A stretch of 63,829 bases of DNA, filler included, from Platydemus manokwari (taxonomy: Eukaryota): NCBI GenBank assembly GCA_037951405.1. It is 6 parts of 6 records of this genome, joined end to end, with 100 filler letters (N's around TTAATTAATTAA, not from the genome) between each part and the next. Parts side by side here need not be neighbours in the genome. Positions count along the whole stretch, not along the records: positions 11,492 to 23,155 come from JBBMOY010537774.1; 5 more parts are not named here. The stretch is one strand, 5' to 3'. Each line of letters starts with the position of its first letter. Positions within the stretch are counted from its first letter, which is position 1. A program made the translations under genes and the position numbers. The notes under the pieces were generated by a model. The model was not told the origin of the DNA. It worked only from the letters and a program-made list of their open reading frames with translations, and made no database searches. This document shows, piece by piece, positions 1-63,829 of the stretch.

Positions 1-2058
1 TAAATTTTATACATGAAAATTTATCTACGTAGCCAAAAATAGTCAAAAATAAATTATATACAAACATATAAAATGAAACATATAAATAGAAGTAGAAAAT
101 TTATCGATTTGACAATAAATTCACGAGTGAAGCAACTAAGCTGTAACAAGACTTATAGTTATAGTAATAACATTTTCTCGTCGTTCTTATAATGATATAA
201 GAGTAAAACAATCAAGACAAAAGAAGTTTAATATCTTAGGTTTAATTACTAGACTGATTAGACGAGGTAATAGACAAGCATTGAAGTAGATATGAATTGA
301 AGTAACCACCGAGTAATCTTACACTAAATATCAGTACCCAATATTTTTATACAATCTGCCAAACCAAAGAGTAATGAAATTAATTTTGTATGTATTTTTG
401 AGAGATGAAAATACCATAAAAATTCTTTTAAAAAAAGAGAGGAAGATCATTAAGTTTTATTATTAGAATGATATACAAATATTTTTATATGTCATATATT
501 TTATTTCATAGGAACCATGCTGGTATTTTATAGTCATTTACTATTCTAAAGATTATCTTAATAATTTTAATTATTCATATAAGTTATTTTATTATTGAAT
601 TAAAATTTTATCTAACTATCTTTAATAATTTTAATTTTGCACCATTCGTGGTTAGCAAATACACGATGAGTTAAGAAATAATTTTTTTACAAATTATCCA
701 TACAATATTAGTTTGTGTTTTACTACATCCACATAAAATTAATCTATAAATTACATTTACAAATTGAAACGTTTGATAATTAATTACTGTGTTTACTATA
801 AAATTATGTGTTGCGTTAATCATCTGATAGTTTGGGTTCTGTGATAATTAAGCTTTTGTTATAATTTCGAATTAGTGTAAATATTGGTTGAAATTGTATC
901 AGAGTTGTTAATAAAGAAATGAAAAAGATTGCTTTTGTTATCATGATAGATATTTACTGATTTCCTATTAATACGGCTAAATAAATATTTCTGAATCATT
1001 TCATGTATCAGTTATAATTATTGTTTTTTATTCCTTTATTAACATTTATAAATTATTTATTGGATATTCAAACTTCATTTTTAAAAACTTTGTAAAATTA
1101 ATATTAGATAAAATTTACAAGCCAAGTCAATTAACATTGTTTTCATTCTTGGTAAAAGAAAACAAAGTCAAACGATCTGTTACTAAAAATAATTCGATTT
1201 AAAAAATGATTTGATAATTATTTCTATTTAATATTTTACTAGTGAACAAAATTTGTTGCTATGGTAAACAAACCTTAAAATTTGTATTAATTTTTTTAAC
1301 ATCAATTATTAAGTGTTAATGTTATAGTTTATGCATAATATTTAAGAAATAATTTATTAAATAGATTCTAATGAAATAGCTATGAAACTGTGTAGTTTAA
1401 AAAATCTCACAATTTTTTAAAGCAATTAAATGTTAATAAGCTCTAAAATTAAGTTAATTATAATGATCAAGTCCCGAATCCAGAAACGATGACATTTTAT
1501 TGACACCGAAAGAATATACGTGCTACATAAAATTGAATTACAACATTTTAAACTTTATTTTGAGAAAATTATCAACTTAGATTTTTTAATCATCTAATTA
1601 TCATTGATTATATATCTATAATTAATATTCAAATATTCAGATATTTTTCTTTACAATAGTCATTGTAAATCCCATACAAAGCAGTTATGAGATTTTTTGT
1701 CATGTTTATCAATTGCAGAAGAAATTATAATGATATGATAAATAAATGGAAACATTTAAAAACGGATATTTTATTAAGGGGTCTTTTCTTTTAATAAATT
1801 CATTTAAAAATTATTTAAAATTCTAAAACAATGGATATTGATTAACAAAACTAATGAAAAGTAGTTGCTACCTATTTCATAGAATATGTCTGCATGCATG
1901 ACAATTCTGGTTTCTGATTGGTTGCTTTTAAACTTAGTATTTTGAAACTGCTTTCTCTCATAAATTAGCATTTTATAACAGTGTTACATTTTATAGTTAA
2001 ATTTTAATAGTATAGTAACTTTGTGACTGATATAGAATCGCACTCATAAAATCTTACC

Positions 2059-5000
2059 ATGAGTTCGTATGTGGAATTATTGAAAGCCTGTAAAGAAGGA
2101 AATCACAAGAAAGTCAAAAAGCTTTTGGGAGTTTGCAAGGATATTTGTGATGTCAGAGATCTTACTGATAAAACATTGCTTCATTATTGTTTCAAATACG
2201 AGTTGTGTGCAGACCTAATTTTGGAGGCCGCGCCTGAATTGTTAGATGTAGGTGAAAAACTTGGATATACGGTTTTGCATCTAGCTTCAATGGTAAAGCC
2301 CCCAACATCTCTCAGATATCTACTATCAAAAAAGCCAGACATCAACAAAAGAAATAACGATTTGAGAAGCTCTCTTCTTCTAGCTGTAATCTATGATAAT
2401 TATGAAGCTTTAAAAATACTGTGTGAACACAATGCCGAAGTTAACGTTTCTGATATTTCAGGAGTTTCGCCTTTACATTATGCTGCCAAAATCAAAACCA
2501 CTAATACTGGGGACGATGAAATAAAGATCATTGACCTATTATTACAGTATGGTGCGAATATAGAATGCCTTGATTTTTATGAAAGATCTCCTCTCGTTTG
2601 GGCAGCATGCTCGAATAATATTATTAAAATGAATCATTTGATTTCAAAAGGTGCTAATATTTATTGTAAAGACGCCGGTGGTTTATCTGTCTTACATTAT
2701 GCAACCTCGAACGGTAATATAGACATTATACGAATTCTTCTTGAAAAATATAATTTCGATATCGAAACTCAAGACAACAACAAATGTACTTCGCTCATGT
2801 ATGCATGTTCATACAACAATCCAAATGTCATTGAATTTCTGCTGGAAAAGGGTGCTGATGTGAATGCGGAAGATTGTAAACGAAGAAATGGAGCTCATTT
2901 CGCCAGTGGAAAAGGTGATCTAAAAAATCTAGAAATTCTACGCAAATACAACTGTGATTTTTGGAAACTAAATTACGATAGCAACTATCCGTTGCATGAA
3001 GCAGCATATAAGGGCCATTCAGAAGTATTGGAATTTCTCATTGATAGCTTAGATCAGAAAGAAAAATGTCACAATATAATCAATCATAAAAATTCCAACG
3101 GCCAAACCGCTCTTCATCTGGCTACAGTTAAAGATAATGTAAAGATTTGTTCGATTCTTCTGAAAAATGGAGCCGATCCCAATATTAAATTGCGAGTGAA
3201 TAATGGGAAATCAATGACGGCTTTAGATTTAGCAAATAAAGACGAAACAAAACGTTTAATTATCGATTACAAAGGCCAGACATCGGATAATCTTTTGAAG
3301 ACATCAGTTATCAGTGAAGAAATGACAGCCTCAACATCTGAAGATTTATCCGAAAGCGAAGACGATGAGACGATTGATTCGAAATCAATCGACAATGTAA
3401 TCTCAAATCCAGATGATAATGTAAATGAAAATAAAATTGATAAAACAACAGTATTTGTCGATACAGAAAAAGAAATCGAATCAAAAGAAGAAGACGATGA
3501 AGAAGCAGTAGATAGTACTGAGATGCTGGAGATCAGTGAAGAATATAAGAAAGTTTTGTTCAGTTCGTGTTATAATGGAAGTGCAGAGGAAGTTACAACG
3601 TTCATTAAAAAAGGGGGATCACTGAGTGAGTTGGTAGATTCGTCCGGAAAAACACTGCTCCACTATTCATTAAAAAATCGGGACTGTTTTAAATTGATAA
3701 TCGAAAATGCTCCTATACTTGTTAATCAACCAGATTATTCCAATCTTACAATTTTACACATGGTCATAATGTCAAAGCATAGTGATCAGTTACAATTATT
3801 ATTAGATCACAATTCAGATCCCAACTTTCCCGATTCCAATGGCCGAACGGCTATTCATCTAGCAGTCATTTATGATAATTTAGAAGCTTTACAAATCATG
3901 AATGATAATGCGAAAACCAAAAGTGATTTCCATCAGACACCTGATGCCACAGGAAATTATCCTTTACATTATGCAGTAGAAATATGTAAATTGAAGAAAA
4001 CGGAATGTCGATGTAAAGAATTTATAGAATTATTATTAAATATGAATGGAGATATCGAATGCCGAGACAATGTCAATCGAACGCCACTTTTATTGGCTAT
4101 TAATATAAAAAACGCCGAAGCCGTTTCGACACTTTTAAAACACGGTGCTAATATTATGGCTGAAGATAACCAAAATCTTTGTAGTATTCATTATGCTTGC
4201 TCAGAAGGTAGTCTAGATATTTTCAATCAACTCGCGGAGTTTGAAATGTTCGACTCGAACATTGAAGATCCGAATGGTTTAACTCCAATATTCTATGCTA
4301 TATCCAGCTGCAATGAGAAAGTTGTTCAACGTCTTATAGAATTGAATGCTAAAGTTGACGTCGTCGATCAACATGGTCGAAATATTTGCCACAAAGCAGC
4401 AGAGAAAGGTGCTTTCAAATGCCTAGAGCTTTTAATAGCCCATAAAGTTGATCCTTGGTTGAAATCAATAGATGGTACAATGCCCCTGCACGAAGCGGCC
4501 TATAGAGGATACAAAGAAATCGCAGAGATCCTCCTAAATACATATTCTGCAGCGGAACATATCAATGATAAAAATAACAGTGGCCAAACTGCTTTACACT
4601 TGGCAGCAGTCAGAAACGATTGTCCAATGTGTTTCCTTCTGATTTCCAAAGGAAGTAATGTTAATGAATTGTTACATAACAACGATGAAGATGAAGATCT
4701 GACAGCTTATGATTTGGCAACAACTCCATACTGCAAAGAGACTCTGTATACGTTCGGTGGTCGATCAGCAAAAAGAATTATTGATTATGAGACTGGTGAA
4801 AATGAAACGACAATTGACAAAAATATAGAAGAGCTAGCAATAATTCGAATTGATAATTCAATGTTCATACCACGAACATCTTTAAGAAGTACGGAACTGG
4901 CTTTATCCACAATGGCTAGTGTCGTAAATACTGTTCGTACCAATGAAATCTGTAACTGCCATAAATCATCCATCGTTCAACCCTTACCAACGAGTCCTAA

Positions 5001-5529
5001 AAAATCGGAAATTAAAAACATCCAATCGAATACTAGTTCGGAAAAATCATTTCTGAACCTTCTAGTTAATGGAGACCGCGATGAGATTGAATTGCCAATA
5101 AATGATGAAATCAAACTCTCAACCGAGCGAGTTGACAACCATAGCGAATCGAAACTGAATTCAGAAAGACTATCCAGTAAAACATTAACCAAAGATGATC
5201 AATATTCAGAAGAATTACCAGAATTATTTAAATTACAGAAATCCGTCACGAGCTCAAGAGATAATTCGACCATAAAAAGCAGCGCAAAGCCAAAATCGAT
5301 AAGATCGTTTAATAAACGGTGTCAAAATAATTTCATTGATAGAATGATTAAAGATCGCGTGCAAAATTCTGTAATCAATTATGAGTATGCGAGAATCAAT
5401 TGTAAAATTGCAATCAATCTCGCCAGAGAGAAAATACGACAAGAAAATATCGATAAATTGATGAATCCAAAAACACCAAAGATATTGAAAAAATCCACAA
5501 AGCAAAAATCAAAAATTTCCTCAAAATAG
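2059..5529 (+). CDS. Intronless 1156-aa ankyrin-repeat protein: two homologous ankyrin modules, acidic linker, basic low-complexity tail
   Basis: Uninterrupted ORF with many ankyrin consensus motifs (GYTVLHLA, GVSPLHYAA, GQTALHLA, GxDVNA, TPLLLA). Module 1 is about aa 3-405 and module 2 about aa 495-905. Confidence 0.92.
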   Translation: MSSYVELLKACKEGNHKKVKKLLGVCKDICDVRDLTDKTLLHYCFKYELCADLILEAAPELLDVGEKLGYTVLHLASMVKPPTSLRYLLSKKPDINKRNNDLRSSLLLAVIYDNYEALKILCEHNAEVNVSDISGVSPLHYAAKIKTTNTGDDEIKIIDLLLQYGANIECLDFYERSPLVWAACSNNIIKMNHLISKGANIYCKDAGGLSVLHYATSNGNIDIIRILLEKYNFDIETQDNNKCTSLMYACSYNNPNVIEFLLEKGADVNAEDCKRRNGAHFASGKGDLKNLEILRKYNCDFWKLNYDSNYPLHEAAYKGHSEVLEFLIDSLDQKEKCHNIINHKNSNGQTALHLATVKDNVKICSILLKNGADPNIKLRVNNGKSMTALDLANKDETKRLIIDYKGQTSDNLLKTSVISEEMTASTSEDLSESEDDETIDSKSIDNVISNPDDNVNENKIDKTTVFVDTEKEIESKEEDDEEAVDSTEMLEISEEYKKVLFSSCYNGSAEEVTTFIKKGGSLSELVDSSGKTLLHYSLKNRDCFKLIIENAPILVNQPDYSNLTILHMVIMSKHSDQLQLLLDHNSDPNFPDSNGRTAIHLAVIYDNLEALQIMNDNAKTKSDFHQTPDATGNYPLHYAVEICKLKKTECRCKEFIELLLNMNGDIECRDNVNRTPLLLAINIKNAEAVSTLLKHGANIMAEDNQNLCSIHYACSEGSLDIFNQLAEFEMFDSNIEDPNGLTPIFYAISSCNEKVVQRLIELNAKVDVVDQHGRNICHKAAEKGAFKCLELLIAHKVDPWLKSIDGTMPLHEAAYRGYKEIAEILLNTYSAAEHINDKNNSGQTALHLAAVRNDCPMCFLLISKGSNVNELLHNNDEDEDLTAYDLATTPYCKETLYTFGGRSAKRIIDYETGENETTIDKNIEELAIIRIDNSMFIPRTSLRSTELALSTMASVVNTVRTNEICNCHKSSIVQPLPTSPKKSEIKNIQSNTSSEKSFLNLLVNGDRDEIELPINDEIKLSTERVDNHSESKLNSERLSSKTLTKDDQYSEELPELFKLQKSVTSSRDNSTIKSSAKPKSIRSFNKRCQNNFIDRMIKDRVQNSVINYEYARINCKIAINLAREKIRQENIDKLMNPKTPKILKKSTKQKSKISSK

Positions 5530-7809
5530 CAACACACATTATGGAAGTCAATTCATTTCTGCTCTTTTATTTAATTTTATGACAAAAATGGGGTATTTGA
5601 GTGTCAATAACAATGAATATGGATGAGATTTCTTTTAGTTTCCCACATATCATTTGAGATTGTTTCTTTATAAAAGATCGGCCAAAATCGCTTTCATAAA
5701 TCACATTTTAAATGCACTAAATTATGTTTTTTTGTTTTTTTTTTCGCTTATTTAAGTTTGAATTTTCAATTCTTTTTAATTGTAATTTACTTGTATTTGA
5801 TAGAATTTTTAAAATAATATTATTGCTAGGATTTAAAAATTGATATATTGATATTAAAAATGTCAATGATAATATAAATTTACCGTAATATTTTATTTAA
5901 ATAATTTTTTGATTGATGTTTATAGATGTTTTCGTATTTTATGAAATATAAATTACAGCTAGAAGAGAGTTTAGCTGATGAAAATGATAAATAGTTGAAA
6001 AACTATAAAATAGTACAAATCATGAACTAACTCAACTGGAAAACACGAAATATTCTTCCAAAAACTCATCTTTTCATAGAAATCTTCGAAAATAATACTA
6101 CGGATATTCTTTTGAGAGAAACTTTTGTTGAGTGGTTATTAGATTGAATTATTATTATGGAATCGTTAGAAGCTGGATGATGTTGAAGCAAAGATAAAGT
6201 AAATATTTTAGATTTAAATTACCTCGGTATCGACTAGAATTTATACAAAGGATACATTGATAGTAAACAATGATAGAAAAAAATAATGTGATAATATTTC
6301 ATTATGATAATATATAACACTGTATAATATTGTATAGTGATGCATAATTATTTAAAATATAGCGCGATAATACTAAATTATATCGGTAATATTAATATTC
6401 TGTTGAAATAAATGATATTATAATTAAAAGTATTAAATAAACGAGCTGAAAAGTTATCAATATAATTAACACAAGCAATCCATTAATTATATTGTTTTCA
6501 TTCACAATCAAAAAGTGATATTAATAACACAATAAACCTTATTTGTTAACAACCAATCGTGGTATGAATATTTCTATTTATTTTAACTCTATTTCTTTTA
6601 AGATAAAATTCTTTACAGAACCAAACATAAAAATTATGTTCCCATTCATTTTCAAAGTTTTCCTTCAACTTATTTATCATTTGGGCTTCACTGATAAATC
6701 AAAATTTTAAATGAACAAATGAATGGTATTTTTGCCCCCCCGCCTACGTGATAATTTAACATTTTTAAGGAATTCCGAAATATAGCTTAGACACGATTTA
6801 CAAAAATCATAAAATCAAATTCCATTATGGAAGTAAACTCAAATAAAATAGATGTTAGACACCTAATGGAAAATGATGACCAGGTAATAAATTTTAACAG
6901 TCCTGTATTTCTCTAAAATAAGGTAAATATTAAGTCATTCCTTTGGGATTCAATTTTAGATTATGAAAATCATCATTACAACACGCATCCTTAAATTTTC
7001 AGGTAGTTTTATACAATTTCGTAAAAGGAATTAATCGATAAATTATGAATGGAGTTTTTCTTGAATAGAAAGATGTATATGACAGGCAGCCCTTTTAAAC
7101 AATTGTCTATAAATATCACAATAAAATACAAGATTTATCTGATAAACATTGCATATTAAATTCTATTAAATAATCAGCTAGTGCGGTGAAATAGCATATA
7201 ATAGAATTGACTATTTCAATGTGACTATTACCTATCAGTTTTAATGAAGGAAAATGTTGCCTTTATCAGAAAATCAATATACTCTTCCGCTTCCGTTAAG
7301 TAAGGTCTGTAAATATTTATGTATATCGGTATGCATCTAAACTTCTATAAGGTAATATATGTATCATTGCTTGGTGAAAGTTCTGAATATTTTAATTTTA
7401 ATTTTAATTTTGTTATAGAATTTTTTTATTTTATTTTTATTAAATTTTGAAAATCCTGTGAGTATGATGTGATAAAACTTTATGATTGTAACTAGAAATT
7501 ATGTCAAAACAATACAAAGATTAAGATTGTGTCACAATAAGGGAGGGGATCTGCAGCGGAAAGATAAACAAAATTGATAACTAAATGACCGATCTAAATA
7601 ATTGAAAAATTAGGACGGGATTTATTTCATTTAGTAGTCCAAAATTAAGTTTAGTTGTTTTGAGAGTTTGGTGCTTGATAAGTTACTAATGTTCTCAAAA
7701 TTTTGATTCATATCTGTTGGTTTCCAACTCCATTTGGGTATTGAGATATTTGGAAGTTTTTGTTTAAGAGCGTTGATTGCCAATGGATTTATAATTGTTC
7801 AATAAAGAT

Positions 7810-9194
7810 GAAATTTCACAAAAGAAAAATTATATTGCACCTTGGAACCACTATTTTGGCATTTTAGGCATTTTTAAACCTAGAAAACCATATAGACAGT
7901 CATCAAGATTCTAATTCGAAAAATGGACATAACTAAACATATCATTAAATATTATCTTATAAATGTACTCCTTATCAAAGGTAGATGGCTTAATATTTAC
8001 ACGGTGAATAAATCGTAATGTATTTTTTACAATAATTTTGAGTAAATCATAAAAACAACCAAAATATTCATTGAAATCATGGAAATAACCTTCAAAGACT
8101 AACAACTGATAAAAACATCGAGAATCGTCAATAGCACTAGAGATACAAGAAAATTTGCCAGCAGACCGATACATAAACTGCTCTATCGAATGAAAAAGGA
8201 AGCTTTGAGAAATCAATTGAAAATATGTGATAAGTTTATAAAAGGAATGGGATTTCACGATCATCTGCCAGTATTTTTGGCCGGCAACTATTGTTTGTGT
8301 GACTTTTATGGGATTTTGCCTTTTGACTTTCGGGTGCGAGGCTCGCCTTGTGTTATTATCTCTTGGTGATATTTCGTGGTTTGTAATCTTTTGTGTTTTA
8401 CAATCACAATTTCCAGTATTCAGCGTTAATTAATATCATAAACGTTAAATACTTTCTTGTTCATTGCATTTAATTGTAATGGTCTTTGCTTTTCTTTATG
8501 AAATTCTATCATGGTCAAACTGATATTCTTTGAACTGCTAATGTGGAAGTTGTGGAAGAAATTTTGAATTTGGTGAAAGGCCAATTTAATTCTTCAATTT
8601 GTATTACTCTGGCGTAAAATATTTTTATCAGAATTGGTCGTATCCCTGCCCCTCAAACTGGCAGGAATCACACTTCAGTGATAAACTATAATCAAGACAT
8701 TTTGAAAATTTTTTCTAAATTTCATTTCAAATTTTATTACTATTCTTATGTTGTGTCCAAAAAGAATCGAAGATTTCAATTTTTATTTCGCTAAATTGCA
8801 TTAATCAGTGCGTACACAAACGACCCCAAGATTCAGCAAAACACTATAAATCGATAAAAAACAGGTACCGAAATATTCGGATTCTAAGTGGCAGTTGGCT
8901 ATCTTTATATCAGTATTTATGCTTGAGATTTGTGTGTAGTTTGTGTATCACATTTTGATTTGATCTTTTATTTCTCAAGTTTAATTGGATTTATTGATTT
9001 TATGTGCTCGGCATTGGTCAATCCCTATGTATCTGTTAATATATAGTTAACCATTTTTCGAATTATAATCTTTTATTTAAGTCCTCACTGATTATCTGAT
9101 TGCTATGCTTGTATTATTGTGGAGGCATGTAAATGCTTATAGGACTAAAATAAGGGTTCCGAGGTGCAAAATGATTTTTCCATTGTGAGATTTC
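7810..9194. repeat. Imperfect 48-bp inverted repeat pair (7810-7857 / 9147-9194), possible non-autonomous DNA transposon relic
   Basis: The reverse complement of 7810-7857 aligns ungapped to 9147-9194 at 40/48 positions (manual count). Confidence 0.55.
8881..9194 (-). repeat. Dispersed repeat copy, homologous in opposite orientation to 39105-39385
   Basis: Shared blocks such as GGAACCCTTrTTTTAG, AAAGATCAAATCAAAATGTGA and CCAACTGCCA occur in the same order in both copies. Confidence 0.7.
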
Positions 9195-11391
9195 TCTACT
9201 CAACACTTCAAATGAAAGAGCAAGATTCGTTTCAAAAATTAAAATATTAAATGGTAGTTCAAGTAATCGATATTGTTTACGATAAATGACAAAAATCGCT
9301 TAAGGTTTCATAATATTGATGAGTTTATCAAAGTCATGTACAAAATATAAAATATTCACTTATATTTCTGTGTCCGCGAGTGAAACATTTTGTATATTTT
9401 TCCATTAAATTTCTATAGCTCAAACCAAGCCAATACTTGGACTTATATTTCACAATAAAATATAATAGCCATTATCATTGCGTATCTCTTTTAATGACTC
9501 TTGTTTCACTGGTCATATTTTTACAATACTATCACTTACGATAATCTCAACACACCACTCTAAATTGTAATAATTAGGTCAACATTTTCTAAACTTCGGC
9601 AATTGTTGATTCTGAAATTAGTTGAAAATAACGTTTGTAATGCCTGGCTAAAATTTTCAAACATAAATTGTAAATAAAATGATTGTTTGAGAATCAAAAT
9701 AAACAACCAATAATTTATGATTTCAATTAAGTTTGTCGTTAATGTTTGTAAAAAATATTGAAATTATACGAAACTGAACATCTGAAGCTTTAAAAATAGG
9801 ATTCATTTAGACTGAAATAACTGACAATAATAGCAGAGACGTGTATCACATCGCGTGGATGTCACGAACATTGGAAACAAGTTATCACACGTATTGACAC
9901 TACAATGTTGCAGGCATTTTCATTAAGCTTATTACCAGAAGGAGAAAGGATTTTCAATAGGTAATAAATTGATTTGTCACGCAGTGGTGTGTTAATTAAG
10001 GTTATGTGATGTTATATTTAACCAATGACAATGATGCCAACAAAAATGTTCTCTAATTTTTGCAATCCTTTGTGATAAGTAAATAATTTTTGTTGATTTT
10101 CCTCTGCGGAAAAGTGGGAGTTATTACAAATGAAATTCATTAACAGTCTTGGGAAACATTGTTTAGTAGATTGTCTGATACAGATCACATTGTTTTGAAA
10201 TGTTTTATTTTTATTCGTGTGGGATCGAACTGAAAAATTTTTAAAACCAATTATTTTATCCACTTTCAAAAAGTTGTATTAATGTATCAAACGTGGACTA
10301 TGTTTTCGGGAACAATTTGTCACTGCATCTTTTTCAAAAATCCAAAATATATGTGAATTCTTGTACATCAAATAACTGAAGGCAATTTCAGATAAGAAAT
10401 TAAATTATGAAGTTGAACTGATAAACACGGATAAATTATTTATTCAGTTGCAATTTTTGTTTTCAATTTAAAGGCTAATTTATTAATGTTCTTACATCCG
10501 TGAAAACTAAATGAGACGATCAATATATTTTGCTATTATTAGTAACAGTTAGAAAAACAACAATAATAAAGAATACTTTTATCAAATTCCCAGGGTATGT
10601 AAACAGAATTATTTCGAAGCAGTTTAGTTGAAATAAAGTAATCCGGTATTAAAGATAAAGTTCATTATGATTAAAGTAAAGGAAATAAAAGAAAAAAGAA
10701 ATAAAAACAATCAAATAAATGTGGAGATTAATTAATAAACGAATTATTTGAATGATATTTCATAACGAAAAGGAAAAAGTATTAAAACACCGGTTTAAGT
10801 TAAATTGAATATTTGAGTTTATCTCATCATTTTCGTTTTTTGTCTGGAATATAAAATGAAGATTGCCGGTAATTCAAATTATGATTTTATACATTAAAAA
10901 TTTTATTGAGAAGTTACAATAATTAACGACAAAACCCAAAATAGTCAATACTTAAAATATTTAACAATCTCAACCAGAGATTAAGCTTTTTGATAATCAA
11001 CTCTAATATTTATATCTCTAATTTTCGGGGATAATCAGACTCATATTTCATATATTTCCCTTAATCCTAAGATTTTGTAACAAAATATTCGTAACGTCCT
11101 GATAGTGTTTCCAATTGAACTAGTGCTGCCATTCATACAAGTATTTTAGATTCTTAGCAAAGGGTTATTATTTTATTCTATTCAATGGAATTTTTAATAA
11201 TGTGGTATTTTGTTGCCAAGACAAATCAATTTTAATGAGAGATGTTACTGTGTTGGACTAGATAAGGGTTATGTGAATTGTAAGGGTAAATTTTTTTCTT
11301 TTTAATCTGGCTATATTATTTGTTAAGAGAAATAGATTACAGTGTTTATTATTATTATTATTATTATTGTTTTTGTTGTGGCTGAATATAT

Positions 11392-11491
11392 NNNNNNNNN
11401 NNNNNNNNNNNNNNNNNNNNNNNNNNNNNNNNNNNTTAATTAATTAANNNNNNNNNNNNNNNNNNNNNNNNNNNNNNNNNNNNNNNNNNNN
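11392..11491. other. Artificial contig spacer N44-TTAATTAATTAA-N44
   Basis: Identical 100-nt construct with stops in all frames, present five times in the window. Confidence 0.97.
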
Positions 11492-12388
11492 TGTTCAGCG
11501 TTATAACAATTTGTGTTAATAAAATACCTGCATAAAAACATGAATAACTTTTGACTCAACCTGGTATAGTTAATCGATATATTATTTAGGTGCAAAAATA
11601 ATGATAATGATTATTGTTCAAATTGCCTTCCACCAAAACTGTTTTTTACAAAGCATATATCAGTGAACTAAAACAGCACAATACACACACACGCGCACAC
11701 ACACATTTCATTCAATTGGTATAAAAATTATTTGTCCTATCTATTATTCTTTATTCTTTTGATTTGTCTCGATAGTTTCAAATCCAACTCCAATATCACA
11801 TTTCAATATAATCCAAACTGATAAATCTTCCAATAGAACCGAACGAAAAATATCTAATAAAAATCTCATTTGATAACCACCATGCTGATGACAATTGAAT
11901 ATGTACAATTTTCAACTCAATTTTCAAACACAAATCTTCTTTTCAAATGATTTGAAAGCCAACGAGATGCCATTGGTAAAAATACGAAATCTAAGAGTCC
12001 AATTCAGCAACAACCACCATATCAAGTCTTATAAGACCACCACTAACACTGGTATTTCGATGAAATAAATTTCTGATGTATAAATATACCCTTCTGAATA
12101 TATTTTTATCTGATTTGACGACAAAGAACTTGTCTATATCACAATATGATCTCCATCCACCAATTTATGGTACACATGTCAATGTCACGACTAAACTTGA
12201 AAATCCTTAAATATTGAAATGTAGAGATGATAAATTAATGTCTGTGAATTAGAATCTATCAAAAATAATCCTTTTCCTGACAACCAAATACCTTAATGGT
12301 TTAATAATTGTGTAGAACCAATCAGATTACATTTTAACGATTACGTCATACACAAGATCACAGGTCATCATCGATCTATTAATCTTAC

Positions 12389-12734
12389 CCCATGGAATGC
12401 TTTAACAATGCTAGATTAGCCGAAACATCATTGTCCATGTTGTCCTCGTTTCTTGCTATCTCTATTTTGTATACGAATTGCAAACACATTCCATTACTTT
12501 CCCCATTATTAGTATTCAACCAAGAACTCCATAATCGAGCAGAATGTTTTTTAATGTTAGGTATTTTCAGCCCGACAGGTCTCATACATGCAGCATCACC
12601 GATTTTAGGTCCATAATTCATTGATTCCCAAACAGCCGTTTGATCTCGTGGATCAGTATTCCATTGACAGAATCTATCTCCATAATTGAATTGACAGTCG
12701 ATCACAGATCGAGTAACATGATCATTTTTTTCTA
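12389..12734 (-). CDS. Variable exon V13 (class B MAM-like part-domain, VEKNDH...LALLKHSMG)
   Basis: Acceptor ttttatAG, donor GG|GTAAGA, 346 nt (1 mod 3), open frame. Confidence 0.88.
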
Positions 12735-15700
12735 CTATAAAAGAAGTTATTCTTATAAACTGTGAGTATTGTGTTAAATAGAACACGGCAACGTCACGGA
12801 ACTATCATCTTTTGAATTCAATTTCATTTTTATTTAAATTCTATATTTGATAAACAAAATCTAATGAATCAGATTGTAAATCATAATTGATAATATTGAA
12901 AGAAAATATAATTTCATAATCATGACGTCATCGTATATTGTTACAATTCGAAAAATTATCTTTTATTACGTCATATAATATTGCCACAGAATTTTTGACA
13001 TAATTCTTCCTTAATCACTTATCAAGATCAATATTAATGATATAATTTATTATCAGGTTCTATTATAATCATTTATTCTTCATCAACTATTGTTGTTTCC
13101 ATACACCTCCGATGAAAACATTGCCCCATCATGGTATAACTTGAATTTTTAAAACTCTAACTTGGAGACGTTATTTTCCATGATATAAAACTATAATTAT
13201 AAATAATAATTTCACTATCTTCATTCATCAAACAGACCCTAATCTTACCCCATTGTATGTTTCAATAATGCTAAATTAGCCAAAACATCATTGTTCCCAT
13301 TATCTTCATTTTTCTCCATTTCTATTTTGTACACGAATTGCAAACACAAACCATTATTGTTTAAATTTTTAGTGTACAACCAAGAACTCCACAACCTGGC
13401 TGAATGCTTTTTAATATTGGGAAAATTTGATGCCACCGGTCTCATACATGCAGCATCACCGATAATCGATCCATAATTCATTGATTCCCAAACAGCTGTC
13501 TGATCTCTTGGATCATCTTTCCAACGACAAAATTGATCTCCATAATTGAATTGACAGTCTAATATAAATTTGGCATCTTGCCCTCGTTGTACCGCTAAAA
13601 GAATTTATTTTGTTTATGAATTTCACAACTATTCAGTTAAAGAGAACATGGCATCGAAAAGGACAACTTGATTTGTTTTTAATTCGAATTTTGGTTTTAT
13701 GTGAAATAAATCATTGATATTGCATCATCGGCATTAATTCATACGTTCAATAAATCGCAGAATAATGCATGTTGTTAAGAATTAATAATAAAAAACTTAA
13801 TAAACATATTTTCTCTCGATATGTCACATCAAATCCTGTGATATTTGAAAGAAAGATTTTAAATTTCTTCTGACTATTTTCTAAAACAAATTCAGAAGCA
13901 AATTTCAGCAATAATTCTTGATCGATATCTTCGATAGTTAGGTCGAAATCAAAAATACCTTAATATAGCTCAAATAATTTCTAGAATCTGTCAACAAGAA
14001 TCAAACAAGCCCATTTCGTATGAAATAGATGAACGTTGTGATGTTTTGAATATCTACCGAATTACAGAGGATAATCGAGAATATTCGATATACATCAATC
14101 AACACTCGAATCGTAGATGTTATTAACAAAGGTATCGACTTAATCATTTCTCTGAGAATATGTCAAATCCAATGGAAATTCTTAAAACTACAACTATTGC
14201 GGATCTTTTTCTTAGATTGATTATAATTAGTCTTGAACCTTATTTTATTTATGATCAAAAATAGCTTGATCAATAAACCTTACCCCATTGTATGTTTCAT
14301 CAATGCTAAATTAGCCAAAACATAATTGTTCTCATTATCTTCATTTTTCTCCATTTCTATTTTGTACACGAATTGCAAACACAATCCCGTATTATTCATA
14401 TTTTTAGTGTACAACCAAGAACTCCACAATCTAGCTGAATGCTTTCTAATATTGGGAAAACTTGATGACACCGGTCTCATACATGCAGCATCACCGATAA
14501 TCGGTCCATAATTCATTGATTCCCAAACAGCTGTCTGATCTCTTGGATCATCATTCCATTTACAAAATTGATCTCCATAATTGAATTGACAGTTCAATAC
14601 AGAATGAGCTTTTTGCCTGTTTTGTATCGCTAAAAGGATTTATTTATATTAAATTACTGGCAATTCCATGGACAGAGAACATGACATCGTGTTGGAACAA
14701 ATATCGCTATACTTAAATGATTTTTTTAATATTCAGTATATCGTGCACCATAAAAATCAAACTATAGTCTGTCATCCTTTTTAAAGACTGAAAGTACTTC
14801 AAACTTGCTTGCCCTTCATTTCCTCACCATACTCACTGTCAAATTGTCAGTAAATAAATAAATCTACAATTCCCATTATCATATTTCTGATAAATTCACA
14901 TTTTTCTCTATCCATATGTTTTGACCAACTATCTTCATAAATAATATTAGAACATAAACTTATCCACTCACCCATCGGAATGTTTCAAAAGCGACAGTAC
15001 TGCTTGGTTTTTATTTTCCTGTCTATCATCACCACCATTATTGTAATCAATATCGATTCTGTATGACAATTTCAAACAAATGTCTTTCGATTTTTCGTTT
15101 TCCAAATTCAACCAAGAACTCCACAAACGGGCAGAATGTTTGTTTACAATCGATATTTTAGACATTATCGGTCTCATACAAGCAGCATCGCCAATAATCG
15201 GTCCGAAATTCCTCGATTCCCAAACGGCAGTTTTATCTCTGGGATCATCATTCCAACGGCAAAAATTGTCCTCATTATCAAATTTACAATTAAGTTTCCT
15301 CTCAATTTTCCCAGCTGCAATTAAAGAATGAGGCTACAACATTTTCCAATAAAAAGTATGCACTGAACAAGATCGATTGCAAAGCAACTTGAATATTGAG
15401 TCAATGAAATGACTTTTACAATATTTTTATTCACAAAAATTTGATCTCCAACTCACCCATCCGAATGTTTGAGAAGAGACAAAGTTACATTTTTCAGAAA
15501 TCCAAAATCGTTCTCTATATAATAACTAAATCGTAAGCATTTTCCAATATCCGTTTCTGCAGTCAACCATTGACTCCATAGTCGACCACTGTACTTCGTT
15601 TGTCTTCGATAACTGATAGGCTTCATACACGCTGATTCACCAATAATTCCGCCGTAGTTTTTTGATTCCCATAATTTCGTTCTATCTCGTGGATCGAGAT

Positions 15701-18700
15701 ACCAATTACAAAACGATTTGGGTTTGAACTCACAATTTAAAACACTTTGGAAATTCTCATTTGTATTGGTGTACTCTACAACCAATCAAATTTGATTTGT
15801 AATTTATTGGTTATTTATTTACTGCAGAAATCAAAGCTCGTTTTCATTTGTTGTTTTGGTTTTTTAAAAAAATATGAGTTTTATTATTTAATTTAATTAT
15901 TCTTACCCCATTTCTCGCCTCATTAAAGTAAGTTTACTCAGATTTGATGCTGGCATGTTATCTATTTTATAACTGAAAGACAGGCATCCGAGAGAAATTT
16001 TTTTTGAAATTACAGGACCCCACAACCGTGCTGTCAAACTCTTCGTAGTTAGAGGATCAAATACCAGACCATCATTTGTTTCTTCGCTTGCTTCCATGCA
16101 CATTGCCTTATTTCTTACGGAACCGGGAATATTAAAAACTTTCCAGTTAATCATCCAATTATTATTGTCATTGCTCCAATAACAGAGATTATTTCTTTCA
16201 AAGTCACATGAAATCTTAGAATTGAATTTAGAGAACTGATTGCTCCCTAAATTACATTACTCAATGACCATTATTTTTTATAAAACATCGTTGATATGGC
16301 TAGTTACTTGGCAACAAATGTTTGTTAACAAGAATTTATTTTTTAATACAAATTTAAATCACCTTAATAACCATTCTTATTCAATTGAACATTTAATAAA
16401 ATCTTCTTTTATTTTTATTTGTGTAAATAAATTGACACAAAAAATAATATTTGTGTTATAAAAACTAAATTTCTATTGGTTGGAAAATTAGACCAATAGA
16501 AACACACCTACCCCATTTCTCTTCTCATCAATGTCAGTTTATTATCATTGCTATTAAACAATTTGTATTTAAAAGTAACACAACGCAATTCTTGATCGGC
16601 TGTCATCGATGGGCTCCAAAGTCGTATTGTCAATATTTCGTTTTTCAATCGAGCAGCTTGACTCATTTTCGGGGAACTTAAACACGTCGCTCGATTTATT
16701 CCGTATTTATTGTCAATTCTATGAATTTTCCAATTCGTCATCCAATTGTTGGCATCATTCATCCAATTACATAAATTATTAGACTCAAAATTACAATCCA
16801 AATCACTGGAAGCTGAAATTAGAAAATTCCTTATTTTAAAAAGGAGCCTAACATTGAGAACAGAGCTCTATTGAATGTATAAAGTCGGTTAAAGACATTA
16901 CCATTTGTTAAAGTTCTAACCCACAAAATTTTCAATGAATCTCAAAAACAACTGGTTATAAAATGTTCATGTTTCTCTTATTACTAACCCCATTTCTCTT
17001 CTCATCAAAGTTAATTTCATTGGTAGATCTCCATCGATTCTGTACTGAAATGAGAAACATCCCAGTACAACTTTCTTCAACACTTCCGGTCCATACAATC
17101 TGGCGGTCAACGAGTCATCACTAATATCTTCAGGAAATTTCAGACATGCTCCACCATTTTCTTGGTTATCATTTGTAAATCCAATCGAATTAAGTGATGT
17201 TTGTTTCCAATTCAATTTCCAATTATTCGGATCATTGTTCCATTTACAAAAACCATTATTGAAAGAACAATCCAAATCCGATACCGCTAAAATCATAGAT
17301 TATCTTAATAAATAGAATCTCAATCGTCATTAAAATACTGAAGAACAAAGCTCGATCACGGTTACGGTTGTCCGTTAGACCAGTTTAATTTATTAAACAC
17401 GCTTTCACACGAAATATCGATATTCCTCAAAGAGCCTTTATTAGCTATTTTATTTAAACAGCCCATACTTGACAAGGCTGGTTTGTTCGGTATTTCGATG
17501 AGCTTGTTGTAATAATTTCATCGCTTTGGAGAGAGCAGCTTGCAACAATTATATGGGAAAGATTTCCGAAATTACATTTCATTTGATAAGCACAGCAAAA
17601 CAAACTCATATATAAATTGTTTCAATTGTTTCTCCAGCGTTGGAGACAATAAATAATTTTCAATATTTTAATGTAATTTACCAACAATTTTCATTTACTA
17701 ACCCCATTTCACGTCTCATCAATGTGAGACGTGTAAAATTATCCTTTTCCATTCTATATTGGAACATTATACAACCCAATTTGACATTTTTCAATATTTC
17801 CGGCCCCCATAATCGAGCAGTTAATAGTTGATAATTAATATTTTCCGTTGATTTCAAACATGCTCCTCCGTTTTCCTGATTGTCATGGTTCATAAATCCA
17901 ATCGAATCAAGAGACGTTTGTTTCCAATTCAATTTCCAATTGTTCTGATCGTTACTCCAATTACAAAACCCGTTCTCGAAAGAACAATCTATGTCCGAGT
18001 TCGCTAAAACGTGCCAAAATGTCACAGTAATAATTTAACTTAAAATTGTCTCAAATGTGCTGAGAACAAGCTCATACTGATTAGATTTCCCCAATAAAAT
18101 TTGTCAATTAAACATGGTTTGAGTATTTCGATTTTACTAACCCCATTTCTCGTCTCATCATCGTCAACTTCATATTTTCATCATTTTCCATTTTGTAAGC
18201 GAAAGAAACACAACCCAATTTGACTCCACTATAGATTACCGGACCCCAGAGTCGACCGGTCAATGCTTTTTCATTGGTCAATTTGTCCATGTTGACATTT
18301 CCAGTTAACTTCAAGCAAGCTTCTCGACGTATCAGGACCCAATTCAACAACCAATTATTGAAATCATTTGCCCATCTACAGAAACCATTATCGAAGTTAC
18401 AATCCAATTCCGTCGTCACTGAAGACAGAAAGACCCAAGATATAAAAGAATTTTTATAAATCGATCATGATCTGAGAACAAAACTAATTGTGGATCACAT
18501 TTGTTTGTCATTTTTATTAACATAATCATCATCTTCTTTTCGATTAATGAATCTTTCTAATAGGGTAACATGGCCTAATAATCCATATTCCAAGAAAAAC
18601 TATTCAAAAAAGATCTATATTCTTCAGTGCATTCTGATTGAAAACAAAATGCGTAAATCGATATCGATGAACAATTTGTTATGAGATTCAACAAAAATTT

Positions 18701-21614
18701 GTATGGCAAAATAATTAACATTTTAATGAAATTAAAACTCCAGAAAATTCTCAGAAGAATTCCTAATAAATAACCAGAGATATCAAAGCAAATTATGTCA
18801 AAATTTTCCTTCTATTATAATACTGCGAAAAAACTGTTTGAAAATTTGATGATAAAATAATCGATTTTAGTATTTCTATTTCACTAACCCCATTTCTCGT
18901 CTCATCATCGTGAGCTTCATATCTTCGACATTTACCATTTTATACACAAATGACACACAACCCAATTTGATTCCACTAAAAATTACCGGACCCCAAAGTC
19001 GAGCTGTTAAAGCTTTTTCATTGGTCAATTTAAACATATTGGGATTGCCCCATAATTTCAAACAAGCTTCTCGATTCACTCGTACCCAATTCAACATCCA
19101 ATTATTGGGATCATTTGACCATCTACAGAAATCATTATCGAAGTTACAATCCAATTCCGATAGCACTGAAGGTAAAAAAAAAAGACCAAAGGTATAAAAT
19201 AGAATTCATTAATCGATCATGATCTGAGAACAAAACTACTTATTAATTTGTCAGTATCTTCAATTTCGTATTTCAATTCCGTTCTTGTTAACTGGAATTA
19301 AGAGATTTTATAATTGATAAGAATCGGAGAACAATGGAAAACGTCACAATTCCTCAATATTTTATACACTGTCAAAGATGTACACCAAGAAACAATACTG
19401 ATCGGAAGAAAGTAAATTTCAATGCTAATATAAAAGCCACTGAGAAATTTGCTTAAAGATTCCAATGATAGATCAAAGTAAATCTTAATTCCATTTTTAT
19501 GCAAATTTAATAACAGATCATAATAATCCATAATCATATTCAATTACATTTCTTCATTTCAAATTGACCAATCGTATTTGCCATAAATAATTGATCGATT
19601 CAAACAATGATAATTTACTGAATCATAGATTTCAATCAATATTGCTATATCATTCTAATTATAACAATCACCACCAATTTCATTCTTAATTAGTCGACTA
19701 AGGCACGTTACAAAATAATAAAACATTTGCTTATCGACTAACCCAATCTCTCGACGCATCAATGTCAGTTTATGATCATCGCTATTGAACAATCGATAAT
19801 TAAACGAAATACAGCTCAAATTGGACTTTTTCGACATCACTTGACTCCAAAGTCTAGCAATCAACTTTTGATCCGGTTCTTCATTGTCCGATCCATCGGT
19901 TCTCATGCACACGGCCTTATGATCGATTTGCGGTTGATCTAAAAATCCCAACGTTTCCAAAGCCACGATTTCCCAATTCAATTTCCAATTATTTGGATCG
20001 TTGGCATATTTGCAAAGCCCATTTTCAAAATTGCAATCCAAATGTGAGGAGGCTGAAAATTTTTAATTTGAATGATTTTTGTGTGTGTCTCTGTCAGTGT
20101 TATAAAAGGAAAATAATTCATCAGCTGAAAAATTATGAATTTTCTGAGAACAAGACTGAATGGAAGGTCTTGTTTTGAAATTTATCCAGGAAAAACAGCA
20201 AAAATCTTGGACGAATTGTAAAGAATTGTTTCGTCATGTGTTCGAAGAAAGTGCTCGGTTCGTGTGAAGAGATGAAGAAATACGATTGAGAAATCCAATG
20301 ATCTTTCAGCATAATAATAATCACATTTATTTTAATGACGAATAAGAAATCTTTTATTTTTTTTTAATAATAAATCGGTTCAGTGAGAGATACACGAATT
20401 CTGCAATTCCTAGCAGACGATCGTTTCCAAGGATTCTAATTATCATATATCGTTTGCTTTTCACCTGAATTAAAAAAAACCAAAATGACATGAAAATGAA
20501 CATCAAATCGATATCAATAAAGGCGGATCCATGTTTTCCTTCTAGACAGTGTAATCATAGATAAATGGATATAACAACATAATAAATCAATTCCTGGATA
20601 AAATATTGCCAAGCAACTCTTCTAATAATGCCTTCAAGGACGTACAAATTGAACACAAAATATAAACAGATGCCATTATATTTACACAAATTTCGATAGA
20701 AACACCATTCTTATCCTTACAACAAGGGTCAAATAGAAACACCATTACCAAAAATAGACAGCCAATCAGAGACAATTACATCGATGACAACAGTGCATTA
20801 CGCCGCCACATGCCAATTGATTTAAACAAATCGAAAAAATTAATTCAATGCTATGAATTCCATTGATTATCGATGAAATCGATATTTTCCATGTATAAAA
20901 AATCAATAAATATTTCACTAACCTCATTTCGCGTCGCAGCAAAGTGATTTTGGTGTTTCCAGATTTTATGTAATTAAAACTGATACATTTAAGTGAGGTC
21001 TTTTGATTAGACTTCCTAACGACAGGCGACAACAGTCGAACAGCATTCAAAGTTTCACTGCCACCAAAATTTTCATTTTCAACATTATCAAGACTTATGC
21101 AAATTCCATTGGTTTTAAATTCGGTGGATTTTTCACGATCCAGATAATTGAGATTGGTCACTTTCCAATTCGTAATCCAATTGTTCCCATCGTTAATCCA
21201 TTGACAGAGATTGTATTCGAACTGACAGTCGATATTCCAGGAATTATATTTTCCTATTTCATGTCTATATTACAGCAAATCTATTCGATTATGTTCAAGT
21301 TATTAAAAGTTCTTTATAGTGGCACATGCTATTCTATTACGTAATAATATCATATTTTTCCAAATACGCATAATGAGTCATCTACCAAGCACTTCTACAG
21401 TTTCCCTTAAACAAATTTAATCTAGAATTTTATTATTTTAAAATAGTTATTTTTTTCCCTGTATTTCTAGAGTAACCAAACGTAAAATTTAGTAATAGAT
21501 TTTATAGTTCCAAGCAACGAGCCTTGTTCTCAGTGCATTTACAAAAAATAAAGAATAATAATTACCTGCCGCGTAACCCATAATACACAAAAACAAAATC
21601 GCTTTCATAGTCAT
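12389..21614 (-). CDS. MAM-like domain gene, 5' part: signal-peptide exon plus 13 mutually exclusive variable exons (constant 3' exons not resolved)
   Basis: Leader exon has a phase-1 donor. Thirteen paralogous exons have AG/GT boundaries, all phase 1 to 2, with the motif C-x-F-x(3-5)-C-x-W...RL(W)xx...C-x-x-F-x-Y typical of the N-terminal part of MAM domains. Docking/selector complementarity is present. Confidence 0.85.
12780..12805 (-). promoter_or_regulatory. Selector sequence for V13
   Basis: + strand AGAACACGGCAACGTCACGGAACTAT versus docking sense AGAACAAGGC-TCGTTGCTTGGAACTAT, about 46 nt upstream of the acceptor. Confidence 0.72.
13249..13594 (-). CDS. Variable exon V12 (class B, AVQRGQD...LALLKHTMG)
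   Basis: Acceptor tcttttAG, donor GG|GTAAGA, 346 nt, open frame. Confidence 0.88.
13642..13656 (-). promoter_or_regulatory. Selector sequence for V12
   Basis: + strand GAGAACATGGCATCG versus docking GAGAACAAGGC-TCG. Confidence 0.7.
14284..14629 (-). CDS. Variable exon V11 (class B, AIQNRQK...LALMKHTMG)
   Basis: Acceptor ccttttAG, donor GG|GTAAGG, 346 nt, open frame. Confidence 0.88.
14668..14698 (-). promoter_or_regulatory. Selector sequence for V11
   Basis: + strand ATGGACAGAGAACATGACATCGTGTTGGAAC versus docking ATGCACTGAGAACAAGGC-TCGTTGCTTGGAAC. Confidence 0.75.
14972..15314 (-). CDS. Variable exon V10 (class B, AGKIERKLNCKF...LSLLKHSDG)
   Basis: Acceptor aattgcAG, donor GG|GTGAGT, 343 nt, open frame. 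Confidence 0.88.
15358..15380 (-). promoter_or_regulatory. Selector sequence for V10
   Basis: + strand ATGCACTGAACAAGATCGATTGC versus docking ATGCACTGAGAACAAGGCTCGTTGC. Confidence 0.75.
15457..15775 (-). CDS. Variable exon V9 (class B, EYTNTNE...LSLLKHSDG)
   Basis: Acceptor ggttgtAG, donor GG|GTGAGT, 319 nt, open frame. Confidence 0.86.
15821..15842 (-). promoter_or_regulatory. Selector sequence for V9
   Basis: + strand ACTGCAGAAATCAAAGCTCGTT versus docking ACTG-AGAA--CAAGGCTCGTT. Confidence 0.68.
15907..16246 (-). CDS. Variable exon V8 (class A, GSNQFSKFNSKISCDFE...LTLMRREMG)
   Basis: Phase-1 acceptor taatttAG, donor GG|GTAAGA, 340 nt, open frame. Confidence 0.84.
16298..16315 (-). promoter_or_regulatory. 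Selector sequence for V8 (pairs with the distal half of the docking site)
   Basis: + strand GGCTAGTTACTTGGCAAC versus docking GGCTCGTTGCTTGG-AAC, about 52 nt upstream of the acceptor. Confidence 0.62.
16512..16812 (-). CDS. Variable exon V7 (class A, ASSDLDCNFE...LTLMRREMG)
   Basis: Acceptor aatttcAG, donor GG|GTAGGT, 301 nt, open frame. Confidence 0.88.
16852..16868 (-). promoter_or_regulatory. Selector sequence for V7
   Basis: + strand CATTGAGAACAGAGCTC versus docking CACTGAGAACAAGGCTC. Confidence 0.75.
16989..17286 (-). CDS. Variable exon V6 (class A, AVSDLDCSF...LTLMRREMG)
   Basis: Acceptor gattttAG, donor GG|GTTAGT, 298 nt, open frame. Confidence 0.88.
17337..17354 (-). promoter_or_regulatory. 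Selector sequence for V6
   Basis: + strand ACTGAAGAACAAAGCTCG versus docking ACTG-AGAACAAGGCTCG. Confidence 0.78.
17703..18003 (-). CDS. Variable exon V5 (class A, ANSDIDCSF...LTLMRREMG)
   Basis: Acceptor cgttttAG, donor GG|GTTAGT, 301 nt, open frame. Confidence 0.88.
18053..18073 (-). promoter_or_regulatory. Selector sequence for V5
   Basis: + strand AAATGTGCTGAGAACAAGCTC versus docking AAATGCACTGAGAACAAGGCTC. Confidence 0.82.
18142..18418 (-). CDS. Variable exon V4 (class A, VTTELDCNF...LTMMRREMG)
   Basis: Acceptor gtcttcAG, donor GG|GTTAGT, 277 nt, open frame. Confidence 0.88.
18472..18485 (-). promoter_or_regulatory. Selector sequence for V4
   Basis: + strand CTGAGAACAAAACT versus docking CTGAGAACAAGGCT: 14 bp including 2 G-U pairs. 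Confidence 0.8.
18889..19165 (-). CDS. Variable exon V3 (class A, VLSELDCNF...LTMMRREMG)
   Basis: Acceptor accttcAG, donor GG|GTTAGT, 277 nt, open frame. Confidence 0.88.
19224..19237 (-). promoter_or_regulatory. Selector sequence for V3
   Basis: + strand CTGAGAACAAAACT versus docking CTGAGAACAAGGCT: 14 bp including 2 G-U pairs. Confidence 0.8.
19743..20052 (-). CDS. Variable exon V2 (class A, ASSHLDCNFE...LTLMRREIG)
   Basis: Acceptor attttcAG, donor GG|GTTAGT, 310 nt, open frame. Confidence 0.88.
20144..20157 (-). promoter_or_regulatory. Selector sequence for V2
   Basis: + strand CTGAGAACAAGACT versus docking CTGAGAACAAGGCT: 14 bp including 1 G-U pair, about 92 nt upstream of the acceptor. 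Confidence 0.8.
20923..21253 (-). CDS. Variable exon V1 (class A, divergent, GKYNSWNIDCQFE...ITLLRREMR)
   Basis: Phase-1 acceptor gaaatAG (weak pyrimidine tract), donor AG|GTTAGT, 331 nt, open frame. Confidence 0.8.
21501..21540 (-). promoter_or_regulatory. Intronic docking site (transcript sense AAAUGCACUGAGAACAAGGCUCGUUGCUUGGAACUAUAAA)
   Basis: Single GC-richer island about 25 nt downstream of the leader-exon donor, reverse-complementary to the motif upstream of V2-V13. Confidence 0.85.
21566..21614 (-). CDS. Leader exon encoding a signal peptide MTMKAILFLCIMGYAA
   Basis: ATG, basic residue, hydrophobic core and small residues at the end. Donor CAG|GTAAT is phase 1, matching all 13 variable-exon acceptors. 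Confidence 0.85.
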
Positions 21615-23155
21615 CTAAATAAAGAAAAACTTGTAAATTCAGAATTTCTTAAATATATTTAATAAAAATAAAAAAGTTCAATACAATTCCATAAATTTGG
21701 TTTTGACGCTTAAAAAATTATTCTCCAAACTTATTCATTAAATTAATTATAAAATTAATCATATTTATTAGATAAATATATTAAAAAATCCAAATGAGAA
21801 GGTTGACAGGTATTGAAACATTATTTAAAAATTTTTAAATTATTTTTACGATTTATTTTTCCAATTAAATGGTAAGATTTTAAAACTTACCATAAACAAT
21901 GAATAGTATTTCAAATAACACAGAATGAGTAATAAAAGTTAAATTTTCCACAAATAAGATTGAAAAATTAATATATATAAACAAATCAATTTGAAACAAA
22001 TTTTTTATTAGGTTTAAATCTGATGTACAGATTTTTCATCACAGTAATCTTTTTTTTGCTTATTTTATCGTTTAAAAACTATAATTTAATTTTATACATC
22101 AAGTTCGATCGTAAGTTGCATTTACCAAAATAATTCACATTTTTTAAATTCAAATTCTTATGACATTCATTCATCTTTTCTTTTAACCAAATAATTATCA
22201 GATAAAATTTTTTATGGAAATTTATAAGCAAAAATACGGGTGTTTAATTCTCAATAGTTAAAATTTTCATATTTAATCCCTTCATTTAATAATTTAAGCA
22301 ATTTTATAAATGAATCCCGTTGCTTTTGAGAATATTTTAATTAAAAATTTTATTCCAGCAAATTGTGCTGCATCGTCATTTTACTTGGAGCAATTTTCTA
22401 CCTGGAGTCAATAGATTTTGACGTATATGAGTTATGCTAAAGTAAAAAATTATTCAAAATATTTCCATAAAAATTTGCTGTTGAAGTTATTTAAATATAT
22501 AACTAATTTTATTTTCATACTAATTTCACTTAGCCATTTATTTTATTATTTTTGATAAAAACAAGAATTTTTTTATATTTCATCATTAACCAAAAACAAA
22601 TACCAATCAATTTCTTCAGTAGAATACGCGATTATTAATTTTGCTTAAACGATTTAAATGATAAAAGTGGCTTACTTTAAGAAGAAAAATAATAATTTTT
22701 ATGGTTATCTTAATTTTTTGTTATATACTTAAAATATTATATATTGAGAATTTTATCGAGAAAATTATAGAGATTTAAGTTTAATAAATTAGTAGTGATA
22801 TAAACCAATATTTGACACTACACTCTTGATTTATTTTTATATTTAATTATCATTAACTTTCTTTATAATATTCACTAGATCACTTTGTTCGTTTCTAGAT
22901 TCGCTCATTTGTTCATATTATAAAAAATAATTACAATTAAATATTAAAATAATTTGATAATAAAATGCCAGATACTAGTTTATACCACTGCTACGATCAT
23001 AAAATAAAAATTTATACTATAACATGAAATTCTAAAAAAATTATAATAAGAAATTTATAGAGAAAAATTCATAAAATTTCATAAAAAAAATTTATAATCA
23101 TAAAATAAAAATATCACGTAATTTGAACAACTATATTAAAAATATAAAAATAGGT

Positions 23156-23255
23156 NNNNNNNNNNNNNNNNNNNNNNNNNNNNNNNNNNNNNNNNNNNNT
23201 TAATTAATTAANNNNNNNNNNNNNNNNNNNNNNNNNNNNNNNNNNNNNNNNNNNN
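23156..23255. other. Artificial contig spacer
   Basis: N44-TTAATTAATTAA-N44. Confidence 0.97.
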
Positions 23256-24373
23256 ATGTGAATGTTTCCAGTTTCAAAATACCTTTCGTTATTTCTCAAT
23301 TTCGAAATTAAATACTAAAATCCAGAGCTAATTTACCCTTTAATCTTAAATTAGATAAATAAAAAATATTTAAGAAACTTATTGAAAATTGTTTTGTAAA
23401 TTACTTTGTTATTTATTAATCAATAATTATTTATAATTAAAGTAGTGATTCATCGGTTTTTAATAATAATTGGATAATAATAATTGCTAGTCCTTTATCT
23501 AATATTTATTTATCCTGAGAAAATCGGATCATTTATCTCAATTGATATTTGTCTAATGCATTGAGTTCTTTTTACATCATTCGAAATAGAGCTATTGGGA
23601 ATGTAATGCATTATCTTCATGTGAAATAGGAAAACCCTATGTATTATTATTGTATTTTTATGAACAAATTATTGGTTACTAAAACCAATTTACTGGAAGA
23701 GATAATTACTTGAAATTGATTAAAGAAGTTCATTAACCGAAAAAAGCGAGATTCTCCAAACATCGTAGACATTTTTTAACTTAGCCCCAAGTGACAAAGA
23801 CCTTATAATATTCCATGAATGGCTCTTGATAATTCATAAAAATATTCGATTGAATATAGAAATCTCATAATTTAATCTAATTCTAAAACCCATTTAACAT
23901 CTATGTAATATAAGCGCGATCTTATTAAGCAATCCTAAATAAAAAATAGTTTTTTATATTATTTAATATATAAATATTTATAAATACTGCTTTATCAGTT
24001 TCGAGCACATGTCTTTAGTTGTATCATTTGTCGTCTTTATGTCCGTTTTAAAAAATTCGTAAAGTACTTTGTCAAATTTGGAACGAATTCTTGGATTTAC
24101 CATTAAAGTTGCAGCCCTATTCTTATGAAGTCTTGCTGATCATGCATACCGCTTATAATGATAAAACCAAGGTATTTATTATTATCGTGACAAAGCCTTC
24201 GTTCGAAATATCGGTGCATAAAAATAAAATCTTTAGTTTTTTGTTAAGCAGGATTATAAAAACATGATATTTGAAAATCGTGAATACTAATAAATAAATA
24301 ACCAACATGTTATAGTTTTTATGTATATATAATTTAATATATAAGCATAAACTTAATAATAAAAATTATTTAC

Positions 24374-27300
24374 CGTCATCGACACTTTTTTCTACAACTT
24401 TGACTTGTTCATCATTGCTCGAAATATTTGGTGCAGTTTTAATGGTAACTTCATCACCTCTCTCGTATCTAAAACATACACGGTATAAGTTATCATTTCC
24501 AGTACCAGACTCATAATAAAACACTCGAAATATCTAAAACGACTGATAGTTGTTGGAAAGATCCCGAAAAAATTAAATTATTCACAAAATAAAGCGAATA
24601 AATATAATAAATCGATAAAAAAAACTTTGTTGCAATAAATAATTACAAACAAATTTCAATTCAAATAAAATTCGAGAAATTTTCAGGAATCTGTTTCGTC
24701 AAAAGTCCACATCTGTTAATATGCAGCCATTCTCTTTTAAAATTTACTTTATTTTGATAGAATCATTATTATTAGCACAACAATTTAAATTAAATCTCAT
24801 CTACTCAGATCAAATGTGGCTAAACAAAAATCGAACATACTCAGCTTTTGATGAATGGGGAATATTGGCCGATATGTTTTGATCGTTTGTCATATTTCTT
24901 ACGGATATCATATAAGCATTCATTTGAAGAACTGCAGCATCCAATAGTGTCTAACGTGTCAATTAATCAAAATGATGAAAAAATCAATTGATTACTTGAA
25001 TTCGTTGAATCGTTTGGATTCTAAATTCAATGCCTTCGCGGCCTTGTTTTTCTAATCGATTCAAATCTTCATCACTCATTTTAGCCATGTCTTCAGATGA
25101 TAACTCTGGCATCGGTCGAGAAAATAGTGACATTCCCGGGAACATAAAAGGAGCTATTTAAATATAAATATAACAACGAATGATTTATTAAATGAAACAC
25201 AAACAACCTAAACACAAAAACATTATTCATTCATTTAAATATCATCTAGGAGTTATAAAAAATTAAATTTAATAGATTGATAATTTAGATTTCTGCACAT
25301 TAATGATGAAGATAAATTCATTATTTAAGAAATACACGATGTGCTTCGGTATTCCATAAAGTTATGAACTCATTTTACTCGATGTATGAAGATGTTTAAA
25401 TTGATACATATAATTAAAATATAAATAAAACATCAGAATTTATTTTTCTATTTGAATTACAGTTGAATGGATAAATCGTTTCTTTAATAAACATATGCAA
25501 AGGATATTTACAATTTTATTTAAAACCTAGCCATCCCACAATTATACGATATTAAATGTGTGGTAATTTAGAGTCCGCCTCAAAATTATTAATTAAATTT
25601 ACATAAACCTACTTTTACAGAGAAAAACAAAAATATAATGCAATTAATATATAAATAACTGTAATTAAGACACGAATACAGAGACAAATGTATTGCACAG
25701 AGCAAATAAATAAATATCAAAATCAAAATGTATTATGCATCAAATGTCCACTTTCACAGAAAGGCAATCGACAAATAAACTGATTTATAATCATCAATAT
25801 CGAATGAAAATTTACAAACACAGCATTTGATGATTTACCCACTAATGCAGTGGCTTTCAGCTAAGGTACTGCGAGCAGCTTATGCTCAATTAGTTTCCAA
25901 TGAGACAAAATAACAAAACAGGGAATGAATGTTTTCTGCAAAATAATATATTTACGCTTTTCATTCAAACAAACGTTTTTGAAGGCTTATTTTAGGTTCA
26001 CAGAAATGGATAAATAAATTAAAGCTAAAAAGGACAAAGACACTGTTAAATATTTTTATACGAGATCATTTCGTTAAATAAATAAGGTAAATGATAGGAA
26101 CTTTATTATTTTTTAACATATTTACGATTGTTATTAACAGACAATTTTAAGAATAAGATTAATGGCATAGGGTTATGAGGGTGTGTTTATAAAGGGTTAC
26201 ATGCACACAGAAAAGATTGAAATTCACTGCATTAGTGAGTAGTTTTTTACCTTTCCACTAGTTTAGTATCTTGTCATGGGTACCAGTTGTGATTACATTT
26301 TGGTTCCATTTCAAAACACATATTATAAAGGTAAAAGAAAAATGAATAAATACACTTCTTCAATATGATAAGAATATTTACCGTAGATTACCTTTTTTGC
26401 AAAAAAAATTTAGTCTAAAATCCAGAGGGGTTTTGACCTATATAGCTGATGCAACAAGTTGCCTCCACTATTAATCTTCAAAATTAAAACCCTGCCTAAT
26501 GGCGAAATTCCCCAGGGGTATTGATTCATGTTCATGCAAAAAGATGGATGGACCAGCAAGTTATGGATTTGTGCTTTAAGATATGGCCTGTTGAAGAAGA
26601 AATCTCTTTTGGTTTCTGATCAGTTTAGAGGGTATTTGACGGAAAAAGTAAAACAAAAGGCTAAAAAACTGAGAACCCAGAATTCAAGGTGGTCTCACAA
26701 GCCAATTGCAACATCTTGATATCAGTATCAATAAACCTTTGGATGAGTGAATCTGATTCAAACTTAACTCCATCAGGCCTGCTGGAAAAGACAACAATCT
26801 CATAAATCTGCCAATGGGTGAAAACTTCATGGGATGCCATCAAGAAAGATGCTATCATCGAATCATTTAAGAAAAGCATTAGCAATGTCTTGGATGGCTC
26901 TGAGGATGACGCTATTTTTGCCCAAAGTGATTCATCAGACACAGATGATGAGGAAATTGAAGAATTAGCTACAAAACTGGTTAATCAACACGTAGAAATA
27001 GAAAATATGTTTGAGAATGAAGAAGAATTTCATGGTTTCTATGACTAATGAAGCAATTTAGGTTTTGATCTAAAAATGAGAGGGGTCTTAATAGATGCCG
27101 AGTTTTAATACACGTAATTTATTTTAATAAGTATATTAATAAGCATTAATAAGTATATTAAATATTAAATAATTTAAAAATTATATAACGACGCATAAAT
27201 TCGATGAAATCCTATACGTTGATATTGATGCATAAAAAATAAATAACCGAAAGGTGTTGGCATAGTGCTAATATTTGGTCCAGTAGAATTTTGATCTGAA

Positions 27301-30300
27301 CTTGGTGGCGGTATTAACCATGGGAATAAAGTCTAAAAAATACAAATTATTGTATCAAGGATAGCTTTATTTAGTACTGGTGAGAATGGTGGTAAATTCA
27401 TTGGCGAAGGTGGCATTGGACTAGTTGTAGTTGTAGGAAACTGTTGAGTGGTAGCATTAGGCGTAGTAGAAGGCTCATTGTTTGTAATGTTTGGTGTTGT
27501 ATTTTGGTTGGGTCTTCGATCATTGGGAGTAGCCCGTTGTTGTTGAGCATTTCGCAAAATATCCATTCTACATGTTGGACAAGTTTGTTGTCGCTGAAAC
27601 CAGGTTTTCAAGCATGCACAATGGAAAATATGTGTGCATGGTAAACATTTTGGAACATTTCCTGTTTGATTATCTCTGCCTGCAGATGTAACAGCGACCA
27701 TTTCTTCACGACATATGATGCAAATATTATCACCAGCGTTAAGATCAGCTTCTGTAGCATTAGAAAATACGGTATTCATATAGTGAATTGCTCTTCTGGA
27801 AAGTATTAGATCCTAAATATATATAATGATAATTTCGTCCAAATATATCAAAATAGTGACTGAATAAAAAAAATAATATGATGTTAAGAAATAATTGCAA
27901 GTGTATACAATATTAAAGTTAATTAATTCAACATGAGATTTGTAGATATTGATAAATTTCCTATTAACTTACTAAAATAAATTATTTAATTACAAAACCA
28001 GATGTATTATAAATGAATATTTAAAATTCAGAGATGAAGCGAATAAATTTTAATTATTTTTAATCATTATAAAATTATTTTTCAATAGCTTAATTAAATT
28101 ACATTAGTTTACACCAATCAAAATCTAAAATAAATTAAGCATGTTTAAAATGTATATTACATTGCAAATACTGTATTTCCTGACGATATAAAAATAGTCA
28201 TTTAAATATACATCACCATTCAGACTTATATAAAATAAATATATGAAAGTTAGAAATTATGAAATTAATGTGGCACAGATAACGTTGCTAAAAATTCAAG
28301 TAACTATTTAACGCACATATGACACATGGAAATAGAAACTATTCTGAAAAAGCACGCGGGAAAAATAAATAATAAATTGTTTGATTAAATTAAAGATTTA
28401 AATAATCCGAATGTAATGTTTTATGAAAACCGACATCAAGGAAGGTCAAGTAATTAAATTATCTCGTAATATACTTATGAAGAAAATTAATGTCAATTTA
28501 CGTCTAAAACAACTCCTTTAAATATTTAAAGCTTAAATAAAATTAACATAAATAAATTACATAAAATCAGATTAGTTTCAAATAAATTAGGTCTTTTTTA
28601 ATCCCTTTACGCAAGTCCGGAAAATAATAAATGATGCTAATTAAATCTATTCCATTTTAATATGAAATATATATATATATATATTCGTCAAATTATTTAA
28701 CAGAACCTACATTTTTTATTTAGTTATTTTAAGATTTCTCAAACAGAAATCTAAATTGAGACAAGCAAGACATTCATAAGTTTACGTGTAATTCAACGTA
28801 ATTTAATTCAATTTGGCAATTCAATCTAATAGTCTAATACTACACAAAAACATTAAATAAGTAATCGGGTAAATCTATTTAGACAGAAATTTCGTTCATA
28901 AATGATTCTCTTGTGTATGGCTTGATATTCTGACGAAATGAAAATAATGTTGATTTCGAAAATAATTATCATTTCGTTGCAGAGGCTTTTATAAAAAGTT
29001 TTGATGTCATTTATGTCACTTTGAAATAATTTATTATTCATAAAATAATAAATTGAAAGTTAAGATAAAAATTATTTATTAGTAAATACTGTGTCTTCAT
29101 ATAAAATTTCAAAAATCAACATATTTGATATAAATTCGACCATGTTATTCCTCAAATCAAATTTTTATGTAAACAAGATGATCTAAATAACCCCCACTCA
29201 TGCAGAATAAATGATACAAAAAGAGTAAGACATGTATTTTATTATTAGAAAGCTCCGAAATCAGTTTTGGAACTTCTTTTTAATTAATCAATTTAAGCAT
29301 ATTTTAAATAAACTTATTTTTAAACTGTAAAAACAGTCTTAGCCCATCAATGACTCATAAATAGGAGTTAATATTTCCAAATAGCCAGAATTAAAATGTG
29401 AAAATATTTTATTGATTTTGATGGTGTTTCAACATTTGCTGAGTTTTATCAATTTTAACTAGCAGAATACCAGCACAATTTTAATATAATTTATATCAAC
29501 CGAAAAATGATATTAATGAAACGATAAACTATTTGAAATTTTACGGTTTTAATGGCTAGATTAATAATTGCATTTTTCATCGCTATAAAATAGAATATAA
29601 AACAGTTTTATAACACTAAAATGCATAATCCAATAATTTTATAATGAAAAAAATAAAGATTATTTTTATTTTATCTGGGTGAACCCCTAAAAATCACTTA
29701 AAACTGCTTTTATCCTACGATTGGAATACATTTTATTTATCTCTGTATGAAACTTATTTTTTTCAAAGAACTACTGTTTTAATAATAAAAATTAGCAGAA
29801 ATTATAATTATAACAAAATTGAAATTATAAAATAATGATTTCTATAATAATTGATGGATGTGTGGATATAGAATCAAAATCCAATCATAATAAAGTAAAA
29901 CATACATGATAATGTGATAAATAAAAGTAATTGTTAGTGAAATACTTATGAGTTCAAATACATAGATGACCAAATAATACAATTTAGGAGATGAGTACAA
30001 AAGAGTACAGCACTGGAATAAGGTTATATTTCACAAAGGATAACTCAGTAAATCCTGTTAGATTCCCTATCCTTATAATATAAAAATTAGAATTCCCATA
30101 ATAATAATTAGGTTATGATAAAAACTTATATCATTTTCATCTCTCATTCTTCAAGCATTAGAGAAAGAGATAATTATCATGTTCACAAATCATCATTAAA
30201 TCCAATACAATCAAATCATTTTTATGGAAGATATATAAATATTTTATAGACTTCCTTTGTTAAAGCTCTGTTAAAGAGAATTCCTTAGAATGAAAATGGA

Positions 30301-31816
30301 TTGATTTACTTGACCAAATACAATATTTACCAAACAAATAGATGTGTGTGTGTGTGAAAATAAATCAAAATTTGTCATTTTTGTGTGTTTTATTGATCTT
30401 CAATTTTATCCATTCATAATGAACACAGGTAAATGTTTTATTTATTTAGATCTAACGCGTTTAGTGGACCTAAGCTTGACAAGATCAAACATAATAATCT
30501 GTGATGATATATAAATTGTTATACAGGGTCCAAGATTTTATTATAAAATAATTTATAATATAATTAAATTATTAAAAAAATAATTCAATTCACGAAAAAA
30601 ATATTTTTAAAAAACATTGGAATTATTTCATAAAATAAAGAAAAAAAATTTAAAAAGTACCTGAACCGATTTCTTGAAAGATCTCAAACTTAAATACACT
30701 GGTCTAATAATGAATAATGGTAACGTATGGACTTTGACCATAAGAAATAGAAATAACAAATATAATGTTAATTTCAAAAAATTGCTTATGAGGTCAATGT
30801 AAAGCATAAATGTTGCTTTCTGATCCCAAGGAGTTTCTCGTCGACTGTCGATTGTATGGAGGACATAGCGGAACAAAATGACAAATAGACTCAACTTGAG
30901 AATCGTATACTAATCAACAAAATGAGATAATTTCAATTATTTCTCAAAATCATGAAAACCATACTTCAAACCCAAAAACAAGTTGAGAAGAAGGTCCTCT
31001 TTCAACGGTAACTTGATAAGCATACATAATAAACATATAATCAACTGCCGACAATAAGCCAATAAGGCCTACAACGTTGAAAAGTTATCAAATAGAATAA
31101 AATAGACAAAATATTTCACCGATAATTCGTACATGAAATTTAAATGGTATAACAGGACTCCTTTCCATCTAAGTAATAAATTATCAACAAATCAATCGAA
31201 ACAAATGCATAATATAAATGAAATAAAAAAAAATTTTTAAAATGCATTAAAACTACTAAAAATTGATAAAGAATACAATTGACCAAAAAGCTATTTCATA
31301 AGTTATATATTATAATTAGAAAAAATTAAATAAAATCCTTACGAAATCTACTCTATCTTCTGCAAGCCAGTGAAAACATTTGAAAAATAACAGAATTGTA
31401 AACATTGCAACAAATTTAGAACTAAAGTCATCTCGAAAAACCGTGAAAGCCAAACAGGTTTCAGTTATTGCATACCACATTCTTTCTACAAGATGCTAAA
31501 TTACACATTTTTAAATTAAGAAATCTGATCAAGAGAAAAATTAACTTCAACTTCGGCTGGTCTTAGCTGACCAAAGAATATCTTTCCCAATAATTTGGAA
31601 ATAATAATTATAAAAACAAACGCTTGCAAATATAATGCCTAAAACAGTGTAATATTTCGAATACCATGTTTAAATTATTAAACTAACAGCCATTGATAAA
31701 CTGCTTTTAGTCATATAAATAACTGATGGATAGAATTGCTTTTTTTGATAAAAAGCACTCGTAACCACTGTTGCAGTTAAAAACCTACTCACCATAGTTA
31801 ATAAAAATAATTTCAT
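24374..31816 (-). CDS. SYVN1: E3 ubiquitin ligase HRD1/synoviolin (ERAD). Exons 31688-31816, 31546-31638, 31343-31495, 31120-31168, 30965-31068, 30661-30909, 27378-27812, 27248-27332, 24996-25153, 24841-24950, probably 24374-24468; last exon unresolved
   Basis: Spliced translation gives QFYPSVIYMTKSSLSMA, FFGQLRPAEVEHLVERMWYAITETCLAFTVFRDDF, KCFHWLAEDRVDFMERSP, RING-H2 CIICREEM...LPCTHIFHCACLKTWFQRQQTCPTCR and C-terminal TLLDAAVLQMN. All junctions are GT-AG and in phase. Confidence 0.95.
26381..27114 (+). mobile_element. Degenerate, internally deleted pogo/Tigger-type (DDE_1, POGK-like) DNA transposon in an HRD1 intron
   Basis: Frameshifted motifs KLPPLLIFK, KSLLVSDQFRGYLTEKVK, GGLTSQLQHLDISINKP, SWDAIKKDAIIESFKK and ISNVLDGSEDD. 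Ends read TA-CCGTA and CACG-TA. Confidence 0.8.
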
Positions 31817-32120
31817 TTTAATATACATAAATTATTTTTAATTTCAAAAGTATTTCATTTAATAATTATCGAAATTAAAAAAGTGCTTAAACACGTATGT
31901 AAAATAAAACAATTTGTTCATTAATCTTTTTTAATTTTAATGCTTTCATTAAATTTTTTACATTTTGACTAAATATAAGTTCAATAGATGAATTTTTATT
32001 AAAAACTGTTATTAAGATTAAGAATTAATATACTAAAAATTTATAGTAACTTGATTTAATTTTTTAAATAAGTCTTGTGCAAATGAAAATCTTATAATAT
32101 ATAATTTAAAATCTAACATT

Positions 32121-32220
32121 NNNNNNNNNNNNNNNNNNNNNNNNNNNNNNNNNNNNNNNNNNNNTTAATTAATTAANNNNNNNNNNNNNNNNNNNNNNNN
32201 NNNNNNNNNNNNNNNNNNNN
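32121..32220. other. Artificial contig spacer
   Basis: N44-TTAATTAATTAA-N44. Confidence 0.97.
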
Positions 32221-32268
32221 CACTACAAGAAGATATTTGATTACAAGAACATGATTTTCATCAAACAG

Positions 32269-32640
32269 GCTTTGATTGAGGTTGTAATAACCAGTGAAGG
32301 GGCATTATTCAACAGAGCTGTCATCTTGCTTGGAGAGCTGCTGCACATGGTAATTATGTCATCTGTTGATGTATTATCTTATCTTTACTATCTGTGTAGA
32401 ATAAGAAATTAATGAATAATGGAGAGATGTAGATAAATTAATCAAATGGTCTGTTTGGCTTTAGTAAAGAAAAAAACACAACTTTTTTTTCCTTTCTATA
32501 CTGTACACATGCAATAGACATTTGTCCCTTTGTTTGCAGGCTAGCTTTCTCCTGCCTTCAGAATGTATGCATCTTCATGAGTGCTTACCCACACTAATCT
32601 TCATTGCGTCATCACCTGAAATCAACAAAGACAGGAGTCA
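32269..32640 (+). CDS. RICTOR: Two internal exons of RICTOR (mTORC2 subunit): 32269-32349 and 32540-32640
   Basis: ALIEVVITSEGALFNRAVILLGELLHM|ASFLLPSECMHLHECLPTLIFIASS matches the recalled conserved RICTOR segment RATILLGELLHMANTILP...HCLPTL. Canonical AG/GT boundaries. Confidence 0.85.
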
Positions 32641-35600
32641 GTAAGTATGATCTTTGTTTTGGGCTAAAATTGTATATTTTTCTAACAAGTACTAGTATCA
32701 TATTTTTCTAACAAGTATTAACAAAAATCTTGTAATATTAAGGCATATTGTATTTTCTAATGTTGAGATTAACGTATGATAATAAAAGCAACGAGCAATC
32801 AATACATATGTTCTTTCAATCAATGATTTAATAAAAATATTAGACGAACATTTCAATGGATAGTAAGGAAATACGGATTAAATCCTAATGAGCTATTGAA
32901 TGAGATGTCTAATGAAAATCTACATTGGTTCCAAAGTAAGAATCGATTAGTACGAATATATAATCGGACAACTTGGTTGAGTATATCCTATATCTTGACT
33001 TTTAATTAAAATTATTAACATTATGAACGTGAAATTCATCACCAAACCAGTTTGGCAATCCTGGCTACTCATCAGTGTCTGATAAAACCTAAAATATTTC
33101 AAGTATGTTTGTTGTTTTATTTCCGCATATCAAGTGTGTGTGTCTGTTGTTCAATCGTTTGCATATATTTAGATTTTCCGTTCCAAATATTTCGCTTAGT
33201 AATTTTTTCACCAAGATCCTTTAACTATGACCAGAAACATTATTTTCTGTGGAATATGTCTTCAAGATTGAAAAAGTTAAATTCGAAATGCAAATCCAGT
33301 GATTAGATATTAAAACGTGGTTAAGATTCAACTGGCGTAAGCGTAATAAAGATCCATGATGGTTTTATTAAAATTTCAAAGATCGTTTTGTGTTCATACT
33401 GTTAGACTAGCAATTCAATAATTACATTAGATATTTCAATATTTTTTAAAATATTTATTAAAATCCACATGTTTCTACTGAGCACGTGACTATCTCATTA
33501 GAAATATAATGAAATCGTCTGAAGCAACCATTGTTAGACATTATGAAAAAAATGATATTTGACAAAATCGTTTCATTATCAATCGACCTCATTGAATAAT
33601 GGATGCTGCAGCCATATCGATGCTAATCGATTTATTGATAAATCTATTTTTACTATCAGAAATTCAATTTATTAGAAGACTATCAAACCAAATCCATTAA
33701 TCGATAAATAATTTAATGGAGTAGGCCCAAGTATTTTTTCTAAAAATACCAAAATAGATATTTTAATATTTTCATTTCTGTGTTATCTTGTCGTTGTGAA
33801 GAAGATTGCAACTGATATATTCAAAATTACTTTGATTTTGCATAACCAAAATTAGCTACCCAATAAATGTTCTAATTTTGAAAGTAGCTATGATCATTGT
33901 TGCGATTATGGAGATCTTTTCAATTGTATAATTCCATTAAATTAATTGGTTGTTAACCATCTCCTATCTGGCTCGAAATCAAAATTTATACATTATATTT
34001 ATTATTCAATATCTTGCTAATATCAACATAAATAATAATCATAATAATATATTGTTTATTCTACTTCGCGCAGTAGCTATTGTTATTAAAACAGGGAAAT
34101 AAAATATTAACAATTTTATTTTTACAATTTCATTTTCAATTCGATGAATCCAATAATCAATTTCTTTTTTGTTTCAGTTAAGTTAAAAGCACATTCCGTC
34201 ATAATATTTATTTGAAAAAACTGCAATCAACCGCCAATCAATTATTTAAACAAACACCACGTGTTTATTTATTTAATCACGTTACTGTCTCAAACAGTTT
34301 TCTGTATTGGGATAGAGACTTTTTCTTGGCTTTATATAATAAACCTGGAATGTATTTAAATGCACACAATCAATCTCAAACTCTAAGGATCATTATTAAA
34401 TAAAAAACATGCGTAAAAAATCATTATAATTCTTGTTTTGTACGTTTTCTGTGTAATAGCGTCTTTTCAGGGATTTATTCTAATATTTATAGTGAAAGTT
34501 TTGCAACTTTTTTCATGCTTTATAGAACTTTGTAAATATTTTTCTTATTATGCGTGTGCCTTGATGTATTTATCATTTTCCCGAGCCTTGTCTAGAGGTT
34601 TAACGGACCTTTATCTTTGAAGTTTATTCGACGCCTCTTTCTTGGAATTTATCGGCTTTTGATGTGTTACTTATCATGACAATTTAATAATTTTCTTATT
34701 TTTCATTTTTTCGAAGATTAATTATAATCATGTGATGACGTCTAATAATGTCCACATCTTCATTAACAAAACGTATTCATACCACTAACAATATTTTAAA
34801 TCATTCAAATTCGCACGGAATTTCCCTAGCAACTGGCAAAATTATTTTTGATTTTTTCTATTGGTGTTAGGATTATTTTTAACGCGTTTTTATAGGTTAT
34901 TTTGACATTCAGTCAATTTTTTCACATGTTAATCGTTTACTCAATATTCATTACTCCGATAGCGTTCATTGTTAAAAAATGTTAAGACTTTTTTATAAAT
35001 TCACTTTTAAAACGAATCTAGTATTCATGTTTTTGGATAGTCTTGTAATCTTAAATTATCGACGATTTCTTATTATAATATTTTTGAGATTCGATTTGTG
35101 ACCCTTTTTCAGGCTTGCTTTAAAGTGGAGGAAGCTAAGAATTTCTTGGAAATGATCGACGTTTATTTAACAGAACAAAGTCTTTATATTCCAAATTGGT
35201 TAAGCTCTCATCCTCTCTGTGCTCTTCGGGTTCGGCATTTGGACAGCTTCATTCCATCGGTAAGTCATGCCCCTAACTCAATGATAAAATAATTTACTCA
35301 TTTGTCAGGCAAAGAAGATGAGTGAAGATTGCGGTTGTATGCTGGAATCAAATGGTTTGTTCCTCTGTTGACAAATCAATATTTATTATTGGAATAATAC
35401 CCTTTTTTGATATTTATATTTCAGATGTCGATTCTGATAAAAAGAAAATACCTCCTGAGAGCGGATCATTTTTTTAATTTTTTTCTGGTTCATATTGAGC
35501 TGAATGATTTTAGAATCATTCTATTGTAAATAAATTACCTTTTAATTTAACTTATTATATTAAAGGAATGGTTTTTTAAAAATGTGTTTTTATTAATTAT

Positions 35601-37689
35601 ATGAAAATTTTAGAAGAGGTTTATAAGAGATTGGCTCAATTAAGATCATTTTACAATGCACTTGTAAATTATCAACCAAGACGGAATCAGCACCTGAAAG
35701 TCAAATACAGATTAGAAAAATAACAAAGACTATCGGAAAAATCACACAAAATTTAAAGTACAGAATAAAGGTTAGCGACCAAAATATATTGGCAAATGCT
35801 AAGAGAATCCAATGTCTTATAGGATTATTGTGTTTGTCCGTTTGATATCCCGGAGCTTTGTTTTTCATTTGTTGAATTTTTCATACATGGATGTAATAGT
35901 AATTTTTCTTACATCTCTCGTGCCATTGGAGAATATATCTTGTTTGTAGCTATTTGTTGGTATTAGAGAGAATTGAATTGTCTATTGTCACGTGCGTTTA
36001 TTCAATCTGTATTTATCAACTCTTTCGAAGTTATTCCCATAGTTCCCTTGAACATTTTGGCTCTTTTTATGACCTACCCAATATTAGCTACCCAATTGTC
36101 TGACATGTGACTCATTGATAATTAAGATGACAATATGGTAAAGTTTTGATTAATTATTAATTTAATCGATCAATTAATTTGGTCATTTATTTTAATTATT
36201 CCACCGGAAAATATTGTGTCGGAAACGAAAAAAATTGAAGTTTGTACTAGTTTTTGGTGGAAATAGTTGTTGTTAATTGATATTGTTTCCTATTGTCTAC
36301 TAGATTATTAATGAATATATTGAAATATTTCTCGGATTTAAAAATCAAATATCATCGAAAAAAAAATTAAAATGAAACACTCAAGAATGTGTAAACGGAA
36401 CGTTATTAGTTTTCGATAGATTGCAAATGGTCAATGATACATTTATAATATAACAGTATTGTTGAAGTTGATTCAAAAATAGGAGAACGGATTAATATTT
36501 ATTTAAGGATGTTACGATAGTTATTAGAATAAGTCTGCAAAATTAAACTTAGTTAATCGACTACGATGATAATTAACTTTTCACTGTGAGGTTCAATATA
36601 GTATGTTAAAATGATGAATAAATTACTGTTTATCTAAATAGGTAATATAATAATTAATTATCAAAAGCAAACGTTGCTTTAAGTTGGCTTGTGTTTTAAA
36701 GATTAAGTTTTATTCAATATCCAGATATCTGAATCGAGTTATTAATAGATACAAATATAATTATTCTTAAATGAAAGTTTATTTATAGAAAATTGAACAA
36801 GAAAAACACAGTCGAAATGATTGACTCTGGTGACCACCGTTTTATGTGAACAAGAGCTGCTGTCCTATCAGAATCAAAAAGAAAATCAATTTAATATGAT
36901 ATGAAGAATTTTCACTCAATATGAGTGCTCGGTGAAAGAATTTAATCTGTAAAAACCTCGATTTTATCAGTGTAAAATCTTCCTCTAAAAACTTTCCTCG
37001 GTCGTTTCTAATATTAGAGCTCATTCTGATTACTCCGAGGCAAGAAGATGATGGCAATTTAGATATTTCACTGCACTTAAACATTATAATGGAACGATTA
37101 TGCCTAACCGAAGTTTATCATTCGTTATCATGTTATCTTCCAATTAGATGAATTATTCAATATTATATAGATATTTAAGCATTAAAATCTTTACAATTTA
37201 TTTTGTGGGAAAATATAACATAAACCCTAAATCACATTTTACCATATCCTGGCTTTGAAATTTTATTCTTTTATCATTTAAGTACGAATTCATTACAAGT
37301 GACTTTATTAATTTGTAAATGCTATTATCTTTACTTTTCTTATTAATCAATTTATATTATTTAAAGTCATTTTAGCTCAACATATTGTTGAGGTTTATAA
37401 TGTTTTTCGGTTTGAGTTTGTGAATAAGTTATTTATCCCAACATATGCGTGTTCCTGAATTATTGTTTATCTTGCAACACCTGACTCCAAAGGTGCCGTG
37501 TATAATAACTATTACGATACGTATATTATAACAATCAAAGTCGTTTATAAATATATTGAGATCTGATTATTTATTAAGAGTCAAAATGGTTAGTATGAAT
37601 AATACAGAACTGATTTTAGCACAAATAACAAAGCACAAGAGGGATTATTATTTGATTTATTAATAACCACTGGATTTTACAGACTCTAT

Positions 37690-38450
37690 TCTAATAGTGT
37701 TTTTTAGATTTTGATTGGTCTCTTATGGATAACCCTGTAAGAGGCCTTTAATTGATTTTGTTGGAGGTTAGGCATACTTGGCACCTTAACCCCTTGACTG
37801 GATTTGTTTGAGTTTTTTCTTTTTTAGTTGCGAGTACTTCTAGTTAAACTGGGTTCAAGCTAGAGTCTTAATGGGATAGTTGCCTACTCGCTAAGGATAC
37901 TATTAGTTTATCACTAAGGTACGATTAGAATATTAATTACAATTGGTTGTGAGATTGGTTTTGATTTTAGATGATGACTACCAGCACTATGATTTACGCT
38001 GGTGGATTGTATTTCTAGCTTGTTATGGTTGATTATAGATGGAATCAATAATTTTTTAAATAAATATTTCCAATTATAATTATTATCTCAAATAGATTTT
38101 TAATTATGAGTAGAATATTTAAAATATCTAAAAATGCTTTAAATGATAATGATTATTTTAGGCAAATACTCTTATTATTACTAATAATTAATCCTTACAC
38201 TTGGTATTTTATTCTTTTTGTTAATTGACTTGTCTTGTTTAGTTTTCTTTGCTCTCCAAGAATTGTCGGCTTCCTTCTTGTTTTTATAGTACTGTCTGCT
38301 TTATAGATCCTTGCTTTACTGTGTCGGGATACTCTTTGGAATAATTGCTGGTAATGTTTCGAATTTCAATTTCACCGGAAAAATGGGTTGATTTTCGTTT
38401 CTTGTTGACTAAGTGTGTCGATTTCTAGCTTGCGCTGAGGTAATTATAGT
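37690..38450 (-). mobile_element. Highly decayed non-LTR reverse transcriptase relic (tentative)
   Basis: Minus-strand IKGLLQGYP* near 37725-37755 resembles the RT motif GLxQGDPLSP. No long ORF remains; boundaries are approximate. Confidence 0.3.
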
Positions 38451-39104
38451 TGCTGAGGCAATGAGACAAATCCTGTTGAGAATTAAGAGAGATTAGTGAT
38501 TCTGTTTGAGTTGAGGCAATTAATATTGATTGCTGTTACTACCGAGAAAATAATTGACAGAGACAATTAAGTTTGATAAATTGAGACAATTAATCTTGAT
38601 GTATATATAACTTTCTTACTTCTTTGAAATATACTACCGTCTTAATCAGTCTCTTAAAGTTATTTTTAAGACCAAGTTATATTAATCCTTGATTTATATA
38701 TGTTCATTTACTTCATATTCTACCTACAATCGAAGATTACTGGAGTTACATAAGTTTGATAAAGCAACTTATCTCATAATTTTTAAATTAGTTTATATTG
38801 TTTATTTTATCCTCTTATATCTTTTATCTTTACCTCTATTATTTAACAACTTATTTCACCTCAACAATGCAAAAGATGATTAGAATTACACTGTAAATTA
38901 CGACTTTTGTAGTAATTGGGATGATACGTATTCACTGTCCGATTAAATACTAAACTCAATTTAATAAAAAAATGTATTATAACGTCAAATATATTATTGT
39001 TATAAAATTCACAAACGCTACTTTTATATGACAATGTGAAATTGGTAAAGATTATTACCAGACTGACACTATTCAATTTTTTGTGTTGAGTAAGACGAAA
39101 TCTT

Positions 39105-39385
39105 GCCAAAGAAAAACGGATTTGCATCTGGGAACCCTTGTTTTAGCACTTTAACCATTTGCATCCCTACAAATTATACAAGTATGGAAATCAGCCAATC
39201 ATAGTTGACTTAGATAGCCATACAGCAACACATGTAAAAATCCCGCACATACAAAAACCAATAAGCCCAATAAGAACATGAGAAGTAAAGATCAAATCAA
39301 AATGTGACACAAACGCGACACAAAAAGTTACACACATATCTAGATTAGAAATACCGATGACCAACTGCCAGTTGGAAGCCAAGTT
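39105..39385 (+). repeat. Dispersed repeat copy homologous to 8881-9194
   Basis: Colinear similarity to the reverse complement of 8881-9194. Confidence 0.7.
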
Positions 39386-53600: not shown

Positions 53601-54836
53601 TAAATAAGGGGCAAACCTTCCTCATTAATTAGTATGACTCCCCAATTAGTGTTGTTATCCATCCATCCTTTTATACATGCATATTTCTAAAACAACAGTT
53701 ATCTTTCAAATCTCAAACCCAATTCACTCAATTAACAATTACTTACAAACTAATGTTGATTTTTACTAACTGATATTGTGCTTCGCTATTTCTCTTTATC
53801 TTTAATGAATGCTTCAATTATTTTTATACTTAATGAATGTATAATGTGTTAATTCTCTTTATGTTATTACGTAGAATAATGATCCTGTATAAATGAGTTG
53901 AGTATTCTTTTAAATTGTGAACCGGAGGGGGTGACAGCAGAAGGCGGCAAAGAATTAAGTAATATAATTAAAGAAGACAAAATTCTTCTGGATTAGCCAC
54001 CATATTTATAGTTTATTTTACCTTAATACATATCGTGTGCTGCACACTGCTGGTTTCAGCGAGGAACGTTTTCCGTGACTTGAATGCCACATTCAATAGC
54101 ATTCTATCGAATATCATTTTATCGATTTTTTCACATATTAAATGTCGAACACATCTCGATTATTAAATAACAAATTATTTTCCCTTTTTGGATTCTTCCA
54201 TCATGAAAATCATTTGACAAAACTATATAACAAGCAAATCAATAACATCTTCACATCTAATTAGCAAGTCATGGTTGAAATATTTTGAGGTGAGGTGGGG
54301 TTTGAAAAATGTCTTTGAAACAATCGACATGTCAAAATGAAGACATTGAGAATTATGGTCGACAAAGTTGTCAAGTTAATTTTTTTTAAGAGATTATTAA
54401 TCATGTTGCAGAATGACTACAAATATAATTTGAATTGGGAACAAGCGTGTCTGGCTGAATAAAATCGTATCGAATTATCGATTTCAAGTAGTCACTCTAA
54501 ATTAATAAACTCATCTATTTTCATAATGTTGTTTCTATAATAATTAATCCCCATTTGTTCTGCTAATCAAATACAATTCCATAATTTTCATCAAATTTTT
54601 ATAAATTATTAACAACCACATAATCCATATGTCTCAAAAATTGCCTTGAATTTTAGCATTGAACTAAACCAATTGATTATTTAAAATAAAATCAAATAGC
54701 CCAAATAAAGGCCACAGCTTGTTGTTTTGTCAAATCAACAATTTTCTCTTGGGAAATATCGGATTGTTATGAAGAGTTATTGATGGATAGAGATATTTGG
54801 ATTTTTTCCTGGTTTAGTCCCTAACATAAATATGAT

Positions 54837-54864
54837 TATAATAATAATAATAATAATAATAATA

Positions 54865-54905
<41 letters not shown>
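54837..54905 (+). repeat. (AAT)n/(ATT)n microsatellite at contig end
   Basis: AAT run switching to ATT run. Confidence 0.85.
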
Positions 54906-55005
54906 NNNNNNNNNNNNNNNNNNNNNNNNNNNNNNNNNNNNNNNNNNNNTTAATTAATTAANNNNNNNNNNNNNNNNNNNNNNNNNNNNNNNNNNNNNNN
55001 NNNNN
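54906..55005. other. Artificial contig spacer
   Basis: N44-TTAATTAATTAA-N44. Confidence 0.97.
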
Positions 55006-56339
55006 TAATAATAATAATAATAATAATCATAATAATAGTAATAAATACCCATAATTTTTATAAAAATTTAATAATAAACCCATTAAATAAACAATAAATC
55101 GATAATATCATTAATTTTGATTACACCAACGTTAATCTGGTCCTCAATGGGAAGATTTACTTATTTTAGAATTTTTCAATGCTCTGACAAAATTGTAAAT
55201 CTTGATTTCATTTATTGTTACCACGATGTGTGCTATTCCATTTTAAAATATTTGTTTTAATTCAGTCTTTTGATATTTAGGTTTTAAGGTCATTAAGTAG
55301 CACATGATCAGTGAAAATTTTTAATGGAATTAAATAAAAATACTTTTGAATTATACGTATAATCATTATGTTCATAGATAATATTGTATTTCTTTATATT
55401 TCGGCTCCAGAAACATTTTGGAATAATTATTACCCTTTTGATTTCGGGAGGTATTGCGCACAAGCCAGTAAATTGCCCTATTAAATGAAATAACAATAAA
55501 TAATAAAACAAGGGCATAAAAAAATTATTAAATATCTTTATGGTTTGGGTTTTTTGATGTTTGGGTCTGTTTTGGTGATTTTTTGGCTATTGGGGCTCGT
55601 TAGCTATTTTCACTGATTACGCCTTAACTCTTTACTAGATCTTAGGGGCTTCAATAACGAGTATGAAGACCACGTTATTTGAATAATTACTGAATGAACC
55701 TAAAGGTCTCGTTAAAGCAATCAATACCCTAACCAAATTTCAATTAAACATAGGGAATAAACAGAGTCTGACTCGGTCTATAGATGTCGTTAAGATCTGA
55801 AGTTAATTCGATTATTATTTAGATTATGACTTGTGCTATATAGCTCAATAGTTAATTTGATTACGATATCCACTCAGTTATTACTAAAGCTCGAGGTTCG
55901 ATGTTTCAATAAAAAGTCGAGACAAGATAATTATTATAAAATAATTTATTTAAAAGCAAAACGTAACAATAGTTGAAGTGAATAACTAAAAGAAATTAGT
56001 TCAATAGTCAGCGCGTTGTCTAAGAGAGTACCCAAAGAAATCCGAAGCGGACGGAGCAACGGTCAATGAATAGAGAAGAAATTTTGGCAAATTGCAATAA
56101 TAATATTATGATAGTGTTGAATATAACTTTTTAAGTAGAAACAGTCTTGTAATTATCAATTAAAATAATATTGGGATGATTGCGCTGAACACAACTTGTC
56201 AAACATGAATAATATTGATATATGACTTGTAAATGTAAATGGCGTCAACGGATAATTAAACTTTTAAATGACTAAAATGGCAATGATGAAGATTAATTAC
56301 CCTTACTCCTCTTAAAGTGATTCGAAAAAATATCCACAC

Positions 56340-58961
56340 CTCCTGAATGATCAATATTTTATTTCTGCTTTCTAGCGAGGAACCGACACCACCTAAACTA
56401 TCAGCAAACTTCAACCCAATCCTGCCAAGACACGATGACAATTCTAACCTAAACGACATCACCTTCGCAGAGAATGAACACACTTTCATAAAATTGGCCA
56501 ATTCAGCACCCGAAAATAGCGGAATAACCTACAAAGACTGGAAAGCAATAGATTTACAGCACATCTTATTCCACTCATTTTTCAACAGGATACTCCAGAC
56601 CAAATCTATACTAAACTAATGGGAAGAGAAAAACATAAACCTTCTCATTAAGCCGGGAAAACAATCTATCTCCCACATCATTACATCATTGAGGCCAATC
56701 GCTCTAACGAACTCTTCCTACCGGATTTTCAACACCACACTCAAGATTCGCCGGATCGATGCCGGCAATCTACTACCTACTGATCAAAAGCCATGTTCGC
56801 ATTGGATGGTTATGCCGAACACAACCCCTACCTGTTCTCCCTACAGGAATACATCGCCCAACACAACAAGGACATGCATATATACTGGATTGATTTCAAA
56901 GAAGCCTTTTCAAGCCTGCATCACGACGTCATATGGTTTATCCTCAACAAGATTGGATGTAATACTCATTACATCAAGATGATTCAATATATGAAGTCTT
57001 CAAATCAACTTACACCTGTGGAATACTGAAAATACGACTAATTCCAATTTACCGAGGGATTAAACAAGGTTGCCTCTTGTCCTTACTCTCTTCTGTTTAT
57101 CAGTAGATTTTCTATTGTAATAGTCTACCAGCATACCGGAACCACTGACTGTCCACAATAACCAGTTCTCGATATTGGCCAACACCGGTGACATCGTCAT
57201 GATCGCAAACTCTGGAGAAAAACTGGAGAATAGGACCAACTACCTGGGACACCAATCAAATGATATACAACTCACCATCAATACATCAAAATGCGGATAC
57301 TTTTCAAAGAACATCAGAAACAGTATTGACCTAACAATCTTCGACCAGCCAATACCAATCGTGGAATAGGACAACCTATACAAATATCCCGGGATGCCTT
57401 TCGGACTTCCAAAACGAACACCAGTGATTCACATACGGGAATAAATCGTCACCGACTTCGAAGCGATTGCAAAATTCAGGCTGTATCCTTCGCATTGCTA
57501 TTCCACCTCAGAATCTAGTAGGTCGAAACTACAAAATTGGATTCAAGACCATTAATAACAGACCAACACGGACAATCAGTACAATCCTTTGACAAGAAAA
57601 TTTGCCAAATCTCCAGAAAAATACTTAGCGTGAACAGCTCCAAATTTAACAACAGCAACTTCCGATACACGCCAACGAAACTTAACGGAATACTGCTTCC
57701 AGAGCATAATCGGAGTCTTTAGATACTCCACGAGCCCGGATCACGACTTAGGAACCTTCATCGCACATCACATCATTAACGTCATCAAACTCCGCGTGAC
57801 AGACTCGGAAGATTTACCAACTTCGCTACTATGGATATCGGACAAATTCCCCACTGAGAAACCATCATCTGCAGCAACATGGTGGACCAAAACTCGGTTC
57901 GCTGCAAGAAAACTCAGAAAAATCAAATCGACGTGGAATTTTGCAAATATCATGCCGATATCTTGCTCAAATTAACCGTGGACCACCAAGACATACCATT
58001 TCAATTTTGATAATCGGGGAAAGCTATCAGACTTACTACATGATACCATTATCATGCACTTTTACCACGAATGAGCGAAAATAAAGAAACAAAGAAGATT
58101 AGTTCACTGCTTCTTGGCCTACCATCTTTCGCAGAAACCTCTCAAAAATCTCCACCTATCACCGGAAGTTTGAATTTTTGCATAACAAGCCAGAAACAAT
58201 CTCCTCCTGTTCAATTACAGCCCCTATTTCATCAAACAAGAGAAATCTGTACTATGCCGAAAATGCCAAACACAACCAGAGACTGACTCTCATATCATCA
58301 TACATTGTCTGGCAGTTCCTGGTCTGGCATCGAAGAGGCACTTAATCATCTTAGATCACCTCGGCAACTATATACAATCTCTCGGACTGGACTCCGACAT
58401 AGATCCAAGCCCACCAGAAACCTCTACGAAACTACGACCGGATCTAATCATCAGAAACAAAGAAAAAAGACATGCTTACATCATCGATCTGAAGATTTCC
58501 TTCGATATCAGTACAAACTCCGAAAAACACCGGTCCTTGAACTACAAGAAATACAGATCAATTGCATCAAAAATCAAAACAAAAACCTCACTAGATGTAC
58601 TCTGCATCGGAGTACATGGCTCGTGGGACCCCAAAAACAATAAGGCTCTCAACAACATCGGCCTAGACGAAGTGCAGATAACACACATTGCAGGCTTCCT
58701 GATTGCAACACTATTAAAAAATGCATTTGCAACATACAAAGTGCACACTGATCAAAGGAAACTGAAGCCACCATCATGAACAAGGGCCTTCAACCAACTG
58801 AGCACAACGGATTGATATCTATCGAATGAAAAATGAGAAAACTGAGCAAAGAATCTCGAAGAAAAATGAATCATTGAAAGAATGCAACTGTATATACTGT
58901 ATATTGATGTGAGGACATGTGCCACTGCATCACCAAGAAAATTATGTTTATGTGAAATAAA
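56340..58961 (+). mobile_element. 5'-truncated, frameshifted non-LTR retrotransposon with RT and C-terminal restriction-like endonuclease (R2/NeSL/Utopia-like group)
   Basis: Ordered motifs NSAPENSGITYKDWK, RPIAL, IYWIDFKEAFSSL, RGIKQGC, INTSKC, YKYPG, a CxxC zinc-knuckle region, LRPDLII, IIDLKI, KY and IGVHGSW. AATAAA at 58956-58961. Confidence 0.88.
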
Positions 58962-61900
58962 TCTTAGTTTAGTAATTATTTTGATTCAAAGGCTTGTCCC
59001 GTTCTCTAGTGCAGCAATGGTTTTACTTTGATTTTCGCAAGTGATGATTTTTCTGTACAATATTCCTGGTTCACCTTTTTAGTAATCTTATTGTTGTCGT
59101 TAACTTTATTTGTGTAGTGGGTGCTTTGGTTTGATTATAGTTCGGTATTGATCCCTTACTGCTGTAGTTATTTTTAGCTCATACGCGGCCCCCGCTTATT
59201 TATTTTTTAACCATTTCGCGGTCTTCACTTTCTGGCCTTTCTTTTTCTTATAAATTTTATTTATTCATATTATTGTATTATATTGTTTTACTATATTATT
59301 ATTTTATTAAGTTATATTATTATTATATCTTATCTTTATATCTGCCAAAATTCTTGACCATCCGATTTTCACATAAAAATATAAAAATTATGAAACCCGT
59401 GGCACAGATATGATTACCATAAAAATTGTCTTATAACATCAGTTTAAAAATTGGACAGTTATCATAACAATTGTCACAATTGTAATAAATTGTCTTTGGA
59501 ACACAACTATTTGGGTTTCAATCGACTGGTGGAGAATAAGATAAAGCCAATTGCAAAAACATTGATAAATTCCTTTGGAAAACTGAAATATCATTCACAA
59601 GTTAAGATCATTTTCCAGAAAACATAATTTTTTTAAAGATTCCTGTGGCGAAACTTCAACACTGAATGCTATTGCGGAATATTTGGAAAAATATTATTCA
59701 AAACGGAAAAGATTAAATGATAATTATCCCTGCTATAAAATATAATTGATGATATAATGATATAATGGATGCAATTTTTGACCATTACGGAAAACACGGA
59801 TCGATTGAATTTATCAATATAAATTGTTATTGTTACATTTAATGTTGACGATATGTCAAATATAATATATGGATATAATCTTGCCATTGAAACGCTGTAA
59901 TCCGGCAAAAATTACGTGATATAAATTAGATTATCAATATTAGCTCATCAGTGAATTGTGTTTAGAAATATGAAAATGAATCATGACATCAACACAAATA
60001 CTCTTTCATAATCACGTTATTTCGATAAAAATAAAGATTCAAAGAACAAATCGAATCATGACAAGAAAGGCTCAGTATGTGAAAGATAAACAAGAAGCAT
60101 CTCGAAATTGCATACCAAAATCCCAATGAAACTCAGTCTGCATGTACTAGATTTGCTGCTAGTGCTCTGGCTTTTAACACAAGGGTTTGATTGTTAGGCT
60201 TCTGATCTCACATTTCCTGTGGGATTATTAGGATATTTGTTGCTTTTTGTGCGTATTTTGACATTCAACGGTCGACATTCAATTGTCAATCATAAAAGAT
60301 TTATGATTAGCTACTGACAAGGTGTTCCTCATTCACAGTCTATCTATACAATATTAGACAGTATATAACGTAATTGAAATAATTAATTCATTAATAATCA
60401 ATAATTATTTTCACCAGAAGTATTGATTCAATCAATATGTCAAACAATTCACTTCAAAATTTTATTAATGAAATGCTTGATAAGATATTTTTGATAAGCA
60501 CAAAACCATATCTCAAAAAATCAATAGATTACTGACAACAATACTTCTGGTAATCACGAAATCTAGCACTTCAATTATTGTGGTAAAAATAGACACGAAA
60601 TAGATCGTTTGGTTAATTGTTTCGAAATCTTACTTATAAATTAATAAGTAAATAAGCTTTCAACGAATGTCGGCAAATTTATATTTTGAAAGAACAACGA
60701 AATATTTAATCAAAACAATATCATTTCAGTTCAGGTTCTTTACATTTTCTGATAGACCTTGTAATGAACAGTAGAGACAACTCATTCCCCTTGTACTCGT
60801 ATCGCCTGATTATCAGTATCATTGATCTACATATATTAAAATCAAACATATTTATTCCTGTATTGTATTTACTGATTTGTAATCTCATTGACACAGCGGA
60901 TATTCTGTGGCATCAGGACACTGGCAAGCGATTAAACAGCCAATTAACTGAATTTAAATGGATTTTAATGACATAATAATACCAATATGGTTTCCATGGC
61001 TACTAATGAGTGGATCATTCTGATTCACAACGCAAATTGTTTAAATAACCTAGTTTTGGCATTCAGTTAAATTTAATCGAGTTTCAAATTAATAAAAAAT
61101 TTTCTTAAATACAATCCAATTAATCAAATAATTTAATGCTAGAAATATTTAACTCGAAACATTAATTTAAAGACATTTGTTAGTTTAACTACATACATTT
61201 AAATCAAATTTTATCATGGCGTCGTGATTGTCATTCGACATTACCATTCATACACTCACCCGAAGATCGACAGGTTATATCATACACACACAATGTGTGA
61301 TTTTTTACGTAATACTCGAATTATCTTAGGAAATCAAATTATGTAAACCTATTAAATTGATTCACATGCGTAAATGTCAAGATTAAATAAACGTGTCCAC
61401 TGTTTAAACAAACTATTTTAATATTTAACAACTGATCATTATTTATCTGAGACTCAAAGGAAAATCTCAAATAACAATATCGAATATATTGATAAATATG
61501 AAATGCCTGCAGTGCTGCCATTCAGTCAACCTTCACAAAAAATATTAACAAACAAACAAGATTTAACAATGCTGAGTTATAAATGTAAAAAAAATGGATA
61601 ACTAAATGTTGGAATGGCAAAACAACGTTGATGCCGACCATAACCGCCACCATCACCGATATACACGGCCAAACTGGTCGATCGATAAGGTTCAATGATT
61701 ATCAGACACAACGTCACCAGACACACAAACAACAATACAAAATGGCGGCCAAAAACATACAGTAAAACACATTCACAAATCGATTAGTATAACCATAACA
61801 ACAAGCATCTCGAAGTCCAAAAATGTCGACAACAATTGAACTGTGCCCGAATAAATAATAATCAACAAGCGATAGAACAAATAATAATAATAATAAATGT

Positions 61901-61993
61901 ATATCATCTAATCCAAGTCGTCTAATCAGTTAATTGTATTCTCCATACACACACACGCACGCATACACATGCTCATGACATTTTGTCCCCACT

Positions 61994-62898
61994 TCACATC
62001 TGTTTCGATTTTCCACCAATAACTGGCAAGCTCGAAATCTTTTCCTTGACTCTGAAAAACATTATTATAAATAGTTGATTACAATTTAATCCAATCGATT
62101 ACATGTCCAAAACTTTAGCCAAGTGGCCACGAGCTGTCAACATGGCTTCATCAATTTGAGTCTAGAAAACATTAATCAATATTAAATGAATAATCAATGA
62201 TTTACTCGATAGAGCATATAAATTTTGGGGCCCGTCAATATGATTAAAACGAACGCCAATACAAGATCGATCAAATTGACACACATTCCCACATAGATCA
62301 TTGCCAAATTAATAAAAAAGAACTAAATTAAAATATTAATTAATCCAAATATGATGATGATTATTATTTTTACTTTAATGGCATCCATGTAGCTATTCAA
62401 GAGAAAAATATCCTTGAAATAAGAAATCGCTTTATTCAAATGACTATTATCATTTTCTGTTTGATGTTGAACAAGTTCTGATATTTTGTTCAAAAACACT
62501 TTAATATCTTTATCCAATATGTCTTGTAATGGATTAGTAGCTTCGCTATTAATGAAATTGGAATAAAAACGTAGCATCATTGATGATGCGATGAAAAACA
62601 ATCCCAAATATGCAATTACAGACACAAACGAGAGGGTTTTAATCATTATCGATAGTAAGACCCAAGCAATAATAATGGATCCAGTAAAAAATGGGCATTT
62701 CCAAGCAATTATGCTTTTAACTAAATTAAAATATCAACTATACTTCAAAGTTCTTAAAAATTACTTGGTCTAGGTAACGATTCTAAGAAAGAACAGTTAA
62801 AATCATATGCTGAAAATATATATTAATCATATTAAATTGTGAATACTAATTGAATTACATTTTGCACTGTCACTATCGTTTGTATCATAACAATTCAT
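61994..62898 (-). CDS. RTN: Short reticulon-family ER-shaping protein (221 aa). Exons 62859-62898, 62765-62809, 62374-62720, 62206-62322, 62103-62161, 61994-62051
   Basis: Spliced translation has the reticulon homology pattern IIAWK...TG...SFVSVIAYLGL...RFY...NPLQ...KDIFLL...DAIK|FF...YVG...GPKIY...TQIDE. Five 44-51 nt GT-AG introns, all in phase. Confidence 0.88.
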
Positions 62899-63804
62899 TT
62901 TTTAAGATTTCTATCAATGTTTATCGGAATAGTTTGTGAAAAAATTACCTTTTGAATAACCTCCTATCTTTGTTCAATTTAAAGTAATTAAAATAATAAC
63001 CATTTAAACAAATATAAGTTATTAGCTTTTTATAAAAATGGAGTATAGATACATTAATAATAATATATTTAATAATAAAAATTGGAGTTTATCTTCGATA
63101 CTGTTTTTTTATTTACTAATTTTTTATTATTTTAGCAAATAATATCCTCCAAATATAGAAAGTTATTTAAATTTTGCTCAATTAGCATTTCAGTTTAATT
63201 TTTAATTTAAACATTTGTGATGCAATTACAATTTTGTAATAAGCAAATTTATTAAGTAAAGATTATTTTATGCAAACAAAAAGCAGATAATGTGAACTTG
63301 TGCAATCCAATATGAAAGGATACTAAAGTATGTAGCATAATTTACAGAATTTATTGTATAAGGTTTTCTAATATAATTTGAGGAAGGCTTGCAGAAACAA
63401 AAGTTTTACTTTTTGGTTCTATAATAGGTTCACTCAGTTAAAATATACAATCATTTTCAAATCAATGTTTCTGCAATATTCTTAATAGGGTTCCACAATT
63501 TAAGCTTATATTATATAGAAGTTGATATATAAGGCAAGCTATTCTCAGAAATCTTCTCGAATATAATGTAAAAATTGTTCGAATTGTATGAAACATTATT
63601 TTCTAATGTTGAGATTTCACCAGTAGCTTATATGGTGATTAAACAATGTATTTTAATAAATACTTCATTATTCCGTTTTGCCTTTAATAAAGTATGCATT
63701 TTTTAATTACTTTCTATATCAACATTGGGTTGTTTATGTTTGAAATTACTATTTTAAATATTGTTAATAAATAATAATATAAACTAATATAATAAAAATA
63801 ATAT

Positions 63805-63829
63805 TAATAATAATAATAATAATAATAAT
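63805..63829 (+). repeat. (AAT)n microsatellite at window end
   Basis: Visible tandem run. Confidence 0.85.

Follow-up and report, generated by a model that had tools for sequence, protein, structure and literature searches.

The genome of the flatworm Platydemus manokwari contains a locus at which a short exon with a signal peptide is followed by a row of similar exons. Are these alternative versions of one protein segment, of which each transcript takes a single one, and if so, how would that one be chosen? We analysed the locus in a window of 63,829 nt, joined from six parts of assembly GCA_037951405.1; all coordinates refer to this whole stretch. The piece with the locus (positions 11,492–23,155) comes from JBBMOY010537774.1.

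A tandem array of internal exons behind one leader

On the minus strand, one leader exon (21614–21566) precedes exactly 13 paralogous exons (V1–V13; 21253–12389; Table 1). An HMM derived from the units gave exactly 13 minus-strand matches (E values 4e-28 to 4e-37) and no others in the piece. Because the piece stops 897 nt past V13, the 13 variable exons are a lower bound. The intron 3′ of V13 leaves the piece and is therefore longer than 897 nt.

The variable exons are 277–346 nt long, 1 mod 3 in every unit. All have a polypyrimidine-AG acceptor and a GG/GT donor, and all 13 are entered in phase 1 and left in phase 2, hence their length of 3n+1. In 13/13 exons, a phase-1 AG was present in the interval from the last in-frame stop to the first Cys codon; phase 1 was the sole phase open to all 13 acceptors, and in six exons the phase-1 AG was the only AG of any phase in this interval. 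The leader donor, in phase 1, matches this entry phase, and a polypyrimidine-AG stands immediately 5′ of the leader ATG. The V exons are internal, with no ATG and no signal peptide in any unit, and the gaps between them (83–870 nt) contained no further exon detectable by the unit HMM.

Four cysteines are invariant in every V exon (C6, C13, C48 and C77 in V5 numbering). V1–V8 end in an RREMG-type motif and V9–V13 in a KHxxG-type motif; the class-1 exons have a conserved weak donor, GTTAGT. V1 is atypical in its end and in carrying RLL where the others have RLW. The array therefore consists of tandem paralogous exons with shared splice phases, similar length and one common protein segment, the anatomy of a mutually exclusive exon cluster. 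A preliminary description of this DNA had listed 13 tandem minus-strand paralogous exons with intact AG/GT sites and open frames, four conserved cysteines and a single upstream leader with no signal peptides in the units, all of which our analysis confirms. Its two exon ends, RREMG and KHxxG, hold as a class pattern and fail for V1, which ends in RREM(R/S), and V2, which ends in RREIG.

Table 1. Exons and putative RNA-pairing elements of the locus (window coordinates; dG in kcal/mol, for pairing with the docking site)
Feature	Position	Strand	Properties
Leader exon	21566..21614	-	49 nt; ATG and signal peptide MTMKAILFLCIMGYAA; donor CAG/GTAAT; exit phase 1
Docking site	21506..21544	-	39 nt; leader intron, 22–60 nt past leader donor
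V1	20923..21253	-	331 nt; RREM class; open frame
Selector V2	20132..20166	-	dG −27.1; 79 nt upstream of acceptor
V2	19743..20052	-	310 nt; RREIG; orthologue in L002
Selector V3	19212..19243	-	dG −24.4
V3	18889..19165	-	277 nt
Selector V4	18460..18495	-	dG −29.7
V4	18142..18418	-	277 nt
Selector V5	18051..18086	-	dG −31.2
V5	17703..18003	-	301 nt; orthologue in L007
Selector V6	17336..17362	-	dG −28.3
V6	16989..17286	-	298 nt; orthologue in L007
Selector V7	16845..16878	-	dG −26.8
V7	16512..16812	-	301 nt
Selector V8	16277..16316	-	dG −26.1; pairs mainly with 3′ half of docking site
V8	15907..16246	-	340 nt; RREMG class ends here
Selector V9	15796..15860	-	dG −24.0
V9	15457..15775	-	319 nt; KHSxG class starts here
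Selector V10	15357..15390	-	dG −30.6
V10	14972..15314	-	343 nt
Selector V11	14659..14699	-	dG −30.2
V11	14284..14629	-	346 nt
Selector V12	13641..13671	-	dG −21.8; weakest of all
V12	13249..13594	-	346 nt
Selector V13	12752..12804	-	dG −27.6
V13	12389..12734	-	346 nt

Every variable exon encodes the same N-terminal MAM segment

We compared eight V exons with the Pfam MAM profile (PF00629) and all eight matched, at positions 1 to ~95 of 158. Five of them scored 28–41 bits, above the gathering cut-off of 26.4, and KHS-class exons scored 20–21.5 bits, just under it. Each V exon covers the same 60% of a single MAM domain, in agreement with the MAM-like N-terminal part that had been proposed. Pfam found MAM only, in the V exons and in full-length orthologues, with no Ig/FN3 architecture in either.

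A complete MAM domain (a jelly roll of ~160 aa) is not encoded in the piece, which holds positions 1–95 only. The C-terminal part was absent from the minus strand of 11492–12388 when scanned with a full-length MAM HMM and a cluster-2 HMM. An ORF at 11796–11933 resembled a MAM C-terminus by eye and was rejected, having no Pfam match.

The nearest solved structures by sequence were neuropilin-1, enteropeptidase and meprin, and the ESM Atlas returned generic MAM clusters and nothing else. For a schistosome ectodomain, AlphaFold gave a poor model (pLDDT 57, pTM 0.54), whose top Foldseek matches were MAM domains at low confidence (TM 0.37–0.47; LAST-MAM, PTPRK, meprin beta and RPTP mu). The suggested MAM fold is backed by the Pfam profile and, weakly, by these structural matches.

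Full-length orthologues contain a second variable cluster

The leader is homologous to the leaders of Schistosoma and Heterobilharzia models. Third-party gene models of Schistosoma consist of the leader, one V-type exon, one second-cluster exon and the MAM end, followed 3′ by a transmembrane helix and a long low-complexity tail. Models of S. mattheei and S. mansoni have leader and constant part in common and differ in the variable exon, of which each has one. Full-length schistosome models cover positions 1–158 of 158 of PF00629 (29–48 bits).

In Paragonimus heterotremus, at least 10 further exons, also 3n+1, form a second tandem array downstream. The tails of Paragonimus P0010 and P0013, which do not align between two species, were considered as spurious; this was rejected, since they are cluster-2 exons. 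As the orthologues have a second cluster of variable exons, diversity would be combinatorial. Cluster 2 and the constant exons were absent from the piece when 11492–12388 was searched with Pfam, the MAM HMM and the cluster-2 HMM.

The transmembrane helix of the schistosome orthologues favours the cell-surface product put forward in the preliminary description, and homologous V-type exons occur in relatives' contigs and in Schistosoma, Heterobilharzia and Paragonimus. That description contained neither the second cluster nor the docking and selector elements described below.

Joining two variable exons breaks the reading frame

Any two V exons, when joined computationally, led to a stop within 3–27 codons, in every pair, because the V exons share one phase and a length of 3n+1. 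Read in phase 0, as after an AUG supplied by the leader, every unit reached a stop within 0–46 codons.

These results bear on the possibility that the units are not alternatives at all, being either serial half-MAM repeats or separate genes, each of which has a promoter to itself or is started through spliced-leader trans-splicing. Spliced-leader trans-splicing occurs in flatworms, and seven public models (P0004, P0007, P0009, P0010, P0013, P0024 and P0030) concatenate V units. Serial use, however, meets the frameshift, and separate genes meet the phase-0 stops and the absence of an ATG or signal peptide from every unit. Both also conflict with the gaps, which are free of other exons, and with the content of the unit, half a jelly roll, which to our knowledge does not fold alone. 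We therefore regard this explanation as very unlikely. If the units are alternatives, many public flatworm gene models of the locus are wrong concatenations of alternative exons.

The only public run with the locus consists of fragmentary DNA contigs, which showed no splice joints across 15700–21650 of the window. We infer that a transcript of P. manokwari contains one V exon. The phases and lengths, the shared domain segment, the Schistosoma models and the docking and selector elements support a cluster of mutually exclusive exons built on MAM, which agrees with the Dscam-like cluster on a non-Ig scaffold that had been postulated.

A candidate docking site and its selectors

The intron adjoining the constitutive leader exon contains a single putative docking site, the arrangement of Dscam1 exon 6. 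For 12 of the 13 exons, a complementary selector was found 17–79 nt before the exon (dG −22 to −31 kcal/mol), and the docking core GAGAACAAGGCTCG was used by 10–12 of the 12 selectors. The summed docking/selector dG was −343 vs −218 (sd 12) with shuffled docks (z about −10). Eleven of the 13 strongest pairing peaks in the whole pre-mRNA lay just upstream of an acceptor. The core motif occurred 12 times vs 2.35 times expected, a count reached in 0 of 100 shuffles. Two strong off-target pairings were located, one within V5 and the other at 13145–13096. For V1, no selector was found in the dock duplex search of the 13 exons. Judged from base complementarity, each exon except V1 would thus have a selector whose pairing overlaps with, and hence excludes, the others.

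The selectors also resemble one another, partly because they were duplicated together with their exons.

Conservation and selection in relatives

Selectors were also present in contigs of three other samples. We scored tandem V exons of relatives (L002, L003, L004, L007, L008 and L009; n=15) against the docking site of the window. Selectors of 13/15 exons had a dG of −27 to −35 and lay 7–55 nt upstream of their acceptors; the remaining two (dG −22.4 and −14.2) both have a doubtful acceptor. The V6 orthologue in L007 is 90% identical in amino acids at a pS of 0.81. Its selector retained 22/23 nt and was the sole conserved block of an otherwise unalignable intron; it was kept where synonymous sites are saturated.

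A search of the relatives with a 41-aa leader ORF recovered no candidate docking site. At the Heterobilharzia americana locus (L005), k-mer complement, motif and duplex-energy scans detected no docking/selector pair and only a G-rich background (z about −3); the RNA mechanism may therefore not extend to all relatives. Phylogenetic footprinting of two Paragonimus loci was uninformative because their introns are ~84% identical throughout.

Complementarity of the docking/selector kind arises automatically from tandem duplication (Ivanov and Pervouchine, PMC6071210). The cluster could thus be real and exclusive, with proteins, the strength of the splice sites or NMD as the only determinants of choice and the complementarity left over as the duplicated arm of an ancestral intron hairpin with no present role. 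Such a role for proteins is suggested by the conserved weak donor of the class-1 exons, and V1 and H. americana, in which a selector or a pair was not detected, are in line with it. It does not account for the V6 selector, the only intron block to survive saturation, or for the selectors of 13 of the 15 relatives' exons, which match the dock of the window and keep a uniform, short spacing to the acceptor. We consider this alternative unlikely.

For pairs of V exons with estimable dS, dN/dS was 0.12–0.57, well below 1 for old pairs, and V orthologues showed a pN of 0.065–0.2 at saturated pS. The exons form two classes, each holding window, trematode and L006 exons (split support 99/96). If only a few of the 13 exons were used, the others would be silent, as yet undecayed relics of recent duplication. 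V11 and V12 are indeed young duplicates (dN/dS 0.57), V1 is divergent, with its atypical end and lack of a selector, and close relatives differ by gain and loss of V exons. Relics are nevertheless distinctly unlikely, as frames, splice sites and the four cysteines are intact in 13/13 exons, the selector is kept in 12/13, and both the old pairs and the orthologues bear the mark of purifying selection.

Proposed explanation

Taken together, we think it probable that the locus encodes a membrane receptor with a single MAM domain, whose exclusive V exons are chosen by an RNA mechanism like that of Dscam1 exon 6; this account builds on the observed anatomy, phases, complementarity, conservation and purifying selection. 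The piece would hold the 5′ end of a flatworm gene whose product crosses the membrane once and has one MAM domain as its sole recognisable ectodomain. Of the at least 13 variable exons in tandem, exactly one would follow the leader in a transcript and provide the MAM strands from position 1 to ~95. Most likely, the docking site pairs with the selector of a single variable exon. Since every selector depends on the same core of the dock, only one pairing could form at a time. Pairing would loop out the intervening exons, place the leader donor, which lies 22 nt from the dock, near an acceptor 17–79 nt from the selector, and would activate the paired exon. A transcript with two variable exons would be frameshifted and end early. 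If the schistosome orthologues are a guide, the chosen exon would then be joined to one second-cluster exon for the middle part of the MAM domain, and last to constant exons outside the piece (MAM end, transmembrane helix and long low-complexity tail). The outcome would be combinatorial surface receptors that differ within the MAM domain only.

A further-reaching reading, which is possible but doubtful, is that flatworms independently evolved a counterpart of Dscam1: a two-cluster single-MAM receptor, with cluster 1 chosen by RNA, perhaps stochastically, and isoform-specific, possibly homophilic binding that serves as an identity or self/non-self code. In that case the system would be old in Platyhelminthes, since both exon classes predate the split between this lineage and the trematodes.

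We found no description of the system in the literature, just as none had been known to the preliminary description, and it looks like an undescribed, independently evolved system of receptor diversity. Arthropod Dscam1 is essentially the only case known to us in which a large array of mutually exclusive exons diversifies a surface recognition domain, and its docking/selector RNA logic is considered an innovation of arthropods. In the flatworm locus this logic would operate on MAM, an unrelated fold, and in another animal superphylum. If transcripts confirm this, receptor hypervariability would clearly have evolved by convergence. The locus would then also offer a small, tractable one-ectodomain protein for studying how splice diversity encodes recognition, and would point to a new family of surface molecules in schistosomes and other parasitic flatworms.

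Comparison with known systems

Like Dscam1 exon 6, the locus has a large tandem array of paralogous exons, each covering a portion of a single extracellular domain. In both, the constitutive exon ahead of the array is followed by an intron with one docking site, and selectors before the variants compete for one core. The second variable cluster of the flatworm orthologues likewise recalls the combinatorial diversity of Dscam1. Unlike in Dscam1, with its Ig half-domains, the scaffold is a MAM jelly roll. The protein is small and has a single ectodomain, and the phylum is Platyhelminthes. The flatworm exons are 3n+1, so that double inclusion is frameshifted, and the variants number tens and not thousands; splicing in the flatworm is inferred from sequence. 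On this basis the flatworm system is best placed as an analogue, and not a member, of the Dscam/Ig-superfamily hypervariable receptors.

Other exclusive clusters controlled by RNA structure are those of insect 14-3-3 zeta, Mhc, srp and MRP1 and of vertebrate ATE1 and dynamin 1. Published work describes competing intronic pairings around the tandemly duplicated exons of such clusters (PMC6071210, PMC4691838, PMC7797038). All six resemble the flatworm locus in these competing base pairings, but they have 2–8 exons and lie mostly in genes for housekeeping or intracellular proteins; in none do 13 or more variants diversify the recognition domain of a surface receptor.

RPTP mu/kappa, meprins and neuropilins belong to the same Pfam family as the flatworm exons. 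The N-terminal MAM domain of RPTP mu/kappa contributes to homophilic binding (Zondag et al. 1995, cited in PMC9258826). In these proteins, however, MAM is invariant and stands within a multidomain protein, whereas in the flatworm protein it is the only ectodomain and the diversified part, and phosphatase, protease and CUB/FV-VIII modules are absent.

Clustered protocadherins, chelicerate sDscam and UGT1A also combine tandem variable 5′ exons with constant exons into a surface-receptor repertoire. Their variable exons each have their own promoter, ATG and signal peptide, whereas the flatworm V exons are internal, have no ATG and share one leader.

Results

Thirteen variable exons follow a single leader exon

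G+C content is ~31% across the piece (11492–23155 of the window), dropping to ~20% upstream of position 21600, and the coding signal lies on the minus strand throughout. A profile HMM made from the variable units (V1–V13, in transcript order) gave exactly 13 matches in the piece (E 4e-28 to 4e-37) and none beyond them. The units all have polypyrimidine-AG acceptors and GG/GT donors, and their lengths (277–346 nt) are 1 mod 3. The Pfam MAM domain was matched at positions 1 to ~95 of 158 in all eight V exons tested; conserved features of the exons are four Cys, an RLW motif and a G at the end. Two classes can be told apart, with RREMG-like ends in V1–V8 (class 1) and KHxxG-like ends in V9–V13 (class 2). 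The preliminary description of 13 tandem minus-strand exons with AG/GT sites and the N-terminal part of a MAM domain was thus borne out, and comparison of the exons confirmed its four conserved Cys and RREMG/KHxxG ends. V1 (20923–21505 region) is atypical: it ends in RREM(R/S), has RLL instead of RLW and forms the longest tree branch. It could be a default exon, be differently regulated or be in the course of loss.

The non-consensus donor GG/GTTAGT is kept in class-1 exons (V1–V6, e.g. 18888–18883) and in three contigs from relatives (L002, L004, L007); class-2 donors are GTAAG or GTGAGT. A conserved weak 5′ splice site in class-1 exons is as expected for regulated exons.

The product of the leader exon is a typical signal peptide. 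Its ATG is immediately preceded by a polypyrimidine tract and AG (...ttctttatttag/ATG; 21615–21640, minus strand), and the leader, given this context, may not be a first exon but an internal or a trans-spliced one. The homologous leader exon of Heterobilharzia americana (locus L005, 28020–28090) lacks an ATG; in the public model, the start codon is taken from 18 kb upstream. Schistosomes have a spliced leader ending in AUG, and such a leader could be an alternative source of the start codon for the H. americana exon. The sequence upstream of the window's leader (21615–23155) is very AT-rich (19–23% G+C) with low-complexity tandem repeats, and an (AC)n microsatellite lies downstream of V13 (11683–11705).

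Features of the variable exon locus (positions along the whole stretch)
Feature	Position	Strand	Description
Leader exon	21614 (ATG) to 21566	-	49 nt; donor CAG/GTAAT; exits in phase 1
Docking site	21544-21506	-	39 nt; begins 22 nt downstream of leader donor
V1-V13 array	21253 to 12389	-	13 paralogous exons downstream of leader

Splice phases are compatible with one variable exon per transcript

In 13/13 exons, a phase-1 AG lies in the interval from the last in-frame stop to the first Cys codon, and in six of them this interval has no other AG, whatever the phase; no other phase is open to all 13. The phase-1, 3n+1 anatomy therefore does not depend on the choice of acceptor. The leader donor demands the same phase as the V acceptors. 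With the leader joined to any two V units, the second unit contained a stop within its first 3–27 codons. In phase 0, the frame expected if a leader supplied the AUG, all V units run into a stop within 0–46 codons. Inspection of the 13 units revealed neither an ATG nor a signal peptide in any of them, which agrees with the earlier account of a single upstream leader. From the frameshift stops and the lack of start codons and signal peptides we infer that the V units are alternative exons, neither serial repeats nor independent genes. The one sequencing run found to cover the locus is made up of DNA contigs.

A putative docking site in the leader intron is complementary to candidate selectors

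The putative docking site is complementary to a sequence (the selector) 17–79 nt upstream of the acceptor in V2 through V13, with RNAduplex energies of −21.8 to −31.2 kcal/mol. The V1 intron, which lacks a selector, gave a background value (−15.0 kcal/mol). Summed over the 13 introns, the energy was −343 vs −218 (sd 12) in 100 shuffled docks, a difference of ~10 sd. When the dock was scanned along the whole pre-mRNA, 13 peaks reached −24 kcal/mol or lower, 11 of them directly upstream of a V acceptor. Two off-target pairings were located within exon V5 (−26.1; 17946–17995) and in the V12–V13 intron (−24.1; 13096–13145); these complementarities could have arisen by chance or act as decoys or as balancer-type elements. 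The core motif CTTGTTCTCAG (≤2 mismatches) occurred 12 times vs 2.35 expected, a count reached in 0/100 shuffles. When reverse-complemented, almost the entire dock is recognisable in degenerate form in each selector. Because the dock centre GAGAACAAGGCTCG is used by 10–12 of the 12 selectors, the pairings are predicted to be mutually exclusive.

Exons and selectors are conserved in relatives

By profile search and look-ups, we found short contigs with the same tandem exons in three other public samples (L002, L004 and L008; L007; L003 and L009). A selector fitting the window's dock at −27 to −35 kcal/mol was present 7–55 nt upstream of the acceptor in 13 of the 15 relatives' exons scored; the other two, both with a doubtful acceptor, gave −22.4 and −14.2 kcal/mol. 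The dock itself was not retrieved from these contigs. Given the fit of the selectors to the window's dock, these species should have retained the docking sequence.

V6 and its L007 orthologue share 90% amino-acid identity (pN 0.065; pS 0.81, saturated). Their upstream introns are unalignable save for a 23-nt block (22/23 identical), which is the selector. For paralogue and orthologue pairs with estimable dS, dN/dS was 0.12–0.57. By these ratios and the conserved block, purifying selection maintains the coding sequence of the V exons, and selection acts on the selector as an RNA element.

In L007, from a close relative, an additional variable exon (419–722) lies between the V5 and V6 orthologues; the corresponding interval of the window is just a 416-nt intron (17287–17702), in which no relic of that exon was detected by HMM. 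Variable exons are thus gained and lost between close species. The end of this Logan contig (1179–1197) resembles a Nextera adapter remnant (CTGTCTCTTATACACATCT), that is, untrimmed adapter sequence.

Exon homology to the window was found in Schistosoma, Heterobilharzia, Paragonimus and Opisthorchis. The first split in a tree of 56 units separated the KHS/RHS class from the RRxMG class (support 99/96). Since each class holds exons from the window, trematodes and L006, the two classes, as judged from this tree, are older than the split of these lineages; later expansions are lineage-specific.

Trematode orthologue models suggest the remainder of the gene

The H. americana locus has a phase-1 leader exon and, 12.6 kb beyond it, ~17 units, RRxxG-type first and KHS-type last, as in the window; no dock/selector pair was found there. 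Schistosome models were retrieved by a protein search: A0A5K4F7P9 of S. mansoni and four of S. mattheei, the latter all from one chromosome. The leader and the constant C-terminal region are shared among them. The first-cluster exon of the S. mattheei models is of the KHSTG type in P0155 and P0156 and of the MRREG type in P0157 and P0158. In the schistosome models it is followed by a second variable segment of 45–60 residues starting with SC, which differs between P0157 and P0158 though their first exon is the same. In these models, the MAM domain is completed (Pfam 1–158/158) by the constant part. Next come a transmembrane helix with an RRRHH stop-transfer motif and an N-, Q- and S-rich tail of ~250 residues. 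The best matches to a low-confidence structure model of a schistosome ectodomain were MAM domains. The four S. mattheei isoform records spread over ~360 consecutive accession numbers (CAH8472108 to CAH8472466), and very many isoforms of this gene may have been deposited.

The second segment is encoded in Paragonimus heterotremus (L011) by at least 10 tandem exons, arrayed 16–31 kb downstream of cluster 1. The three exons inspected enter in phase 2, leave in phase 0 and are 3n+1 in length. Cluster 2 encodes the middle of the MAM domain (pattern SC...C.N..LW...W...V.L). Such arrays downstream of cluster 1 were located at 29481–44274 in L011, 14941–26398 in L001 and ~63066 in L005. Searches of the piece found neither cluster 2 nor constant exons.

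The profile search also returned flatworm models that chain several units or end after one (P0004, P0007, P0009, P0010, P0013, P0024, P0030; likewise P0059, P0068 and P0140). These models appear to be systematically mis-annotated arrays of this kind. In S. margrebowiei and S. bovis, the models (P0161, P0164) are seemingly fused to an adjoining UBA-domain gene.

Discussion

The locus had been proposed to be a Dscam-like hypervariable gene with one leader and 13 mutually exclusive MAM-like exons. Phases, complementarity, conservation and orthologue models support this reading as far as a mutually exclusive MAM exon array is concerned, and control of the V exon cluster by RNA pairing is probable. 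In the proposed mechanism, the dock would pair with one selector at a time. Pairing would set the leader donor ~40–100 nt from the acceptor of the chosen exon, with the intervening sequence looped out. The remaining V exons, without a pairing partner, would be skipped, and inclusion of two exons would lead to a frameshift. The pairing would presumably activate rather than block an exon, and exon choice may be stochastic.

Full-text searches of the literature brought up no account of exon arrays for a MAM domain, nor of flatworm splicing by docking and selector sites. The dock and selector arrangement resembles the Dscam1 exon-6 cluster; this architecture has been described for that and related clusters (PMC6071210). 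Mechanisms of this type are already known; a two-cluster version on a MAM scaffold in Platyhelminthes appears to be new.

Follow-up and report, generated by a model that had tools for sequence, protein, structure and literature searches.

A cluster of 13 homologous exons in the genome of Platydemus manokwari is best explained, with a probability that we put at roughly three in four, as an array of mutually exclusive exons chosen by competing RNA pairing, with incompatibility of reading frame as a second layer. The cluster was studied in a window of 63,829 nt (six parts of the genome joined end to end), where it sits in the piece at positions 11,492-23,155, from JBBMOY010537774.1; the gene is read on the minus strand.

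In the proposed mechanism the region would be the 5′ part of a gene for a secreted or surface MAM-domain protein. A common leader exon would supply the signal peptide and the 13 mutually exclusive exons (V1 to V13) would come next, each supplying the N-terminal ∼95 of ∼158 MAM positions, including four conserved cysteines. A lone docking site in the leader intron would pair with one selector at a time, and the pairing would most likely activate the acceptor just downstream, by analogy with Dscam exon 6. With a leader donor in phase 1 and V exons running from phase 1 to phase 2, the next exon would have to accept phase 2; an mRNA with two V exons or none would be out of frame, would meet a stop almost at once without making protein, and nonsense-mediated decay would probably remove it. 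One V exon per mRNA, with frame incompatibility as a backstop, is thus the best reading of the sequence.

Anatomy and reading frame of the array

The leader exon and the V exons are located as follows (a slash marks an exon end here and below).

Leader exon: 21566-21614, minus strand, starts with ATG, ends after 16 codons and one base; donor G/gtaatt in phase 1
V1: 20923-21253, minus strand, 331 nt, phase 1 to 2; MAM score 31.1 bits, profile positions 1-89
V2: 19743-20052, minus strand, 310 nt, phase 1 to 2; MAM score 38.9 bits
V3: 18889-19165, minus strand, 277 nt, phase 1 to 2
V4: 18142-18418, minus strand, 277 nt, phase 1 to 2
V5: 17703-18003, minus strand, 301 nt, phase 1 to 2; MAM score 40.3 bits
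V6: 16989-17286, minus strand, 298 nt, phase 1 to 2
V7: 16512-16812, minus strand, 301 nt, phase 1 to 2
V8: 15907-16246, minus strand, 340 nt, phase 1 to 2
V9: 15457-15775, minus strand, 319 nt, phase 1 to 2
V10: 14972-15314, minus strand, 343 nt, phase 1 to 2
V11: 14284-14629, minus strand, 346 nt, phase 1 to 2
V12: 13249-13594, minus strand, 346 nt, phase 1 to 2
V13: 12389-12734, minus strand, 346 nt, phase 1 to 2; the array's final exon within the piece

The lengths are exactly those given in the original prediction, all 1 mod 3, and the phases are 1 to 2 in all 13 exons. All 13 V exons have AG directly before them and GT directly after, with donors gtaag, gttag, gtgag or gtagg. Read in the correct frame, in which two bases finish a split codon, none of the 13 exons contains a stop; the two other frames hold 5-16 stops each. 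The gaps from V1 to V13 are, in order, 870, 577, 470, 138, 416, 176, 265, 131, 142, 342, 689 and 514 nt. Thirteen open frames of ∼100 codons lie within DNA of ∼33% G+C, with nine distinct lengths (277-346 nt) in a single residue class, a pattern far beyond chance: under random indels the lengths alone would have a probability of (1/3)^8 or less. The V exons are tandem homologs with a common splice-site pattern, phase and similar length; these are the features (similar length, conserved splice sites and frame, homology) by which mutually exclusive exons are predicted in published work (PMC3923563).

Pairwise protein identity among the V exons is 22-83%, and the four conserved cysteines are kept in all 13. 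V1 is an outlier that ends AG/gt rather than GG/gt, has no selector and sits on a long branch; V9 is the start of a second subfamily, with a DPRD motif and the ending LLKHSxG. A scan for the MAM domain (PF00629; Pfam cut-off 26.4 bits) left out V4, V6 and V11, and all ten exons scanned encode positions 1 to 82-95 of 158. Scores were above the cut-off in the scanned exons of the V1-V8 group (27.9-40.5 bits) and below it in V9, V10, V12 and V13 (16.7-21.2 bits), with the profile region unchanged. None of the scanned exons contains a complete domain of ∼158 positions, which is expected if the remainder lies in downstream exons. In the solved structure of the neuropilin-1 MAM domain (5L73), the V-exon profile aligns with the first half, residues 21-106. 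It had been argued that the array leaves no room for an intervening second-half exon: the gaps of 131-142 nt are real, and the profiles of downstream exon types match nowhere in the piece. The exon downstream of V13 lies past the edge of the piece, with its acceptor phase outside view.

The original prediction argued against reading the array as 13 tandem MAM repeats, and such a reading is indeed untenable, because a phase-2 donor joined onto a phase-1 acceptor shifts the frame; V-to-V joining leads to a stop 3-27 codons into the second exon. Skipping all V exons would shift the frame too, the leader donor being in phase 1 and the V donors in phase 2. The idea of a reading-frame safeguard therefore holds as regards frame incompatibility. 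It is a less likely reason for the 1-mod-3 rule, since the phase pair is family-wide: it recurs in all complete units of the exon family from Opisthorchis, Fasciola, Paragonimus and Echinococcus and is thus an inherited property. As judged from the sequences compared, the rule is inherited from one ancestral exon and did not evolve exon by exon; an exon with an indel of any other size would be lost, as each must fit both neighbours, and this keeps the rule in place. The safeguard possibly leaks at two places, an internal CAG 7 nt inside V7 and an internal AG 13 nt inside V11, both in frame after another V exon; a frame-restoring acceptor is absent in 10 of 12 V exons.

Proposed docking site and selectors

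The leader intron contains a site complementary to selectors (core TTGTTCTCAG) that lie 37-90 nt 5′ of the acceptors of V2-V7 and V9-V12. Distances below are to the acceptor and energies are in kcal/mol.

Docking site: 21510-21540, minus strand, 31 nt, 25 nt 3′ of the leader-exon donor; core CTGAGAACAAGGCTCG at 21518-21533
V2 selector: 20143-20168, minus strand, 90 nt 5′, dG −24.1
V3 selector: 19218-19243, minus strand, 52 nt 5′, dG −23.3
V4 selector: 18466-18494, minus strand, 47 nt 5′, dG −26.0
V5 selector: 18052-18079, minus strand, 48 nt 5′, dG −28.2
V6 selector: 17336-17360, minus strand, 49 nt 5′, dG −28.1
V7 selector: 16850-16878, minus strand, 37 nt 5′, dG −25.8
V8 selector, weak, split and uncertain: 16262-16312, minus strand, dG −20.8, large loops
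V9 selector: 15822-15843, minus strand, 46 nt 5′, dG −23.3
V10 selector: 15357-15381, minus strand, 42 nt 5′, dG −27.3
V11 selector: 14667-14696, minus strand, 37 nt 5′, dG −23.6
V12 selector: 13641-13671, minus strand, 46 nt 5′, dG −21.8
V13 selector, weak and uncertain: 12754-12798, minus strand, core GTGTTCTAT, dG about −20 (−19.8 / −20.3)

In the search for the docking site, 1,939 31-nt windows were ranked by summed pairing energy to 12 pre-acceptor zones. The docking site is the single outlier: all of the top four windows overlap it, it sums to −303 (z about −6), whereas the windows average −130 (sd 27), the next unrelated window reaches −214, and none of 300 shuffles attained its value. 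The duplexes for V2-V7 and V9-V12 range from −21.8 to −28.2 kcal/mol. Scanning every 36-nt window gave 12 minus-sense peaks of −21.8 or lower, 10 of them at the selector position; on the control strand nothing was below −20.8 apart from the docking site's own complement. Selectors are thus clear for ten exons (V2-V7 and V9-V12) and weak for V8 and V13; V1 has none, its best pairing to the docking site being −10.8. The V8 selector is without the TTGTTCTC core; in the docking site it pairs mostly with the 3′ half. Pairing reaches past the common core, and the portion of the docking site involved varies from exon to exon, which makes a shared protein-binding motif a poor explanation. In a second species (contigs L001, L007 and L008), with exons 45-76% identical in protein to the V exons, TTGTTCTCAG is the sole conserved block in otherwise unalignable pre-acceptor introns. 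Pairing between docking site and selectors is likely to be the primary selection device.

The selector core resembles a 3′ splice site (pyrimidines then CAG), and a protein-mediated or decoy-site role of the core may be considered.

It is possible, though in our estimate unlikely, that exclusivity comes mainly from the reading frame and nonsense-mediated decay, with permissive splicing and RNA pairing irrelevant. The frame incompatibility is real, with its stops 3-27 codons into the second V exon, and introns of 131-142 nt are long enough for splicing, so that steric hindrance cannot block V-to-V joining. Moreover, trematode and tapeworm arrays keep the phases although k-mer and energy scans, perhaps too crude, detected no docking/selector pair in Opisthorchis, Fasciola, Paragonimus and Echinococcus; the pairing device may be lineage-specific. 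With 13 competent exons, however, decay alone would waste most transcripts, and the unique docking site and the positioned, conserved selectors would be left unexplained.

Leader exon, selection and related arrays in flatworms

The leader exon encodes a hydrophobic, signal-peptide-like peptide, MTMKAILFLCIMGYAA, with an in-frame TAG immediately 5′ of its ATG, and its donor phase is that of the V acceptors. No second leader-like exon was found within the piece, introns included. Fasciola and O. felineus have similar leaders, which again end in phase 1. In O. felineus the gene model TGZ67784.1 (203 aa over 66 kb) takes a single exon from each of two arrays: its leader is joined to unit 7 of the V array (at least 17 units) and then to unit 9 of a second array (18 units). 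The annotation of O. felineus drew on Trinity, Cufflinks and PASA transcripts (PMC6530080); part of TGZ67784.1 may be a computational prediction, and the model seems to be cut short at the 3′ end.

Could the V exons instead be variable first coding exons, each with its own promoter or a trans-spliced leader, as in protocadherin or chelicerate sDscam? Flatworms do use spliced-leader trans-splicing (PMC6530080), and V1 is without a selector. Yet no V exon has its own start with an ATG and signal peptide, every V acceptor matches the single leader in phase, the introns hold no other leader-like exon, the docking site is located in the leader intron, and the O. felineus model links the leader to an internal V exon; we consider the first-exon arrangement very improbable.

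The expectation that all V exons are under purifying selection is supported: their frames and splice sites are intact, dN/dS is 0.07-0.57 in the closest paralog pairs, and a second species has one-to-one orthologs of V2, V5, V6 and V7. The suggested comparison of dN/dS among paralogous exons was run on the closest pairs and gave 0.07 for V5/V6, 0.23 for V3/V4 and 0.57 for V11/V12. In the second species the V2 ortholog is in L007 (support 100/98), and L008 carries orthologs of V6 (100/97) and V7 (94/92); the V5-V6-V7 order is collinear, with ortholog support of 94-100%. There is accordingly little to recommend a mostly unused array, with one or a few V exons constitutive and the others silent duplicated relics. 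The strong divergence of V1 would agree with it, but all 13 exons retain an open frame, their two splice sites and the four cysteines, dN/dS is <1, individual exons have orthologs in another species, and intact arrays of 12-19 units persist in distant flatworms.

The V-exon family, with the same phases, is present in arrays of trematodes and tapeworms, where a second array further downstream codes for the next part of the MAM domain. In a phase survey of Opisthorchis, Fasciola, Paragonimus, Echinococcus and species B (loci L004 and L005 overlap), the best crude acceptor was in phase 1 in 56 of 61 units, and the complete units (five loci, four flatworm species and species B) all end GG/GT. Public trematode and tapeworm gene models concatenate 2-8 units, clipping exons or reading through introns; the sequence ...RRQEG followed by FTVNV, for instance, is a read-through of GG/GTTCAC.... 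Tandem inclusion of repeated half-MAM units, with the frame rescued by alternative acceptors or micro-exons, draws on such models and on the frame-compatible internal AGs of V7 and V11, but can be practically set aside, because the models keep frame by read-through or clipping, half a jelly-roll domain cannot fold alone, 10 of 12 exons offer no frame-restoring acceptor, and the 131-142 nt introns already hold a selector and have no space for a micro-exon.

Comparison with known systems

We suggest tentatively, at slightly less than even odds, that a Dscam-like diversity gene is conserved among flatworms (A+T-rich P. manokwari, human liver flukes, blood flukes and tapeworms), and that its first cluster is run in P. 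manokwari by an independently evolved docking/selector system. If so, one MAM domain would be made from one of 13-19 first-part exons and one of 12-20 middle-part exons, giving hundreds of secreted or surface isoforms, which would have escaped notice so far because the exons are run together in all public annotations. The docking/selector mechanism for large exon clusters would then reach beyond arthropods, and parasitic flatworms would have a candidate family of self-recognition or host-interface receptors.

The V exons share conserved cysteines and the RLxSP motif with the MAM domains of neuropilin-1/2 and enteropeptidase (PDB 5L73, 7T4S and 8H3S), to whose first halves the V-exon profile aligns, but each codes for only part of the domain. 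A general class of mutually exclusive exons, used in prediction, is tied to nonsense-mediated decay by lengths that are not multiples of three (PMC3923563; PMC5740500). As in that class, double inclusion or skipping of V exons would lead to a frame shift and an early stop; in contrast to it, the frame in the V array would be an added layer beside RNA pairing, with decay presumed. Competing RNA structures originate by tandem exon duplication (PMC6071210), and the V array has the same pattern, with selectors that would have been copied together with the exons and a single complementary site outside the duplicated unit. In alternative-promoter clusters (protocadherin, sDscam) the arrangement differs, since V exons have acceptors and lack a start codon and signal peptide of their own.

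Among the closest parallels is the Dscam1 exon 6 cluster of insects and crustaceans, with its docking site and selector sequences (PMC7430681, PMC8042237, PMC4691838), a system for which PMC3923563 cites Graveley 2005. Both have a tandem array of homologous alternative exons, each of which codes for the N-terminal portion of a single extracellular domain, and a lone docking site in the intron that directly follows the constitutive exon 5′ of the array. Complementary selectors lie 5′ of the variable exons (in the V array clear for ten, weak for V8 and V13 and absent for V1), and one would pair at a time; in both, automatic annotation concatenates the exons. The V array differs in belonging to another gene, with a MAM rather than an immunoglobulin domain, in a flatworm and not an arthropod; it has 13 exons against dozens and a first exon without a selector, and Dscam1 has the repressor hrp36. 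Unlike Dscam1 exon 6, too, the related flatworms have a second array, so that one domain would be assembled from two choices.

Anatomy, reading frame and coding content of the V exons

The thirteen V exons, putative alternative exons that each encode the first part of a MAM domain, lie on the minus strand at 12389-21253, within a piece (11492-23155) that is A+T-rich (G+C 17-39%). We reproduced all 13 base for base, with the predicted lengths of 331, 310, 277, 277, 301, 298 and 301 nt for V1-V7 and 340, 319, 343, 346, 346 and 346 nt for V8-V13, every one of which is 1 mod 3. AG precedes and GT follows each exon; the last two exonic bases before gt are GG in 12 of the 13 and AG in V1. When the first two bases are used to complete a split codon, the frame thus opened contains no stop in any of the 13 exons, with 5-16 stops in each of the other two frames; since all the lengths are 1 mod 3, the entry phase is 1 and the exit phase 2 for every V exon. 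The introns within the array are 131-870 nt long.

Leader exon and possible frame-compatible internal acceptors
21566-21614, minus strand: leader exon, an ATG with an in-frame stop before it, 16 hydrophobic signal-peptide-like codons and one further base, followed by gtaatt
16806-16812, minus strand: internal AG of V7, 7 nt inside the exon (at the end of CTTCCAG)
14617-14629, minus strand: internal AG of V11, 13 nt inside the exon

The one base left over after the 16 codons of the leader places its donor in phase 1. No second leader-like exon was found anywhere in the piece. On the upstream side of the leader, a pyrimidine run with AG (tctttatttag, 21615-21625, minus strand) abuts the ATG and is a possible acceptor, receiving either a 5' UTR exon or a trans-spliced leader. 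The 1.5 kb further upstream (21650-23155) has a G+C content of 17-24% and contains neither a long open frame nor an Rfam match.

Any second V exon joined after a first is read in an incompatible frame and meets a stop 3-27 codons in, so the array does not encode one protein with 13 repeats, as the original prediction had argued. The two internal AGs, which are frame-compatible after another V exon, are possible leaks in this frame safeguard. At 16686, also in V7, a contig from the one sequencing run that contains the stretch, a DNA run, has A where the reference has G, at a depth similar to that of the reference and with a Thr to Met change; the difference is probably allelic. Over 15650-21649 the contigs of this run gave patchy coverage, this single variant and no informative junctions.

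In the ten V exons that were scanned, the match to the Pfam MAM profile runs from position 1 to positions 82-95 of 158; the curated cut-off is exceeded by the seven scanned members of the V1-V8 group, and V9, V10, V12 and V13 fall below it over the same region. A profile of the V exons aligns with the first half of the neuropilin-1 MAM domain (5L73, residues 21-106), as well as with the MAM structures of neuropilin-2 and enteropeptidase. Four cysteines and an RLW(S/G)P motif are kept. The exons make two subfamilies, V1-V8 ending in ...LMRREMG and V9-V13 ending in ...LLKHSxG and carrying a DPRD motif.

The second half of the domain was searched for in the same piece. Profiles of the downstream exons of Echinococcus and Paragonimus gave no match in it, in agreement with the earlier claim that no second-half exons intervene between the V exons. 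Profile and Pfam searches of the 900 nt after V13 likewise found no sequence of the second array that follows the V exons in these parasites. Several minus-strand stretches in 11492-12388, one with an in-frame TAA, resembled the end of a MAM domain by eye; Pfam gives no match in them, and they were rejected as a constant downstream exon. The next exon of the gene is taken to lie beyond the edge of the piece; it would have to accept phase 2 and, as in Echinococcus and Opisthorchis, may be the first of a second array. A short CA/CG dinucleotide microsatellite (acacacacacgcgcacacacac) is located at 11686-11706, downstream of the array.

A candidate docking site and its selectors

Docking site
21510-21540, minus strand: docking site, 31 nt with core CTGAGAACAAGGCTCG at 21518-21533, 25 nt past the leader donor

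The docking site is complementary to selectors (core TTGTTCTCAG) situated 37-90 nt upstream of the acceptors of V2-V7 and V9-V12, with duplex energies of -21.8 to -28.2 kcal/mol. Pairing is weaker for V8 and V13 (about -20), and V1 has no partner (best -10.8). When every 36-nt window of the transcript was scanned against the docking site, 12 peaks reached -21.8 or lower, 10 of them in pre-acceptor position; on the control strand nothing fell below -20.8 except the docking site's own complement. All 1,939 windows of 31 nt in the transcript were also ranked, the criterion being summed pairing energy with the 12 pre-acceptor zones. The top four windows all overlap the docking site (-303, vs a mean of -130 with an sd of 27), the next unrelated window reaches -214, and none of 300 shuffles of the docking site attains its value. 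The pairing runs past the shared core into parts of the docking site that differ from exon to exon, as RNA-RNA pairing, unlike a common protein-binding motif, would predict.

Energy scans were needed to see these pairs: a gapless 16-mer search recovered the selector of V2 only, and in an inverted-repeat search A+T-rich matches predominated, with the docking/selector pairs absent from the output. No Rfam family was matched. The selector core also resembles a 3' splice site, with pyrimidines and then CAG (e.g. at 18059-18068, 18471-18480 and 19223-19232). As a speculative variant, the core might act as a decoy acceptor masked by pairing with the docking site.

V1 is divergent in several ways. 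It is without a selector, has the longest branch of the tree and closes on a split codon of AG+N rather than GG+N; the V1-V2 intron, at 870 nt, is the largest of the array. V1 may be a default choice or may be on its way out.

Relatives of the V exons in flatworms

When V5 was used for an exhaustive protein search, 91 relatives emerged, and unnamed open reading frames from short contigs were the closest of these; a word-index search with V8 returned no matches. Three contigs from one sample, SRR33002330 (L001, L007 and L008; G+C 39-41%), which represent a second species, carry eleven V-type exons (45-76% protein identity), and the complete ones all run from phase 1 to phase 2. In the tree V2, V5, V6 and V7 each pair with a single exon of the second species (bootstrap 92-100%); the counterparts of V5, V6 and V7 keep a collinear order. 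TTGTTCTCAG or a one-base variant precedes the second-species exons, the remaining intron sequence being unalignable; among 18 aligned pre-acceptor segments from both species the selector core is the only conserved block. With these orthologs across species and a dN/dS of 0.07-0.57 among the closest paralogous V exons, the V exons are under long-term purifying selection, as had been predicted. A metagenome scan with a V5/V6 profile yielded two weak, uninformative loci, and an Atlas search gave generic MAM clusters only.

The named relatives are all from flatworms (Opisthorchis viverrini, O. felineus, Fasciola, Paragonimus, Schistosoma, Echinostoma, Echinococcus, Hydatigera, Spirometra, Dibothriocephalus and Mesocestoides) and their annotation goes no further than hypothetical or MAM domain-containing. 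Their loci contain arrays of 12-19 V-type exons, with both V subfamilies present in trematodes and tapeworms. Every complete unit ends in GG before GT, and the best crude acceptor is in phase 1 in 56 of 61 units (two of the loci overlap); the leader exons of Fasciola and O. felineus end in phase 1 too. Thus, the phase 1-to-2 pattern is ancestral to the V-exon family. The exon signature of the family, the leader and the structure of the array have counterparts in platyhelminth records only, which is the basis for assigning the array to a probable flatworm. In the loci of Opisthorchis, Fasciola, Paragonimus and Echinococcus no shared k-mer had a reverse complement, and a docking/selector pair was not found; an energy scan of the O. 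felineus leader intron showed no outlier window (best z -3.1, explained by G+C content).

Public gene models join 2-8 V units through intron read-through or exon clipping (KAF5402576.1, THD28415.1, KER26251.1, OON20520.1, CDS19891.1, VDM35283.1 and others, from trematodes and tapeworms). Such concatenated models probably do not exist as proteins. Automatic annotation of Drosophila genomes is known to make the same concatenation error at the Dscam and Mhc clusters (PMC3923563).

In Echinococcus, Paragonimus and O. felineus the V array is followed by a second array, of 12 to at least 20 units. Its unit consists of a 48-nt exon (C..I.DP.TG..) and an exon with LW...W..(I/V)DL...DF(Q/K) directly before gt, the latter encoding the middle of the MAM domain.

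Second arrays, with positions along each locus
L006 19118-29424: Echinococcus granulosus
L005 29541-44295: Paragonimus heterotremus
L009 54328-82288: Opisthorchis felineus

The O. felineus phases here are 2 to 2 and then 2 to 0, making consecutive units again frame-incompatible. One O. felineus model, TGZ67784.1, has 203 aa spread over 66 kb (L009 8539-74940). A two-codon first exon and the leader are joined to the 7th of at least 17 V units, the rest of the V array is skipped, and eight units of the second array are passed over before the 9th of 18 is used; the junction phases are 1, 2, 2 and 0. A model of this shape is unlikely to come from ab initio prediction. Trinity, Cufflinks and PASA transcripts went into the O. 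felineus annotation (PMC6530080), and TGZ67784.1 therefore gives indirect support for splicing of one exon per cluster. Its last exon, of 8 codons, lies inside the second array, so that the model probably has either a truncated or an alternative 3' end. An AlphaFold model of the protein (mean pLDDT 61, with meaningless Foldseek matches) was set aside.

Proposed choice of a single exon and comparison with known systems

By analogy with Dscam exon 6, the docking site would pair with one selector per transcript, and this pairing would activate the V exon just downstream. Transcripts with two V exons or none would be unproductive and probably cleared by nonsense-mediated decay. RNA pairing is the probable primary selector of exactly one V exon. 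The uniform exon length, which the original prediction had read as a safeguard for this choice, is no evidence for a purpose-built one because the rule was inherited from the ancestral exon.

Trematodes and tapeworms of medical importance also carry the V-exon family, in mis-annotated form; if they make a hypervariable secreted MAM protein, it would bear on cell recognition or host-parasite interaction. For annotation, the rule is to expect phase 1 to 2 in V-family exons and never to concatenate them. With whole introns of only 131-870 nt, the array would also be a compact system for dissecting the mechanism.

In Dscam exon 6, according to the account of Graveley (2005) cited in PMC3923563, a docking site follows the constitutive exon and a selector precedes each variable exon, an architecture also described in PMC7430681, PMC8042237 and PMC4691838. 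The V array shows this layout in large part, with the docking site past the leader, clear selectors before ten V exons, weaker ones before V8 and V13 and none before V1. To our knowledge, arthropod Dscam1 is essentially the sole source of large mutually exclusive clusters that depend on a docking site, and the other cases are small clusters (arthropod 14-3-3 zeta and Mhc, mammalian dynamin-1 and ATE1). Within the literature searched, of which coverage is incomplete, no account of a flatworm MAM exon array came to light. The class of mechanism is already known; what appears to be new is the MAM domain, the probable flatworm origin, the clean docking site and the family-wide conservation with a second array. 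A cluster of 13 MAM exons with the architecture of Dscam1, in a gene unrelated to it and in another phylum, would represent a clear instance of convergent evolution.

Follow-up and report, generated by a model that had tools for sequence, protein, structure and literature searches.

In a window of 63,829 nt of genomic DNA of the flatworm Platydemus manokwari (six pieces of assembly GCA_037951405.1 joined end to end), the piece at 11492-23155 (JBBMOY010537774.1) is occupied by the 5' part only of a minus-strand gene. We consider it likely that this gene encodes a secreted or surface MAM protein and that one of 13 variable (V) exons is chosen for each transcript by competing long-range RNA pairing. 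A 40-nt docking element at the start of the leader intron is complementary to selectors upstream of 12 of the 13 V exons (V2-V13), with predicted duplex energies of -22 to -33 kcal/mol, and no other window of the locus is complementary to the selectors to this degree.

The leader exon and the V exon array

The coding part of the leader exon (21566-21614, minus strand, 49 nt) opens with ATG and comprises 16 codons and one further base (MTMKAILFLCIMGYAA, then G). Its peptide is a typical signal peptide, the exon ends in phase 1, and the donor GT lies at 21565-21564. Homologous leaders, of like kind and phase, are present in gene models of Schistosoma, Calicophoron and Heterobilharzia. The region upstream of the leader exon is AT-rich.

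Thirteen paralogous exons follow 3' of the leader, across 8.9 kb, and their borders were set by the acceptors and donors that fit the open frame. In the order of transcription, all on the minus strand, these are V1 at 20923-21253 (331 nt), V2 at 19743-20052 (310 nt), V3 at 18889-19165 (277 nt), V4 at 18142-18418 (277 nt), V5 at 17703-18003 (301 nt), V6 at 16989-17286 (298 nt), V7 at 16512-16812 (301 nt), V8 at 15907-16246 (340 nt), V9 at 15457-15775 (319 nt), V10 at 14972-15314 (343 nt), V11 at 14284-14629 (346 nt), V12 at 13249-13594 (346 nt), and V13 at 12389-12734 (346 nt). Their acceptors are canonical, with a pyrimidine-rich stretch ending in AG, and need the one base left over from the leader; the polypyrimidine tract of V1 is weak. 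The donors follow the conserved pattern G|GT(A/T/G)AG and leave two bases of a codon over. The intron after V13 begins at 12388 and runs to the edge of the piece at 11492 (minus strand), and no constant exon is recognisable in these last approximately 900 nt. The constant exons are situated further downstream, outside the piece.

Because all 13 V exons are entered in phase 1, as the leader requires, and left in phase 2, all their lengths are 1 modulo 3. Joining one V exon to another therefore shifts the frame, and two of them can never share one reading frame. None of the V exons has an ATG or a signal peptide of its own, so they all depend on the leader. As far as can be judged from the sequence, one V exon per mRNA would be the only arrangement that yields a sensible protein, and a transcript with two V exons would be frameshifted and then probably removed by nonsense-mediated decay. 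Constitutive inclusion of all V exons and a separate promoter for each of them were both rejected on the grounds of the frame, the half-domain content and the absent ATG and signal peptide.

The only sequencing run that contains the locus is a DNA run (not recorded as RNA), and its contigs are fragmentary. They leave roughly half of the stretch uncovered and contain no credible splice junction. A 3.8-kb skip was present in a single contig; it has TC..CA ends and a side of 21 nt and is unsupported.

The V exons cover the N-terminal share of a MAM domain

The MAM domain (PF00629; meprin, A5/neuropilin, RPTP mu) was the sole significant Pfam match of the V products, among which immunoglobulin and fibronectin III domains were absent. 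The products cover the MAM profile from position 1 to positions 84-95 of 158. V5 (profile positions 1-95, 40.3 bits) and V1 (31.1 bits) score above the gathering cut-off of 26.4, and V9 (21.2 bits) and V11 (19.9 bits) score under it. Ten columns of the V exon alignment are invariant, four cysteines among them. A match of the exon products to BphC_D1 was at chance level (E 0.21, under its cut-off) and was disregarded.

Since a V exon supplies approximately 60% of one domain, its N-terminal share, it can never be a free-standing repeat. In the public gene model of Echinococcus granulosus, the last V exon and the constant exons together form an unbroken MAM match over positions 1-124. The most likely reading of the gene product is a secreted or surface MAM-domain protein. 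Known MAM proteins resemble the V exons in the first 95 profile positions, including the conserved cysteines; what sets the present gene apart from other MAM proteins is that the domain is split and its first part is drawn from a cassette of alternatives.

A docking element in the leader intron and a selector before each of twelve V exons

The initial annotation had placed a docking element at 21501-21540, about 25 nt inside the leader intron, with complementary copies at twelve listed positions upstream of V2-V13. Both held up in RNAduplex scans with window and shuffle controls. The docking site was located on the minus strand, starting from 21540 and 25 nt into the intron, and each of the twelve positions contains an element complementary to it. 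Local folding of the docking region is not significant (z -0.14), and the element is not locked in a hairpin.

The selectors, again on the minus strand, were found at 20133-20165 for V2 (core 20144-20158; -27.3 kcal/mol), 19213-19259 for V3 (-25.4 kcal/mol), 18461-18494 for V4 (-29.9 kcal/mol), 18052-18100 for V5 (-32.2 kcal/mol), 17337-17382 for V6 (-29.0 kcal/mol), 16846-16886 for V7 (-28.9 kcal/mol), 16277-16315 for V8 (-27.0 kcal/mol), 15796-15859 for V9 (core approximately 15821-15840; -24.7 kcal/mol), 15358-15389 for V10 (-31.3 kcal/mol), 14660-14710 for V11 (-30.8 kcal/mol), 13642-13668 for V12 (the weakest, -22.0 kcal/mol), and 12752-12810 for V13 (-33.3 kcal/mol). Upstream of V1 no selector was found, the best duplex there (-12 to -16 kcal/mol) being at background level.

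The nearly fixed place of the selectors was likewise borne out: their shared core, TGTTCT, lies 50-67 nt upstream of the acceptors, and 100 nt upstream for V2; the V8 selector is without it. Of the 13 copies of this hexamer on the transcribed strand, nine are at 50-100 nt upstream of an acceptor. The reverse complement has three copies on the same strand, one of them inside the docking element; this copy, 25 nt after the leader donor, is the sole intronic one. Beyond about 10 nt on each side of the core the flanking intron sequences are unrelated, as had been claimed, except among the recent copies V3/V4 and V11/V12/V13.

RNAduplex permits generous internal loops, and the argument is therefore based on comparison with controls and not on absolute energies. 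Paired with the 120 nt upstream of each of V2-V13, the docking element gave -22.0 to -31.3 kcal/mol per exon and a sum of -324. The same sum was calculated for 399 further windows of 40 nt along the transcript (mean -167, sd 27, best -238) and for 300 dinucleotide shuffles (mean -184, best -227). No window (0/399, z -5.9) and no shuffle (0/300, z -10) reached the docking value, which was the enrichment proposed at the outset as a check. In a scan of the whole 10 kb, the selectors of V2-V11 and V13 took 11 of the top 12 places among non-overlapping duplex sites, and the V12 selector ranked 16th. A search of Rfam gave no match, and a generic inverted-repeat finder returned AT-rich pairs only.

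Every predicted selector duplex draws on the docking core GAGAACAAGGCU (21531-21520), whose positions are each used by 7-12 of the 12 selectors and, with one exception, by at least 10. Because the same docking bases are used, the predicted pairings are mutually exclusive. The earlier claim that all selectors overlap on this core stands, with a small correction for V8, whose selector is confined to the docking 3' part (GGCUCGUUGCUUGGAAC) and touches the shared core at its GGCU end only. The selectors also differ in the sub-block that they match, V8, V11 and V13 using the 3' part of the docking element and V5 and V10 the 5' part (for V10, AAUGCACU). The matches of V11 and V13 reach 15-20 nt past the core into the docking 3' part, V13 having a particularly long complementarity there. 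With the core removed, the 5' flanks of the selectors still paired better with the docking 3' flank than random intron segments did (p = 7e-4). Extended complementarity is accordingly supported statistically on the docking 3' side; on the 5' side it is significant for V10 only.

Selectors are conserved in relatives of about 65% identity

A profile of the 13 V exons was searched against 1.8 billion proteins, and two kinds of relatives were found, namely annotated fusion proteins and unnamed open reading frames of approximately 65% identity. The latter are on six contigs (L001, L003, L004, L005, L010 and L011) from three other samples (SRR33002330, SRR21676451 and ERZ27256860), which together contain 18 true V exons with upstream sequence. 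For 18 of these 18, a top-ranked partner of the P. manokwari docking element lay 72-98 nt upstream of the acceptor, a distance measured from the start of the duplex window and with the docking element taken from the present window.

The orthologous introns of V5 and V6 could be aligned at the selector only, the rest being unalignable. The V5 selector is the only conserved block in its orthologous introns, and that of V6 contains a 13-nt block that is invariant across three species. When pooled, the relatives' selectors agree with the docking reverse complement along most of the element's length (approximately 35 nt), which indirectly indicates that the docking sequence itself is conserved in these relatives. 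Their contigs are short, and none extends to the leader. A protein search with V1, aimed at the docking site of the relatives, gave no match, and no relative turned up among the JGI metagenome contigs scanned; the clade seems to be absent from that collection.

Fused homologues in parasitic flatworms

All named homologues come from parasitic flatworms (Neodermata), none of them close to the P. manokwari gene. They comprise trematodes (Schistosoma, Heterobilharzia, Paragonimus, Opisthorchis and Calicophoron), cestodes (Echinococcus, Hydatigera, Hymenolepis, Spirometra, Dibothriocephalus and Mesocestoides) and monogeneans (Cichlidogyrus and Protopolystoma). The annotated proteins consist of several MAM half-domains fused head-to-tail, and these fused models are annotation errors that result from an exon array. 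The V exons fall into two sequence classes, V1-V8 and V9-V13, and since both recur across trematodes, cestodes and monogeneans, the mixed array must be old.

Docking and selector elements were also looked for in the arrays of these homologues. In Heterobilharzia, no window of the leader intron stood out and no intronic k-mer recurred. No comparable elements were found in the arrays of Echinococcus and Protopolystoma, nor in Hymenolepis, where the recurrent TCGTTCT proved to be the acceptor's own pyrimidine tract. In the monogenean Cichlidogyrus the array comprises 22 V exons, and CGGCTTGGCTCG occurs 11 times in the sense orientation in its V introns (13 on both strands, with 1.7 expected), mostly 10-25 nt after the V donors. 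A single copy in reverse complement follows the last V exon's donor at approximately 20 nt. The summed duplex energy of this candidate was not an outlier against the GC-rich background (z -1.1). Going by the motif counts, the Cichlidogyrus array may be of the downstream-docking type, which we offer as a lead only.

We give even chances to a wider reading of these data, in which parasitic flatworms would possess an ancient, diversified and mis-annotated MAM protein of the surface or secreted kind, at least one lineage would have acquired, independently of the arthropod Dscam1 system, a docking/selector switch that picks the variable half-domain, and both polarities of such a switch may occur within this gene family, with docking upstream in the present array and downstream in Cichlidogyrus. 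For parasitology, the array points to a protein family, occurring across the parasitic flatworms, that exchanges the initial portion of a MAM domain between alternatives, and its current annotations are wrong in that alternative exons are fused into one protein. A role of the MAM array in recognition or host interaction is speculation based on the analogy of other diversified surface proteins.

Proposed mechanism and alternative explanations

In the mechanism that we favour, the docking element would pair with one selector, which ends 17-80 nt upstream of a V acceptor. The pairing would loop out 1.4 to 8.8 kb of the transcript and bring the leader donor within approximately 100 nt of the chosen acceptor, and in vivo such duplexes are presumed to activate the adjacent acceptor. 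As the selectors need the same docking bases, their competition for the core would present one exon at a time in each transcript. For V1, without a selector and a mere 312 nt away from the leader, any use would have to be independent of pairing. A second system beyond the edge of the piece may handle the V donors, the chosen one of which would have to bypass the later V exons on the way to the constant exon.

The element upstream of the V exons could also be explained as a protein-binding splicing signal, or as a decoy 3' splice site, that was copied together with the exons, its complementarity to the docking element being incidental or otherwise used. The selector core UUGUUCUCAG does resemble a 3' splice site or a pyrimidine tract with CAG behind it and might be a protein-binding site, its distance from the acceptor is as fixed as would be expected of a protein site, and the similar TCGTTCT of Hymenolepis is just part of an acceptor. 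However, a protein site would not account for the coreless V8 selector matching a different part of the docking element, nor for the selectors of V11, V13 and several relatives extending 15-20 nt past the core in register with the docking sequence. It also leaves aside that the rare reverse-complement hexamer has its sole intronic copy right after the leader donor. Use of the selector AG as a real or alternative acceptor led to stops or a frameshift in seven of the seven cases tested, which speaks against a decoy. Altogether, we regard this explanation as improbable.

Two further explanations accept the duplexes or the copies as real and deny them a part in exon choice. The duplexes might form without selecting exons, either by generally shortening the leader intron or by masking branch points and so repressing exons; the selectors, ending 17-80 nt upstream of the acceptor, are indeed near the expected branch point. 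Repression of single exons cannot, however, give one exon out of 13, and the layout fits the activating exon 6 model in the literature, so that we find this version no easier to believe than a protein site. Less credible still is the idea that the selectors are decaying, non-functional remnants of duplication, joined by one inverted copy that arose by chance. Tandem duplication does copy flanking intron sequence, and V3/V4 and V11-V13 still share their flanks, but the selectors are the sole conserved blocks in orthologous introns although the proteins have diverged by approximately 35%, and the V exons of the relatives have kept them in 18 of 18 cases. Competing RNA pairing between the docking element and the selectors is thus the reading that we prefer.

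Comparison with known systems

Competing docking/selector pairing is also known from clusters in which the docking site is downstream and the selectors follow the exons, as in exons 4 and 9 of Dscam1, 14-3-3 zeta, Mhc and MRP1 (PMC6071210; PMC4691838). The docking site of the present array is upstream, and no element recurs within 120 nt downstream of the V donors. The intron after V13 is cut by the edge of the piece, and a downstream docking site may lie beyond it. In mammals, competing structures with two exons have been described, e.g. in ATE1, where intronic elements vie for one partner (PMC7797038); in contrast, the present array has 13 exons and one selector per exon.

In a literature search, neither an array of MAM exons in flatworms nor a docking site belonging to one turned up, and among the papers found, arrays of many selectors and one docking site are described for genes of insects and other arthropods only. 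The class of docking/selector genes thus probably gains a new case in a MAM gene, of convergent origin. The initial annotation had suggested that the mechanism arose independently in an unrelated gene family, and this is still the simplest reading, because the gene is a MAM gene and not a Dscam gene and its named homologues are all from parasitic flatworms. The duplication model predicts that docking/selector choice evolves repeatedly after tandem exon duplication (PMC6071210). If our reading is true, this solution to choosing one of many exons does evolve repeatedly after such duplication, and the array offers a small system of 13 exons in which the model of PMC6071210 could be tested.

The closest counterpart is exon 6 of Dscam1, with a single docking site in the intron that follows the upstream constitutive exon and a selector before each variable exon (PMC6071210), the selector pairings of which overlap and hence compete (Graveley 2005, summarised in PMC6071210). 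The architecture of the present locus had been likened to this cluster, and its layout agrees with the published description (PMC6071210) in the upstream docking site, the one selector per exon and the predicted competition for the same docking bases. The two differ in that the present gene encodes MAM and not immunoglobulin domains, belongs to a flatworm and not to the arthropod phylum, and has 13 exons, known from sequence alone, compared with 48 in Dscam1 exon 6. The V exons also parallel Dscam1 in what they encode, variable exons there likewise specifying the N-terminal share of a single extracellular domain. Unlike in Dscam1 exon 6, the cluster here directly follows the signal peptide in the coding sequence, and exon lengths of 1 modulo 3 add a frame check against double inclusion.

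V-Exon Classes and Their Annotation

The V exons of the Platydemus manokwari array (window positions 12389-21253, minus strand) fall into two sequence classes. On that strand, V1-V8 carry the motif ND.NNW and end in LTLMRREMG, while V9-V13 carry DDPRD..AVWES and end in LLKHS.G. The intron after V13 contains a short (TG)n microsatellite (about 11680-11705, minus strand). Both classes are present again in the trematode, cestode, and monogenean arrays, and therefore the mixed array seems to predate the divergence of the classes of parasitic flatworms. In L003, a contig of a relative with about 65% identity, the first intact V exon has a decayed one upstream of it at positions 180-300, of which a remnant with internal stops survives that ends in ...REMGLV. 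Thus, dead V copies occur in the arrays of relatives.

Across the parasitic flatworm genomes examined, the half-MAM exon array is mis-annotated. Several alternative half-MAM exons are fused head-to-tail in public protein models of Schistosoma, Paragonimus, Echinococcus, Spirometra, Cichlidogyrus, and others (P0006, P0007, P0009, P0010, P0024, P0030, P0035, P0155, and P0164 among them).

Introns and Constant Region in Cichlidogyrus

The introns between the V exons of Cichlidogyrus casuarinus (contig L006, 7900-18100) contain 11 copies of the motif CGGCTTGGCTCG. The reverse complement of the motif, with an additional A, occurs as one copy at 21636-21652, approximately 20 nt past the donor of the last V exon. 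The motif and this copy could possibly represent a downstream-docking version of the same principle, with the docking site after the exon cluster; by summed duplex energy, the candidate was not significant. At least four of the V introns (near 11650, 13150, 14650, and 16800) also carry an inserted palindromic element of about 100 nt with the arms ...CCAGTCCAAGTATCCTGGTCTCGG..., which looks like a miniature transposon.

The constant region 3' of the V array consists of repeated exon pairs (L006 22500-24700; residues 660-719 of the protein model P0008), in which GC...D..TG..G.FW is followed by ..LW.S....W..V.L....SDFK. In Echinococcus these pairs carry the MAM profile on to position 124. At least five occur in succession in Cichlidogyrus, where they may represent either modules in tandem or a second cluster of alternative exons.

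Recent Copies and the Duplication Unit

V3/V4 and V11/V12/V13 of P. manokwari are recent tandem copies. The intron flanks around the selectors are still common to V3 and V4 (window positions 18461-18494 with 19213-19259), and likewise to V11, V12, and V13 (12752-14710). As these recent copies share the flanks, they show that the putative selector belongs to the exon duplication unit. The docking/selector duplication model proposes a unit that includes the selector, and the V3/V4 and V11-V13 copies agree with it.

Follow-up and report, generated by a model that had tools for sequence, protein, structure and literature searches.

A candidate docking site-selector array of alternative MAM exons in the flatworm Platydemus manokwari and the wobble bias of its selectors

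Organization of the locus

The window, a stretch of 63,829 nucleotides of Platydemus manokwari DNA with filler included, holds the locus in the piece at positions 11492-23155 (JBBMOY010537774.1), where G+C content is 29-35% and drops to about 20% beyond 21500. Open reading frames, splice sites and intron phases place the gene on the minus strand. Read in that direction, a signal-peptide exon is followed by an intronic docking site and then by 13 tandem alternative exons, V1 to V13 (Table 1). Exon 1 ends in phase 1 at a GTAATT donor. The 13 homologous V exons are 277-346 nt long, and every one begins in phase 1 and finishes in phase 2, with a length of 3n+1. Their acceptors are pyrimidine-rich and end in AG, their donors read GTAAG, GTTAG, GTGAG or GTAGG, and the reading frame is intact in 13 of 13. 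In the exon tree, V11 and V12 are sisters (90% identical), as are V5 and V6. No further exon was found in the 897 nt that follow V13, and the remainder of the gene lies outside the piece. Contigs of the sole run that holds the locus, which is not recorded as RNA, cover it patchily and contain one repeat-like joint and no splice joints.

Table 1. Exons, docking site and selectors of the array (positions along the window; dG in kcal/mol for the duplex with the docking site)
Feature	Positions	Strand	Remarks
Exon 1	21566..21614	-	start codon, then a hydrophobic leader resembling a signal peptide (MTMKAILFLCIMGYAA)
Docking site, intron 1	21505..21545	-	begins ~20 nt beyond the donor of exon 1; core ~21510-21538
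V1	20923..21253	-	331 nt; codes for the N-terminal part of MAM; no selector found
Selector of V2	20132..20166	-	dG -27.3; 13-bp helix 20144-20156; G-U at +20155
V2	19743..20052	-	310 nt
Selector of V3	19212..19243	-	dG -24.6; 14-bp helix with two G-U
V3	18889..19165	-	277 nt
Selector of V4	18460..18495	-	dG -29.9; two G-U as in V3, common by descent
V4	18142..18418	-	277 nt
Selector of V5	18051..18086	-	dG -31.2; two antisense-type changes, GCAC>GTGC
V5	17703..18003	-	301 nt
Selector of V6	17336..17362	-	dG -28.3; 13-bp helix with G-U; 17 nt identical in contig L021
V6	16989..17286	-	298 nt
Selector of V7	16845..16878	-	dG -26.8
V7	16512..16812	-	301 nt
Selector of V8	16276..16316	-	dG -27.0; core 16303-16311
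V8	15907..16246	-	340 nt
Selector core of V9	15827..15842	-	whole duplex 15795-15860, dG -24.7
V9	15457..15775	-	319 nt
Selector of V10	15357..15390	-	dG -31.3
V10	14972..15314	-	343 nt
Selector of V11	14659..14699	-	dG -30.2
V11	14284..14629	-	346 nt
Selector of V12	13641..13669	-	dG -22.0, the weakest; no G-U pair
V12	13249..13594	-	346 nt
Selector core of V13	12780..12805	-	whole duplex 12751-12805, dG -29.6; adjacent U-G and G-U at +12795 and +12796
V13	12389..12734	-	346 nt; next constant exon expected beyond the piece edge

All 10 exons tested align to positions 1 to ~95 of the 158 positions of the MAM profile (Pfam PF00629). Six of them score above the Pfam gathering cut-off, with E values of 2.6e-7 to 3.3e-10, and V9, V10, V12 and V13 fall below it. 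Each V exon codes for the N-terminal ~60% of a MAM domain. Some introns between V exons measure only 131-176 nt, too little to hold the remainder of the domain between those exons. Among named proteins, the nearest homologues (27-38% identity) are trematode and cestode proteins annotated as MAM domain-containing, from the genera Paragonimus, Opisthorchis, Dibothriocephalus, Spirometra and Hydatigera. The region is best explained as the variable stretch of a gene, on the minus strand, whose product is a MAM-domain protein, either secreted or at the surface.

The V exons carry acceptor sites and are compatible in phase with exon 1, and any V exon read straight after another V exon runs into a stop within 3-27 codons. 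Because joining two V exons yields stops, and because none has a start codon or signal peptide of its own, we take them to be internal alternatives, one per productive mRNA. From the reading frames and the anatomy of the array, we infer that only one V exon is retained in each mRNA.

Proposed docking site and selectors

The docking site is ~33 nt long, and the two G residues that carry most of its wobble pairs correspond to C at +21522 and +21523. Twelve of the 13 variants, V2 to V13, are each preceded by a selector that lies 16-79 nt upstream of the acceptor and is complementary to the docking site. The 12 docking-selector duplexes have predicted free energies of -22.0 to -31.3 kcal/mol; for 53 control intron windows of 70 nt the mean against the same docking site is -13.7 kcal/mol, and one of the 53 reaches -22. 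In a scan for k-mers whose complement recurs in most introns the docking site ranked first, and its 14-mer, with up to 3 mismatches allowed, has 5 matches versus 0.2 expected.

The selectors do not all address the same part of the docking site. Those of V2-V7 use the 5' and central parts, those of V10-V13 reach both ends, and the V8 selector, which lacks the GAGAACAA core, pairs with the 3' half only. All pairs of selectors nevertheless overlap on the docking site, which implies that a single duplex can form at a time. For V1, no selector was found in its upstream intron, where the best duplex (-15.9 kcal/mol) is at background level.

Generic tools recover little of this arrangement. Rfam gave no match for the region. 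The output of a generic inverted-repeat finder consists mostly of chance pairs rich in A and T, with docking-selector pairs represented only by entries I10 and I17. In k-mer motif discovery within the introns, AT-rich words dominate and the known selectors are missed.

Some further elements in the array deserve mention in their own right. The intron between V3 and V4 contains a second, partial docking-like element in docking orientation (18613-18635, + strand; TTCTTCAGTGCATT compared with GTTCTCAGTGCATT). Of all the selectors, only those of V6 and V10 form appreciable duplexes with its RNA (-23.0 and -24.6 kcal/mol), and these are weaker than the duplexes of the main docking site. The element may be a relic, or it may act as a modulator. 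Upstream of V6 (17454-17512, + strand), a selector-like ACAAGGCTGG (~17465-17480) adjoins a docking-like GAGCTTGT (~17497-17512). These two could fold as a local hairpin with the sequence of the docking-selector helix, and such a hairpin would suit a stem-loop duplication model of the origin of the cluster. One control window in the intron upstream of V13 (13092-13146, + strand) forms a docking duplex of -25.3 kcal/mol in sense and -10.0 kcal/mol in antisense, with 7 G-U pairs. This is either a G-U-rich match that arose by chance or an additional weak selector. Finally, V1 (20923-21253; upstream region 21254-21495) combines intact splice sites and an intact frame with the missing selector, and a search for V1 homologues in the protein collection found none. 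V1 may be a lineage-specific default exon.

Related species

Single-exon searches identified homologous contigs from three other species, in Logan SRR33002330 (L001, L004, L005, L022 and L023), ENA ERZ27256860 (L002, L003 and L024) and Logan SRR21676451 (L021). Their tandem exons are 46-91% identical to V2-V13, with 65-91% identity for orthologous exons, and each has a selector-like element upstream. When orthologous introns were compared, no block was better conserved than the selector in 9 of 11 cases. The wobble-forming U is kept in the orthologues of V2 and V6; one V3-like orthologue has C in place of V3's U. Across the 24 related selectors AACAA is invariant, and the adjacent GG reads A in 11/24 and 8/24.

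The orthologous docking site was sought through V1 homologues, which gave nothing. A scan of metagenomes with the docking-core pattern returned 11 loci, none with MAM exons, and we regard these as chance matches.

Two minor features of these contigs may be recorded. Upstream of the first intact exon of L001 (180-300) there is an apparent decayed copy of a variable exon with a stop codon; it ends ...AGAGAAATGGG followed by ATTAGT rather than a GT donor. In L002 (951-1340, - strand), an open reading frame beside a MAM exon resembles, by eye, a transposase fragment.

Selector substitutions

An earlier note on this DNA had listed + strand substitutions by which the selectors depart from the docking sense sequence, and had argued that on the minus-strand RNA these become wobble pairs rather than mismatches. 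Both statements hold. The selector alignments contain every listed change: AAGACT in V2 (20146-20159), AAAACT in V3 (19224-19237) and V4 (18472-18485), AAAGCT in V6 (17342-17354) and V9 (15832-15842), TTACTT in V8 (16303-16311) and CGTCAC in V13 (about 12790-12797). Each one gives a G-U or U-G pair in the minus-strand duplex. Missing from that list are changes of the opposite type, namely GCAC>GTGC in V5, CACTG>CATTG and CAAGG>CAGAG in V7, and one C>T in V8.

For a full tabulation, the + strand selectors were aligned to the docking sense sequence with a scoring that is blind to mismatch type, and mismatches were classed as wobble-compatible (G>A, T>C), antisense-compatible (C>T, A>G) or transversions. 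Over the docking core, 20 wobble-compatible changes stand against 9 antisense-compatible ones (Fisher's test by cells, p=0.049), and transversions do not differ between the classes. The contrast sharpens in the central helix to 14 versus 3 (p=0.001), with transversions at 5% versus 12%, a difference that is not significant. In the optimal duplexes, 35 G-U pairs form in sense versus 28 in antisense.

The predicted excess is found in the core and central helix, but its breadth is limited. The two G of docking-RNA AAGGCU (+21523 and +21522), neither of which is in a CpG, account for 9 of the 17 helix-embedded wobble changes, and when both (S28 and S29) are omitted the window gives 11 versus 9 (p=0.49). 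The changes in V3 and V4 are shared by descent; counting them once leaves 15 versus 5 (p about 0.02-0.04), and allowing one event per docking position leaves 9 versus 4, which is not significant (p about 0.13-0.19). The wobble excess is real, but it rests mainly on two docking-site bases.

The related species add to this count. Scored on the docking sequence of this window, and hence on the assumption that their docking sites match it, the 24 selectors of the three species carry 34 wobble-compatible versus 9 opposite transitions, or 47 versus 15 over all cells. With the two hot positions left out, a hand count gives 28/287 versus 15/322 cells, approximately a twofold excess.

Mutational bias had been raised in the earlier note as a caveat, G>A being the favoured change in an AT-rich genome. 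Substitutions between recent paralogues, polarised by an outgroup paralogue, number C>T 20, G>A 27, A>G 37 and T>C 38 on the sense strand and are strand-symmetric; this symmetric spectrum together with the docking composition gives a null wobble fraction of 0.53. Within the central helix, G>A occupies 13/55 cells versus 1/36 for C>T. The caveat is answered in part by the symmetric spectrum and this contrast, with the weakness that, within the window, two docking positions and a small number of independent events carry the bias.

Comparison of duplex free energies for sense and antisense RNA, which had been proposed as a further check, does not discriminate. The sense duplex is the more stable in 10 of 12 selectors, and the mean sense-minus-antisense difference is -3.2 kcal/mol for the selectors versus -2.8 kcal/mol at the 53 control intron windows (p=0.42). 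The comparison is uninformative because G and U outweigh C and A in the sense strand of the introns (G 0.157 versus C 0.119; T 0.378 versus A 0.346), and we rejected sense-over-antisense stability as evidence of RNA selection, since the controls show the same gain.

One could accept the array as real and still attribute the wobble excess to a few old events at two docking positions, passed on to duplicated or orthologous selectors, and to the G+U richness of the sense strand, in which case it would not be independent evidence. The loss of the excess without S28 and S29, the collapse per docking position, the changes shared by V3 and V4 and the energy asymmetry equal to that of the controls would all follow, and orthologues agree in state at the hot positions, which makes the changes old. 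Against this, the exon tree demands several origins, as V11 differs from its sister V12 and V6 from V5, and a CpG effect at the hot positions is excluded by their sequence. At flanking A/C positions the 24 related selectors contain no transitions, despite equal transversion rates, and the twofold excess in relatives persists without the two positions. We consider this explanation rather unlikely.

Another possibility is that the repeated intron element is a splicing signal recognised by a protein (UUGUUCUC-like), which was duplicated together with each exon and matches the docking site only incidentally, so that selection would act on a motif rather than on pairing; in our judgement this is very improbable. 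The GAGAACAA core on the + strand is indeed common to most selectors, and tandem duplication alone could spread such an element. A single protein-binding motif does not fit, however, because different selectors pair with different stretches of the docking site: the V8 selector, without the core, still complements the docking 3' half and has almost nothing in common with that of V3, and the selectors of V10-V13 and of the relatives reach the docking 3' end (GGAAC). Nor would a motif require the single inverted copy beside exon 1, or predict an asymmetry between G/U and A/C positions.

Selection on RNA pairing in the minus-strand pre-mRNA, as the earlier note had proposed, is the best reading, and the inference of the note is supported in part. 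Pairing is favored because the gene lies on the minus strand, because the selectors match differing stretches of one docking site, because the selector is usually the sole conserved intron block in the relatives, and because transitions, unlike transversions, cluster at docking G/U positions. Architecture, conservation and this contrast between position classes support it more than the raw wobble count does; taken alone, the wobble statistic supports RNA-level selection only modestly. Wobble arguments are standard evidence for RNA structures. An analysis of this kind is a cheap way to assign the strand and an RNA constraint, and the limits seen here make it essential to control for composition and to count independent events.

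Discussion

We regard it as probable, judging from sequence, that the locus is a Dscam-style docking-selector array in which exons are chosen one at a time and in which an RNA-pairing constraint gives rise to the wobble excess. In such an array, the docking site just after exon 1 would pair with one of the twelve selectors upstream of V2-V13. The duplex would loop out the intervening exons and bring forward the next downstream exon to be spliced onto exon 1, in the manner of Dscam1 exon 6, and V1, which has no selector, would be the default choice. A selector C>U opposite a docking G, or A>G opposite a docking U, would be tolerated as a G-U pair, and the mirror changes would be purged. On the + strand, the expected outcome is an excess of G>A and T>C that peaks at the GG of AAGGCU.

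The closest known counterpart is Dscam1 exon 6 of insects and crustaceans, for which the docking site-selector model was put forward (Graveley 2005, in the summary given in PMC6071210). In both cases, the docking site lies in the intron right after the upstream constant exon and one selector precedes each variant, the selectors overlap on the docking site, the duplexes include G-U pairs, and the variants are tandem duplicates that code for the N-terminal part of an extracellular domain. Unlike Dscam1, the gene described here codes for a MAM-domain protein rather than an Ig-superfamily member and belongs to a flatworm rather than an arthropod. It has 13 variants versus about 48, a shorter docking core (about 33 nt) and a first variant without a selector, and it is known from sequence alone. 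An hrp36-type repressor and a locus control region are known for Dscam1, and none is known here.

Smaller clusters in which competing RNA pairings enforce exclusive exons include insect 14-3-3 zeta, Mhc, MRP1 and srp and mammalian ATE1 (PMC4691838, PMC7797038). They share with the MAM array the choice of exon by competing intron pairings and an origin in tandem exon duplication. They differ in that they comprise 2-8 exons and mostly rely on downstream docking or bidirectional pairing, whereas the docking site of the MAM array is upstream and serves 12 selectors.

A full-text literature search found no paper tying MAM domains or flatworms to docking-selector clusters. To our knowledge, the large docking-selector arrays described to date are essentially those of arthropod Dscam1, apart from a few small insect and mammalian clusters. 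The MAM exon array seems to be new for a non-arthropod gene.

Comparable half-domain units occur in parasitic flatworms. A locus of Paragonimus heterotremus (L006, LUCH01001724.1) and a 28-kb Logan contig from a distant relative (L019) contain 15-16 tandem half-MAM units. In the Paragonimus gene models, N-terminal half-MAM units follow one another in a chain, each closing, like the V exons, with L-x-L-L-[RK]-x-x-x-G, and the trematode and cestode loci resemble the P. manokwari array in both respects. Unlike it, their proteins are annotated as single long proteins, and the ranges of L006 and L019 that were fetched, which may miss the docking site, show no convincing selector or docking element shared with it.

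These trematode gene models, which join such units into one long protein, are a point in favor of the view that the V exons are not mutually exclusive, whether as constitutive multi-MAM repeats, as alternative first exons each driven by a promoter of its own, as in protocadherin or sDscam genes, or as decaying copies; we find this hardly credible, given that joining two V exons shifts the frame and gives early stops, that the exons hold only an N-terminal MAM part with introns too short for the rest, that they have acceptors fitting exon 1 in phase and neither start codon nor signal peptide, and that all 13 frames are intact with well-conserved orthologues. In the database models (L006 and proteins P0008, P0033 and P0056), successive half-MAM units are fused, apparently through introns, and these models look like mis-annotated alternative-exon arrays.

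More broadly, and only tentatively, the one-at-a-time array may represent a flatworm type of Dscam-like diversification of MAM proteins. A switch that picks 1 of at least 13 half-domain exons would have arisen independently of arthropod Dscam and been conserved across several species, with homologous half-domain arrays of trematodes and cestodes mis-annotated as long proteins and with a possible second, C-terminal array in L019 that would give combinatorial isoforms. If this is true, the same RNA switch arises repeatedly from tandem exon duplication, here in another fold and probably another phylum, and flatworms, including relatives that parasitise humans, possess an unrecognised hypervariable family of surface or secreted proteins whose gene models need correction.

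The putative second array lies at L019:14300-19900, after 16 tandem half-MAM units. This range contains several repeated short reading frames that end in SDFQV, ADFKVFF or TDFQV, for which Pfam gave no MAM match. They may be repeated C-terminal MAM pieces that form a second alternative-exon array, which, if true, would allow combinatorial isoforms for cell or host recognition.
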